This document shows, piece by piece, positions 1-40,336 of a stretch of DNA of 40,336 nt. Source of the stretch: a virus. Its lineage: Duplodnaviria > Caudoviricetes. The notes beneath the pieces are model-generated. The model had not been told where the DNA came from and searched no databases. It saw only the letters and a program-made list of their open reading frames with translations. The DNA is taken from positions 1 through 40,336 of IMG/VR virus record IMGVR_UViG_3300048563_000113. One strand, 5' to 3'. Positions within the stretch are counted from its first letter, which is position 1; the number at the start of each line of letters is the position of its first letter. The position numbers and the translations under genes were made by a program.

Positions 1-240
1 CTACTCAGCCTTCGTGAAGTCCAAGTAGTACTCCTTGCCCAGCTCGAAGTAGTTTCCGGCCTGGGGATTCAGCGTGGCCAGCTCGATATTTCCGCCCGGC
101 GTGGCCTCGTAGAAAGCCTTGTTTTCTTCGCTGCCGGATGTCACAGGGCTCAGCCTGACTGTCTGCACCTCGCCCTTGGCTTTGTCCCAGTGTTGCGTCC
201 TGGTGACGCTTTGAACCGCGAATTTCGCTCTCACGCTCAT
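1..240 (-). CDS. Small conserved phage protein of unknown function (79 aa)
   Basis: Strong GGAGG RBS and protein-like composition (MSVRAKF...EENKAFYEATPGG...GKEYYLDFT). Confidence 0.8.
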   Translation of the reverse strand: MSVRAKFAVQSVTRTQHWDKAKGEVQTVRLSPVTSGSEENKAFYEATPGGNIELATLNPQAGNYFELGKEYYLDFTKAE

Positions 241-259
241 TGGTTTGTCCTCCGTAGAA

Positions 260-292
260 CCCGGCTTATGACTGGCGCCGGGGATTGCCAGT
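260..292 (-). promoter_or_regulatory. Predicted H-type RNA pseudoknot over the MTase stop codon, upstream of the ORF1 RBS
   Basis: Minus strand reads ACTGGC-AATC-CCCGGC-GCCAGT-CATAA-GCCGGG, giving two interleaved perfect 6-bp stems. Confidence 0.5.
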
Positions 293-1024
293 TTTGGGTT
301 TCATCCGCTCTACGGCCACGTCGAAGTAGTGGCCGCTGATCTCGATGCCGGTGAAGCGTTTGCTCTGTTTCAGGGCGGCAATGCCGGTAGTGCCGGAGCC
401 CATGAAGGGGTCGAGGATGTGGCCGTCGGCGGCGGCAACCAGGGCGTCCATGAGGGCCTCGGGTTTGCCTACCTGGTGGAACTTGCCGCCGGCGGTGGGC
501 GGGACGCGGAACAGGCCGGGGTTGTAGCGCTCGCCGGCCAGGCTGCCCTTGGAGCCCCAGACGATGTACTCGCACTGGGAGCGGAAGCCGCCCTTGTAGG
601 GGCGGGCGCCGGCGGTCTTGTCCCAGACGGCAATGCCGCGCCAGATGAAGCCGGCGGCTTGCAGGGCGTCGGTGGTGACCGGGAGCTGCCGCCAGTCCGA
701 GAAGACGGCGATCAGCCCGCCGTCGGCCATTCTGGCGTGGCAGAGCGCCATCCAGAGGGCGCTCCAGTGCAGGTAGGAGCGCTGGTCCTTGGTGTCGCCG
801 AGGAAGTCCGGATATTTCTGACCGGAGTTGAGGTATTTGGCCCCGGTGGATCGCGCCCGGTCGCCTTTCGACTGCCCGCCCGAGCTGTAGGGCGGGTCGG
901 TGATGACGGCGCCGAACGGGCCGGCCAGGGTCGGCAGCACCGCCAGGGCATCGCCCCGGTGGAGATCGGCGCCGCCGACCGTTAAACGATCCGAATTGTT
1001 AAGGAGCTTTTTTCGAGTTGCCAT
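266..1024 (-). CDS. N4-cytosine/N6-adenine DNA methyltransferase (beta class), at the mom position
   Basis: Catalytic TDPPY precedes the SAM-binding ILDPFMGSGTTG; HQVGKPEAL motif; lies directly downstream of com. Confidence 0.92.
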   Translation of the reverse strand: MATRKKLLNNSDRLTVGGADLHRGDALAVLPTLAGPFGAVITDPPYSSGGQSKGDRARSTGAKYLNSGQKYPDFLGDTKDQRSYLHWSALWMALCHARMADGGLIAVFSDWRQLPVTTDALQAAGFIWRGIAVWDKTAGARPYKGGFRSQCEYIVWGSKGSLAGERYNPGLFRVPPTAGGKFHQVGKPEALMDALVAAADGHILDPFMGSGTTGIAALKQSKRFTGIEISGHYFDVAVERMKPKTGNPRRQS

Positions 1025-1184
1025 CGGGCGTTTCCTTTCGGAGTGACGCTCGACGGCGCTCGGGTGAGAGGCTCTTGGCCTTCATCACGTTCAGCACCCC
1101 ACATCTGGGGCACTTGATGGCCAGTCGGCGGTAGTCCGCCTCGGCCAGTTTTCTGTTGCAGTTACCGCATCTGATCTCTTCCAA
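999..1184 (-). CDS. com: Mu Com-family zinc-finger translational regulator
   Basis: EIRCGNCNRKLA...IKCPRCG zinc ribbon; TTG start with AAGGA RBS; overlaps the MTase start as in Mu com-mom. Confidence 0.9.
   Translation of the reverse strand: MEEIRCGNCNRKLAEADYRRLAIKCPRCGVLNVMKAKSLSPERRRASLRKETPDGNSKKAP
1014..1062 (-). promoter_or_regulatory. Hairpin sequestering the MTase RBS and ATG
   Basis: Minus strand CGAG-c-GCCGTCG-a-GCGT-cac-TCC-gaaa-GGA-a-ACGC-c-CGATGGC-aa-CTCG pairs across AAGGA and ATG. Confidence 0.6.
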
Positions 1185-1214
1185 GTTCCTTGTCTTCCGC
1201 GTGATAGGCTTGGC

Positions 1215-1315
1215 CCGCCGTGATCACGGTGGCGGCGCCCTGGCCTGACGCAGGCATACTCTGCCGAGGGCGGCCGGGCCGGGTGTCTCACCACCTTGCC
1301 CGGCCGCGCCGTCTT
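1215..1315 (+). ncRNA. Putative structured sRNA antisense to the com leader
   Basis: Extended -10 TGaTAGGCT at 1202-1210. Stems: 1215-1232 hairpin; GGCGGCGC(1231-38)/GCGCCGTC(1306-13); GCAGG-catac-TCTGC; GCGGCCGGGC(1270-79)/GCCCGGCCGC(1298-1307). Confidence 0.5.
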
Positions 1316-1317
1316 TA

Positions 1318-1623
1318 TTACTCTCTGCGCCTCAGCACCGCGATGTTGTCCTCGGATACATCCAGCGTGCCGTCCCGGCACCCCTTCACCACGTCAAGCA
1401 CCAGCGCGGGGGAAATGCCGGGCGGGCAGGCGGGTGGCAGCGCGGGTTTAGGGCGCTGGCACACGGGGCAAGCGGCGGCGGCCTGATGCACGGCCGGAGC
1501 CTGGACTGCGGCCGGGGACGGCACGGCCGCTTCCGGCCAAAAGAGAGCGAAGACCAGCATGGCCAGGAATAAACCCAGGACCATGCCGACCACAATATGA
1601 TCCGCGCCGGATGCCTTCTTCAT
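1318..1623 (-). CDS. Small membrane-anchored protein
   Basis: N-terminal TM segment (IVVGMVLGLFLAMLVFALFW), Pro/Ala linker, Cys-containing C-terminus; GGAGG RBS. Confidence 0.7.
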   Translation of the reverse strand: MKKASGADHIVVGMVLGLFLAMLVFALFWPEAAVPSPAAVQAPAVHQAAAACPVCQRPKPALPPACPPGISPALVLDVVKGCRDGTLDVSEDNIAVLRRRE

Positions 1624-1638
1624 CGTTTCAATCCTCCT

Positions 1639-1857
1639 TCACACTTGATACGTCACGCTCGCCACGGGGGCCGGTTCGGCCCAGCCGTCGCGGACGGTGA
1701 CTCTGTTTCCCCTGGCCATCGTGCCGGCCGGGCGGGCGAGCACGGCGCCGCGCTCGGTGGCGACGACGACGAGGTCGCCCGAGAAGCCGGTGACGACGCC
1801 CGTCTGTTCGCCCTGCCCGCTCAGCAGTCCGGCCATTTCCTTGATCGGCAAGCTCAC
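1639..1857 (-). CDS. Small tail-tip module protein
   Basis: Translationally coupled (GTGA overlap) to the upstream tail gene; beta-rich. Confidence 0.65.
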   Translation of the reverse strand: MSLPIKEMAGLLSGQGEQTGVVTGFSGDLVVVATERGAVLARPAGTMARGNRVTVRDGWAEPAPVASVTYQV

Positions 1858-2153
1858 GGCAGCGGCACCTCAAGATCGACGGTGTGGTCAACCTCAGCGC
1901 CTCGCACGGTGAGCGAGATGCCTGTCACCTTGCCGCGATACGGCGCCGCGCTGGCCGGGTCGCTGGCCTCGATCAACTGGCCGAGGCGGACGCCCACCCG
2001 GTGTTTTACCGAGAGCGCGACGCGGTTGATCTCGTGGGCGTTGGCGTCCATCTCGGCGCGGCCGCGATGGATCAGCACATCGTCGGCGAGCAGCGGCTCG
2101 ACGATGGGCGAGCCGCTGCGGTCGCCGGCGCCGCGATAGACCTCGATGATCAT
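1854..2153 (-). CDS. Tail module protein (MIIEVYRGAGDR...)
   Basis: ATGA overlap with 2150-2665; start reassigned to 2153. Confidence 0.7.
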   Translation of the reverse strand: MIIEVYRGAGDRSGSPIVEPLLADDVLIHRGRAEMDANAHEINRVALSVKHRVGVRLGQLIEASDPASAAPYRGKVTGISLTVRGAEVDHTVDLEVPLP

Positions 2154-2665
2154 GTCGTTGTTCCCTGTATGAGCACCAGGATCGGGAAGTCGGTCTGGCC
2201 GTTGATGCTGGCCGGCGACTGCAGCTTGTACACGTCGGGCACCGCCACGTAGGTGACCCTGCAAACCGCGACGCCCTTGTCCGCCGCCTGCACGGTGACC
2301 TTGTCGTCCTGCAGCTCAAGCGCGCCCAGGCTGGTGCCGAACCATTCGACCGAGGCGAGCGCGGCGCCGGCGACTGGCTTTTGCAGCGTCGCCGTGCGGC
2401 TGTCGTCGAAACTCAGCTCCTCGGCAACGGTCACGGCGACGGTGCCCTGCGGCGTGACGGTTCCGGCCGAGGCCACGACGGAAGTGATGACGACGTTGGG
2501 CGTGCGGTAGGCCAGGATGTAGGCCGGCTGCCCAGGTGAAAAGCCGGTCTGGCCACCGTTGAGGCCGTCTTCGCGGCTGTCCAGTTCGGCGGACAGATGC
2601 CCCGCCGCCGCGCCGCCGCCGGCCGCGCCGAAACTCACCACGATGGTTGCCTGGTCTTGCATCAA
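2150..2665 (-). CDS. Tail module protein
   Basis: Coupled gene in the tail operon; beta-rich virion-protein composition. Confidence 0.75.
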   Translation of the reverse strand: MMQDQATIVVSFGAAGGGAAAGHLSAELDSREDGLNGGQTGFSPGQPAYILAYRTPNVVITSVVASAGTVTPQGTVAVTVAEELSFDDSRTATLQKPVAGAALASVEWFGTSLGALELQDDKVTVQAADKGVAVCRVTYVAVPDVYKLQSPASINGQTDFPILVLIQGTTT

Positions 2666-3972
2666 ATGTCCATCAGCACGAACTGCACTTCTTCGTCGGC
2701 GTCCAGGCCGACCGACCAGTCGGACGACTGCACGGTGTAGGTGATGTCCAGCAGGCTGTAGCCGGGCACGGTGGCCGTCAGCTCGGTGCCTCTGGCGGTG
2801 ACCTCGCCGAGGTCGGCCGCCTGCCAGGTCATGGCCGTGATGGCGTCAACGGCATAGCGCGTCTTCGCGCTCCCGGCGATGAATTCCGCCAGCTCGGTCT
2901 CGCTGCGCGCCACGCTGCCCAGCGGTGCGATGGTGGTGGCCGGGTTGCCGGTGTGCACGAGGGATACCGGCCGGGCGGGGCTCGGATAGGCGCGGACGGT
3001 GCCGGCATTGTTGCCGGCGGCGACGTATTCCAGCGTGTCGGACGCACCGGCGGCGCCGGCCCGCTCGTTCGCCACGACGACGCGGTTGAAGCCGCGCACC
3101 GGAGCGATGCGCGCGGACGAATCCAGCACCTCGTTGTCGAAGAACTGATGGGCGACGGCGGCGCTGCCGTACTGCGGCACGCCGACCGGGTGGCGCGGCC
3201 GGCAAACCACGGCGCCGGCCGGGGTGCTCTCGATGAGCCCGCCGACCGCCTCGACGATCGCGCGCGCCGCCCTGAGCGGCGTCACGCCCTCGAAGGCCAG
3301 CGCCGAGGCCGGGATCACCCACGAGGGCAACTGCCAATCCACCGCGCCGATCAAGTCCTCGACGGCCACCTCGGCCAGCGTCGGCGCGGCGGCCTGGTAA
3401 GAAGTGTCCTGCGCGAACGGCGCATCGAGCAGCGCCAGCGGGCTCGATGCCGTGATCTCGCAGGTTCTCGATTCCGGCGTGGCGCGGCCGAGGGTCTTGC
3501 CGTCCACCACCAGCGCGAACACCTCCGCGCCGAGCGACAGGGAGAGGGCGTCGCCGATGGCCATGAGCGCGAAATCGTCCAGCCTGGCGATCTCGATCCG
3601 GGCGATCCATACCGGGCTGTCCTCGTCGCAGGACAGCGCCGCCTCGCCGATGCCGACGAGCCTGCCGGCATGCACGAGCTCCACGTCCACCGCCACCGAA
3701 TACACCGCCTGTTCCGACAACAGGGAATAGCCGGCCTTCAGCGCCCGCCGCACGGGATCGCGCTCGCTCAGGTCATAGGCGGTCTCGCAACGGGCCGAGT
3801 GCCCCGTGAAGATCGCCCAGGGAGCCACGAACACCGTGCCCATGCGCACCGCGTAGGGCGCCTGGTGGCTGGCGGCGACTATCGAATCCCCATAGGGCGC
3901 CTGATGGCTGGCGCGCAGGAGCGCCTGCGCATCGGCGCGGATCAGCGAGAGAGGAAGCGCGAGCCCGAGCAC
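2662..3972 (-). CDS. Tail/baseplate hub-like protein
   Basis: 436 aa in the tail operon; start uncertain; short ASHQAPY repeat near the N-terminus. Confidence 0.7.
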   Translation of the reverse strand: MLGLALPLSLIRADAQALLRASHQAPYGDSIVAASHQAPYAVRMGTVFVAPWAIFTGHSARCETAYDLSERDPVRRALKAGYSLLSEQAVYSVAVDVELVHAGRLVGIGEAALSCDEDSPVWIARIEIARLDDFALMAIGDALSLSLGAEVFALVVDGKTLGRATPESRTCEITASSPLALLDAPFAQDTSYQAAAPTLAEVAVEDLIGAVDWQLPSWVIPASALAFEGVTPLRAARAIVEAVGGLIESTPAGAVVCRPRHPVGVPQYGSAAVAHQFFDNEVLDSSARIAPVRGFNRVVVANERAGAAGASDTLEYVAAGNNAGTVRAYPSPARPVSLVHTGNPATTIAPLGSVARSETELAEFIAGSAKTRYAVDAITAMTWQAADLGEVTARGTELTATVPGYSLLDITYTVQSSDWSVGLDADEEVQFVLMDI

Positions 3973-3975
3973 GTC

Positions 3976-4839
3976 TTACACCGGCGTGAATGAGGCCGGC
4001 GCCTTCAGCACCAGCGGCGCGTCCGTGTGGATGGCGGAGTTGAACGTCACCCAGCCGGGGATGGTGGTGCCGAGGTGCGTGTAGCCGTTCGTGGCGATCA
4101 TCGCGTCCTCGATGTCGCCCATGACGGCGGCGGAGAGCGTGCTGGTGCCGAGCTTCGGGTAGACCGGCGCGGCAAGTTGCGCCAGCGTCGAGGCGGGATG
4201 CCGCTTGATGCCGGCGCCGTCGGCGCAGAGCGGCGACCACCAGCCCAGGGTCGGCGCAACGACGGAGCCGGCATTGTTGCGCCCGAACGCCGGCAAGTAC
4301 AGGCCGGCGGCGGTCAGGAGGCCGTAACGCGCCCAGTTGTCGCTGGTCATGTCCGAGGGCATGCGGCGCGACTTCGCACCGATGGTCACGGCGTGGTAAA
4401 CGTCGAAGGTCTCCTGGCTGTCGTCGGTGGCCCATTGGCGCGTGCCGATCCAGAACCATCCCTCGCGGCCGGACGCCGCCGCCCAGATCTGCAACTGTGA
4501 GTTATAGAAGACCTCGTCGATCGGGTCCCAGTACTGCGGGTTGGCCGTCACGGCGATGGCCGGCGTGCCCGTCCTGATGCCGGCGTCGTTCCAGGCCAGG
4601 CCATGCAGCGCCGCCGCCTTGATCTCCGTGGTGCCGTTCAGGTAGATCGTCCAGTGCGGCGTATCGTCGTTCGTGTCGGCCGCCGGCGTCGCGCCGGCCG
4701 GCATGAACTCGATGCGGTCGGAGAGATTCGCCAGGACGTTAAACCCGGCATCGACGATCATCGTCTTTAACAGCCCGAAGAGCGCCGTCACGTTCGTCAG
4801 GGTGCCCCCCGCGTAGGTCTTGCTGATGCCGATCCTCAT
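3976..4839 (-). CDS. Tail-associated virion protein (MRIGISKTYAGG..., 287 aa)
   Basis: ATGA overlap with 4836-5849; the upstream part of the listed 568-aa ORF looks like shadow sequence. Confidence 0.75.
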   Translation of the reverse strand: MRIGISKTYAGGTLTNVTALFGLLKTMIVDAGFNVLANLSDRIEFMPAGATPAADTNDDTPHWTIYLNGTTEIKAAALHGLAWNDAGIRTGTPAIAVTANPQYWDPIDEVFYNSQLQIWAAASGREGWFWIGTRQWATDDSQETFDVYHAVTIGAKSRRMPSDMTSDNWARYGLLTAAGLYLPAFGRNNAGSVVAPTLGWWSPLCADGAGIKRHPASTLAQLAAPVYPKLGTSTLSAAVMGDIEDAMIATNGYTHLGTTIPGWVTFNSAIHTDAPLVLKAPASFTPV

Positions 4840-5849
4840 GATGCGGACTCCCCGTGAATGGCCAGCGAGGCGTAGTCGTTGGCCAGGCTGGCCGCGCCGG
4901 CCGGCACCTCGCGGCGATACCACACCGGGATCGAAGCCGGCGCGGTGTTGAAGACGACCGTGTCGTTCGCTGCCCAGGTGCCGCCCCACCCTTCCGACTG
5001 GATCGTGAAGTAGGGCGTGCCGGTGGCCGGATTGAGCGGCGCGTAATCGGCGGCAATGCCGCCCGCCGCCAGCGCGCCGACGGTATCGCCGCTGGCGGTG
5101 AAGGCCGTCGGGCTGGTGAAGGTGAGCGTCCATATCTGCTGGATCGCGCCCTTGTTGTGCGCCACCACGTTCCCCGCCGTGCCCTCGGCGTAGGTGCCCG
5201 CCGTCGATGTTTCGACCCAGGCCGAGAAGGCGGCGGCGACGCTGGCCGCCTCCATCACGCTGCTCACCAGCGTGTTGTTCGTCGCGTAGCTGTGCACCAG
5301 CGGCGAGCCGGTGAACGACAGCGTGGCATAGCTGCCGCCGTAGACAATCCCGGTCAGCGTCTTCCACTCCTCGTTGCCGGAACCGCCGACGCTCGGCTTG
5401 TCCGAAATGCGCACCGCGTCGCCGGTGCGGAAGGGCTGCAGCGTCGTGTAGGCGGCGAGGTTCTCGCACAGCACCTGGATGCTCTCGGCGCCGGCGGTGG
5501 CGGCGACGTTGAGCGTGCCCACGCCGTAGCCGCGCGCCGTCACCTGGTCCTCGGTGTCCGTCTGCGTGCCGGCATGCACCGTCACGAAGTCGCCGCCGGG
5601 CGTGAGCGCATCGAGGAACAGGCGCGCGTTGACCAGGGCGGCGTCGATCGCGCTCGCCACATGGATGAAGGCCTTGCGCCACTTCACGGCGCCGGCGGCG
5701 CGCTCGGAGGCGGTGACATCCGGCAGCAGGTTGTTCTTTACGCCGGAGACCGCCTGCGCGGCGGCCATGCGGCCGCCGTTCTGCGCCGGCGTGCTGTCCG
5801 ACACCAGGGCGCTTGGGCGCCAGACGATTTCATTGTCAAGTATGGGCAT
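4836..5849 (-). CDS. Tail structural protein
   Basis: MPILDNEIVW...NGGRM...KNNLLPDV...WRKAF, an N-terminus typical of siphovirus tail proteins; Thr/Ala/Gly rich. Confidence 0.8.
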   Translation of the reverse strand: MPILDNEIVWRPSALVSDSTPAQNGGRMAAAQAVSGVKNNLLPDVTASERAAGAVKWRKAFIHVASAIDAALVNARLFLDALTPGGDFVTVHAGTQTDTEDQVTARGYGVGTLNVAATAGAESIQVLCENLAAYTTLQPFRTGDAVRISDKPSVGGSGNEEWKTLTGIVYGGSYATLSFTGSPLVHSYATNNTLVSSVMEAASVAAAFSAWVETSTAGTYAEGTAGNVVAHNKGAIQQIWTLTFTSPTAFTASGDTVGALAAGGIAADYAPLNPATGTPYFTIQSEGWGGTWAANDTVVFNTAPASIPVWYRREVPAGAASLANDYASLAIHGESAS

Positions 5850-5858
5850 GCTTTCCTC

Positions 5859-6242
5859 TCAGACGGTCATGAGCCGGATGACGGCGAGGTAGCGGTCGCC
5901 CGGCTGCGGATTGACGAACGGGAACAGCGGCGTCGCCGAAAAGGCCGGCGGCTCGTGATGGCGGAACATCACCTGGTAGGGCGTGCCGCGCAAAGTCAGC
6001 GTGTAAACGCCGCCGGGGCTGTCGGCGAGGAGGCGCAGCGCATCGACCTGCGTCTTGGTCAGCCAGCCGGCGTCCTCGCGCGATTCGAGGGTGATGGCGC
6101 GCCCCTTTTGCAGGGCCGCATAGAGCACCAGCAGCGATCCGTCGAGGGTGCGCCGCGCCGACTGCGCCACCGCCTGCGCGGCGTGCTCGTCCGACCAGAT
6201 CAGGCTGGTGGGGAGTGCGATGGTGTCGAGCTGGATGGTCAT
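5859..6242 (-). CDS. Distal-tail (Dit)-like protein
   Basis: MTIQLDTIALP...WSDE...RRTLDGSLLV...GRAITL pattern of small genes that follow tape measures; ATGA overlap at 6242. Confidence 0.7.
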   Translation of the reverse strand: MTIQLDTIALPTSLIWSDEHAAQAVAQSARRTLDGSLLVLYAALQKGRAITLESREDAGWLTKTQVDALRLLADSPGGVYTLTLRGTPYQVMFRHHEPPAFSATPLFPFVNPQPGDRYLAVIRLMTV

Positions 6243-8350
6243 CTTAAGCAAACCCTGATCAGCGATGCGCTAATGAATTCCGTGCAGATTTCCGCCTTGC
6301 TGTACACACCCAGAATGGGAGGGTCAGACACAAAATCGTCCAGCGCGATGAGCGACGATGCCAACAGCAGCGGAGGGTAGCTGATGCTCCAGCTCGTGAT
6401 ATCTCTGATCTTGCCGTCGTCAATCCATTTTTGCAGCAGCGCGGCCGCGCATTCATTCATGTTGCCGCCCGGCCACGACTCAAAGAACAGATAGCCAGAC
6501 GCCCAGCCCAGCGTGTAAGCATTCAACGGGGAAACGTCGAGGTAGGTGCCATACCGAGCCCTCGCCTCGGCGGCGGTGAAATGCACAGAGAGCGTGTAGT
6601 TTGAAATGTTGATCCACCCACCCGCATATATTTGGCCAGTTATTATCAGGTCGCCGAGGAACGAAATCCCTCCGTAGGACGAGCCTGAAGTTCGGTTGTC
6701 AGGCGGGGTTGGCCTTGCGAAAGAAAACACAACGTCGCCTGAATTGCCGCCATACGCGGCAAGGTGCGACCAGAACCGGACGGCGTCATCATTGAAGAAC
6801 GCCCAGGCCTGCGCCTTGTGACCGGCAGCAGCCGGCAACGCGGAAGCGTCAGACGCAATGGCCGTGACGTATTTGCCGTCGGCATAGGCGCCGCTCGCGC
6901 AGGCGAAACCATGCTCGACGATGCCGCCGCCATTCTGGCCGTCGTAGACAACATCGCTCATCTTGTAATCGATGGTCGCAGGGTGCGAGGATAGGTATGC
7001 AATCGGCAGAACGAAATTGACATCGCCGCTCTCCGAGTTGGCGGATAGGTTGCGCGCCACCACCACGGTATGGTTCGACAGCGAAATCGCACCATATTTC
7101 GATCCGGAACCGAACGGCATCCGCGCGACGATGCACGCGGCGAAACCGAACGGGTTGACCAGCCGCGCTGTAATGTGGAGCCCGAAGCCGTCGATCGCCG
7201 CGATGGCGGTGATCCGATAGCACGCCTTGTACTGCCGGATCGTGCGCACCTCGACCGTCTCCTCGAAATACGCCTGCGGCGCGATGAAGCCGGCGGTGCG
7301 CACGTCGGGGATGCTCCGGGGCCAGACGGTGCGGAAGGTCTCCGCGCAAAGCACACTGGCGTATTTCGTCCGAACCAGCACGTTGTTCATCGCGAAGTCG
7401 AGCACGCCGGACTGGTGAATCCACGTTCCCTCCGGGTCGAAAAACGCCGGATCGCCGTCGTCGGCGGCCTGGAATTCCTTGTGCGTCAGGTTGCCGAAGA
7501 AACTGCGGCCGAAGTCGGGCGCCTCGGACCAGGCGACGTTCTGCGTGTTGAGCGGCGTCTTCCATTCCCAGAACAGGAACCAGCGGTTGCTCTGCTGGTG
7601 CGTATAGCGGTGCACCACCAGCCAGCGCGGCCCGGTCTCCGCCATCATCGGGAAACCGGGCAGCTCGAAGCGCAGCCGGCCGATGTCGAACGCCTCGCCG
7701 CGCGCGACCAGCTCGGCGCCGGGCTCCGGGTCGCCGGCGAGTTCCCAATCGGAGTAATGGGCGAACACCTTCGGGCTGCGGATGCGCCAGACGCCGCCGG
7801 TGAACACCTTGTGGATGTAATCGCGCCAGGCCGTGCTGGCATTGACCAAGTCGAAGACGATGGCGTTGGCGAAATTGCCGACACCGTTTTTAGGCGGCGG
7901 CACGGCATCCGTCTCAAAAACCGTGTTCTCCGGATAGTAGCTGCCGCCCACCGCATTGACGCGGTGGAGCACCTGGAAGGGGATCGTGCCGCAGCCGACG
8001 GACGGCGAGAAGTCGACCGAAACCGCCGCGCGCAGGCCGTCCCCGCTCTCCCCGGCCGCCCCCGGCGCGGCGGCGAGCCTGGCGGAAACGGCGATGTCGA
8101 CGCCGGTCGGCGGCGACGGTTGCGAGGCGAATTTGCTGGCCTCGCAGGAGGCCACGGCGGAGGCCTGGGCGGCGAAGGTCGCCTGGTCGATGCGGACGAT
8201 CTCGGCGGCCTGCGGCATCCACGGCTCCACAGGCGGGTCGAGCGAGAGCAGCCACTCCAGGATCGGGCGGTCGCAGTCGTTGAGCGCCTCGTCGTAGCTG
8301 GGCGCCGGGCAGGTGTAGAACTTGATCGGAATCGCCGCGCGCGTCGTCAT
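6239..8350 (-). CDS. Large unknown virion-associated protein (703 aa)
   Basis: Coupled to the tape measure stop and to the next gene; aromatic-rich; the C-terminal part looks lower in GC. Confidence 0.75.
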   Translation of the reverse strand: MTTRAAIPIKFYTCPAPSYDEALNDCDRPILEWLLSLDPPVEPWMPQAAEIVRIDQATFAAQASAVASCEASKFASQPSPPTGVDIAVSARLAAAPGAAGESGDGLRAAVSVDFSPSVGCGTIPFQVLHRVNAVGGSYYPENTVFETDAVPPPKNGVGNFANAIVFDLVNASTAWRDYIHKVFTGGVWRIRSPKVFAHYSDWELAGDPEPGAELVARGEAFDIGRLRFELPGFPMMAETGPRWLVVHRYTHQQSNRWFLFWEWKTPLNTQNVAWSEAPDFGRSFFGNLTHKEFQAADDGDPAFFDPEGTWIHQSGVLDFAMNNVLVRTKYASVLCAETFRTVWPRSIPDVRTAGFIAPQAYFEETVEVRTIRQYKACYRITAIAAIDGFGLHITARLVNPFGFAACIVARMPFGSGSKYGAISLSNHTVVVARNLSANSESGDVNFVLPIAYLSSHPATIDYKMSDVVYDGQNGGGIVEHGFACASGAYADGKYVTAIASDASALPAAAGHKAQAWAFFNDDAVRFWSHLAAYGGNSGDVVFSFARPTPPDNRTSGSSYGGISFLGDLIITGQIYAGGWINISNYTLSVHFTAAEARARYGTYLDVSPLNAYTLGWASGYLFFESWPGGNMNECAAALLQKWIDDGKIRDITSWSISYPPLLLASSLIALDDFVSDPPILGVYSKAEICTEFISASLIRVCLR

Positions 8351-10701
8351 GCCGCCCTCGACAGTTCGCGCAACGAATCGACGAGCGAGCGCGCCGTCTC
8401 GCGCGAGGTGCGCACGCGGTGCATGCGGCCGCCGATGTCGATTCTGACCGTCATCTCGTCGCCGCCCGGCGTGGCGGCCGAGGGCGCGCCGGCGGAGGCG
8501 GCTGCCGGCATCACCAGGCCGCCGGCGGCGAAGCGCGGCAGGCGCATGGCGTTCAGCGCGGCAAGCTTCTCCATACCCCAGTAACGCACCGCCTCCTTAC
8601 GTACAACAAACTCGCCGGCCTCGGCCAGGAGGTGGATGCGATCGCCGCCGCCGTAGCCCGGTAGATGGCCGCCGCGATACATGCCGACCGGCCCGCCGAT
8701 CGCATGCTCCTCGACGCTGCGATGCACGGTGGTGATCTCGATCGTCTTGTTCTGCAGGGTGTCCAGCTCGGCGCGAATGCGGGCGATGTTGGCCGAAGCC
8801 TCCGCGATCTCGGCGTCGATCTTGATGCGGTGCTGCTTCAGTTCGAGCGCGTCGAGTTCGGCCTTGAGCTTGGCCAGCTCGGCCCGGAGGCTGGTGATTT
8901 TTTGCTCGGTGCCGGCGGCGGCTTTTTCGTTGGCCTGGCCGGCGGCGGTGGCGGCGGCGGCGGCGACCTGGCCGGCCTGCTCGACGATGCCGATGGCGGC
9001 GCCGGTGTCCTTCAGGCCGGCGCCGATGCTCTCGGCCGCCTGGGCGAACTTCTCGGCGCTTTCCGCGGCCTTCTCGGTGGCGCCGACATCGCCGCGCGCG
9101 GCGGCCGCCTGCGCCTCGGCCAGCGCCCGCTGGGCGGCGGCGATCTTCTCCTGCGCCTGGGCGGCGAGGTCGGCCTGCTGCTTCTCCTCGCTCATGTCGC
9201 GGCGGCGCAGCTCGCGCACCTTGTCGGCCGTCGACAAGCGGCTGTCGGCCGCGCGTGCGTAGGCGGTCTCGGCGGCCTTTTGATATTCCTTCAGGTCGGC
9301 GATCGCCTTGTCCAGGTCCTGCTTGCGGGCCTGCTGCAGGCGCTTTACATGCTCGATCTGCGCGTCGATGGATTCCTTGGCGGTCTGCTTTTCACGCTGC
9401 GCGGTGAGTTCGGCGAGTTTTTTCTTCCCGTCAGCGAGCTCCTTAAACTTGGCAAGTATTTGGTTTACGTGATCCGTCGCAGCGACCAAGGCACGGTCTA
9501 AATCCGCTTCCGGGTTGGCCAGCGCCGCAAGTTTCATGCGCTGTAGATTTTCGGCCAACTCCGGCAGGCCGGCCTGATTGGCCTGCTCGATCGCTTTCGC
9601 GAAGCCGCTGTACGTGTCGGACACGAGCGCAAGTCTTTTGCTGTGCGCGTCAAGCTGGTCGCTCCCGAGTAGCCTAAAGAAGCCACCGAAAAGGCTGTAT
9701 CCTGCCAGCGCGCCAGCGGCGATTAAAGCAAAGCCACCCGCAACGATTTTAAGCGCCGAGGCGGCCGCGAGGCCCGCGACACCAAGGGCAGTTAGACCGC
9801 CGGTCGCCAGCGTAGTAACGGCAGCGGTGACCGCGTCCATGTTCTTCGTCAGGCTGTCGAGGCCTGCGGCGATCTTGCCGGTGGCGTGGGTGTTCTTGTC
9901 CCACTCGCTGACCACGCCGGCGAAGGCGTTTTTCAGGCGTTGCGCCGCCTGCTCGACGGTGGGCGGAAGCTGCGCCGCCTCCTCGCGCAGCTTGGCCAGC
10001 GACTGCGGCAGCACGCGCGCCAGCACGTCCGAGGTGAGCTTGCCGTCTTCGGCCATCTTGCGGAGCGCTCCGACGGGCACATTCAGCCCGTCGGCCAGCG
10101 CCTTCATGAGGCGCGGCGCGGCTTCGTTGACCGCGTTGAACTCCTCGCCGCGCAGCACGCCGGAGCCGAAGGCCTGGGAGAGCTGCAGGATGGCCGACGA
10201 CGATTCGGCCGCCGTGGCGCCGGAAAGGCGCAGCGAGAGCGCGACGACTTCGGTGACCTCGGCGGTCTGCTGCTGGGTGCCGCCGAGGGCCTTCAGGCTG
10301 GTGGCGAGCCGGCCGTAGAGATTGGCCACCGGCTGCAGGCCCTGGCCGGTGGCGTCGGCGATGCGGCGCACGTCCTGCATGGCGACGCGGAAGCTCGATG
10401 CGCTGGTGGTGGCGAGCCGGAGCCGGCCCTCCATCATGTTCATGGCGTCGGCCTGCGCGATCAACTGCTTCGCGATGTCGACGCCCTTCCAGATCGTGAT
10501 ATAGCCGGCGGCGAGCGTGCCCAGCTTGCCGAGGTGGCCGCCGATGGACTCGGCGCCGTCGCGCATCGAGCGGCTGGTCTTGCCGATCTCGCCGCGCGCC
10601 GATTCCTGGGCGGCGGCGAAGTCGCGGCGGAACTGCTCGACGCCGGCCTTGGCCTTGCCGCCGAGCAGCTCGATGATTACGGAAACCTTGAGATCAGCCA
10701 T
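8347..10701 (-). CDS. Tail tape measure protein
   Basis: Tape-measure domain (QLSQAFGSGVLRGEEFNAVNEAAPRL), Ala-rich coiled coil, C-terminal GGxDRI...AGEFVVRK. Confidence 0.93.
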   Translation of the reverse strand: MADLKVSVIIELLGGKAKAGVEQFRRDFAAAQESARGEIGKTSRSMRDGAESIGGHLGKLGTLAAGYITIWKGVDIAKQLIAQADAMNMMEGRLRLATTSASSFRVAMQDVRRIADATGQGLQPVANLYGRLATSLKALGGTQQQTAEVTEVVALSLRLSGATAAESSSAILQLSQAFGSGVLRGEEFNAVNEAAPRLMKALADGLNVPVGALRKMAEDGKLTSDVLARVLPQSLAKLREEAAQLPPTVEQAAQRLKNAFAGVVSEWDKNTHATGKIAAGLDSLTKNMDAVTAAVTTLATGGLTALGVAGLAAASALKIVAGGFALIAAGALAGYSLFGGFFRLLGSDQLDAHSKRLALVSDTYSGFAKAIEQANQAGLPELAENLQRMKLAALANPEADLDRALVAATDHVNQILAKFKELADGKKKLAELTAQREKQTAKESIDAQIEHVKRLQQARKQDLDKAIADLKEYQKAAETAYARAADSRLSTADKVRELRRRDMSEEKQQADLAAQAQEKIAAAQRALAEAQAAAARGDVGATEKAAESAEKFAQAAESIGAGLKDTGAAIGIVEQAGQVAAAAATAAGQANEKAAAGTEQKITSLRAELAKLKAELDALELKQHRIKIDAEIAEASANIARIRAELDTLQNKTIEITTVHRSVEEHAIGGPVGMYRGGHLPGYGGGDRIHLLAEAGEFVVRKEAVRYWGMEKLAALNAMRLPRFAAGGLVMPAAASAGAPSAATPGGDEMTVRIDIGGRMHRVRTSRETARSLVDSLRELSRAA

Positions 10702-10710
10702 CGCCGTTGT

Positions 10711-10893
10711 TTACTTCCTTCCGGCCGCCAGGAAGACGCGCCAGGGGTAATCCCACACCCCGACATGACCGTGCTCGACGAGGATGAGCGCTGAACGTTC
10801 CAGCGCGCTCAGTCCTCGCTCGGCGGAGGGAGCCCCTTCTCCTGCAGGGCTCGCTCCCCCAGCTTCGACAGCCTCGCGCGCAGAGAAAAAAAA
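10711..10893 (-). other. Predicted -1 frameshift extension of the tail assembly chaperone
   Basis: T8 run (GAT TTT TTT TCT); the -1 frame stays open to TAA at 10711 and ends LERSALILVEHGHVGVWDYPWRVFLAAGRK. Confidence 0.6.
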
Positions 10894-11144
10894 TCCTTGT
10901 TCACCGCCCGCATCATGTCCAGCACGGCGGCCAGCTCAGAGGGCGCCGCCGCCGCGATCTCCTCGGCGGTGATGTCGCTCATGCGCGAGAGGTCGGCCAG
11001 CGTGGCGTCCTCGAAGAGCGCCACGCTCACCACGTCGTCGCCGTCGGCGCCCATGTCGGCCAGCCAGGCGCGGATCTCGCCGACGGTGAGTTCCTTCACC
11101 GTTACATCGCGGCCGCCGATGGGGACGGTTTTAACGATCCTCAT
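10809..11144 (-). CDS. Tail assembly chaperone
   Basis: Lies between the major tail and tape measure genes; VTVKELTVGEIRAWL...VNKDFF. Confidence 0.8.
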   Translation of the reverse strand: MRIVKTVPIGGRDVTVKELTVGEIRAWLADMGADGDDVVSVALFEDATLADLSRMSDITAEEIAAAAPSELAAVLDMMRAVNKDFFSLRARLSKLGERALQEKGLPPPSED

Positions 11145-11878
11145 CAGCTCGCCATCCGCGCCTTGAAGTACTGCGACAGGCCGGTTGTCGTGATCGTCTC
11201 GTCCTTCAGCACGTCGGCCTCGATCTCCAGCGTGGCGAAGTCGTCGCCGATCAGGCTCCAGCCCTTGGCGGCGCCGGGCTTGACGCGGAAGGCTTCCACC
11301 AGCATGGCCTTGCCGTTGGCCTCGTTGACGCCGTCGAAGACCAGGCGCAGCTCTTCGCCGACGGCGGTCAGCGCCTCGACCTTCATGGCGGCCAGCGCGG
11401 TGTAGTCGACCTTGATGGTCGAGGCGTCGGCGATGGTCGAGCCGGCGGGAATCTCCAGGCCGGCGCGGCGCACGATGTAGTCGGCGCCGACGGTATAGGT
11501 CGTAGTGCCGGCGTTGTCGGTCACGACGTAGGCGACGGAGATATCCGGCGTCTTATTGAACACCACCAGCCCGCCGACCTGGACGTTGGCGTGGGCCTCG
11601 TCCACCACCGCGCCGCCGGTCACCGCCGCCGAGGCGCCGCGCAGGGCCAGCGCCAGGTTCTCGGCGGAGAGCTTGTGCACCGAGAGGGAGAGCTTGACGC
11701 TCTTGATGCGCGTGACCGAGTCGGCAACACCGCCGCCGGGGTTCTCGTAGTCCATCTGTTCCTTCTTGTCTTCCTCGATGGCGAATTCGAGCTTGGAGGT
11801 ATTGCCGATGCGGATCAGGGGGTCGCCGGCCTTGGCAATGTAGATGCTGCCCTTGCCGATATATGCTTGCGTGGTCAT
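11144..11878 (-). CDS. Major tail (tube) protein
   Basis: YIGKGSIY...IGNTSKLEF...LIGDDFATLEIEADVLKD; position before chaperone and tape measure; AGGAG RBS. Confidence 0.85.
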   Translation of the reverse strand: MTTQAYIGKGSIYIAKAGDPLIRIGNTSKLEFAIEEDKKEQMDYENPGGGVADSVTRIKSVKLSLSVHKLSAENLALALRGASAAVTGGAVVDEAHANVQVGGLVVFNKTPDISVAYVVTDNAGTTTYTVGADYIVRRAGLEIPAGSTIADASTIKVDYTALAAMKVEALTAVGEELRLVFDGVNEANGKAMLVEAFRVKPGAAKGWSLIGDDFATLEIEADVLKDETITTTGLSQYFKARMAS

Positions 11879-11905
11879 GTCAGTGGCTCCTGTGTTGAGT
11901 TGGAG

Positions 11906-12268
11906 TTATCGCGGCGCCAAGCCTACGCGCGCGCGGGGGAAGGCTGCAGGGGGAAGCGAGTCGGGGGGCGGCCGTCGTTTATGCCCGGCGCCGTAAAAGC
12001 AATGGATCAACTCATGGCCGAGTATTTCGAGCGCGCCTTCGTCGTTCCAGTCGGCCGGCTCCGCCGCCCGGATGGTGCAGGCGTCGCGCCCGCCCACTTT
12101 GAAGCTTGCACATGCCGCCGCACCGTCGCAACCGGCCGGCGAACGAATCCACGTCACCTCAACGGTGCGTGCTGAAAACGTCTTGATGATCGGCTCGCCT
12201 GGCGTGTGAGCACAGCCGCCGAGGCTCACCAGGACCACGAAAGGGAACAATCTTGTCAAGATCGTCAT
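11906..12268 (-). CDS. Putative lipoprotein with an HExxH motif
   Basis: Signal peptide with LGGC lipobox; ILGHELIHCFYG; ATGA overlap with the upstream fibre gene. Confidence 0.7.
   Translation of the reverse strand: MTILTRLFPFVVLVSLGGCAHTPGEPIIKTFSARTVEVTWIRSPAGCDGAAACASFKVGGRDACTIRAAEPADWNDEGALEILGHELIHCFYGAGHKRRPPPDSLPPAAFPRARVGLAPR
11920..11970 (-). promoter_or_regulatory. Late promoter (tail operon) with Mor/C-type activator box
   Basis: CCCCCCGACTCGCTTCCCCCT, 22 nt, then TAGGCT; same architecture at 19162-19212 and 28407-28457. Confidence 0.7.
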
Positions 12269-13128
12269 GCCCCTGGCTCGATGTACATGCTGACAATATC
12301 CAAACTAGACGCAATCGCTGCGGCGTTGTTGGTGCGCCACGCATAGGGCGCAAGGAGGGTCGTATTCGCCGGCAGCTGTGTGCCGGGCGTAGCGGCCGTC
12401 AGCGTGCCGGTGGCGATATGCCCGGTGTTGAGGCGCTCGACGCGGTAATTGACTTCGTTGTTCACGCCGGGCGCGCAGGACAGCGTAAGTTCGTAGGCAT
12501 CGGCCGACAGCGTGCCCGCCGGGAAGTCGGCGCCGAGGTCGATGGCCGTCTGTGCGGCGCTGCCGCCATAGACGATGTGCAGGTTGTTTGACGAAGAGAG
12601 CTGCGCCACGCCGATGCAGTTGGTCAGCGTGCTCGGCTCGACGTTGGTAGGATCAACGCTCGACGCGAACACCCCGATGAACATGCGAGCGCCTGACACG
12701 GTTGCGGCGTCGGCCGGGACGAATCGGCATTGATAGAAAAACCCGCCGTAGGACGGCGAGCCGGACACGCCGAGCGTGTACTGCGCGGCGCCGTAGGAGC
12801 CAGCACACCGGCCGGCATTGCCAAAATCCGTAAACTGAATTCTGCGCATTCGCGTCGCCATGCTGGTTGCGGCCACGTTGCGCGCAATGGAGTCGCCAAT
12901 CGTGACATCAGCCATGACGACGCCGTGCACGCCGGGGGCCGTGGCGGAACCGCCGGCCGGGTTCCACCATCCCAATCCATTTCCGACTTGCAAACTGGCC
13001 CATTTGACCCCATCGCACCAATGCGGTTTGTTGCCTTCCGCCATCATCACCGTCGCCCCCGCAAGCACCGCAGAGGGCGTCGGCAGGGCGGTAACGAGCG
13101 GAACAGCGCGGGCGGAGAGGTCTTGCAC
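12265..13128 (-). CDS. Fibre/adhesin-like virion protein, paralog B
   Basis: 287 aa; paralog of 13132-14004 with long identical DNA blocks. Confidence 0.8.
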   Translation of the reverse strand: MQDLSARAVPLVTALPTPSAVLAGATVMMAEGNKPHWCDGVKWASLQVGNGLGWWNPAGGSATAPGVHGVVMADVTIGDSIARNVAATSMATRMRRIQFTDFGNAGRCAGSYGAAQYTLGVSGSPSYGGFFYQCRFVPADAATVSGARMFIGVFASSVDPTNVEPSTLTNCIGVAQLSSSNNLHIVYGGSAAQTAIDLGADFPAGTLSADAYELTLSCAPGVNNEVNYRVERLNTGHIATGTLTAATPGTQLPANTTLLAPYAWRTNNAAAIASSLDIVSMYIEPGA

Positions 13129-13645
13129 GATCTAGTACGGCGTTTCGATGTAAAGGTTGCCGATGTCGATCCCAACCGCCAGCGCCGTCGCGTTGTTGGT
13201 GCGCCATGCGCGATGCGCAAGGAAGGTCGTATTCGCCGGCAGCTGTGTGCCGGGCGTAGCGGCCGTCAGCGTGCCGGTGGCGATATGCCCGGTGTTGAGG
13301 CGCTCGACGCGGTAATTGACTTCGTTGTTCACGCCGGGCGCGCAGGACAGCGTAAGTTCGTAGGCATCGGCCGACAGCGTGCCCGCCGGGAAGTCGGCGC
13401 CGAGGTCGATGGCCGTCTGTGCGGCGCTGCCGCCATAGACGATGTGCAGGTTGTTTGACGAAGAGAGCTTCGCCACGCCGATGCAGTTGGTCAGCGTGCT
13501 CGGCTCGACGTTGGTGGGCGCGGCGACGGAAGAGGTTAGGCCGACAAGCATGCGCGCGCCTGACACGGTTGCGGCGTCGGACGGGACGAATCGGCATTGA
13601 TAGAAAAACCCGCCGTAGGACGGCGAGCCGGACACGCCGAGCGTG
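12358..13645. repeat. Direct repeat between the paralogous fibre genes (867-bp offset)
   Basis: 12358-12602 equals 13225-13469 (245 bp identical); 12604-12648 equals 13471-13515; about 12682-12778 is near-identical to 13549-13645. Confidence 0.9.
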
Positions 13646-14004
13646 AACTGTGCAGCGGGGCTGCGATGCCCGGAAAGCGATCCGGCAGTAGCGGCCGAGA
13701 CATAACTGAGCCGTCTCATCCGCGTCGCCATGCTGGTCGCAGCCACGTTGCGCGCCGTGGCCGTGCCGGTCGCCGTCATCGCGGCGAGACCGATGACAGC
13801 CGGGACAGTGGTAGCGTTGCCGGGCGGGTTCCACCATGCGATCTTGCAGCGACCAAGGCCAGTTTGCTGGATCCTCCACTTCACCCCGTCACACCAGTAT
13901 TTTCTGTTGTCGCCCGACAGCCGCACCGTCGCCCCCGCAAGCGCCGCAGATGGCGTCGGCAGAGCGGTAACGAGCGGAACAGCGCGGGCGGAGAGGTCTT
14001 GCAT
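13132..14004 (-). CDS. Fibre/adhesin-like virion protein, paralog A (290 aa)
   Basis: Starts MQDLSARAVPLVTALPTP like paralog B; start reassigned to 14004. Confidence 0.8.
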   Translation of the reverse strand: MQDLSARAVPLVTALPTPSAALAGATVRLSGDNRKYWCDGVKWRIQQTGLGRCKIAWWNPPGNATTVPAVIGLAAMTATGTATARNVAATSMATRMRRLSYVSAATAGSLSGHRSPAAQFTLGVSGSPSYGGFFYQCRFVPSDAATVSGARMLVGLTSSVAAPTNVEPSTLTNCIGVAKLSSSNNLHIVYGGSAAQTAIDLGADFPAGTLSADAYELTLSCAPGVNNEVNYRVERLNTGHIATGTLTAATPGTQLPANTTFLAHRAWRTNNATALAVGIDIGNLYIETPY

Positions 14005-14006
14005 GA

Positions 14007-14798
14007 TTACGCCATGATGACGACGCGCAGGCTGTTGCTGGCCGGGGCGGCAGCGAAGTTCAGGCGCGCGGTGTTGGTGTTCGGCAGGCTCACGTCGCAA
14101 TTCACCTGCTCGTAGCTGCCGCTGTTCTGGAACACTTGCACGATGATGTCGCGCGTGGCGAAGTTGTGCGTCACGTCGATCTGTGTCGCCGATCCGTCGC
14201 CGATGGTGCCCTGCGCGCGCTTCGTCCGACCGCTCCATGTCGCCAGCTTGAGCGGCGTCACAATGCGAGCGTCGTCCGTGCCGGTGTCCGTCTCGGACTG
14301 CGTGGCGAGTTCCGCGATGCCGGCGGAGGTTTCCGAAGCCGCGCCCGCGCCCGTGCCGAACTGCGTCCATGCCACCGCGCCTGAGTCGAGCGTGAAATTC
14401 ACGCTGGTCTGACGCCATGATGTTCCGGCGCTGGTGCCCTCCTCGATGGTGGTGACGGCCGCTTCGAGTTCGACAGCGGTAGAACAGTCGGGGGCGCGCG
14501 TCATCGGCGTTGCCGCGCCGTTCCAGACGTAGATACCGTTCTCGCTCGTGGTTGTCTGCGCCTTCACCAGCACGCGGTCGCCGGCCGACATCGTGATGCC
14601 ATCGAGCGCCGCGCCCGGAGACGCTAGTGTGGCGTTCGACTGCGTTGCGACCCTGCATGAATCCTTCCATGCCACCCCTTCGACCGCGCTGTTCAAGTCG
14701 GAAAGCCGCACTGGCTCGTCGGAATTGACTGGCGTAGGTAGGTTGCGGATGCGCGAGGCGCTGCCAAAGTCGAGATCGGAAAGCTGTTTGCGGCTCAT
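14007..14798 (-). CDS. Head/neck fibre or decoration protein
   Basis: WKDSCRVAT...DGITMSAGDRVLVKAQTTTSENGIYVW and GIAELATQSETDTGTDDARIVTPLKL fibre-type motifs. Confidence 0.8.
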   Translation of the reverse strand: MSRKQLSDLDFGSASRIRNLPTPVNSDEPVRLSDLNSAVEGVAWKDSCRVATQSNATLASPGAALDGITMSAGDRVLVKAQTTTSENGIYVWNGAATPMTRAPDCSTAVELEAAVTTIEEGTSAGTSWRQTSVNFTLDSGAVAWTQFGTGAGAASETSAGIAELATQSETDTGTDDARIVTPLKLATWSGRTKRAQGTIGDGSATQIDVTHNFATRDIIVQVFQNSGSYEQVNCDVSLPNTNTARLNFAAAPASNSLRVVIMA

Positions 14799-14811
14799 GG
14801 TGGTGCTCCTC

Positions 14812-15126
14812 TCAAGTCAGCCGGGCGAAGCCGGCGGTCGGCGTTGTGAAATAGATGCGCGCCTGATTCACGCTCATGTGCTGCACGGCGGCGTCCAGCT
14901 CGTTGCCGCCGGTGTCGATCACGGCCACGGCTGGGCGCACGCCGAGGTTGTGGTTGACGATCCACTCGGCCTCGGCCGAGGGCTGCGAGTGCACGTAGCC
15001 GGCGCCGGGGCTGCCTGGCGGGCCGGGCGGCCCCTGGAAGCCGATCTCGATCTCGACCGGCTCCGGCGGCTCGATCGTGACGGTTTCGACTTCGGTCTCG
15101 TGGATGACGAGGACTTCATCAGTCAT
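14812..15126 (-). CDS. Short collagen-repeat virion protein
   Basis: GFQGPPGPPGSPG followed by WIVNHNLG...P.V domain. Confidence 0.75.
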   Translation of the reverse strand: MTDEVLVIHETEVETVTIEPPEPVEIEIGFQGPPGPPGSPGAGYVHSQPSAEAEWIVNHNLGVRPAVAVIDTGGNELDAAVQHMSVNQARIYFTTPTAGFARLT

Positions 15127-15457
15127 GCGCCCTGTCCTTGAGGATGATCAGGACGTTTTTCTCGTAGGTTTTACGTCTACCGGATGCGTAAGTGACTTCG
15201 TAATCGAACTCGTAGCTGCCCGGCGCGACCGCGGTGGCTTCCTTCGGCATGAGCATGACGGCGGTGCCGGCGGGGCCGCCGAGCACCAGGCGGGTGTTGT
15301 CGGTGGAGGCCTCCATGATCAGGTTGTCGTTGGCGTCGCGCACCTGTAGGCGCGCCGAGGCGCCGGTGAGGTCGATCGGGGTACCGTTGGGAGCTTTATG
15401 CGTCCATTCGCGATCCCATGTATCCCCGCTGACAACCTTGATTTGCTTGACGGCCAT
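15119..15457 (-). CDS. Fibre-anchor/adaptor-like virion protein
   Basis: GDTW...PIDLTGASARLQVR...YEFDYEV pattern seen in fibre N-terminal domains. Confidence 0.7.
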   Translation of the reverse strand: MAVKQIKVVSGDTWDREWTHKAPNGTPIDLTGASARLQVRDANDNLIMEASTDNTRLVLGGPAGTAVMLMPKEATAVAPGSYEFDYEVTYASGRRKTYEKNVLIILKDRAHD

Positions 15458-15465
15458 CTGCTCTC

Positions 15466-15900
15466 CTAGTCCTCCTCGACGCCGCTGAAGGCGGCGCGGG
15501 TGGTGAAGGCCACCGGCAGCAGGTAGAGGCCGCGCTCACGGTCCCACAGCGGGCCGCCGGGATCGGCGGCCTTGAACGGCGTGCAGCCCGCCGCCGGGCG
15601 CCAGCCGACCAGGCCGGTGAGCAGCTTGGCGGCGATGGCCAGGGCGGATTCGCGCACGGCGCCGGCGGCGCCGCGCTGGCGGGCGGTGGAGACGGCGACG
15701 GCGACGATCCAGCGCGATTCGAGCAGGCCGTCCGAGCCGGCGGCATCCACCGGCTTGTAGCCGTCGTAGGCGACGGCCAGCGCCAGCCTGGCCGGCTTGT
15801 CCTTCGCCTCCAGGATGTCGCCCAGGGAGACGGCGGCGCCCGCTTCCGGCACCAGCTCTCCGGCGCGCTCGACCAGGGCGGCTTCGATGGCGTCAAACAT
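15466..15900 (-). CDS. Mu gp37-like tail terminator
   Basis: Size and position after the gp36-like gene; LLTGLVGWRP. Confidence 0.7.
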   Translation of the reverse strand: MFDAIEAALVERAGELVPEAGAAVSLGDILEAKDKPARLALAVAYDGYKPVDAAGSDGLLESRWIVAVAVSTARQRGAAGAVRESALAIAAKLLTGLVGWRPAAGCTPFKAADPGGPLWDRERGLYLLPVAFTTRAAFSGVEED

Positions 15901-15901
15901 G

Positions 15902-15940
15902 CCCTCTCCCCCAGCCCCTCTCCCGCACGCGGGAGAGGGG
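15902..15940. repeat. REP-like palindrome
   Basis: CCCCTCTCCCGC-AC-GCGGGAGAGGGG, a perfect 12-bp inverted repeat (15915-15940) preceded by CCCTCTCCCCCAG. Confidence 0.7.
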
Positions 15941-15972
15941 GGCGCACCAGCCAGGGCACAGGGTATTCGGCA

Positions 15973-16389
15973 TCAGTAGCTTTCGAAGTCGGCGTTCTTG
16001 TCGCGGCTGCGCACGGCGACGCCGCCGAGGCCCGTGGCCGGGCTGCCGGCGGGCGGCAGGGGCAAGGCCATGAGGCCGTCGCCGATGGCCTTCAGCTGCT
16101 TCATGGCGGCGTCGTAGCGGGCCTGGACGACATCCGGCATGGCAGCGGTGTAGAGGGCGTGGCGGGCGAGGTCGCAGGCGATGCCGTTCAGCAGCGGCGG
16201 CACGGCGGGCAACGGCAGGGCGTAGCGGCCGGCCAGGTAGCCCTCGATGACGGCGCCGGCGCGGTCGAGCGCACCTTGGGCGACGGCCTGGTCGATGACG
16301 CCGATGGGGGGCTCGAAACGATCGGTGAGCTCGATCACCTCGCGCTCACCGAATTCCGCCACCAGGTCGGCGACCGTGGCGTAGGCCAT
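15973..16389 (-). CDS. Mu gp36-like head-tail adaptor (DUF1320)
   Basis: MAYATVADL...IEGYLAGRYALPL...ACDLARHALY...RYDAAMKQL. Confidence 0.9.
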   Translation of the reverse strand: MAYATVADLVAEFGEREVIELTDRFEPPIGVIDQAVAQGALDRAGAVIEGYLAGRYALPLPAVPPLLNGIACDLARHALYTAAMPDVVQARYDAAMKQLKAIGDGLMALPLPPAGSPATGLGGVAVRSRDKNADFESY

Positions 16390-16392
16390 CGC

Positions 16393-16572
16393 TTACTTCT
16401 CGCGCTTGCCGGCGGCTGGCTCGGCAGCCTTGGCCTTCTCGCCGGCGGGAACCTCGATGTCGCCGGCAGCCAACAGCGGCGCAGCCTGTTTGGCGGCCAT
16501 CTCGACGGACTCGCCCGGCATGACGCGCCGGCCGCCGTGCTTGATGGGGGATTTCACGGTGTAGGTGGGCAT
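16393..16572 (-). CDS. Small head-associated protein (59 aa, not in the ORF track)
   Basis: GGAGG RBS; MPTYTVKSPIKHGGRRVMPGESVEM...LLAAGDIE; typical of genes following the capsid gene. Confidence 0.75.
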   Translation of the reverse strand: MPTYTVKSPIKHGGRRVMPGESVEMAAKQAAPLLAAGDIEVPAGEKAKAAEPAAGKREK

Positions 16573-16595
16573 GGTTCCTCCAGGTAGTTTTCGCC

Positions 16596-16645
16596 CCGCT
16601 CGCCCGCCCCACTCACCGCACGCGGGGAGAGGGGCGGGCGAGCGG
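16596..16645. repeat. Long REP-related hairpin downstream of the capsid gene
   Basis: 24-bp stem with 2 mismatches around the same CCGC-AC-GCGG core as 15915-15940. Confidence 0.65.
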
Positions 16646-16651
16646 CTGTGC

Positions 16652-17704
16652 TTAAGCGGCGTCCTTGATGAGGAAGCCGCTGATGGCCGAGGCCAGCACC
16701 GGCGACAACTCGTCGGTGGTCGGGTAGATCCAGCTCTTGGCGCTGCGATCCTGGTAGGGCGGCTCGACGGCCGGATGGCCGATCAGGCGGTAGGTGTAGC
16801 CGTAACTCGGCATGCCGGCATCGGCCAACGAGCCGAGCTGGGTGAATGCGACTACCACGTCGGCGCCCCAGGCGTCGACCGTGGCGGCGCCGGTGTCGTA
16901 GGCGGCGTCGCCGACGGCGACCTGCTGCACGCCGAAGGCGGCGGCCAGATCTTCCTTGGTGGCCACGCTGCGATTGTTGATGCTGTTGAACCAGGCCAGC
17001 ACCTTGGGATGACGCCGCGCCGCCTTGAAGGCCTTGGGCGACAGCACGATGGTGTTGGGGCGCTGGCCGGTGCTGGCGCGCACCGCCTCGATGGCGTCGT
17101 CCACATCCTGCAGCGGGTCGGAGGTGCCCGAGTAATCGTTCCACTTGTCGGCGCCGGCGAGCGTCACTTTGTGATTGACGTCGTAGTTGGCGGCATTGCG
17201 CGCGATGGTCGCGGCGGCGACTTCACGCGACAGGGCGATGATGTTCTGCACCTTGCCTACGGCGGTTCGCGCCAGGTCGATGCCGGGCACGGCGCTGGCG
17301 TCCTGCTGCAGCTCGAAGGGGACGACGCCTTCGAGGCTGTGCTGCTCAAGCGCATAGTTGTCGCCAGCGTAGCCGAACTGCACGCGCTTGGTGTTGGCGC
17401 CAGGCGCGCGGGCGGTGGCGTAGAGGCGGAAGTCTTCGCGGCCGAAGCTGATGATCTTGCCGCCACGGGAGCCAACGGGCACCACCGGGAACAGGGCGTC
17501 GGCCACCATCATGCCGTTCTTGTAGCCCTGGGCGACGGTGGTCAGCACCGGGTCGACGACGCGGGCCTGGGCGAGGGTCATGTTGCCGACGAGGCCGACT
17601 GCCAGCGCCGATTCGGCGCCGACCAGGCCGAAATGCCAGGCCAGGGCCAGCGCGACGGCGACGGCGAGCATCGTGAGGTTGTGACGGGTTGCGAACTGGT
17701 TCAT
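16652..17704 (-). CDS. Major capsid protein
   Basis: ARVVDPVLTTVAQGY...FGREDF...RAPGANTKRVQFGY; follows the protease and cement genes. Confidence 0.9.
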   Translation of the reverse strand: MNQFATRHNLTMLAVAVALALAWHFGLVGAESALAVGLVGNMTLAQARVVDPVLTTVAQGYKNGMMVADALFPVVPVGSRGGKIISFGREDFRLYATARAPGANTKRVQFGYAGDNYALEQHSLEGVVPFELQQDASAVPGIDLARTAVGKVQNIIALSREVAAATIARNAANYDVNHKVTLAGADKWNDYSGTSDPLQDVDDAIEAVRASTGQRPNTIVLSPKAFKAARRHPKVLAWFNSINNRSVATKEDLAAAFGVQQVAVGDAAYDTGAATVDAWGADVVVAFTQLGSLADAGMPSYGYTYRLIGHPAVEPPYQDRSAKSWIYPTTDELSPVLASAISGFLIKDAA

Positions 17705-17713
17705 GACGGCTCC

Positions 17714-18046
17714 TTAGTTGGGGATCAGCAGGACTTCGATCTTGTCGCCGGCGCCGGCGGCGGCCTGGAGGGCGCGCGCGACGGCGATGCCGGTGGTCTT
17801 GGTGACGGCGCGACCGTCGTTGGTGGTCTCGATCGACGCACCATCGGCGATCGCGGCCGACGCCTCGACCACGGCGGTGCCGACGGCGTCGACCGCCACC
17901 AGGGCGCCGCTGGCGGCGTCGGTGCGGGTGACGCCCAGGGTGTTGGCGCCGGCGCCAGGAACGCCGTTACCGGTGGACACGAAGCGGGCGGCCGTCAGGG
18001 CAGCAGCGGCGGTGCGGGACAAGGTGAGAAGGGAGATGCTCTGCAT
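17714..18046 (-). CDS. Capsid cement/decoration protein (DUF2190-like)
   Basis: ARALQAAAGAGDKIEVLL C-terminus; position. Confidence 0.8.
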   Translation of the reverse strand: MQSISLLTLSRTAAAALTAARFVSTGNGVPGAGANTLGVTRTDAASGALVAVDAVGTAVVEASAAIADGASIETTNDGRAVTKTTGIAVARALQAAAGAGDKIEVLLIPN

Positions 18047-18055
18047 GATGGCTCC

Positions 18056-19153
18056 TTACTTGGTGACCGCACGAACGGCGGCGATGTAGTCGGTGCCCGG
18101 GTGGGCGGCCTGGTAGTCGAGCGCCTTGCGGTGCACGGCCATGCCGTCGCTGTCGACCGCCATGCCGGACGGCGCGGCGAACTCGGCGGTGGCGGCACCG
18201 TCTCCGGCGCGCGCCTTGGTGGCGGCCTCGGCGAACTCGACCTGCACGGGCAGCGCGGCGAGGAACTCCTTGAAGGCCTCGGCGAGCGGCTTCTTGCCAT
18301 CCCCCTCGCCGAACTCGACCGGCGCCTCCGCCAGCGCATCGAGCGCGGCCACGGCCACGTCGCGCTGGGCCGGGGTGAGGCGGCCGGCGGTCACCTGCTC
18401 CTCCGCGAAGGAGGCGTGTCCGGCGTGGCGCGCCGCAGCAGCGGCCGTCTTGTCGCGGGCGGTGGATTCGGCCAGTTGGCTCTTGAGCTGGGCGTTCTCG
18501 GCCTCCAGCGCGGCTTTTTGTTCAGGGGTCACTACGGCCTCCTTGCGGGTTGGTTCGGAGAAAGCGGACATCGGCTGGCTTTCGGCGCGGGCGGCGTCTT
18601 CGAGCGTGCCGATGGAGTAGTCGGGGATGACGGTGTCGGCCTTCTCCAGGCCGAACTGGGCGATAAGGAAATCGCGCATGCGCCGCCACAGACCGGCGTT
18701 CTGCTGCGCGGCCCAGTCGGAAAACTCGACGACGCCTTCCTCGCTCGCGGCGAATTCCGGCGAGCGCAGGCCCTTGACGGCCGGCGGCACGGCGCCAAGG
18801 AAGCCGACGTGGCGCAGGTACCACACGCCGGGCACGGGGTTCTGCGGCGAGGTTGGCGAGAAGAAACTGGCGGAGACTTTTTTGAAGCGACCGGCGGCGA
18901 CCATCTCGGCGAAGGCCGGCTCGACCTGGTGCGGGGCCGCCTCCAGGGCGCCGGCGAAGGCGACCGACTTCACCCAGCCGTAGGCGGGGGCGTCGAGTTT
19001 CGGGTGGCCGACGACGATGGGCGCTTCGTGCTTGGCGGGATCGTAGGCGGCGGCGCAGGCGGAGAGATCGGCTTCGGTGAAGTCGAGCGCGTCGCCCGAC
19101 ATGGCAACGTGCCGGCCGGGCCGGAAAATCTGAATCGGTTTCGGATCGCTCAT
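18056..19153 (-). CDS. Head maturation protease/scaffold (Mu gpI-like)
   Basis: IQIFRPGRH...HEAPIVVGHP...PAYGWV...YLRHVGFLGAVPPAVKGL. Confidence 0.9.
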   Translation of the reverse strand: MSDPKPIQIFRPGRHVAMSGDALDFTEADLSACAAAYDPAKHEAPIVVGHPKLDAPAYGWVKSVAFAGALEAAPHQVEPAFAEMVAAGRFKKVSASFFSPTSPQNPVPGVWYLRHVGFLGAVPPAVKGLRSPEFAASEEGVVEFSDWAAQQNAGLWRRMRDFLIAQFGLEKADTVIPDYSIGTLEDAARAESQPMSAFSEPTRKEAVVTPEQKAALEAENAQLKSQLAESTARDKTAAAAARHAGHASFAEEQVTAGRLTPAQRDVAVAALDALAEAPVEFGEGDGKKPLAEAFKEFLAALPVQVEFAEAATKARAGDGAATAEFAAPSGMAVDSDGMAVHRKALDYQAAHPGTDYIAAVRAVTK

Positions 19154-19161
19154 GGCCCGGC

Positions 19162-19212
19162 ATGCTGCCGGGCGCGCGCGGGATCGGTGAGGGGGAAGGG
19201 GTTCGGGGGTTA
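19162..19212 (-). promoter_or_regulatory. Late promoter (head operon) with Mor/C-type activator box
   Basis: TAACCCCCGAACCCCTTCCCCCT, 22 nt, then CAGCAT; the ATG follows 8 nt later. Confidence 0.7.
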
Positions 19213-19929
19213 GCGGAGAGTGGTCTTGCCGAGCTTGCCGGGAGTGAGCAGTGCGTCTTCCGGCACGTAGGGCATAGCCGCCACGGCCCTCTCGGCAACC
19301 CGGTTCATGGCGGCATTGTAATCGCTCGCGGCCTGGTCGAGCGCGGCGCGCGCCGTCTGCGCTTCGGCGACCAGGTTTTCCGCAACACCCGTCTGGATCG
19401 AGGCGGCACCGGAGGCGCCGAGAGCGGAAACGTAGGCAGCGTCTCCATCGCGGCCGCGGGCGATGCTATCGCGTTCGCGCTCCATGACGCCGACCGAACG
19501 CTGGGCGGCGCCCAGCATGCGGTTGGCGCCGACGGTGGCCGCGTTAAAAACGGCGCGGCGGCGCAACATGTTTTGCACCTCTCGCAGAGCGGTTTCGGTT
19601 GCGTCGAGATAGCCCGCCACCGCGCTCATGCGCGCCGCGTTGCGCGGCGCCCCGGTCATCCGGAGCCGCAGTCTCATCTGGCCCACCTCGGCGGCATGGC
19701 TGGCCGCCTTGGCGATCAAATCGCCCTGGGTAATGCCCTTGTCGTCGGAGAAATAGCCGACCGCATCCGACAATCGTTCGGTCACCTCGCGTGTCACGCT
19801 TTCGGCCAGTTTCGCTTCGGCGCGGTCCTCCAGGTACCAGTTGCCGGCGTAAAGCAGCCCCGCCACGGCAAGCGCGGCGGGAACGAGCCACTTCAGTCGG
19901 GCAAGCCAGTCGTCCACGGGCGGGAACAT
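19210..19929 (-). CDS. Accessory membrane-anchored helical protein (moron)
   Basis: N-terminal TM segment (WLVPAALAVAGLLYAGNWY) then a long Ala-rich helical region; start is 19929 (ATG) or 19917 (GTG). Confidence 0.75.
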   Translation of the reverse strand: MFPPVDDWLARLKWLVPAALAVAGLLYAGNWYLEDRAEAKLAESVTREVTERLSDAVGYFSDDKGITQGDLIAKAASHAAEVGQMRLRLRMTGAPRNAARMSAVAGYLDATETALREVQNMLRRRAVFNAATVGANRMLGAAQRSVGVMERERDSIARGRDGDAAYVSALGASGAASIQTGVAENLVAEAQTARAALDQAASDYNAAMNRVAERAVAAMPYVPEDALLTPGKLGKTTLR

Positions 19930-19976
19930 TACACGCCTAAAGCTCACTTGACAACGCCATGAGGTCCGCGCAGAAT
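19926..19976. promoter_or_regulatory. Overlapping divergent sigma70 promoters
   Basis: + strand TTGACA(19948-53), 17 nt, CAGAAT(19971-76); - strand TTGTCA(19954-49), 17 nt, TAATGT(19931-26). Confidence 0.7.
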
Positions 19977-20031
19977 CGGCGGTACTGAAACCCAAGGCGG
20001 AAGCCGCGCCCGATAGTCACGCGGCGTCTGC

Positions 20032-20058
20032 CGCCCTCGCAAGAGGGCGTTCGTTTTT
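20032..20058 (+). terminator. Leader attenuator/terminator
   Basis: CGCCCTC-GCAA-GAGGGCG followed by TTCGTTTTT. Confidence 0.65.
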
Positions 20059-20059
20059 C

Positions 20060-20140
20060 GGCGCGCCGAGAGCGGGAAATAAAATACCCTTCGGGGGAAT
20101 ACCCGCCGAGCCCCTTGGGGCTCAGTTGAGACGTGCCACC
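20060..20140 (+). ncRNA. C4/CI-type phage antisense RNA
   Basis: Closing stem GGCGCG/CGTGCC; arm GCGGG...CCC-TTCG-GGG...CCCGC; segment CCTTGGG-GC-TCAGT complementary to flanking ACTGAAA(C/A)CCAAGG sites at 19984-19997 and 20148-20161. Confidence 0.7.
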
Positions 20141-20169
20141 CTTCAAAACTGAAAACCAAGGAGATCATC

Positions 20170-20421
20170 ATGGCTACAGTCTCATCCTTTGCCCGCCCGT
20201 CGGGCGACAATACCCGTCTCAACGCCCTCGCCGAAAAGACCACCGCCGCCGCCTCGCGCATCACAAGCCTGGCGCTGGCCGCCAACTGCGTTCTGACCCG
20301 CTCGTCACTCGCCGACGCCGGCGACCGTGAAACCGTGGCGCTGGACCTGATCGAGACCATCAAGACGCTTGCCGGCGACGCGGAGAGTGCTGCTGAAAAA
20401 GCGCTGGAGCCGCAGCCATGA
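20170..20421 (+). CDS. Small helical protein of unknown function (83 aa)
   Basis: AAGGAG RBS overlapping the downstream antisense target site. Confidence 0.75.
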   Translation: MATVSSFARPSGDNTRLNALAEKTTAAASRITSLALAANCVLTRSSLADAGDRETVALDLIETIKTLAGDAESAAEKALEPQP

Positions 20422-20579
20422 GGGCGGCCACCGTGATCCGGATGCTTTCGGGCATCATCGCCCTCCTGCACGCGGCCGTGCTGGCCGCCCCGGCCCCGCG
20501 GGCGACGGCGGCAGTGTTGAGAGCACTGGCCGCCGAAGCGCAGCGCGTGGCGGCGAAACTGGAAAGGAGCATGTCATGA
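20418..20579 (+). CDS. Small hydrophobic protein (53 aa, not in the ORF track)
   Basis: ATGA overlaps at both ends; MRAATVIRMLSGIIALLHAAVLAAPAP... Confidence 0.55.
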   Translation: MRAATVIRMLSGIIALLHAAVLAAPAPRATAAVLRALAAEAQRVAAKLERSMS

Positions 20580-20836
20580 CCGATAAGAAACTGGAGAGAT
20601 TGTCACCGCGCGAAAAGGCTGCGGCTCATCCCAAATCCGTAAAGCTTGCCGTCGCCGCCTATTGCTATCACGTATGCAACGGCGAAGAGTCAGATAACTC
20701 GCACAAGGTAAAAGTACTGGTCAAGGAGTGCGTGCAGGAGAACTGCCCTCTTTGGCCGCACCGATCCTGGCGGAAAATCACCGGCGGAAATGTGGGGAAA
20801 AACCACTGGCGGGCAAAGTCGCCAAATACCCCCTGA
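20576..20836 (+). CDS. Small basic Cys-rich (likely Zn-binding) protein (86 aa)
   Basis: AAGGAG RBS; AVAAYCYHVC...VKECVQENCPLWPHR. Confidence 0.75.
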   Translation: MTDKKLERLSPREKAAAHPKSVKLAVAAYCYHVCNGEESDNSHKVKVLVKECVQENCPLWPHRSWRKITGGNVGKNHWRAKSPNTP

Positions 20837-20956
20837 GCGCATCGCCGCTTACTCGCCGTTAATTCGGCGTTAAAAACTCGCTGGCGCGGCGATCGCAAGG
20901 GTGCGCGCGGGGTAGGCGCTACCAGCCCCCCCCAAACCGCACCAGAGGCCTGTAAT

Positions 20957-20990
20957 GCGGCCAGGCAGAAATGCCCGGCCGCTTCTTTTT
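20957..20990 (+). terminator. Intrinsic terminator closing the + strand moron transcript
   Basis: GCGGCCAGGCA-GAAA-TGCCCGGCCGC-TTCTTTTT. Confidence 0.75.
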
Positions 20991-21511
20991 CAGCCCCCGG
21001 CCAGCCAATCGGCGACCGTTTCGAGGATCTCGGCGCGATCCCCGGCCGAAATGCCGAGGAAGGGCCGGGCCGGGATGGCCCCCCAAGGGGCCTTGCCGAA
21101 CTGGCGGGCGGCCGCACCGAACTGCTGCACGGCGGCCTGGATGCGGTTGGAGCCGATCTGCACGGCGCTGCCGCTCACCTGGTAGACGATCTGGTTGCCG
21201 AGCAGCCTGGTCGAGCCGACGAGAGGCTTTTTCGAGCCAGCCAGGGTCGCGCCCTTTTTCGTCAGGCCGCCACCTTTGCCGCGCGTGCCGGATCTCGCCG
21301 CCAGGTAGCGGGCGAGCGTCACCGGGCTGTTCGGCGCCCAATGGCTGCCGTCGGGCGCGGTGGATGTCACGAAGCGGCTGCGGGTGCTCTCGGCCATGCT
21401 CTCGCCGATGGCCTTGAGCGCCGGGCTGGGGGCGCCGGAGCGCTGGATCAGCTTGGCGAGCGCGGCCTGCAGCTCGGCGTCGTCGATGCGGATGCCGAGC
21501 GGCTCGGTCAT
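20990..21511 (-). CDS. Virion morphogenesis protein (Mu gpG-like)
   Basis: TRSRF...APDGSHWAP...GSNRIQAAVQQFG...IPARPFLGIS; start reassigned to 21511. Confidence 0.9.
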   Translation of the reverse strand: MTEPLGIRIDDAELQAALAKLIQRSGAPSPALKAIGESMAESTRSRFVTSTAPDGSHWAPNSPVTLARYLAARSGTRGKGGGLTKKGATLAGSKKPLVGSTRLLGNQIVYQVSGSAVQIGSNRIQAAVQQFGAAARQFGKAPWGAIPARPFLGISAGDRAEILETVADWLAGG

Positions 21512-22302
21512 CCCGTCACCTTTTTGGAATAAGCGGCGAGCGCCTCGCGGATCTGCGGCGTCAGGTGCACGAGCTTGTCGCGCACGAGATCCGCCAGGCT
21601 GTGGTCGGCGCGATCGCCGGGCATGTAGTCGAAGCCGCGGTCGATGCCGGCGGGCAGGCCGGTCTTCGGATCTTCGCCGTCGTCTGGCGCTTCTTCGGCG
21701 ATGCGGGCGCCGAGGCGCTCGGCCTGGGCGCGGCTCACCGCCACGACGCGGCACTGGCAGCCCCAGCCGTTGGGCGGGTAGTGCTGCCTGAACCATTCGT
21801 GGTCGGCCGGCAGCGTGAGCCTGTTCCAGGAGACGTGCAGCGGGCGCGGATGCAGCACGGAGTCGGAGTGCTTGTACATCCAGTAGGGGCGCAGGCGCTT
21901 GAGATCCGGGTCGCGCAACTGCTTCAGCCGGCCGGCGGCGTAGCTGGTGGCGAGGTTGGTCATGTAGATGGTGCGGGTGCGCCAGGCGCGGCCGGCGTCG
22001 GAGTCCTCGCCGGTCCAGCCGTGCCAGCCGTTGCGCTCGACGATGGCGTCGAAGTCTTCGCGGAAGCGCTCCAGGGTGGTGCCGTCGGCGATGGCCCGGT
22101 CGACGGCACCCTTCATGTCCTGCAGGAGATCGGCTTTCTGCGCGCCGGCGACGATGAAGGCGCGGTCGTGGGCGGCGCGCTGGATGTCGTCCCAGCGCCC
22201 CGAGGGCAGGTTGAGCTTGTTGCGGAAAAAGTCGACCTGCTCGGCGAAGGGCAGCTTGGCGCTGTCGATCGACTGGCCGGCCGGCGTGAGGTCAAGCGGC
22301 AC
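21508..22302 (-). CDS. Minor head protein (Mu gpF/gp30-like)
   Basis: LPFAEQVDFFRNK...AFIVAG...RPLHVSW...YPPNGWGCQCRV. Confidence 0.9.
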   Translation of the reverse strand: MPLDLTPAGQSIDSAKLPFAEQVDFFRNKLNLPSGRWDDIQRAAHDRAFIVAGAQKADLLQDMKGAVDRAIADGTTLERFREDFDAIVERNGWHGWTGEDSDAGRAWRTRTIYMTNLATSYAAGRLKQLRDPDLKRLRPYWMYKHSDSVLHPRPLHVSWNRLTLPADHEWFRQHYPPNGWGCQCRVVAVSRAQAERLGARIAEEAPDDGEDPKTGLPAGIDRGFDYMPGDRADHSLADLVRDKLVHLTPQIREALAAYSKKVTG

Positions 22303-22498
22303 GGATGGCCCTCCTCACGTGTGCCGGCGGGTGGCCGAAGTGGTAGCCGCCGCAGAATTTGCAGCGATAGGCCACCAGCAGGCCCTGCCAGCCGCGCGCC
22401 CGCGTGAGCTGCGAGATGGCGCGGCGGGCATCGGCCTGGGTGCCGTAGCGGTGCTTGCCGGTGCACGCCTTGCGGCGGATGGCGCGCTTGGAGGCCAT
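22292..22498 (-). CDS. Small basic Zn-finger protein (68 aa)
   Basis: CTGKHRY...AYRCKFCGGYHFGH; lies between portal and gpF. Confidence 0.7.
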   Translation of the reverse strand: MASKRAIRRKACTGKHRYGTQADARRAISQLTRARGWQGLLVAYRCKFCGGYHFGHPPAHVRRAIRAA

Positions 22499-22499
22499 C

Positions 22500-23999
22500 T
22501 CACGCGGCCGACTCGTCCTTGACGTCGGCCACGCCGGCCAGCTCGGCGGCGGTGAAGGCGAGCTGCATGACACGCGTAAGCTCGGCGGTGTCGAGGTCGG
22601 CGAAGGCGGCCTGGATGGCGTCGGCCAGCTCGCGCAGGCTTTTGGCCTCATGCACCATGCCGCGCACCTGGTCGAGCACGGCGTCCCAGGCCGGCGCGGC
22701 GGCGCGGCCGAGGGTGTCGGCGGCGCGGTCGGTGTAGGTGGCGGGCGGCGTCTCGGCGAAAGAGGCCGGAGAAATCCCCCCTGCCCCCCCTTTGTCAAAG
22801 GGGGGAGGTGAAGCCTCCGGCCGCAGGTCGCCTTCCTGGTAGTCGTAGGCGCGCAGCCAGTAGCTGTTCGTAAACTTCGCGCCCGAATCCGACACGGACT
22901 TGTCGCGGTCGGCGCGCAGCTTGTCGAGCGCGCGCTGGTCCCACATCTCCCACACGGGGGCGTCGGCGCCGCCCCAGTTGATCTCGACCGTCCAGCGGAT
23001 GAGCTGGTTGATGGCGGCGGCGACGATGCCGGCGTCGCCGTCGCGGATGTCCTCGGCCACTTCGAGGCCGGAGGCGCTCGATGCGCGGTTGGCGTCGGCT
23101 TCCACCGTCTGGTTGGTGCCGGTCAACGCGATGCTGACTTCGCTGCGGCAGTACATGACCAGGTCTTTGTAGAGATCGGCGCTGGCCGACTTGCCGGCGG
23201 CCTCGATGATGTCGACGCTGCCGTCGTCGGGGATGACGGCGACGGCGTCCTGGATCATGGCGTCTAGGCGGTCGGCGAGCGCATCCATCTCGCCCTGCGG
23301 CGTGCCGCGCGGCACCTTGCCGATCGCCCAGGGCGTGCCGTACTTCTCGGCGAAGCCGATCCAGAACTTGACGCCGCCCTTCTTGAAGACCAGCGGCCAG
23401 AAACACATCGAGAGATCGGGGAAGCCGTAGGGGTTGGCGTAGGTGGGCTCCTGGCGCGGCAGCAGGAACTTCTTCGGCGGCACCTCCTCGCCCTCCATCG
23501 GCTTCGCGCGCGTCTTGAAGCGCAGGCGGTTTTCGGTGTCGAAGCAGAACCACTCGGGCGGCTTGGATTCGACATTGACCGGCATCACCAGGCGGCCGAC
23601 GCGCGCCCAGGTGATCTCCATCGGCTGGTAGCCGTAGAGGACGGCCTCCATGATCTCGCCGACGATGCGGTCGAGATCGAGAGCCGCCAGCATGGCCTCG
23701 ATGTCGCGGGCAAGGCGGCTTTTCGATTTGGCGCGATCGAGCCCGCGCTCCAGCGCCTTGACGGCGCTCTTCCTGCGGCGCACACAGCCGCCGACGTGGG
23801 CGTCGGAGCGGAGATCCCGATAGACGCGGATGTCCTCGCCGCGCGCCTTGAGGATCGGGTCGGGGTTCGGCAGCACCAGGCCGAGGCCCATGTAGTCGAT
23901 GGAGCGGTCGCGCGTGGCGATCTGGTCGGTGAGCTTCACGCGCGGCGAGGCGAAGTTGATGAACTGGCGGTCGTTGATCCAGATGCCTTTGGCGGTCAT
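22500..23999 (-). CDS. Portal protein (Mu gp29, DUF935)
   Basis: PNPDPILK...DAHVGGC...AVLYGY...FAEKYGTP; follows the terminase. Confidence 0.92.
   Translation of the reverse strand: MTAKGIWINDRQFINFASPRVKLTDQIATRDRSIDYMGLGLVLPNPDPILKARGEDIRVYRDLRSDAHVGGCVRRRKSAVKALERGLDRAKSKSRLARDIEAMLAALDLDRIVGEIMEAVLYGYQPMEITWARVGRLVMPVNVESKPPEWFCFDTENRLRFKTRAKPMEGEEVPPKKFLLPRQEPTYANPYGFPDLSMCFWPLVFKKGGVKFWIGFAEKYGTPWAIGKVPRGTPQGEMDALADRLDAMIQDAVAVIPDDGSVDIIEAAGKSASADLYKDLVMYCRSEVSIALTGTNQTVEADANRASSASGLEVAEDIRDGDAGIVAAAINQLIRWTVEINWGGADAPVWEMWDQRALDKLRADRDKSVSDSGAKFTNSYWLRAYDYQEGDLRPEASPPPFDKGGAGGISPASFAETPPATYTDRAADTLGRAAAPAWDAVLDQVRGMVHEAKSLRELADAIQAAFADLDTAELTRVMQLAFTAAELAGVADVKDESAA
22772..22807. repeat. 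In-frame palindromic repeat, copy 1 (portal)
   Basis: AAATCCCCCCTGCCCCCCCTTTGTCAAAGGGGGGAG; resembles the reverse complement of 28346-28382. Confidence 0.65.
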
Positions 24000-24000
24000 G

Positions 24001-25626
24001 TCAGTACCTCGATGCGATGCCGGCGCCGCTGCGGCGGGGGCGGGATGTCGTGGCGGGGGTTGCGCCGGCGCCGGACACCGCCGCCATCCACAGCATGTGC
24101 AGGGCGTCCGGGCCGTCGTCGTGATCGGCCTTGGGGAAATGGCGCAGCTGCTCGATCAGCGTCGACTGGCTCGGGTGCAGGCGGATGAGGCCGTTGGCCA
24201 TGTGCGGCTGCAGGCTTTCGATGCGCAGCAGCTTGTCGGCGTGCGGCGTGACCGCGCGCGCCGGCACCGGGATGCCGCGCGCCGCCGAACGCTTGACCAG
24301 CTCGGTGCGCAGGAATTCCTGGAACTGGACGGTCTCGATCACCCACAGCAGGCAGTGGTATTCGCCCTGCAGCGCGATGATGTCCTCGATGATGCGATCC
24401 GGTAGGCGCTTGCGGATCTGCGCTTCGACCACGTCGAGGATGCCGGTCTGGCGGTTGAAGCCGCCCACCAGGAGCGCGGATGGGTCGCGGCTGGCGCCGG
24501 CCTTGCCCAGGGAGGGGTCGCATGCACCGAAGAACACCCAGTCGCGCAGCCGATCCACCCAAAAGCCGATGACCTTGGCGAACGGCGCCTCGTCGTCGGA
24601 GAGCGGATCGTTCTGCAGCTCGGAGTCGAATGAGGCGTGGCCGTCGCGGGCACGCATCTTCATGAGGGCGACGAGCGGCCGGCCTGCCGGCCAGCTCACT
24701 TCGGCGGCTTCGTCCATCGCTTCCTTGGCGAGTTCGTAAAACTTGTCCGCCGCGCGCTCGCCGAAGCTGAGCAGGAGGTTTTCCCACTTGTCCCAGAGAT
24801 CCATGCGATCGGGCCAGCGCATCACCGCCTTGAACTTCATCGCGCGCCAGAGCGGGTTCTTCAGCAGCCGGGAGAGCACCGAGTCGTAATGCAGGATGGT
24901 GCCGATGATGATGGCGTCGAACTTCTCGCCGGCGCCGCCAAGCTTGAGCACCGCGCGGGTGATCCAGCCCTGCAGCTTGTCGCGCTGCTCGGGCGTGCGC
25001 ACGTTCTCGTCGTTCTCCAGATCGTCGCCGACGAACAGGTCGGGCCGGTGCGGGCCGTGCCGCCGGCCGCGAATGCGCTTGCCGCTGCCGACCGCCTCGA
25101 TCTTGCGGTCGTTCTTCGTGACGACGACGCCGGCCTGCCAGACGCGGCCCCGGCCCGTCGCTTCGGGGAAGTCCATCGCCAGGCGCGGGTTGGCCTCCAG
25201 CTCGGCCTTGATCGCCTCCAGCATGATGGCCGCCTGGTCGAAGGCGTCCATGCCGATCATCGGATACCACTTTCGCCCCGTGACGACGCACCAGATGACG
25301 AAGATCTGCGAGGTGATGGTGGACTTCGCCTCGCCGCGCGGCGCGGCGATGGCGTCGGTCTCGCTCTTGTCCGAATCGGCGATCTCCGGCAGCCGCGCAT
25401 ATAAGTAATCGTGCAGGCGGCTGTTGGCCTTCTTCACATAGTGTGGAAAGTAGGTGCGGGCGAAGAACTGAAAGTCAGCCTGCGCAACACGGCGGCGCTC
25501 CCGGCTGGCCGCCGGATCGGGATCGAAGCCGTCGACCTCGGCCTCGATCAGCGTGCGGAATTCGCCCGCATACCGGGCGACTTCTTCGAGGAAGGCGCGG
25601 CGGGAGGTCTTACTGCTGGCTGCCAT
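24001..25626 (-). CDS. Terminase large subunit
   Basis: Walker A APRGEAKST, Walker B FVGDDLE, nuclease motifs DPSLG and HDDGPDAL. Confidence 0.93.
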   Translation of the reverse strand: MAASSKTSRRAFLEEVARYAGEFRTLIEAEVDGFDPDPAASRERRRVAQADFQFFARTYFPHYVKKANSRLHDYLYARLPEIADSDKSETDAIAAPRGEAKSTITSQIFVIWCVVTGRKWYPMIGMDAFDQAAIMLEAIKAELEANPRLAMDFPEATGRGRVWQAGVVVTKNDRKIEAVGSGKRIRGRRHGPHRPDLFVGDDLENDENVRTPEQRDKLQGWITRAVLKLGGAGEKFDAIIIGTILHYDSVLSRLLKNPLWRAMKFKAVMRWPDRMDLWDKWENLLLSFGERAADKFYELAKEAMDEAAEVSWPAGRPLVALMKMRARDGHASFDSELQNDPLSDDEAPFAKVIGFWVDRLRDWVFFGACDPSLGKAGASRDPSALLVGGFNRQTGILDVVEAQIRKRLPDRIIEDIIALQGEYHCLLWVIETVQFQEFLRTELVKRSAARGIPVPARAVTPHADKLLRIESLQPHMANGLIRLHPSQSTLIEQLRHFPKADHDDGPDALHMLWMAAVSGAGATPATTSRPRRSGAGIASRY

Positions 25627-26119
25627 ACGCGCGCGCCAGTTCGTCGGCGAACGGCTCCAGCACCTCGGCGAAGGCGGCGCCGTGGCGCGGATGCTGCGCC
25701 CGGATGAACTCGCCCAGGCGCCTCATCACGTCCATGCCCACCGCCAGCCGATCCGTCTCCGGCATCAGCCGGCGGCTGGCGGCCATCAGCTTGTTGTAGG
25801 CGTCGGCCAGGCTGGAGAGCGCCTTGACCTTCTCGGCCGGCGGCATGTCTGGCGATGCCTGGATTGTTTCGACGGTGGCCTGCACTTGCTGCACCACCAC
25901 GGCAAGGGTTTGCCGCACCACGTCCTCGATGCCGCCGCCGGCGATCATCTGCGCGGCGCGCGCCTTTTCCCAATCGTCGCCTGCGGCGAGCGCATCGCGC
26001 TTCCAGCGCTTTGCGGTGGCGATCGGCACGCCGGATTTCAGCGCGGCCACTTCCAGGCCGAGCTGCTGGAAGATGAAAGCCGCGCGCACGGCGCGGCGGA
26101 TGTCTTCGCCGTGGGCCAT
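25610..26119 (-). CDS. Terminase small subunit-like protein (DUF1804)
   Basis: MAHGEDIRRAVRAAFIF...TAKRWK...GDDWEKARAA; immediately before terL. Confidence 0.85.
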   Translation of the reverse strand: MAHGEDIRRAVRAAFIFQQLGLEVAALKSGVPIATAKRWKRDALAAGDDWEKARAAQMIAGGGIEDVVRQTLAVVVQQVQATVETIQASPDMPPAEKVKALSSLADAYNKLMAASRRLMPETDRLAVGMDVMRRLGEFIRAQHPRHGAAFAEVLEPFADELARAYGSQQ

Positions 26120-26123
26120 GACG

Positions 26124-26360
26124 CTAGAAGCCCTCGGGGCGCGCAACCGCGCGCACCAGAGCCATAAAACCCTTTTGCAGGTCGGTCTTGCCGATGGCGA
26201 TCCACCGACCGTCGAACTGGCCGCGTTCCTTCGCCGCCAGTTCGAGCATCTCGATGAGCGCGCCGACCTCGACGGCCTTGGCCTTGATCTCGTTCATTAC
26301 CGCGATTTCCTCCGGTGTCAGGTCGCGATAACCTTTGATGTGCTTGTGCTGGTTGTCCAT
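26124..26360 (-). CDS. acb2: Anti-CBASS cyclic-nucleotide sponge Acb2
   Basis: MDNQHKHIKGYRDLTPEEIAVMNEIK...GRWIAIGKTDLQKGFMALVRAVARPEGF matches the Acb2 signature as I recall it, including Y11 and K26. Confidence 0.88.
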   Translation of the reverse strand: MDNQHKHIKGYRDLTPEEIAVMNEIKAKAVEVGALIEMLELAAKERGQFDGRWIAIGKTDLQKGFMALVRAVARPEGF

Positions 26361-26373
26361 GAGCCTCCCGCGA

Positions 26374-26670
26374 TTAATTGGTGATCTCGTCCGGCCCCGG
26401 CCGGCGCACGCCGGGGGTCTGCGTCTTGCCCAGCGCCACGTCGGCGCCGCGCTCGGTGAGGCGCACGGCGTCCATCTCCAGCGGCTCGACCAGACCCTGC
26501 TCGGCCAGCCAGGCGAGATCCGTCGCCAGGCGGTCGGCGCTGACGATGTAGCCGGTCAGCTCGACCTGGGCGCGCAGCGCGGCGCGAGCCATCGTGTAGC
26601 CCGGCGCGAAATACAGAGCGAGCAGGATGGTCAGCCGGCGCGCGGCTTCGACGGACTGCGCGTAGCTCAC
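26374..26670 (-). CDS. Mu gp26-like winged-helix protein
   Basis: RRLTILLAL...DLAWLAEQGLV...LTERGADVALG...PGVRRP. Confidence 0.85.
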   Translation of the reverse strand: MSYAQSVEAARRLTILLALYFAPGYTMARAALRAQVELTGYIVSADRLATDLAWLAEQGLVEPLEMDAVRLTERGADVALGKTQTPGVRRPGPDEITN

Positions 26671-26996
26671 GACTTACCCCCATTGAGCAAATGTTGATGA
26701 ATGAGGTTGAGCACGTTTTTGACTCCGGCGAACTCACCGGCCAGAGAGTTCATGGCGTTGGCTACTGCCGTGACGCGGTCATGCAGATCACCGAGATCGT
26801 TGTGAGTCGGCGCGCCGTCGGCCTTGGCTTCGAGATGAGCAAGCTGTTTCCCCTGCGTGCCGAGCGTCGTCTCCACCTGGTCGATGCGCGCATTCGTTTT
26901 GTCGCTGCGCTTCTCCATATAGAGCCAGACGCCGATGCCGAAGGTGCCGATCATGTTGATGACAGTGAGCCAGGTCTTGATGACTTCGAGGTCCAT
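26667..26996 (-). CDS. Mu gp25-like membrane protein (DUF2730)
   Basis: N-terminal TM segment plus coiled coil, ending LIHQHLL; position. Confidence 0.75.
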   Translation of the reverse strand: MDLEVIKTWLTVINMIGTFGIGVWLYMEKRSDKTNARIDQVETTLGTQGKQLAHLEAKADGAPTHNDLGDLHDRVTAVANAMNSLAGEFAGVKNVLNLIHQHLLNGGKS

Positions 26997-27003
26997 GCTT
27001 TTC

Positions 27004-27234
27004 CTATCCGTGGCGCGCGGCCATCTCCAGTTCGGTTTGACATTCAATGCAGGTCTGCACGCCGGGCATCGCGCGGCGGCGCTTCATCGGGATGCCGGCG
27101 CCGCACAGGCGGCACTCGTCGGCCGAGTCGCGCCAGGTCTTGCCCGTTAATCCGGCGCGGCGTGCCTGGGCGCTTAACGCGTCCTCGCGCATCTGCTCTT
27201 CGTGCTCGGTGGCGCGGTCGTAGATGTCCGTCAT
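27004..27234 (-). CDS. TraR/DksA C4-type zinc-finger protein
   Basis: DIYDRA...CRLCGAGIP..RR.A.PG...CIECQ. Confidence 0.88.
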   Translation of the reverse strand: MTDIYDRATEHEEQMREDALSAQARRAGLTGKTWRDSADECRLCGAGIPMKRRRAMPGVQTCIECQTELEMAARHG

Positions 27235-27827
27235 GACCGAGCGGCATCCACGTGGCCGCGAATGCGGTCGGCGATCCACGGCCCGTAGGCTTCGAGCTTT
27301 TCCGGGGTGAGGATTTCCAGGTGCCCGCGCGCCTCGGGCAATCCTTCCGGGTGTCGCTCATCGGTGAAAATGTTCGTGATGCGCGGATCATCCGGGCCGT
27401 TGTAGCCGTCGCGGCCGAGGGCGCCCCACATGTGGCCGAAGAGCAGCGTGGAGACCGTGAGCACGCCGTCGTCGCGGTTGGCGATGACATCCACCCACGG
27501 CACTTGCGGCGCCCACGGGCGGTCGGCATCGAGCGCGCCCTGGATCGCCACCACGCCGCCCGCCGGCACGCCGAAATCGCAGATCAGCGCCGCCACCGCC
27601 ACGCCGTTGGAATGCCCCATGAGAATGTCGCCGGGCGCGACGGAGTCGGCGAAGCAGGCGGCGAGCTTCTCGTTCGTCCAGCGCGCCTGCCACCATTTGA
27701 GTGTGCCATAACTGCGGACTCTGACGTTGAAGCCGGCCGCTTCCAGATAGGGCGCCAGCAGGCGCGGGCTGCCGCCGCGTTCCTCGACGTGGATGCCGTG
27801 GATGAGGTGGATGGTCGGCTGCTTCAT
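27231..27827 (-). CDS. Alpha/beta hydrolase (lipase/esterase-like)
   Basis: IHLIHGI oxyanion motif, GHSNG nucleophile elbow, candidate Asp (NRDD) and His (RGH); coupled to the endolysin stop. Confidence 0.8.
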   Translation of the reverse strand: MKQPTIHLIHGIHVEERGGSPRLLAPYLEAAGFNVRVRSYGTLKWWQARWTNEKLAACFADSVAPGDILMGHSNGVAVAALICDFGVPAGGVVAIQGALDADRPWAPQVPWVDVIANRDDGVLTVSTLLFGHMWGALGRDGYNGPDDPRITNIFTDERHPEGLPEARGHLEILTPEKLEAYGPWIADRIRGHVDAARS

Positions 27828-28399
27828 TCGGCATCCTCCAGAATGCAGCCTGGGCGCGGCAGCATGTCGGCGCGCAGCCACGCGGCCACGTTGAATCCGG
27901 GACAGGTCTTGAGCCACTCATGGGGCTCGACCGTGCCGTCGCCGTCGACGTCCGGCGAGAGGTCGCGGTGGCCGGCGACGCGAGCGCCGGGGAATTCCTT
28001 TTTCAGGCGCTCGACCAGCGCGGCGAGCGCGCTCCATTGCGCCCGGGAAAACTTGTCGGTGCCGACGACGCAGATGCCGACGGAGCGGCGGTTATGACCG
28101 GCGACGTGAGCGCCGATCTCGACAAGATGGCGGCCGGTGGCGATGGCGCCATTCGTGTAGATGACGAAGTGGTAGCCGATGCTGCCGAGCTGGGAATTCT
28201 GCCGGGCGCGCCACTCGCCCTGGCGCTTGAAACCGCGCAGCGCGTGCCAGTGGTCAATGTCGAGCGTGGACACCCAGCGGCCGTTCGGCGTGGCCGAACA
28301 ATGAACGACGATGAGATCGACGCGCCGGCCGTTCGCAGGTGCGATCTCCCCCCTTTGCAAAAGGGGGGCCGGTGGGGATTTTGCGGCGGCGCCAGGCAT
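27824..28399 (-). CDS. Endolysin, N-acetylmuramoyl-L-alanine amidase (T7 lysozyme-like)
   Basis: IVVHCSAT...IGYHFVI...GAHVAGHN..SVGIC...GHRDLSPD...KTCPGF. Confidence 0.92.
   Translation of the reverse strand: MPGAAAKSPPAPLLQRGEIAPANGRRVDLIVVHCSATPNGRWVSTLDIDHWHALRGFKRQGEWRARQNSQLGSIGYHFVIYTNGAIATGRHLVEIGAHVAGHNRRSVGICVVGTDKFSRAQWSALAALVERLKKEFPGARVAGHRDLSPDVDGDGTVEPHEWLKTCPGFNVAAWLRADMLPRPGCILEDAE
28346..28382. repeat. In-frame palindromic repeat, copy 2 (endolysin N-terminus)
   Basis: CTCCCCCCTTTGCAAAAGGGGGGCCGGTGGGGATTTT. Confidence 0.65.
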
Positions 28400-28406
28400 G
28401 CGCGCC

Positions 28407-28457
28407 AGTTTCGCGCGCGCGCAGCCGTGGTTGCAGGGGGAAGCGGCTCGGGGGTTA
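28407..28457 (-). promoter_or_regulatory. Late promoter (lysis operon) with Mor/C-type activator box
   Basis: TAACCCCCGAGCCGCTTCCCCCT, 22 nt, then GAAACT; the ATG follows 7 nt later. Confidence 0.7.
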
Positions 28458-28498
28458 CATCTTGCCGAGCCGGGCGGCCTGGCCAAATTGCGACTATA

Positions 28499-28963
28499 TC
28501 AAAACAGACATTCCTGCGTCGACGCCGGCGCGGCGTCCGGCCTATCGACGACCTTCTCCACCTGGCGGTAGACCAATCCATACTTCAGGCCGAGGATCTG
28601 CACGGCCTGCGTCTTGCTGCAGCCGTCATCCAGCGTGAGTTGGTCGAACTCGGCGCGCATGGCGCGGTGGCGCAGCTCGTCGCGCGCTGCGCGGCACATC
28701 GGCACTTCGATCACGTCGCCGCCGGCCCAGGCGGCGAGCTGCTCAGTCGCTTCGATGCCAATGATACCCACGATGATCTGCCATTTCTTCGCGCCGGCGA
28801 CGTTGGCGTCCGGCCGGCGCGGCATTTGGAACTGCACGCCCGGCCAGGCATTGAGCAGCGCCAACGCTGGCTTGATGCCAAGGCGCTTGATGAGATCGTG
28901 CGCGGTGCCGGGCAGCAGGTGGCCGACCGTCGCGATGTCCTCGGGGGTGAGCGGCTGCATCAT
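28499..28963 (-). CDS. mor: Mor/C-family late transcription activator
   Basis: LLPGTAHDLI...GGDVIEVPMC...LGLKYGLVYRQVEKVV C-terminal HTH; last gene before lysis. Confidence 0.8.
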   Translation of the reverse strand: MMQPLTPEDIATVGHLLPGTAHDLIKRLGIKPALALLNAWPGVQFQMPRRPDANVAGAKKWQIIVGIIGIEATEQLAAWAGGDVIEVPMCRAARDELRHRAMRAEFDQLTLDDGCSKTQAVQILGLKYGLVYRQVEKVVDRPDAAPASTQECLF

Positions 28964-29193
28964 CGCGTTTTCCCCTTCACGACCGTCTCCATGCCTTTCG
29001 GCATCCAGGTGAGGCCGCGCGAATCGAGCCAGCCAAGGACGAGCCCCTGGTCGATCCTGCGCGCCATGTCCTGATCGATGATGATTCGCACATCGCGCGG
29101 CCGGGCGGTTCTCTCGAACCACGCCCAGGCGACCACCGCGCCGAAGCCGGCGCCGACGAGGAAGACGAAGGCGATCATGGCGTGGCCGCTCAC
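28960..29193 (-). CDS. Small membrane protein
   Basis: TM segment MIAFVFLVGAGFGAVVAWAWF; coupled on both sides. Confidence 0.65.
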   Translation of the reverse strand: MSGHAMIAFVFLVGAGFGAVVAWAWFERTARPRDVRIIIDQDMARRIDQGLVLGWLDSRGLTWMPKGMETVVKGKTR

Positions 29194-29669
29194 GCCCGCC
29201 CCTCCCGCCGCCGGATGCGCTCGACCCGGTAGACCATCGCCTGGACGACGTTGGCGAGATCGGCGCCACTCCACAGCGGCGCGGGCTTTTTGATCTCCTG
29301 CCCGAGGCCAGCCATGCTCCGCGCGATGCCCTCGGCGTAGGCGCGCTGCTTGCCGCGCGCAATGCCGGCATCGCGGCAGAGCACGATGAGGTATCGCCAC
29401 TGCTTGCGCTCGTGCTCGGGACGGGCGTCGACGAAGCTCCATTCGTTTGGTCTCTCCGGGCGCTTGCCGCCGATGCGCGCGCCGCAGCCGGCCAAGTGGT
29501 CGAGCACGCGCTTCCTGCCCGCCCAGTCGAGATCCGCCGCCGAGCGCACGCGGGCGACGGCCCACAGCATGTCGCGGTAGGTGGCCTCGTCCATGCCGAG
29601 CTGGCCGCGCGCGATGTGGATCGCGGCCAGCTCGCGCTTGCGGAGGTCAGGGGCGGGTTTCATGGGCAT
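29190..29669 (-). CDS. gemA: GemA / Mu gp16-family regulator (DUF1018)
   Basis: LAAIHIARGQLGMDEATYRDML...SAADLD...VLDHL..CG. Confidence 0.88.
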   Translation of the reverse strand: MPMKPAPDLRKRELAAIHIARGQLGMDEATYRDMLWAVARVRSAADLDWAGRKRVLDHLAGCGARIGGKRPERPNEWSFVDARPEHERKQWRYLIVLCRDAGIARGKQRAYAEGIARSMAGLGQEIKKPAPLWSGADLANVVQAMVYRVERIRRREGRA

Positions 29670-29671
29670 GA

Positions 29672-30097
29672 TCAGTAGCCGATCTTCACGACGGAAATGT
29701 CGGTGCAGGTCTTGCGCAGGTGGCGGGTGAATGCCTTGGCGTTGGTCCAGTACGGCGCCCATGTCGACACCGACGCCGTCGCCATGTCCCGAAACCGCTT
29801 GCGCCAATCCGCCGTCAGGCAGCGATTCTTCGCATCGGTCTTGAGCTTTTCCCGCTGTTTGGCCGAGTAGAGAAAACGCTTCATCTCCCTGTGGAATTTT
29901 CGCGCCTCCTCGGCTTCGCCCTTCATCCACTCTCCACGCACATATCCATTGACGTAGACGACGATCCCTTGGCGCATGGGCGCGATGCTTTTGACCTCGG
30001 CGTTGATCTTGTACCCATCGCAAAGCAGCTCCACCCGTCCGAAAAAACCGGAGAGCTGCTGCTCGATTTCCGCCCATTGATCCTTGGTGGTGCTCAT
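29672..30097 (-). CDS. Hypothetical phage protein
   Basis: 141 aa, protein-like (QWAEIEQQL...VELLCDGYKI...VYVNG). Confidence 0.75.
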   Translation of the reverse strand: MSTTKDQWAEIEQQLSGFFGRVELLCDGYKINAEVKSIAPMRQGIVVYVNGYVRGEWMKGEAEEARKFHREMKRFLYSAKQREKLKTDAKNRCLTADWRKRFRDMATASVSTWAPYWTNAKAFTRHLRKTCTDISVVKIGY

Positions 30098-30103
30098 GTC
30101 AGC

Positions 30104-30367
30104 TCAATGCCTTTTACGGGGCCGCCAGCCCGCTCTTCGGGCGAGTCTGCAACCCCCCCCCCCCCTCGATTCCAGGTGCAGCTCGCCATTCATGGTGAGG
30201 CGGCGCGCGGATACGCTGCGCAGGCACTCGCCCTCGACACGCCGGATGCGCACCTTGACCAGCTTGCCGATCTCGACCACTTCGACCGGGAAGTGCAGGT
30301 TGTCCTCGGCGCCCTGCGGCGGCCAGTAGGTGTAGGTTTTCCCGATCTCGATTTCCGCGATCTTCAT
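30104..30367 (-). CDS. Small hypothetical protein with a G13 tract near its 3' end
   Basis: MKIAEIEIGKTYTY...; GGAGG RBS, ATGA overlap; C13 at 30153-30165 on the + strand. Confidence 0.65.
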   Translation of the reverse strand: MKIAEIEIGKTYTYWPPQGAEDNLHFPVEVVEIGKLVKVRIRRVEGECLRSVSARRLTMNGELHLESRGGGGCRLARRAGWRPRKRH

Positions 30368-30678
30368 GACTGGCCTCCTGCCGTGATCTGCCTGGCCTCG
30401 ACGATGCGCATGCCGATGCGGTGGGCGACGTGCAGCTCCAGGTGCGCGCCCTGCGAGATCATCCAGCCGTCGAGGAGCGCCAGGGTGTCGCAGGTGAGCA
30501 GCGCCTGAAGGTCGTTGCGCAGGCACTGGTCCCAGGTGACGCCGGGATCAGGGTTGATGTCGACCGGGTTCACCACGTCGTAACCAAGGGCGCGCAGGCG
30601 CGCGGCCTCGGCGTTGAAGGCGGGGAAGTTGTGCTCCGGCATGCCGGACATCGGGCCGCTGATGTAGATGCGCTTCAT
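30364..30678 (-). CDS. DUF4406 nucleoside 2-deoxyribosyltransferase-like protein
   Basis: RIYISGPMSG..EHNFPAF...VVNP...CD.LALLDGW..SQGAHLE. Confidence 0.88.
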   Translation of the reverse strand: MKRIYISGPMSGMPEHNFPAFNAEAARLRALGYDVVNPVDINPDPGVTWDQCLRNDLQALLTCDTLALLDGWMISQGAHLELHVAHRIGMRIVEARQITAGGQS

Positions 30679-31013
30679 GCCGCATCCTCGCGGACGTGCT
30701 CGATCGCCTTGCCCGGCTCGGCGGTGCGCCAGTCGGGCCATTTGCGCGTCTCGTTCCGGTGCAGCTTCTCGACGAGGGCCAGGGCGATATCTTCCGGGCT
30801 GTGTCCGGCGCGCCATGCGCCGTCGAGGGCCAGCAGGACCACGTCGATCCACTCGGTCAGGTCGCCCGGCTTGACCTCGATCTCCATCAACTCCTTGCGG
30901 ATGTGGTCGAGCACGCCGGCCGTGCGCGCGCCGGGGCCGAAGGTGCGCGCGGAAAATTCGCGTTGGCGGTGCAGGTGGGCGACCAGGTCGAATCTGAGTA
31001 GGGTGACGGTCAT
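30675..31013 (-). CDS. DUF550 dATP/dGTP pyrophosphohydrolase-like protein
   Basis: FSARTFGPG...DHIRKELMEI...EWIDVVLLALDGAWR...RKWPDWR...AIEH. Confidence 0.88.
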   Translation of the reverse strand: MTVTLLRFDLVAHLHRQREFSARTFGPGARTAGVLDHIRKELMEIEVKPGDLTEWIDVVLLALDGAWRAGHSPEDIALALVEKLHRNETRKWPDWRTAEPGKAIEHVREDAA

Positions 31014-31240
31014 TTGCGCGCCTCCTGCCATCCGTCCAGCCGTCCATCCAGGTGCTCCAGTTCGCCGCCGGCGGCATCGAGCAGCTTGAACTTGAGCTGG
31101 GAGCGTGCGGCCTTCACCAGCGTCTCGCAGGCGCGCTTGACGGCGTCGCAGTCTTCGCTCTTGCAGGTGAGGACGTTCATCCAGGAGCCGGAGGCGTTCG
31201 CCTTCAGGCTCACTTCCGTGAAATCGCGCTCGGTTTTCAC
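31010..31240 (-). CDS. Hypothetical protein
   Basis: 76 aa, translationally coupled on both sides. Confidence 0.65.
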   Translation of the reverse strand: MKTERDFTEVSLKANASGSWMNVLTCKSEDCDAVKRACETLVKAARSQLKFKLLDAAGGELEHLDGRLDGWQEARK

Positions 31241-31845
31241 GACCGCGCCCCTTCGGCTGCCGCCGCCCGCTTCGCCTTGCCCTTCTTCGCCTTCGGCGCT
31301 TCGTCCTCGCCCTGGCGGTCGGCGGCGGAGGCGATGACGATGCGGGTGAGCTTCTCGGCGTCGTTGTCGCCAATGGTGATGAAGTGGGCGTCGACGCCGG
31401 TGATGGTGCGGATACCCAGCGCGACGCGTTGCTTCTGCTCAAGGCCCGGCACGGCGTCGATGATCAGGCTCTCCTTCTGGCGGATGAGGAGCGGCGCCAG
31501 CTCGGGGAACAAGGCCTTGATGCGGGCGATGACGGCCTCGTCGTCGTCCCAGTCGAATGTGTCCGCGGCCTTCATGTAGCCGCAGCGCACGCCGTCGACG
31601 CTGAGGCTGCGCGGCTTCTTGAAGAGCTGCGGCGCGTCCATGAGCAGGGCATCGAGCCGGGCGCGCGCCTCGGCCTCGGCTACGGCGTAGCCGTCGATGG
31701 TGGCCTTGTAGCGTTCGAGGATCGGCGCGATGGCGGCCTTGATCTCGGCGTTCAACAGGGCGGCGGTGAAGGCGGTGTCGTTGTGGGCGTTGGCCAGGCG
31801 CTGCGCGGCGGCGCGGATGTCTTCGAGGGTGACGAGGGCTTGCAT
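31237..31845 (-). CDS. gam: Gam-like host-nuclease inhibitor
   Basis: Long N-terminal helix, LFKKPRSLSVDGVRCGY, LIRQKESL, LGIR; early operon. Confidence 0.75.
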   Translation of the reverse strand: MQALVTLEDIRAAAQRLANAHNDTAFTAALLNAEIKAAIAPILERYKATIDGYAVAEAEARARLDALLMDAPQLFKKPRSLSVDGVRCGYMKAADTFDWDDDEAVIARIKALFPELAPLLIRQKESLIIDAVPGLEQKQRVALGIRTITGVDAHFITIGDNDAEKLTRIVIASAADRQGEDEAPKAKKGKAKRAAAAEGARS

Positions 31846-31855
31846 GGGTTCTCCT

Positions 31856-32176
31856 TCAGGTGGGCAGCTTCATCTGCCCGATGAGGTCGGGCAGCGGGAC
31901 GTTGCGCAGGCGCGATTCGAGCACCAGGCTGTGCATGGCGCGGGCGCGCAGGAACTGGCAGGTGGCTTCCAGCTCTGCGCCGGTGGCGGCGATGTAGTAG
32001 CCGTCCTTCGGCGTGCCGCAGACGGCGATGCCGTCCAGGCGCAGCTCGGTGACGAGGTGGCGCACCTGGCGCGGCGGTACGTCGATAAGGTCGGCGACGG
32101 CTTGGGCGGTGATGCCGTTGCCGCGCCCGATGTGGCGCGCGAGCAGGGTTTGCAGTTGCATCTTGTGGCAGAGCAT
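31856..32176 (-). CDS. HTH domain protein
   Basis: HIGRGNGITAQ...RQVRHLVTELRLDGIAVCGTPKDGYYIA. Confidence 0.8.
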   Translation of the reverse strand: MLCHKMQLQTLLARHIGRGNGITAQAVADLIDVPPRQVRHLVTELRLDGIAVCGTPKDGYYIAATGAELEATCQFLRARAMHSLVLESRLRNVPLPDLIGQMKLPT

Positions 32177-32189
32177 GGCGGCTCCTTTC

Positions 32190-32480
32190 TCAGGCGAGGC
32201 GATAGCGGTAGAGGTTGCGCCGGCCGCTGCGCTCGATGCGGCCTTGCGCGACCATGTACGAGATCAGGCTGCTGACCTTGCCGGGATGGCAGCCGGGGGC
32301 GCGTTCGAGGATCTCGGCCAGGCTGTGCTCGCAACCGTCACCAAGGGCCAGCAGGATGCGCTGGCGCACGGGGATGCCGCCGGGCCGCTCCCGGCGCCAG
32401 CGCTGGGCGGCGAGCCGCTGCTCGCGGCGCATTGCCAGATTGGCGTCGATGACCTGGTCGGCTATGGAGGGCAGGTTCAT
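32190..32480 (-). CDS. Winged-helix protein
   Basis: RILLAL...VSSLISYMVAQGRIERSG...YRYRL. Confidence 0.7.
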   Translation of the reverse strand: MNLPSIADQVIDANLAMRREQRLAAQRWRRERPGGIPVRQRILLALGDGCEHSLAEILERAPGCHPGKVSSLISYMVAQGRIERSGRRNLYRYRLA

Positions 32481-32827
32481 ATGGCGTACCCCAAGCGCTC
32501 AAGCCGGCCGAGGATGCGGGCGGTGAGGATGCCGACGGCGGTGGCGATCGGCTCCTCGTCGCCCCCCCCCAGCTTGTGCAGGACGGCGTGCGTCACCTCG
32601 TGCGGCACCAGTTCGGTGAGCCGGCCGTTGCCGGCCAGCGCGATGGTGCCGCCGTGTCGCGCGGACTGACTTTTCGTCGGCGCGAAGTAGGCGTGGATGT
32701 AGAGCCCGTCGCGTCGGGGCCGACCGCCACGGTATTCACGGTCGACGTCCCGATCGGTGGGCAGCAGCCGCACGCGCAGGCGGATGCCGGCGTGGGCGAC
32801 GGTAAAGGTTTCGAGGGCGCGGCTCAC
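32477..32827 (-). CDS. Minimal HExxH zinc-metallopeptidase-like protein
   Basis: LVPHEVTHAVLH...DEEPIA; GTGA overlap, start 32827. Confidence 0.65.
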   Translation of the reverse strand: MSRALETFTVAHAGIRLRVRLLPTDRDVDREYRGGRPRRDGLYIHAYFAPTKSQSARHGGTIALAGNGRLTELVPHEVTHAVLHKLGGGDEEPIATAVGILTARILGRLERLGYAI

Positions 32828-33471
32828 GCGGCTTCCCGCAGCAGCGAGCGATCGAGGTAGTCGAGCAGCGCGCGCGTGTCGTCGGGCGGCAGCTCGGCCA
32901 GGCTGCCGTCGCGCAACCGCAGCACCAGGGAGCCGTCGCTGAAAACGCCGCAGCGGAAGTCGCAGCCGGGCTGCGCCCCGCAGGAAGCATCCTTGGGGTG
33001 CTCCGCTTTCCACGGCACCTCGACGACGGGCAGGGTTTTTGCGGTTTTCTGCCGCCCTTTCGCGGCGGCGCGCAGCAGCCGTCCGGTGGCCTTGGTGCGG
33101 CTCGTGCCGCGCGGGTGGGGCTTGGCAGGCTTCGCGGGTTTGCGCGGCTTGCGGGCGGGTTTGGCTGCTTCCTGGGCCGGCTTATCCGTTGCGGAGGTGG
33201 CGGCGCGCGCCGGCTTCGGCTCGCGCCACGTCATCGGCTTGCCGCCACCCGAGAGGCGGTATTCCTTCTGCGGCGTTCCGCCCGGCGTGACGACATCGCA
33301 GACGACGAGCACGCCATTTTCAACGGCGGCGGCGAGCGAGCCGCAGACATTCTTCGCCTCGATGCCGATCTCAGCGGCGATCTCCTTGCTGCGCGCGCTG
33401 CCGCCGTTCTTGCGGATAAAGTCGAGGGCATGCTCGGCGGCGCTGCCCGGACGCGGAGTGTAGTCGCTCAT
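32824..33471 (-). CDS. wHTH protein with a Lys/Pro/Ala-rich linker
   Basis: ALDFIRKNGGSARSKEIAAEIG...; basic linker; C-terminal FRCGVFSDGSLVL domain; start 33471. Confidence 0.7.
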   Translation of the reverse strand: MSDYTPRPGSAAEHALDFIRKNGGSARSKEIAAEIGIEAKNVCGSLAAAVENGVLVVCDVVTPGGTPQKEYRLSGGGKPMTWREPKPARAATSATDKPAQEAAKPARKPRKPAKPAKPHPRGTSRTKATGRLLRAAAKGRQKTAKTLPVVEVPWKAEHPKDASCGAQPGCDFRCGVFSDGSLVLRLRDGSLAELPPDDTRALLDYLDRSLLREAA

Positions 33472-33472
33472 C

Positions 33473-33877
33473 TCAGTTCTCCTTCTGGATGTAGGGGCCG
33501 ACGGGCTTCGCCTTGCACTCCCAACGCTTGCCGTCGAGCACCCACTCGCGGTCGCCGCGAATGCAGGCGGTGACCCAGTCCTCGTAGTACTCGATGTCGG
33601 TGCGGGCGAGCCGCAGCCGTTCCGCCAGGTCGTCGGCCAGGGCCGCGCGGTAGGCGAGGCTGTCCGCCTTCGCCTCCAGTTCGGCGGCGCGCTCGGCCTC
33701 GTAGTCGAGCCGGCCGACGATGCCGAAGAGCACGATGAGGCCGGCGGCGAGGCCGATGCCCTGCATGGCGGGAGCAAGTTCCTTCAGGCCCGGACGTATG
33801 GCGCGCCAGCGCATTCCGACGGCCAGGCGCAAGCGCTCGATGAGTGTTGGCGTGATGCGCAGGTGTTTCGATTTCAT
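33473..33877 (-). CDS. Membrane-associated hypothetical protein
   Basis: TM segment GIGLAAGLIVLFGIVG followed by coiled coil. Confidence 0.7.
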   Translation of the reverse strand: MKSKHLRITPTLIERLRLAVGMRWRAIRPGLKELAPAMQGIGLAAGLIVLFGIVGRLDYEAERAAELEAKADSLAYRAALADDLAERLRLARTDIEYYEDWVTACIRGDREWVLDGKRWECKAKPVGPYIQKEN

Positions 33878-34212
33878 GACGTGGCTCCTTTCAGGCGGGC
33901 ACCGATCTCACAGCCCTGGCAGGCGCGCCAGTGGCGCATCTCGCGCGGGCTGCTGGTGGGGGCGCGGCAGCCGTGGAACTCGCGGCACTGCGCGCGGGTG
34001 ATTTCGACGCCGAGATAGGGACACTCGACGCGGCCGAAAACGGCCATGACTTTGACGGCGAACTTGTCGGTGCGCGCCGGGTAGGTGTCCGAGCAAATCT
34101 GCGACACGGCCGTGCGGGAAACGTCCAGCCGATCGGCCACCGCCTGCTTGCTGGTGGCAGCCACGGCGCGCTCCAGCAGCACGCGCCACTCAGGGATATC
34201 GGTCACCGACAT
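33874..34212 (-). CDS. HTH plus Cys-rich regulator
   Basis: SKQAVADRLDVSRTAVSQI HTH; CPYLG...C...WRACQGC; start 34212. Confidence 0.8.
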   Translation of the reverse strand: MSVTDIPEWRVLLERAVAATSKQAVADRLDVSRTAVSQICSDTYPARTDKFAVKVMAVFGRVECPYLGVEITRAQCREFHGCRAPTSSPREMRHWRACQGCEIGARLKGATS

Positions 34213-34832
34213 GTGGCCTCCTGCGGGCGCTGCTTCGGCGCACGGTATATGTCGGCGGCGAGCGGCATCTGCTCCTCGCTGTTGCCGTCGTAGAGGGCGC
34301 CGTGACGCTGGCGCCAGACCGGGGCGATGGGGCCGGTGTCCTTCACCAGCCACCAGCGCACGCAGCCGTTGCTGCTCGGGTTGAGGCCGGGCTCGCGCAC
34401 GGGCATCTGCCGCACGTAGCCGGCGCGCGCCAGGGCGACCAGGTATTTGCGGACGTTGCTGCGCGGATCGCGCTCGCCGCCCTCGGCGACGCGCATGATG
34501 AGGTCGTCGACGGTGAGCTTCTTGCCGCTGCGCAGGGCGTTCCAGACACGCTGGCGCAGGCCGCGATCGCGCCGGCGGTGGCCGGTCTCGGGGCCGTTCG
34601 GGCCGGAGCGGATTTTGCGGCCGGCGGCGATCGCGGCGCGGCCGGCGGCGGTGAGCTTGTGGCAGCCCTGCCCGGTCTTGGTGAGGAAGCCGTGCTTGCG
34701 CAGCTTGAGGGCGGCGTGCTCGACCTGCGGGGGCGTGAGGCCGGTGATCTCGGCCATGCGCGCCTCGGTGATGCACTCGCGCGGCGCGGCCTGGCCTACG
34801 GCCGTTAAGAGCTGCTCGGCGGTCCAGGCCAT
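34203..34832 (-). CDS. Tandem winged-helix protein
   Basis: Two wHTH-like halves; RQRVWNALR...YLVALARAGYV...DTGPIAP. Confidence 0.8.
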   Translation of the reverse strand: MAWTAEQLLTAVGQAAPRECITEARMAEITGLTPPQVEHAALKLRKHGFLTKTGQGCHKLTAAGRAAIAAGRKIRSGPNGPETGHRRRDRGLRQRVWNALRSGKKLTVDDLIMRVAEGGERDPRSNVRKYLVALARAGYVRQMPVREPGLNPSSNGCVRWWLVKDTGPIAPVWRQRHGALYDGNSEEQMPLAADIYRAPKQRPQEATCR

Positions 34833-35087
34833 TTAACGGGCCTCCTTCGCCGCACTGGCCTGAATGGCCTTGCGATCTTCTTCTTCGCCGATGGCGGTGC
34901 CGATTGCCCGGCAGACATCGCTGTACGGCATCGACTTCATGCAGGTCAGGATGGCGTCTCGCCACCCTCGCGTTTCCGGGTCGGTGTGGTTTTCACTCAG
35001 CCAGCGAAAGCGCCCCGAATCGAGAGATAAAGCATCAATGTCTTCCTGATTCAGGCTGCCCGCCGGGCATTGTTGGCAATTGTTCAT
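34833..35087 (-). CDS. Hypothetical protein
   Basis: MNNCQQCP...DSGRFRWL; fills the gap after MuB. Confidence 0.6.
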   Translation of the reverse strand: MNNCQQCPAGSLNQEDIDALSLDSGRFRWLSENHTDPETRGWRDAILTCMKSMPYSDVCRAIGTAIGEEEDRKAIQASAAKEAR

Positions 35088-35088
35088 C

Positions 35089-35844
35089 TCACCGCCCTCC
35101 CGGCGCCGCACGCACGAGCTGCGGGCGGCGGCTCTGCCAGTCGTGGCAGAGCTCCTGGCCGGCGAGGTCGGCGAGCTTGACCTTCGGCAGCTTGTTGCGG
35201 CCGGCGTGCGCCTCGATGGTGGCGATGGCGTTGCAGATCGGCCGCATGAGGCCCTTCGCCTGGCGGTGCACTTCGGCCACCAGGTCGGCGGCGATCTCCA
35301 CGTCGGCGAGCTGGTGGCACACCAGGGCGGTGTCCTCCGGGTCGTTCGGCGCGAACTCGACCACCTGGGCGATGCGGCTGGCGATCTGCTTGAGCGATGG
35401 CCGCGCCAGTCGGCGCATCACGTCGTCGACGCCGGCGACCAGGATGGCGACGGTCTCGGTGAGGTCGGTGATGTCACGCAGCACCTCCAGCACGGCGGCG
35501 TTGTCGCGCATGGCGTGCTGCACCTCGTCGATGACGACGGGGGTCTGCTCGGCGCCGATGCGGGTGATGACGCTCTGGAAGCGCTGCTTGCCGCGCTGCG
35601 AGTCGTCGATCTTGAGCTGGCCGGCGAGTTCCGCCAGGAAGAAGCTCGGCGTCCATTGCTCCTTGCCGCGCAGGTAGATCGCGCCGGTCTGCGCGGCCCA
35701 CTTGTCGACGATGGTGCTCTTGCCGCGCGCCGGGTCGCCGGCGACCAGCAGCCAGCCGGCCTCCGGCGCGCCGCGCGCCTCGACGGCGCGGATGGCCGAC
35801 TGGAACCTCTCGTAGTTGCCCGTTTTGACGAAAACTTTTTTCAC
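35089..35844 (-). CDS. muB: MuB-like AAA+ transposition ATPase
   Basis: Walker A GDPARGKST, Walker B VVIDE, QIASRI; GTG start with AGGAG RBS. Confidence 0.9.
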   Translation of the reverse strand: MKKVFVKTGNYERFQSAIRAVEARGAPEAGWLLVAGDPARGKSTIVDKWAAQTGAIYLRGKEQWTPSFFLAELAGQLKIDDSQRGKQRFQSVITRIGAEQTPVVIDEVQHAMRDNAAVLEVLRDITDLTETVAILVAGVDDVMRRLARPSLKQIASRIAQVVEFAPNDPEDTALVCHQLADVEIAADLVAEVHRQAKGLMRPICNAIATIEAHAGRNKLPKVKLADLAGQELCHDWQSRRPQLVRAAPGGR

Positions 35845-35893
35845 CGATACACTCCTATTTGCATGTGTTGCGTCAAAGGCTGCGGGGGTGCTG

Positions 35894-38149
35894 TCACACT
35901 CCTGCAGCCGCTTCAAAATCCTCGATCAAGTCCCACGCCCTGCCCTTGTCCTGATCTGTCCAGGCGAGGCCGTCATGCTCGAATCTGATCAGCAGGTCCG
36001 CGTACTCGTCGCCGTGCACATAGCTGAGCAGCCATTCGGCGTCCTGGGCATCCCAGAGCTGGGGATGCCGCACGAGCCAGCGATACCGGTCGGGGTCTGT
36101 TCTGAACAGGGGGCGCACTTCGATGCCCGGCATGACCGTGACGCCGGCCGCCTCAAGGTCGTTCTTGACGGCAGCGATGTCCGACTTTTCCTGTTGCCTG
36201 CGCTCGGCGCGGTCGAGGGCGGCGAGGCCTCCAAAAGGCACCGATATCGTCGGTTGATGTTCCAGCAGGGCCGGCGCGGCCAGTTCGTCGCGGACTTCCT
36301 GCAGGTGCACCTCCAGCCTTCTCTCACGGGCCTGGGCGCGCTTCTCGGCGGCGCGGTCGATGACGCTCTGCGGGAAGTAGGCGCGCTTGTTGGCCTCGAA
36401 TTCGGCGGTGCAAATGAGCCGGCCTTCGAGGTCGCGCACCCAGACGCGGCTGGCGTCGTGGATGTCGTAGCCGACCTGCACCTGGTCGCCGTGGTGCTCT
36501 TCCAGCGCGCCGCTGAAATACAGGTTGTTGAAGAGGCGCACTTCGCCGCGAATGACCTTGGCGAGCTGGTAGGGGCGGAAGAGATCGTCGCGCTCGACGG
36601 TGGTGGGCAGCACGGGCGACCAGCCGCCGGCAATGGCTGCGTCCCAGGCGTCGTTCGGCGACATGTGGCGCAGCTTGCCGGTGGCGGCGTCGCGGATCTT
36701 CGGGAGGGAGCGGTGCGGGCGGGCGTTGTAGGCGTCGACCTTCTCCTGGCACCAGCGCAGGAAGTCGGCCCAGGGCATGAGGAGCGGCGATGCGCCGGCG
36801 GCCTTGATGTGGGCGCGGGTGAGCTTGAAAACCTTCTGTCTGGCCTCGCGATCCATCGCCGCGCCCATGTAGGTGGGCAGCTCCTTGGCGGCACGCACCC
36901 AGATGGTCTGGTGGGCGCGCTCGATGATGCCGCGCGCCTGGGAGTTGTAGGGCAGCGAGTGGGTGATCTCGTAGCCGACGCGATCGGCGAAGCCGATCAC
37001 TTCCTGCGACTGACAGGCGTTCTTGTAGCCGGAGCCGTTGTCGACGTAAAACAGCGCCGGGATGCCGCAGGTCTCGACGGCGTAACGCATGGCGTCCATC
37101 ACCGCCCAGGTGGATTCGGCCAGCCCGGCCGACCAGCCGACGCACTTGCGCGTGGCGACATCGAGCACCGGCGTCATTTCAGGACGGAAGGCCTTGCCGT
37201 GCGCCGGATGGGCGGTCTCGGAGTCGAGAGTGTGACCGTCTGCGGTGTAGCAGTCGCCGGGATTCATGTGGTCGGTCGAGCGGCGCACGAAGGGCCGAAG
37301 GGCCTTCAGCTCGCGCGGCAGACGCCGGCCGCGTTCGCGCTCGACGTTGCCGAGCTTGTCGATGAAACGGCGCGCGGCGGAATAACTGGGCGGCGCGATG
37401 CCGGCGGGCGCTTCCTCGGCCCATTTCTCCAGGCACCAGGCGAGGCTGACGCCCTGCGGGCGGGCGCGAAGCTTCATGAGGGCTGGCGCCCAGGCCGGGA
37501 TGATGAGTTTCTCGGCGTCGCGCGGGGCGAGCGCGGCGAAGCCGGCCTTGGCGTCGCCCAACCAGCGGTAGAGCGAGCGGCGCGACAGGGTGCGTTTGCC
37601 GTCCTTGCCGGCCTTGCTGTTGGCGATTGGCACCAGCCGCTGCAGGTGCTCGGGCAGGCCGCCCTCCGAGGCCAGGCGCACCAGCGTCTGGATCGCGCTC
37701 TCGGTGCCGACGGATGCGCCGATGCGCCGCACTTCGGCCAGCAGGGAGTTGCGCGCGGTGGCCACCTCGCGCTGCCAGTCCTTCAGCGCGCCAGGGGCGG
37801 GAATAGAAAGGCCGGCGGACGGGGAAAGGGAGGGAACCCCGCCGCCGGAAAAGCCCGCGTCAGACCGGCTCAAGCCCGGCGCAAGCGCCACCGCCGGCGT
37901 CAGGGAGTGCGCGCCGGCAGAGGAGGAGACATCGTTGTGGAGGAGCTTGGATATGAGGGCCTGGCGGGCTTCGTTGGGCAGGCTGGTGGCCTGATATTCG
38001 CGGCGGGTGCCATTCTTCCCGCGCGCCGCGACCTCGACGAAGGCCCAGCCTTCGCGCTCCGCCCGCGTGCGCATGTTCTGCTCTGATGCGGGCAGGCCGG
38101 GGAGCTTCATGTCCGCCAGCTCGGCGGCCGAAAAATGCATCCTGCTCAT
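35894..38149 (-). CDS. muA: MuA-like DDE transposase
   Basis: N-terminal Mu HTH (SAAEL..LPGLP...AEREGW); DDE motifs YTADGH, YVDNGSGY, GIIER; Mu C-terminal domain. Confidence 0.95.
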   Translation of the reverse strand: MSRMHFSAAELADMKLPGLPASEQNMRTRAEREGWAFVEVAARGKNGTRREYQATSLPNEARQALISKLLHNDVSSSAGAHSLTPAVALAPGLSRSDAGFSGGGVPSLSPSAGLSIPAPGALKDWQREVATARNSLLAEVRRIGASVGTESAIQTLVRLASEGGLPEHLQRLVPIANSKAGKDGKRTLSRRSLYRWLGDAKAGFAALAPRDAEKLIIPAWAPALMKLRARPQGVSLAWCLEKWAEEAPAGIAPPSYSAARRFIDKLGNVERERGRRLPRELKALRPFVRRSTDHMNPGDCYTADGHTLDSETAHPAHGKAFRPEMTPVLDVATRKCVGWSAGLAESTWAVMDAMRYAVETCGIPALFYVDNGSGYKNACQSQEVIGFADRVGYEITHSLPYNSQARGIIERAHQTIWVRAAKELPTYMGAAMDREARQKVFKLTRAHIKAAGASPLLMPWADFLRWCQEKVDAYNARPHRSLPKIRDAATGKLRHMSPNDAWDAAIAGGWSPVLPTTVERDDLFRPYQLAKVIRGEVRLFNNLYFSGALEEHHGDQVQVGYDIHDASRVWVRDLEGRLICTAEFEANKRAYFPQSVIDRAAEKRAQARERRLEVHLQEVRDELAAPALLEHQPTISVPFGGLAALDRAERRQQEKSDIAAVKNDLEAAGVTVMPGIEVRPLFRTDPDRYRWLVRHPQLWDAQDAEWLLSYVHGDEYADLLIRFEHDGLAWTDQDKGRAWDLIEDFEAAAGV

Positions 38150-38595
38150 GCCCGCGCCCCCTTGGATTTCAGGATCACCTGCAGGGCGCGCTTGCGCTCG
38201 GCGAGATCCTTCTCTTCCTGATGAATGCGGCCGAGTTCGATGTAGGCGGCTTCGTCGGCGGTGATGACGCGGCGCGCTCCCCTCTTGTGGGCATAGAGGC
38301 CGAGGAGCGCGTCCTCGCCGATTGCGGCATCGAAGGCCATCGCGCGGACGAGGCTGATATCGCGCTCGGGGTGCGACGGGGCGGTGTAGCCGTTGAGCGT
38401 GGCGACGGAGAATTTCTCGCCCAGGTTCCAGGCCATGCGGCTGGCAACCTGATCGCGCGAAAACCCGTTCTTGCGGACCCGCTCAAGCGCCTCGGACATG
38501 GTGGCGGCGATCTCGATACGGCAGCCAAGCGTACCGGGGCGCTGCGGTTCGGCATCGAACAGGCTGGCGGTGAGGATGTCGCGTGGGCGGTTCAT
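38146..38595 (-). CDS. Conserved Mu-like early protein (HTH-like)
   Basis: Between ner and the transposase; SRDQVASRM...TLNGYTAPS. Confidence 0.75.
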   Translation of the reverse strand: MNRPRDILTASLFDAEPQRPGTLGCRIEIAATMSEALERVRKNGFSRDQVASRMAWNLGEKFSVATLNGYTAPSHPERDISLVRAMAFDAAIGEDALLGLYAHKRGARRVITADEAAYIELGRIHQEEKDLAERKRALQVILKSKGARA

Positions 38596-38596
38596 G

Positions 38597-38929
38597 TCAG
38601 GCCGCCCTGCGCAGTTTGACGTTCCGACCTGTCACGGCTGCGCTATGCTTCGACTTGTGGCGTCCGATAGCGCGGTCGCCGCGCCCGCTCCTTGGGGTGC
38701 CGTCCTCGTTGTAGCGCGATGGCCAGATGTTCTGTGGCTGCAGGCCGAGGGCGCCGGCAATAATTCGCTCGGCCTTTGGCCAGGGCCTATGAAGCGCGAA
38801 ATTGATGCTGCCGTGGGCGTAGCCGTTGGTGCGCGCCAGGCGCTGCAGGCTGGTGCCGATCTTCCACAAAGCGGCAACTATGTCGGCTTTGTGCCAGTCC
38901 GTTTGGGCTGGTTTTTTTGGGGTGTCCAT
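38597..38929 (-). CDS. ner: Ner-like DNA-binding regulator
   Basis: DWHKADIVAAL...GTSL..LA...RPWPKAERIIA.ALG..P..IWPSRY. Confidence 0.92.
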   Translation of the reverse strand: MDTPKKPAQTDWHKADIVAALWKIGTSLQRLARTNGYAHGSINFALHRPWPKAERIIAGALGLQPQNIWPSRYNEDGTPRSGRGDRAIGRHKSKHSAAVTGRNVKLRRAA

Positions 38930-38958
38930 TCAACGGCTCCGTTTAGACATCGGGGCCG

Positions 38959-38987
38959 ATTTTGGGCAAACCGAATTCGATTGTCAA
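38959..38987 (-). promoter_or_regulatory. Early promoter Pe
   Basis: TTGACA(38987-82), 17 nt, CAAAAT(38964-59) upstream of ner. Confidence 0.8.
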
Positions 38988-39099
38988 TACATTCGAATTC
39001 GGTTTTTAGTGAAAATCAATAAGTCATTGTTAATAAATATGTTTGTGCTGTAATGAATTCGAATGCTCAGCATTCGAATTAGAGAGTCGAATTCGAATG
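38968..39099. promoter_or_regulatory. Operator array (CGAATTCGAAT-type half sites)
   Basis: 13-bp inverted repeat 38968-80/38993-39005 bracketing the Pe -35; 12-bp inverted repeat 39056-67/39069-80; a further copy at 39088-99. Confidence 0.75.
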
Positions 39100-39810
39100 A
39101 TGAAAACTTTTGCCGATCGCCTACGTCAAGTTATCGGTGACGAGGACTACACGCCTTGGGCGCAAGTGCGTGGCTTGTCGCCTTCTACGGTCGAGGGGTG
39201 GCTGAACAAAGGGCTTGCCCCCTATAAGAAGTCACTGGGGAAGCTGGTGGCCGCTACGGGCATTCCCGTCGAGTGGTGGGAGAGCGGAGAAGGTGAGCCG
39301 CCGGTCAATCAAGCCTTGAAGGCGATGGCTGGATTCAGCGGAGAACACAAGCCGTCATCGCATCGCGTAGTGGAACCTCGCGCGGGATATGTGGCCATTC
39401 CTCTCTATAACGGTGTGCGGGCTGCAGCCGGCGCAGGAGCCATCGTGGCCCACGAGGTGTCAGACGACGCGCTCATGTTCCAAGAGGAGTGGGTTCGCTT
39501 CGAGCTGGGCGCGCGGCCGCAGGATCTCTACCTCATCCGCGTCGCTGGCGATTCGATGGAGCCGACGCTGCGATCCGGTGACGCAATCCTGGTAGATCGC
39601 CGCGCCACGCGCCCTGACAGGGAGGGCGTCTATATCATGCGCATGAACAACATGCTGCTGGTAAAGCGCCTGCAGGCCCTACCTGGTGGCCGAGTTCGCG
39701 TCACCAGCGACAACCCGGCCTTCGCACCTTTCGACGTTGCCGTGCCCGACCTGCAGGGCGACGATATCGCCATCATCGGCCGCGTCGTCTGGGTCGGTCG
39801 CAGGCTTTGA
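39097..39810 (+). CDS. Prophage repressor (HTH plus S24 LexA/CI autopeptidase)
   Basis: N-terminal HTH; AAAGAG cleavage loop, GDSMEP serine, VKRL lysine, IIGRVVW; divergent from ner. Confidence 0.92.
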   Translation: MMKTFADRLRQVIGDEDYTPWAQVRGLSPSTVEGWLNKGLAPYKKSLGKLVAATGIPVEWWESGEGEPPVNQALKAMAGFSGEHKPSSHRVVEPRAGYVAIPLYNGVRAAAGAGAIVAHEVSDDALMFQEEWVRFELGARPQDLYLIRVAGDSMEPTLRSGDAILVDRRATRPDREGVYIMRMNNMLLVKRLQALPGGRVRVTSDNPAFAPFDVAVPDLQGDDIAIIGRVVWVGRRL

Positions 39811-39861
39811 TCGTCCGAGTTCGCATCGTTACAACCATGCGAATTCGAACGCCGCTCAATC

Positions 39862-40024
39862 AGTGCCAAATGAAGCGCAAAATTGCGCGGTTCGCGCGCA
39901 GAATCGAGCGGTAAGTGCCAAATCGCTGGCCGCTCTCGGATCGCACGTAACTCCGCGCCGACATTGAATCTTCCCGCTTTGTCCCGGCTCAACCCGCTAG
40001 TGCCAAATGAACCGTCCCCCCACA
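39862..40024 (-). repeat. Phage left end with transposase binding boxes
   Basis: AGTGCCAAAT(GAA) at 39862-74, 39914-23 and 39999-40011; the minus strand starts TGTGGGGGGACGGTTCATTTGGCAC at 40024. Confidence 0.8.
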
Positions 40025-40035
40025 CTTGGCCACCA
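40025..40035 (+). tRNA. 3'-terminal fragment of a tRNA gene (probably tRNA-Phe)
   Basis: CTTGGCC-A-CCA fits a 7-nt acceptor strand, discriminator and CCA, and a terminator follows. Only 11 nt are visible. Confidence 0.55.
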
Positions 40036-40046
40036 AATTCATCAAG

Positions 40047-40077
40047 ACGGCCCGCAGCTTTGCGGGCCGTTTCTTTT
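40047..40077 (+). terminator. Host intrinsic terminator
   Basis: ACGGCCCGCA-GCTT-TGCGGGCCGT-TTCTTTT. Confidence 0.85.
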
Positions 40078-40086
40078 CCCTGATCG

Positions 40087-40130
40087 TTGATCTGCGTCAG
40101 TCCTTTGTTCCAGGGGCCTAATGCTATAAT
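40087..40130 (+). promoter_or_regulatory. hemA promoter with an FNR/Anr/Dnr-like box
   Basis: TTGATCTGCGTCAG (8/10 to TTGAT-N4-ATCAA) at 40087-40100; extended -10 TGCTATAAT at 40122-40130. Confidence 0.6.
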
Positions 40131-40162
40131 TTCCTTGGAAAATTCCGACGCAGCCGCCCCCC

Positions 40163-40336
40163 ATGCAGCTATATGCCCTAGGCCTCAACCACCATACCGC
40201 GCCGCTTGCCGTGCGCGAACAGGTGGCGTTCGACCCGCTGCGACTGCCGCAGGCGCTGGTCGAACTGACGCATGGCCGCGAGGTGCGCGAGGCGGCGATC
40301 CTGTCGACCTGCAACCGCACCGAGCTGTATTGCGCG
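40163..40336 (+). CDS. hemA: Glutamyl-tRNA reductase (5' part, truncated by the window)
   Basis: [23 protein letters not shown]...[14 protein letters not shown]. Confidence 0.95.

What the first reader, a model, noticed from the sequence alone, without database searches (positions are those of the whole stretch)
19948..20990. Best candidate system: C4/CI-type antisense-RNA-gated operon of three unknown small proteins at the gpG-protease locus
Seen: a self-contained unit opposing the late genes. It comprises a sigma70 promoter, target site 1 (ACTGAAACCCAAGG, 19984-97), a hairpin and attenuator (20032-58), an 80-nt multi-stem RNA carrying CCTTGGG-GC-TCAGT, target site 2 (ACTGAAAACCAAGG, 20148-61) overlapping the first RBS, three coupled ORFs (83, 53 and 86 aa; the last Cys-rich) and a terminator. 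Established: P1 C4 and P4 CI RNAs repress their own operons via flanking targets, allowing a burst of expression on entry into naive cells; Pseudomonas D3112-like phages keep anti-CRISPR genes between gpG and the protease gene, under Aca control. Inference: an RNA-repressed rather than Aca-repressed early counter-defence cassette, or a secondary immunity module with non-canonical cargo. I see no Ant, KilA or Aca domain.
Basis: partly seen in the sequence, partly recalled or inferred. Interest (0 to 1): 0.8.

Follow-up and report, generated by a model that had tools for sequence, protein, structure and literature searches.

The report
RNA-locked Mu-phage cassette without antirepressor
A Mu-like prophage carries a small operon whose own structured RNA matches two sites on the same transcript and likely switches it off after a brief burst, as phage P1's c4 RNA does; relatives mostly lock an antirepressor gene this way, but this copy has none and holds three small proteins of families nobody has characterised.

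Summary
The anatomy is confirmed. The RNA (20060-~20141) is not C4, CI or IsrK; it is a divergent sRNA-Xcc1-class RNA (Rfam RF02221, 42.2 bits, cut-off 53, E 9.6e-6). Its variable loop co-varies with both flanking sites: in 86 family RNAs a complement of at least 7 nt occurs upstream in 61 and downstream in 51, against 8% and 4% for mismatched pairs; in the close sub-clade (29 loci, 27 loop types) at least 6 nt in 25 and 28. So it likely works like c4. The family usually gates antirepressor genes (62 of 74 first ORFs). In the sub-clade, mostly Mu-like phages, 16 of 28 cassettes have one and 12 do not, while sharing the same small genes. The window is likely an antirepressor-deleted secondary-immunity operon. 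All three ORFs belong to conserved but unannotated families; nothing supports anti-CRISPR activity beyond location. The scan has already reported the c4-like reading of sRNA-Xcc1 on other DNA. New here: the antirepressor-free Mu-like lineage and its cargo pool.

The parts
19948..19976 (+). sigma70-type promoter (TTGACA-17-CAGAAT); transcript would start at about 19983-84, so site 1 is its 5' end
   Evidence: -35 kept in L001, L218 and L190
19984..19997 (+). target site 1: ACU box, A-rich spacer, loop complement CCCAAGG, followed by the family-wide GCGG
   Evidence: covariation; (G/A)CGG follows the site in 48 of 61
19996..20032 (+). leader hairpin; its inner stem changes on both sides in L218, L190, L213 and L288; its outer stem abuts or overlaps the terminator base
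20032..20058 (+). leader intrinsic terminator / attenuator
20060..20141 (+). sRNA-Xcc1-class antisense RNA, three-way junction; specificity hairpin 20108-20123 (loop CUUG), constant single-stranded AGUUGA 20124-29, closing stem followed by ACCC
   Evidence: Rfam RF02221 42.2 bits, E 9.6e-6; family-type fold within 0.4 kcal/mol of the MFE
20148..20163 (+). target site 2, overlapping the Shine-Dalgarno of ORF1
20170..20421 (+). ORF1, 83 aa, predicted two-helix hairpin; family found next to Bro-N, Rha or P22-Ant-type genes in related cassettes
   Evidence: (76 hits)
20418..20579 (+). ORF2, 53 aa, hydrophobic alanine-rich peptide under purifying selection
   Evidence: 13 synonymous vs 4 non-synonymous codon changes against L001; 6 homologues; also in L341
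20576..20836 (+). ORF3, 86 aa, four invariant cysteines (C30, C34, C52, C57), likely zinc-binding, helical; single and duplicated-domain forms; also occurs without the RNA
   Evidence: (114 hits)
20957..20990 (+). end terminator directly past the gpG stop codon; would shield gpG from antisense read-through
   Evidence: window and L001
20990..21511 (-). context: gpG-type virion morphogenesis gene
   Evidence: PF05069 E 5e-25
19210..19926 (-). context: divergent 238-aa accessory gene, kept in sister phage L126 that lacks the cassette
18056..19153 (-). context: head protease/scaffold-type gene (assigned by synteny between gpG and the capsid genes; no Pfam hit)

Best explanation
This is likely a c4-type secondary-immunity operon that has lost its antirepressor gene: an sRNA-Xcc1-class RNA, complementary to two sites on its own transcript, would shut the operon off once it accumulates. 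In a newly infected cell the host-type promoter would fire at once, part of the transcription would pass the leader terminator, and ORF1-3 would be made in a short burst. The ~80-nt RNA would be cut out of the same transcript (RNase P likely, from its tRNA-like stem plus NCC end) and would build up. Its loop and AGUU strand would then pair with site 2, blocking the ORF1 ribosome-binding site and, through coupling, ORF2-3, and with site 1, probably favouring early termination. The lysogen would so keep the cargo off and silence the same operon on incoming phages of the same loop type. The cargo is most likely the accessory set of this antirepressor operon, acting at entry on the lysis/lysogeny decision or on host physiology, with ORF1 the gene that needs the lock and ORF3 a tolerated passenger. 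Shown: anatomy, covariation, cargo families and their mixing. Inferred: processing, direction of control, timing, cargo role.
For: Covariation: 61 of 86 upstream and 51 of 86 downstream with at least 7 nt, against 8.0% and 4.4% for mismatched pairs; observed means 6.93 and 6.57 exceed the best of 10,000 permutations, 5.70 and 5.23. Sub-clade: 25 of 29 and 28 of 29 with at least 6 nt, against 7.6% and 5.3%. Sister phage L001 changes the loop and both sites together. NCC(A/C) follows the closing stem in 66 of the 82 RNAs where a stem was found, of 86; C4 and CI are RNase P substrates (PMC5499578, passages). The founding Xcc RNA is a discrete 88-nt species by Northern blot and RACE (PMC2996969, passages). 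Antirepressor-type domains in 62 of 74 first ORFs. The same small genes occur with and without the antirepressor: Bro-N+ORF1 (L218, L301), Rha+ORF1 (L190, L169), ORF1+P22-Ant-type (L319, L320) against ORF1-first with none seen (window, L213, L322); Bro-N+X+Y (L312, L327) against X+Y (L306); L001 and L190 share one loop type, only L190 has Rha. ORF3 stands without the RNA in L175, L250, L287, L289, L293 and L295.
Against: No direct evidence of a processed RNA, of repression or of translation here. The window RNA is below Rfam's cut-off, and its site 2 keeps only AACU of the UCAACU box seen in several relatives. Blocking site 1 adds just one base pair to the window's terminator at equilibrium, and the family-wide gain in terminator pairing (39 of 58 up, 1 down) is not specific to the cognate 5' segment (cognate 0.47 vs shuffled 0.43, p 0.41), so the attenuation step is unproven. 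The precursor can also pair its loop with either site in cis. IsrK, a relative in logic, activates rather than represses (PMC4825925, passages). Homologues are related by descent, so the permutation counts overstate independence. The cargo role rests on gene neighbourhood only.
Confidence: 0.68

Rival explanations
1. Same RNA lock, but the cargo is an early counter-defence kit (anti-CRISPR or against other host defences), with the RNA doing the job that Aca1 does in Pseudomonas Mu-like phages.
For: Slot between gene G and the protease gene, the known acr position (PMC3993853, passages); small, mixed-and-matched cargo with a recurring last gene; own promoter; dispensable in L126.
Against: No match of ORF1-3 in Pfam, PHROGs, NCBIfam or PADLOC or to PDB sequences. 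The same genes travel with antirepressors. The slot takes inserts of 39 to 2881 bp of very different content in 81 related loci. The recurring last gene has no HTH hit and also occurs alone.
Confidence: 0.13
2. The structure acts mainly in cis, or as in IsrK: the precursor folds its loop onto site 2 and hides the ribosome-binding site, and the free RNA or site 1 acts as an activator or decoy rather than a repressor.
For: The MFE of 20055-20175 pairs the antisense arm with site 2, and that of 19982-20175 pairs it with site 1; IsrK precedent.
Against: The specificity hairpin has pair probability about 0.9 in the free RNA; the tRNA-like end and the discrete Xcc RNA argue for a stable trans-acting species; the usual cargo, antirepressors, must be off in a lysogen.
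Confidence: 0.1
3. A decaying remnant: after loss of the antirepressor the cargo has no selected function and the RNA survives only to silence antirepressor operons of incoming phages of the same loop type.
For: The cassette is rare (about 5 distinct cases in 157 protease loci) and absent from L126; L001 and L190 share a loop type across antirepressor-free and Rha-bearing cassettes.
Against: ORF2 and ORF3 show third-position-biased change against L001; 12 of 28 sub-clade cassettes are antirepressor-free with intact frames, and both sites still track the loop.
Confidence: 0.09

Closest known systems
sRNA-Xcc1 (Rfam RF02221)
   Same: Full-length model match, conserved internal-loop core and three-way fold; close relatives score 53.6-65.2 bits, over the cut-off.
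   Different: Window copy scores 42.2 bits, under the cut-off of 53. The papers I could read treat the family as a trans-acting or virulence-linked sRNA (PMC12189769, 10.1101/2025.06.18.660453, PMC7313666, passages); none of those passages describes self-targets.
Phage P1/P7 c4 antisense RNA and immI operon (Rfam RF01695)
   Same: RNA co-transcribed ahead of the genes it controls, two-part antisense, site at the ribosome-binding site, specificity types giving heteroimmunity (PMC12197685, passages).
   Different: Different RNA scaffold (no C4, c4-2 or c4-a1b1 match at E up to 10); no ant or icd-type gene detected in the window; sits in a transposable phage.
Satellite phage P4 CI RNA; Gifsy-1 IsrK
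   Same: Processed RNA with complementary sites upstream and downstream on its own transcript (PMC4825925, passages).
   Different: No IsrK model match; here the leader holds an intrinsic terminator; IsrK activates its operon.
acr-aca1 locus of Pseudomonas D3112/JBD30-like Mu phages
   Same: Between gene G and the protease gene; small interchangeable genes with a recurring last gene (PMC3993853).
   Different: Opposite strand to the late genes (acr loci being on the late strand is recalled, not checked); RNA control; no Acr or Aca similarity found.

Membership tests
sRNA-Xcc1 (RF02221) | Covariance-model score at or above the gathering cut-off (53 bits) | tested here: not met
   42.2 bits, E 9.6e-6, model 1-87 of 87; filed as a divergent relative, not a formal member
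sRNA-Xcc1 (RF02221) | Conserved internal-loop core with CCC-N4-GGG hairpin, variable hairpin and closing stem | tested here: met
C4 / c4-2 / IsrK Rfam families | Match to the family covariance model | tested here: not met
   no such family among 7 matches at E up to 10 or at gathering level
c4/CI-type antisense immunity switch (works-like) | RNA encoded in the leader of its own operon with complementary sites upstream and at the first RBS | tested here: met
c4/CI-type antisense immunity switch (works-like) | Specificity types: antisense loop and targets change together | tested here: met
   27 loop types in 29 loci, cognate matches far above mismatched pairs
c4/CI-type antisense immunity switch (works-like) | RNase P processing to a stable RNA that represses in trans | not testable with these tools
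   tRNA-like NCC(A/C) end in 66 of 82 and a discrete Xcc RNA are consistent; only contigs, no raw RNA reads, were available
c4/CI-type antisense immunity switch (works-like) | Antisense binding promotes premature termination | tested here: inconclusive
   effect small in the window and not specific family-wide
P1 immI-type operon | Antirepressor gene (Ant, KilA-N, Bro-N, Rha, ORF6N) in the operon | tested here: not met
   none in the window; present in 16 of 28 sub-clade cassettes
acr-aca locus | Position between gene G and the protease gene of a Mu-like phage | tested here: met
acr-aca locus | HTH Aca repressor as last gene | tested here: inconclusive
   ORF3 has no Pfam HTH hit and is a four-cysteine helical protein; fold searches gave nothing usable
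acr-aca locus | Cargo inhibits CRISPR-Cas | not testable with these tools
   no sequence similarity to catalogued proteins; Acrs are often unique, so absence is uninformative

The most novel reading that the evidence does not exclude
A lineage of Mu-like phages has repurposed an antirepressor RNA lock, with dozens of specificity types, as an Aca-free timer for a pool of at least six new small-protein families in the anti-CRISPR slot. Some of them, including the window's ORFs, are entry-burst counter-defence proteins or a new kind of mini-antirepressor, so this RNA could serve as a search marker for such genes as aca genes did for Acrs.
Probability: 0.17. Interest if true: 0.82.

Novelty: new variant of a known kind. 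Interest (0 to 1): 0.5.

Why it matters
The c4/CI logic is known from P1 and P4. This case shows it built on an RNA family that the papers I could search treat as a bacterial virulence sRNA, and running in transposable phages with 27 loop types in 29 loci. It gives a ready set of orthogonal RNA-target pairs and a testable reinterpretation of sRNA-Xcc1 (already suggested by earlier notes of this scan). The specific addition is a sub-lineage where the lock persists without an antirepressor. That implies some small cargo gene itself needs burst-then-silence control, and points to several unannotated protein families worth testing for toxicity, prophage induction or counter-defence.

Tried and rejected
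blastn of the cassette against GenBank phages and of the leader against plasmids: no match. My own RNA model R1 had only 7 base pairs and missed L169, which Rfam finds at 64.9 bits; Rfam in turn missed L190 and L296, so frequencies are lower bounds. Folds: ORF3 model (pLDDT 78) had no Foldseek match and best VIA Z 3.1; ORF1 model (pLDDT 82) matched only generic helical hairpins. ESM Atlas: ORF3 neighbours are unnamed viral clusters; for ORF1 the nearest named clusters were Derepression PF25738 (0.86, on 20% of members), XAC0095-like and DUF1484 (0.84), all under the 0.9 bar, and Pfam gave no such hit in 69 family members, so these stay leads. Complex prediction of ORF1 with the phage's own repressor returned no answer. 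Antiterminator-switch model: not specific against shuffled controls. Metatranscriptome contigs of 4 of 9 listed runs cover the cassette, one spanning 20020-20585, but the control stretch is covered too (X5 30 of 30 bins, X6 25 of 30), so DNA carry-over cannot be excluded and no RNA end can be read. A third ACT..CCAAGG site on the minus strand at 39167 is about what chance gives with 43 CCAAGG words in the window (my estimate). L296's first ORF is not detectably ORF1-like. Chen et al. 2011 on sRNA-Xcc1 is not held and the supplement of Weinberg et al. 2017 was unreadable; either could mention self-targets. Searches for a published c4-like role: 'sRNA-Xcc1', 'RF02221' and combined terms showed none in listings or passages read. 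No tree was built, so repeated loss versus gain of the antirepressor is not tested.

Full report
Setting. The window is one provirus record, 78% complete, of a Mu-like phage: Mu transposase, portal, gpF, gpG and capsid hits, and a CI-like peptidase-domain repressor. The nearest genome loci are Rhodocyclaceae and other Betaproteobacteria, an ORF2 homologue is from a Rhodocyclaceae bin, and the stretch occurs in bioreactor metatranscriptome runs. The host is therefore inferred to be an environmental betaproteobacterium.

Observation. The promoter is the only consensus match in 2 kb (0.2 expected). The two target sites and the antisense stretch are each unique. The ORFs overlap by ATGA. ORF2 shows 13 synonymous against 4 non-synonymous codon changes relative to sister phage L001, and ORF3 differences fall 21/13/37 on codon positions 1/2/3. 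The end terminator is kept with changed sequence in L001. The pairing needs refining: the specificity hairpin has a 6-bp stem and a CUUG loop, followed by a constant single-stranded AGUUGA, so each site is an ACU box, a short A-rich spacer and the loop complement.

What the RNA is. Rfam gives nothing at gathering level. At E-value level the one significant match is sRNA-Xcc1, full length, 42.2 bits against a cut-off of 53; C4, c4-2 and IsrK do not appear. Relatives in the same slot score 48.8 (L001) and 53.6-65.2. I therefore call it sRNA-Xcc1-class, below cut-off.

Covariation, whole family. A pattern scan of viral contigs returned 120 of about 460 stretches. Of 122 matches, 84 were distinct with enough flank; with the window and L001 that makes 86. 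The variable arm has an exact complement of at least 7 nt upstream in 61 and downstream in 51, both in 41, against 8.0%, 4.4% and 1.0% for mismatched pairs; the means exceed all 10,000 permutations. The loci are related, so these are not independent events, but the loops differ widely.

Covariation, sub-clade. A pattern for the close sub-clade gave 27 metagenome and 14 viral stretches, 29 distinct. The test set was 28 of these plus L213; the window itself does not fit this pattern. It holds 27 loop types, with at least 6 nt cognate complement upstream in 25 of 29 and downstream in 28 of 29, against 7.6% and 5.3%. Exceptions exist: L302's downstream site mismatches, and L327's upstream site fits L312's RNA. 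L190 replaces the CCC/GGG hairpin by GGC/GCC, and L296 has a shortened RNA with matching sites seen by eye only. A closing stem was found in 82 of 86 RNAs and is followed by NCC(A/C) in 66, a tRNA-like end. C4 and CI are RNase P substrates (PMC5499578, passages). The Xcc RNA is a discrete 88-nt band (PMC2996969, passages).

Leader. The inner stem of the leader hairpin changes on both sides across relatives. Blocking site 1 lengthens the window's terminator by one pair and raises terminator pairing in 39 of 58 family leaders, but shuffled 5' segments behave like cognate ones. Antisense-driven attenuation is therefore plausible by analogy with P4 CI and unproven. Control at site 2 is the better-supported step.

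Usual cargo. First ORFs were called for 74 of the 84 RNAs, and 62 carry AntA, KilA-N, P22_AR, Bro-N, Rha or ORF6N domains. In the sub-clade, 18 of 29 loci show gpG or protease within the flank; of 28 with downstream sequence, 14 have Bro-N or P22_AR_N Pfam hits, 2 more are short or cut Bro-N-like starts, and 12 have none in the ORFs recovered (four of the 12 are loci already seen as L001, L288, L291 and L294).

The small genes are shared between both kinds. ORF1's family (76 hits; two-helix hairpin) follows Bro-N in L218 and L301, follows Rha in L190 and L169, precedes a P22-Ant-type gene in L319 and L320, and leads with none seen in the window, L213 and L322. L312 and L327 read Bro-N, X, Y where L306 reads X, Y. 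L001 and L190 share a loop type but only L190 has Rha. ORF3's family (114 hits, four invariant cysteines) ends the cassette in L001, L288, L291, L292, L294 and L296, has a duplicated form in L190, L303, L316, L322 and L341, and stands without the RNA, still antisense to the late genes, in L175, L250, L287, L289, L293 and L295. Sister phage L126 (85% protease identity, same divergent accessory gene) keeps TTGACA but lacks the cassette. The cassette is rare among protease-selected loci: my model found it in 3 of 80 viral loci (two are one phage) and 2 of 77 genome loci, and Rfam added L169 in 50 whole records searched of the 80.

Cargo function. No hit in Pfam, PHROGs, NCBIfam, PADLOC or PDB sequences, and no informative fold match. 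The G-protease junction is the acr position in Pseudomonas Mu-like phages (PMC3993853, passages), but in 81 related loci it ranges from 39 to 2881 bp with unrelated inserts, so position alone is weak.

Mechanism. Most likely: entry burst from a host-type promoter, excision and build-up of the RNA, then silencing at the ORF1 ribosome-binding site and perhaps at the leader, which would also silence incoming operons of the same loop type. The cargo is read as the accessory set of an antirepressor operon. Because ORF3 occurs unlocked, ORF1 (or the variable first gene) is the likelier reason for the lock. Anatomy, covariation and gene mixing are shown; processing, repression, timing and cargo role are inferred.

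Novelty. The logic is that of P1 c4 and P4 CI (PMC12197685 and PMC4825925, passages). I found no paper giving sRNA-Xcc1 this role (papers seen as listings or passages only; Chen 2011 and the Weinberg 2017 supplement not readable). Earlier notes of this scan made the same reading on other genomes, mostly ahead of antirepressors; none matched ORF3 or the Mu-slot wording. Verdict: real; a new variant of a known kind. The RNA switch is well supported, the antirepressor-free Mu-like lineage and its cargo pool are the new part, and anti-CRISPR function is possible but unsupported.

Noticed in passing
window 20836-20956: Non-coding stretch just past gpG with loosely conserved TTT(T)AACG-type words in related phages. 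In phage Mu the gyrase cut site, a terminator and a late promoter lie at this position. It may be a strong-gyrase-site equivalent; not tested.
   Followed up: partly
window 19210-19926 (-): 238-aa accessory gene with an N-terminal hydrophobic helix, 76-78% identical in L001 and L126, no family hit; it starts 22 bp from the cassette's -35 box.
   Followed up: partly
L310:567-1320 and L317:245-946: Same RNA lock on the gpG strand, gating a 131-138-aa unknown gene plus a short Mu gp27-like gene (PF11985).
   Followed up: no
L327 and L312 leaders: L327's upstream site fits L312's RNA loop rather than its own, and L312's fits the L317/L322 type; suggests leader recombination or cross-control between specificity types.
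   Followed up: no
L296:1340-1580: Shortened version of the RNA lacking the internal-loop core, still with matching upstream and RBS-side sites; missed by both models.
   Followed up: partly
L001, L288, L291, L294, L303, L306, L308, L312: A recurring 64-84-aa cargo group starting with a (V/I)IPFP-like motif and often ending in a short coiled-coil-like tail; no family hits.
   Followed up: partly
L092:279-640: Two RNA cassettes in tandem with different loops ahead of one Bro-N gene; Xylella carries five copies about 385 bp apart (PMC12189769, table passage).
   Followed up: no
window 28283-28307: One RNA-run contig (X5, depth 3) shows five clustered G-to-A differences; a single low-depth contig, may be error or another strain.
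   Followed up: no
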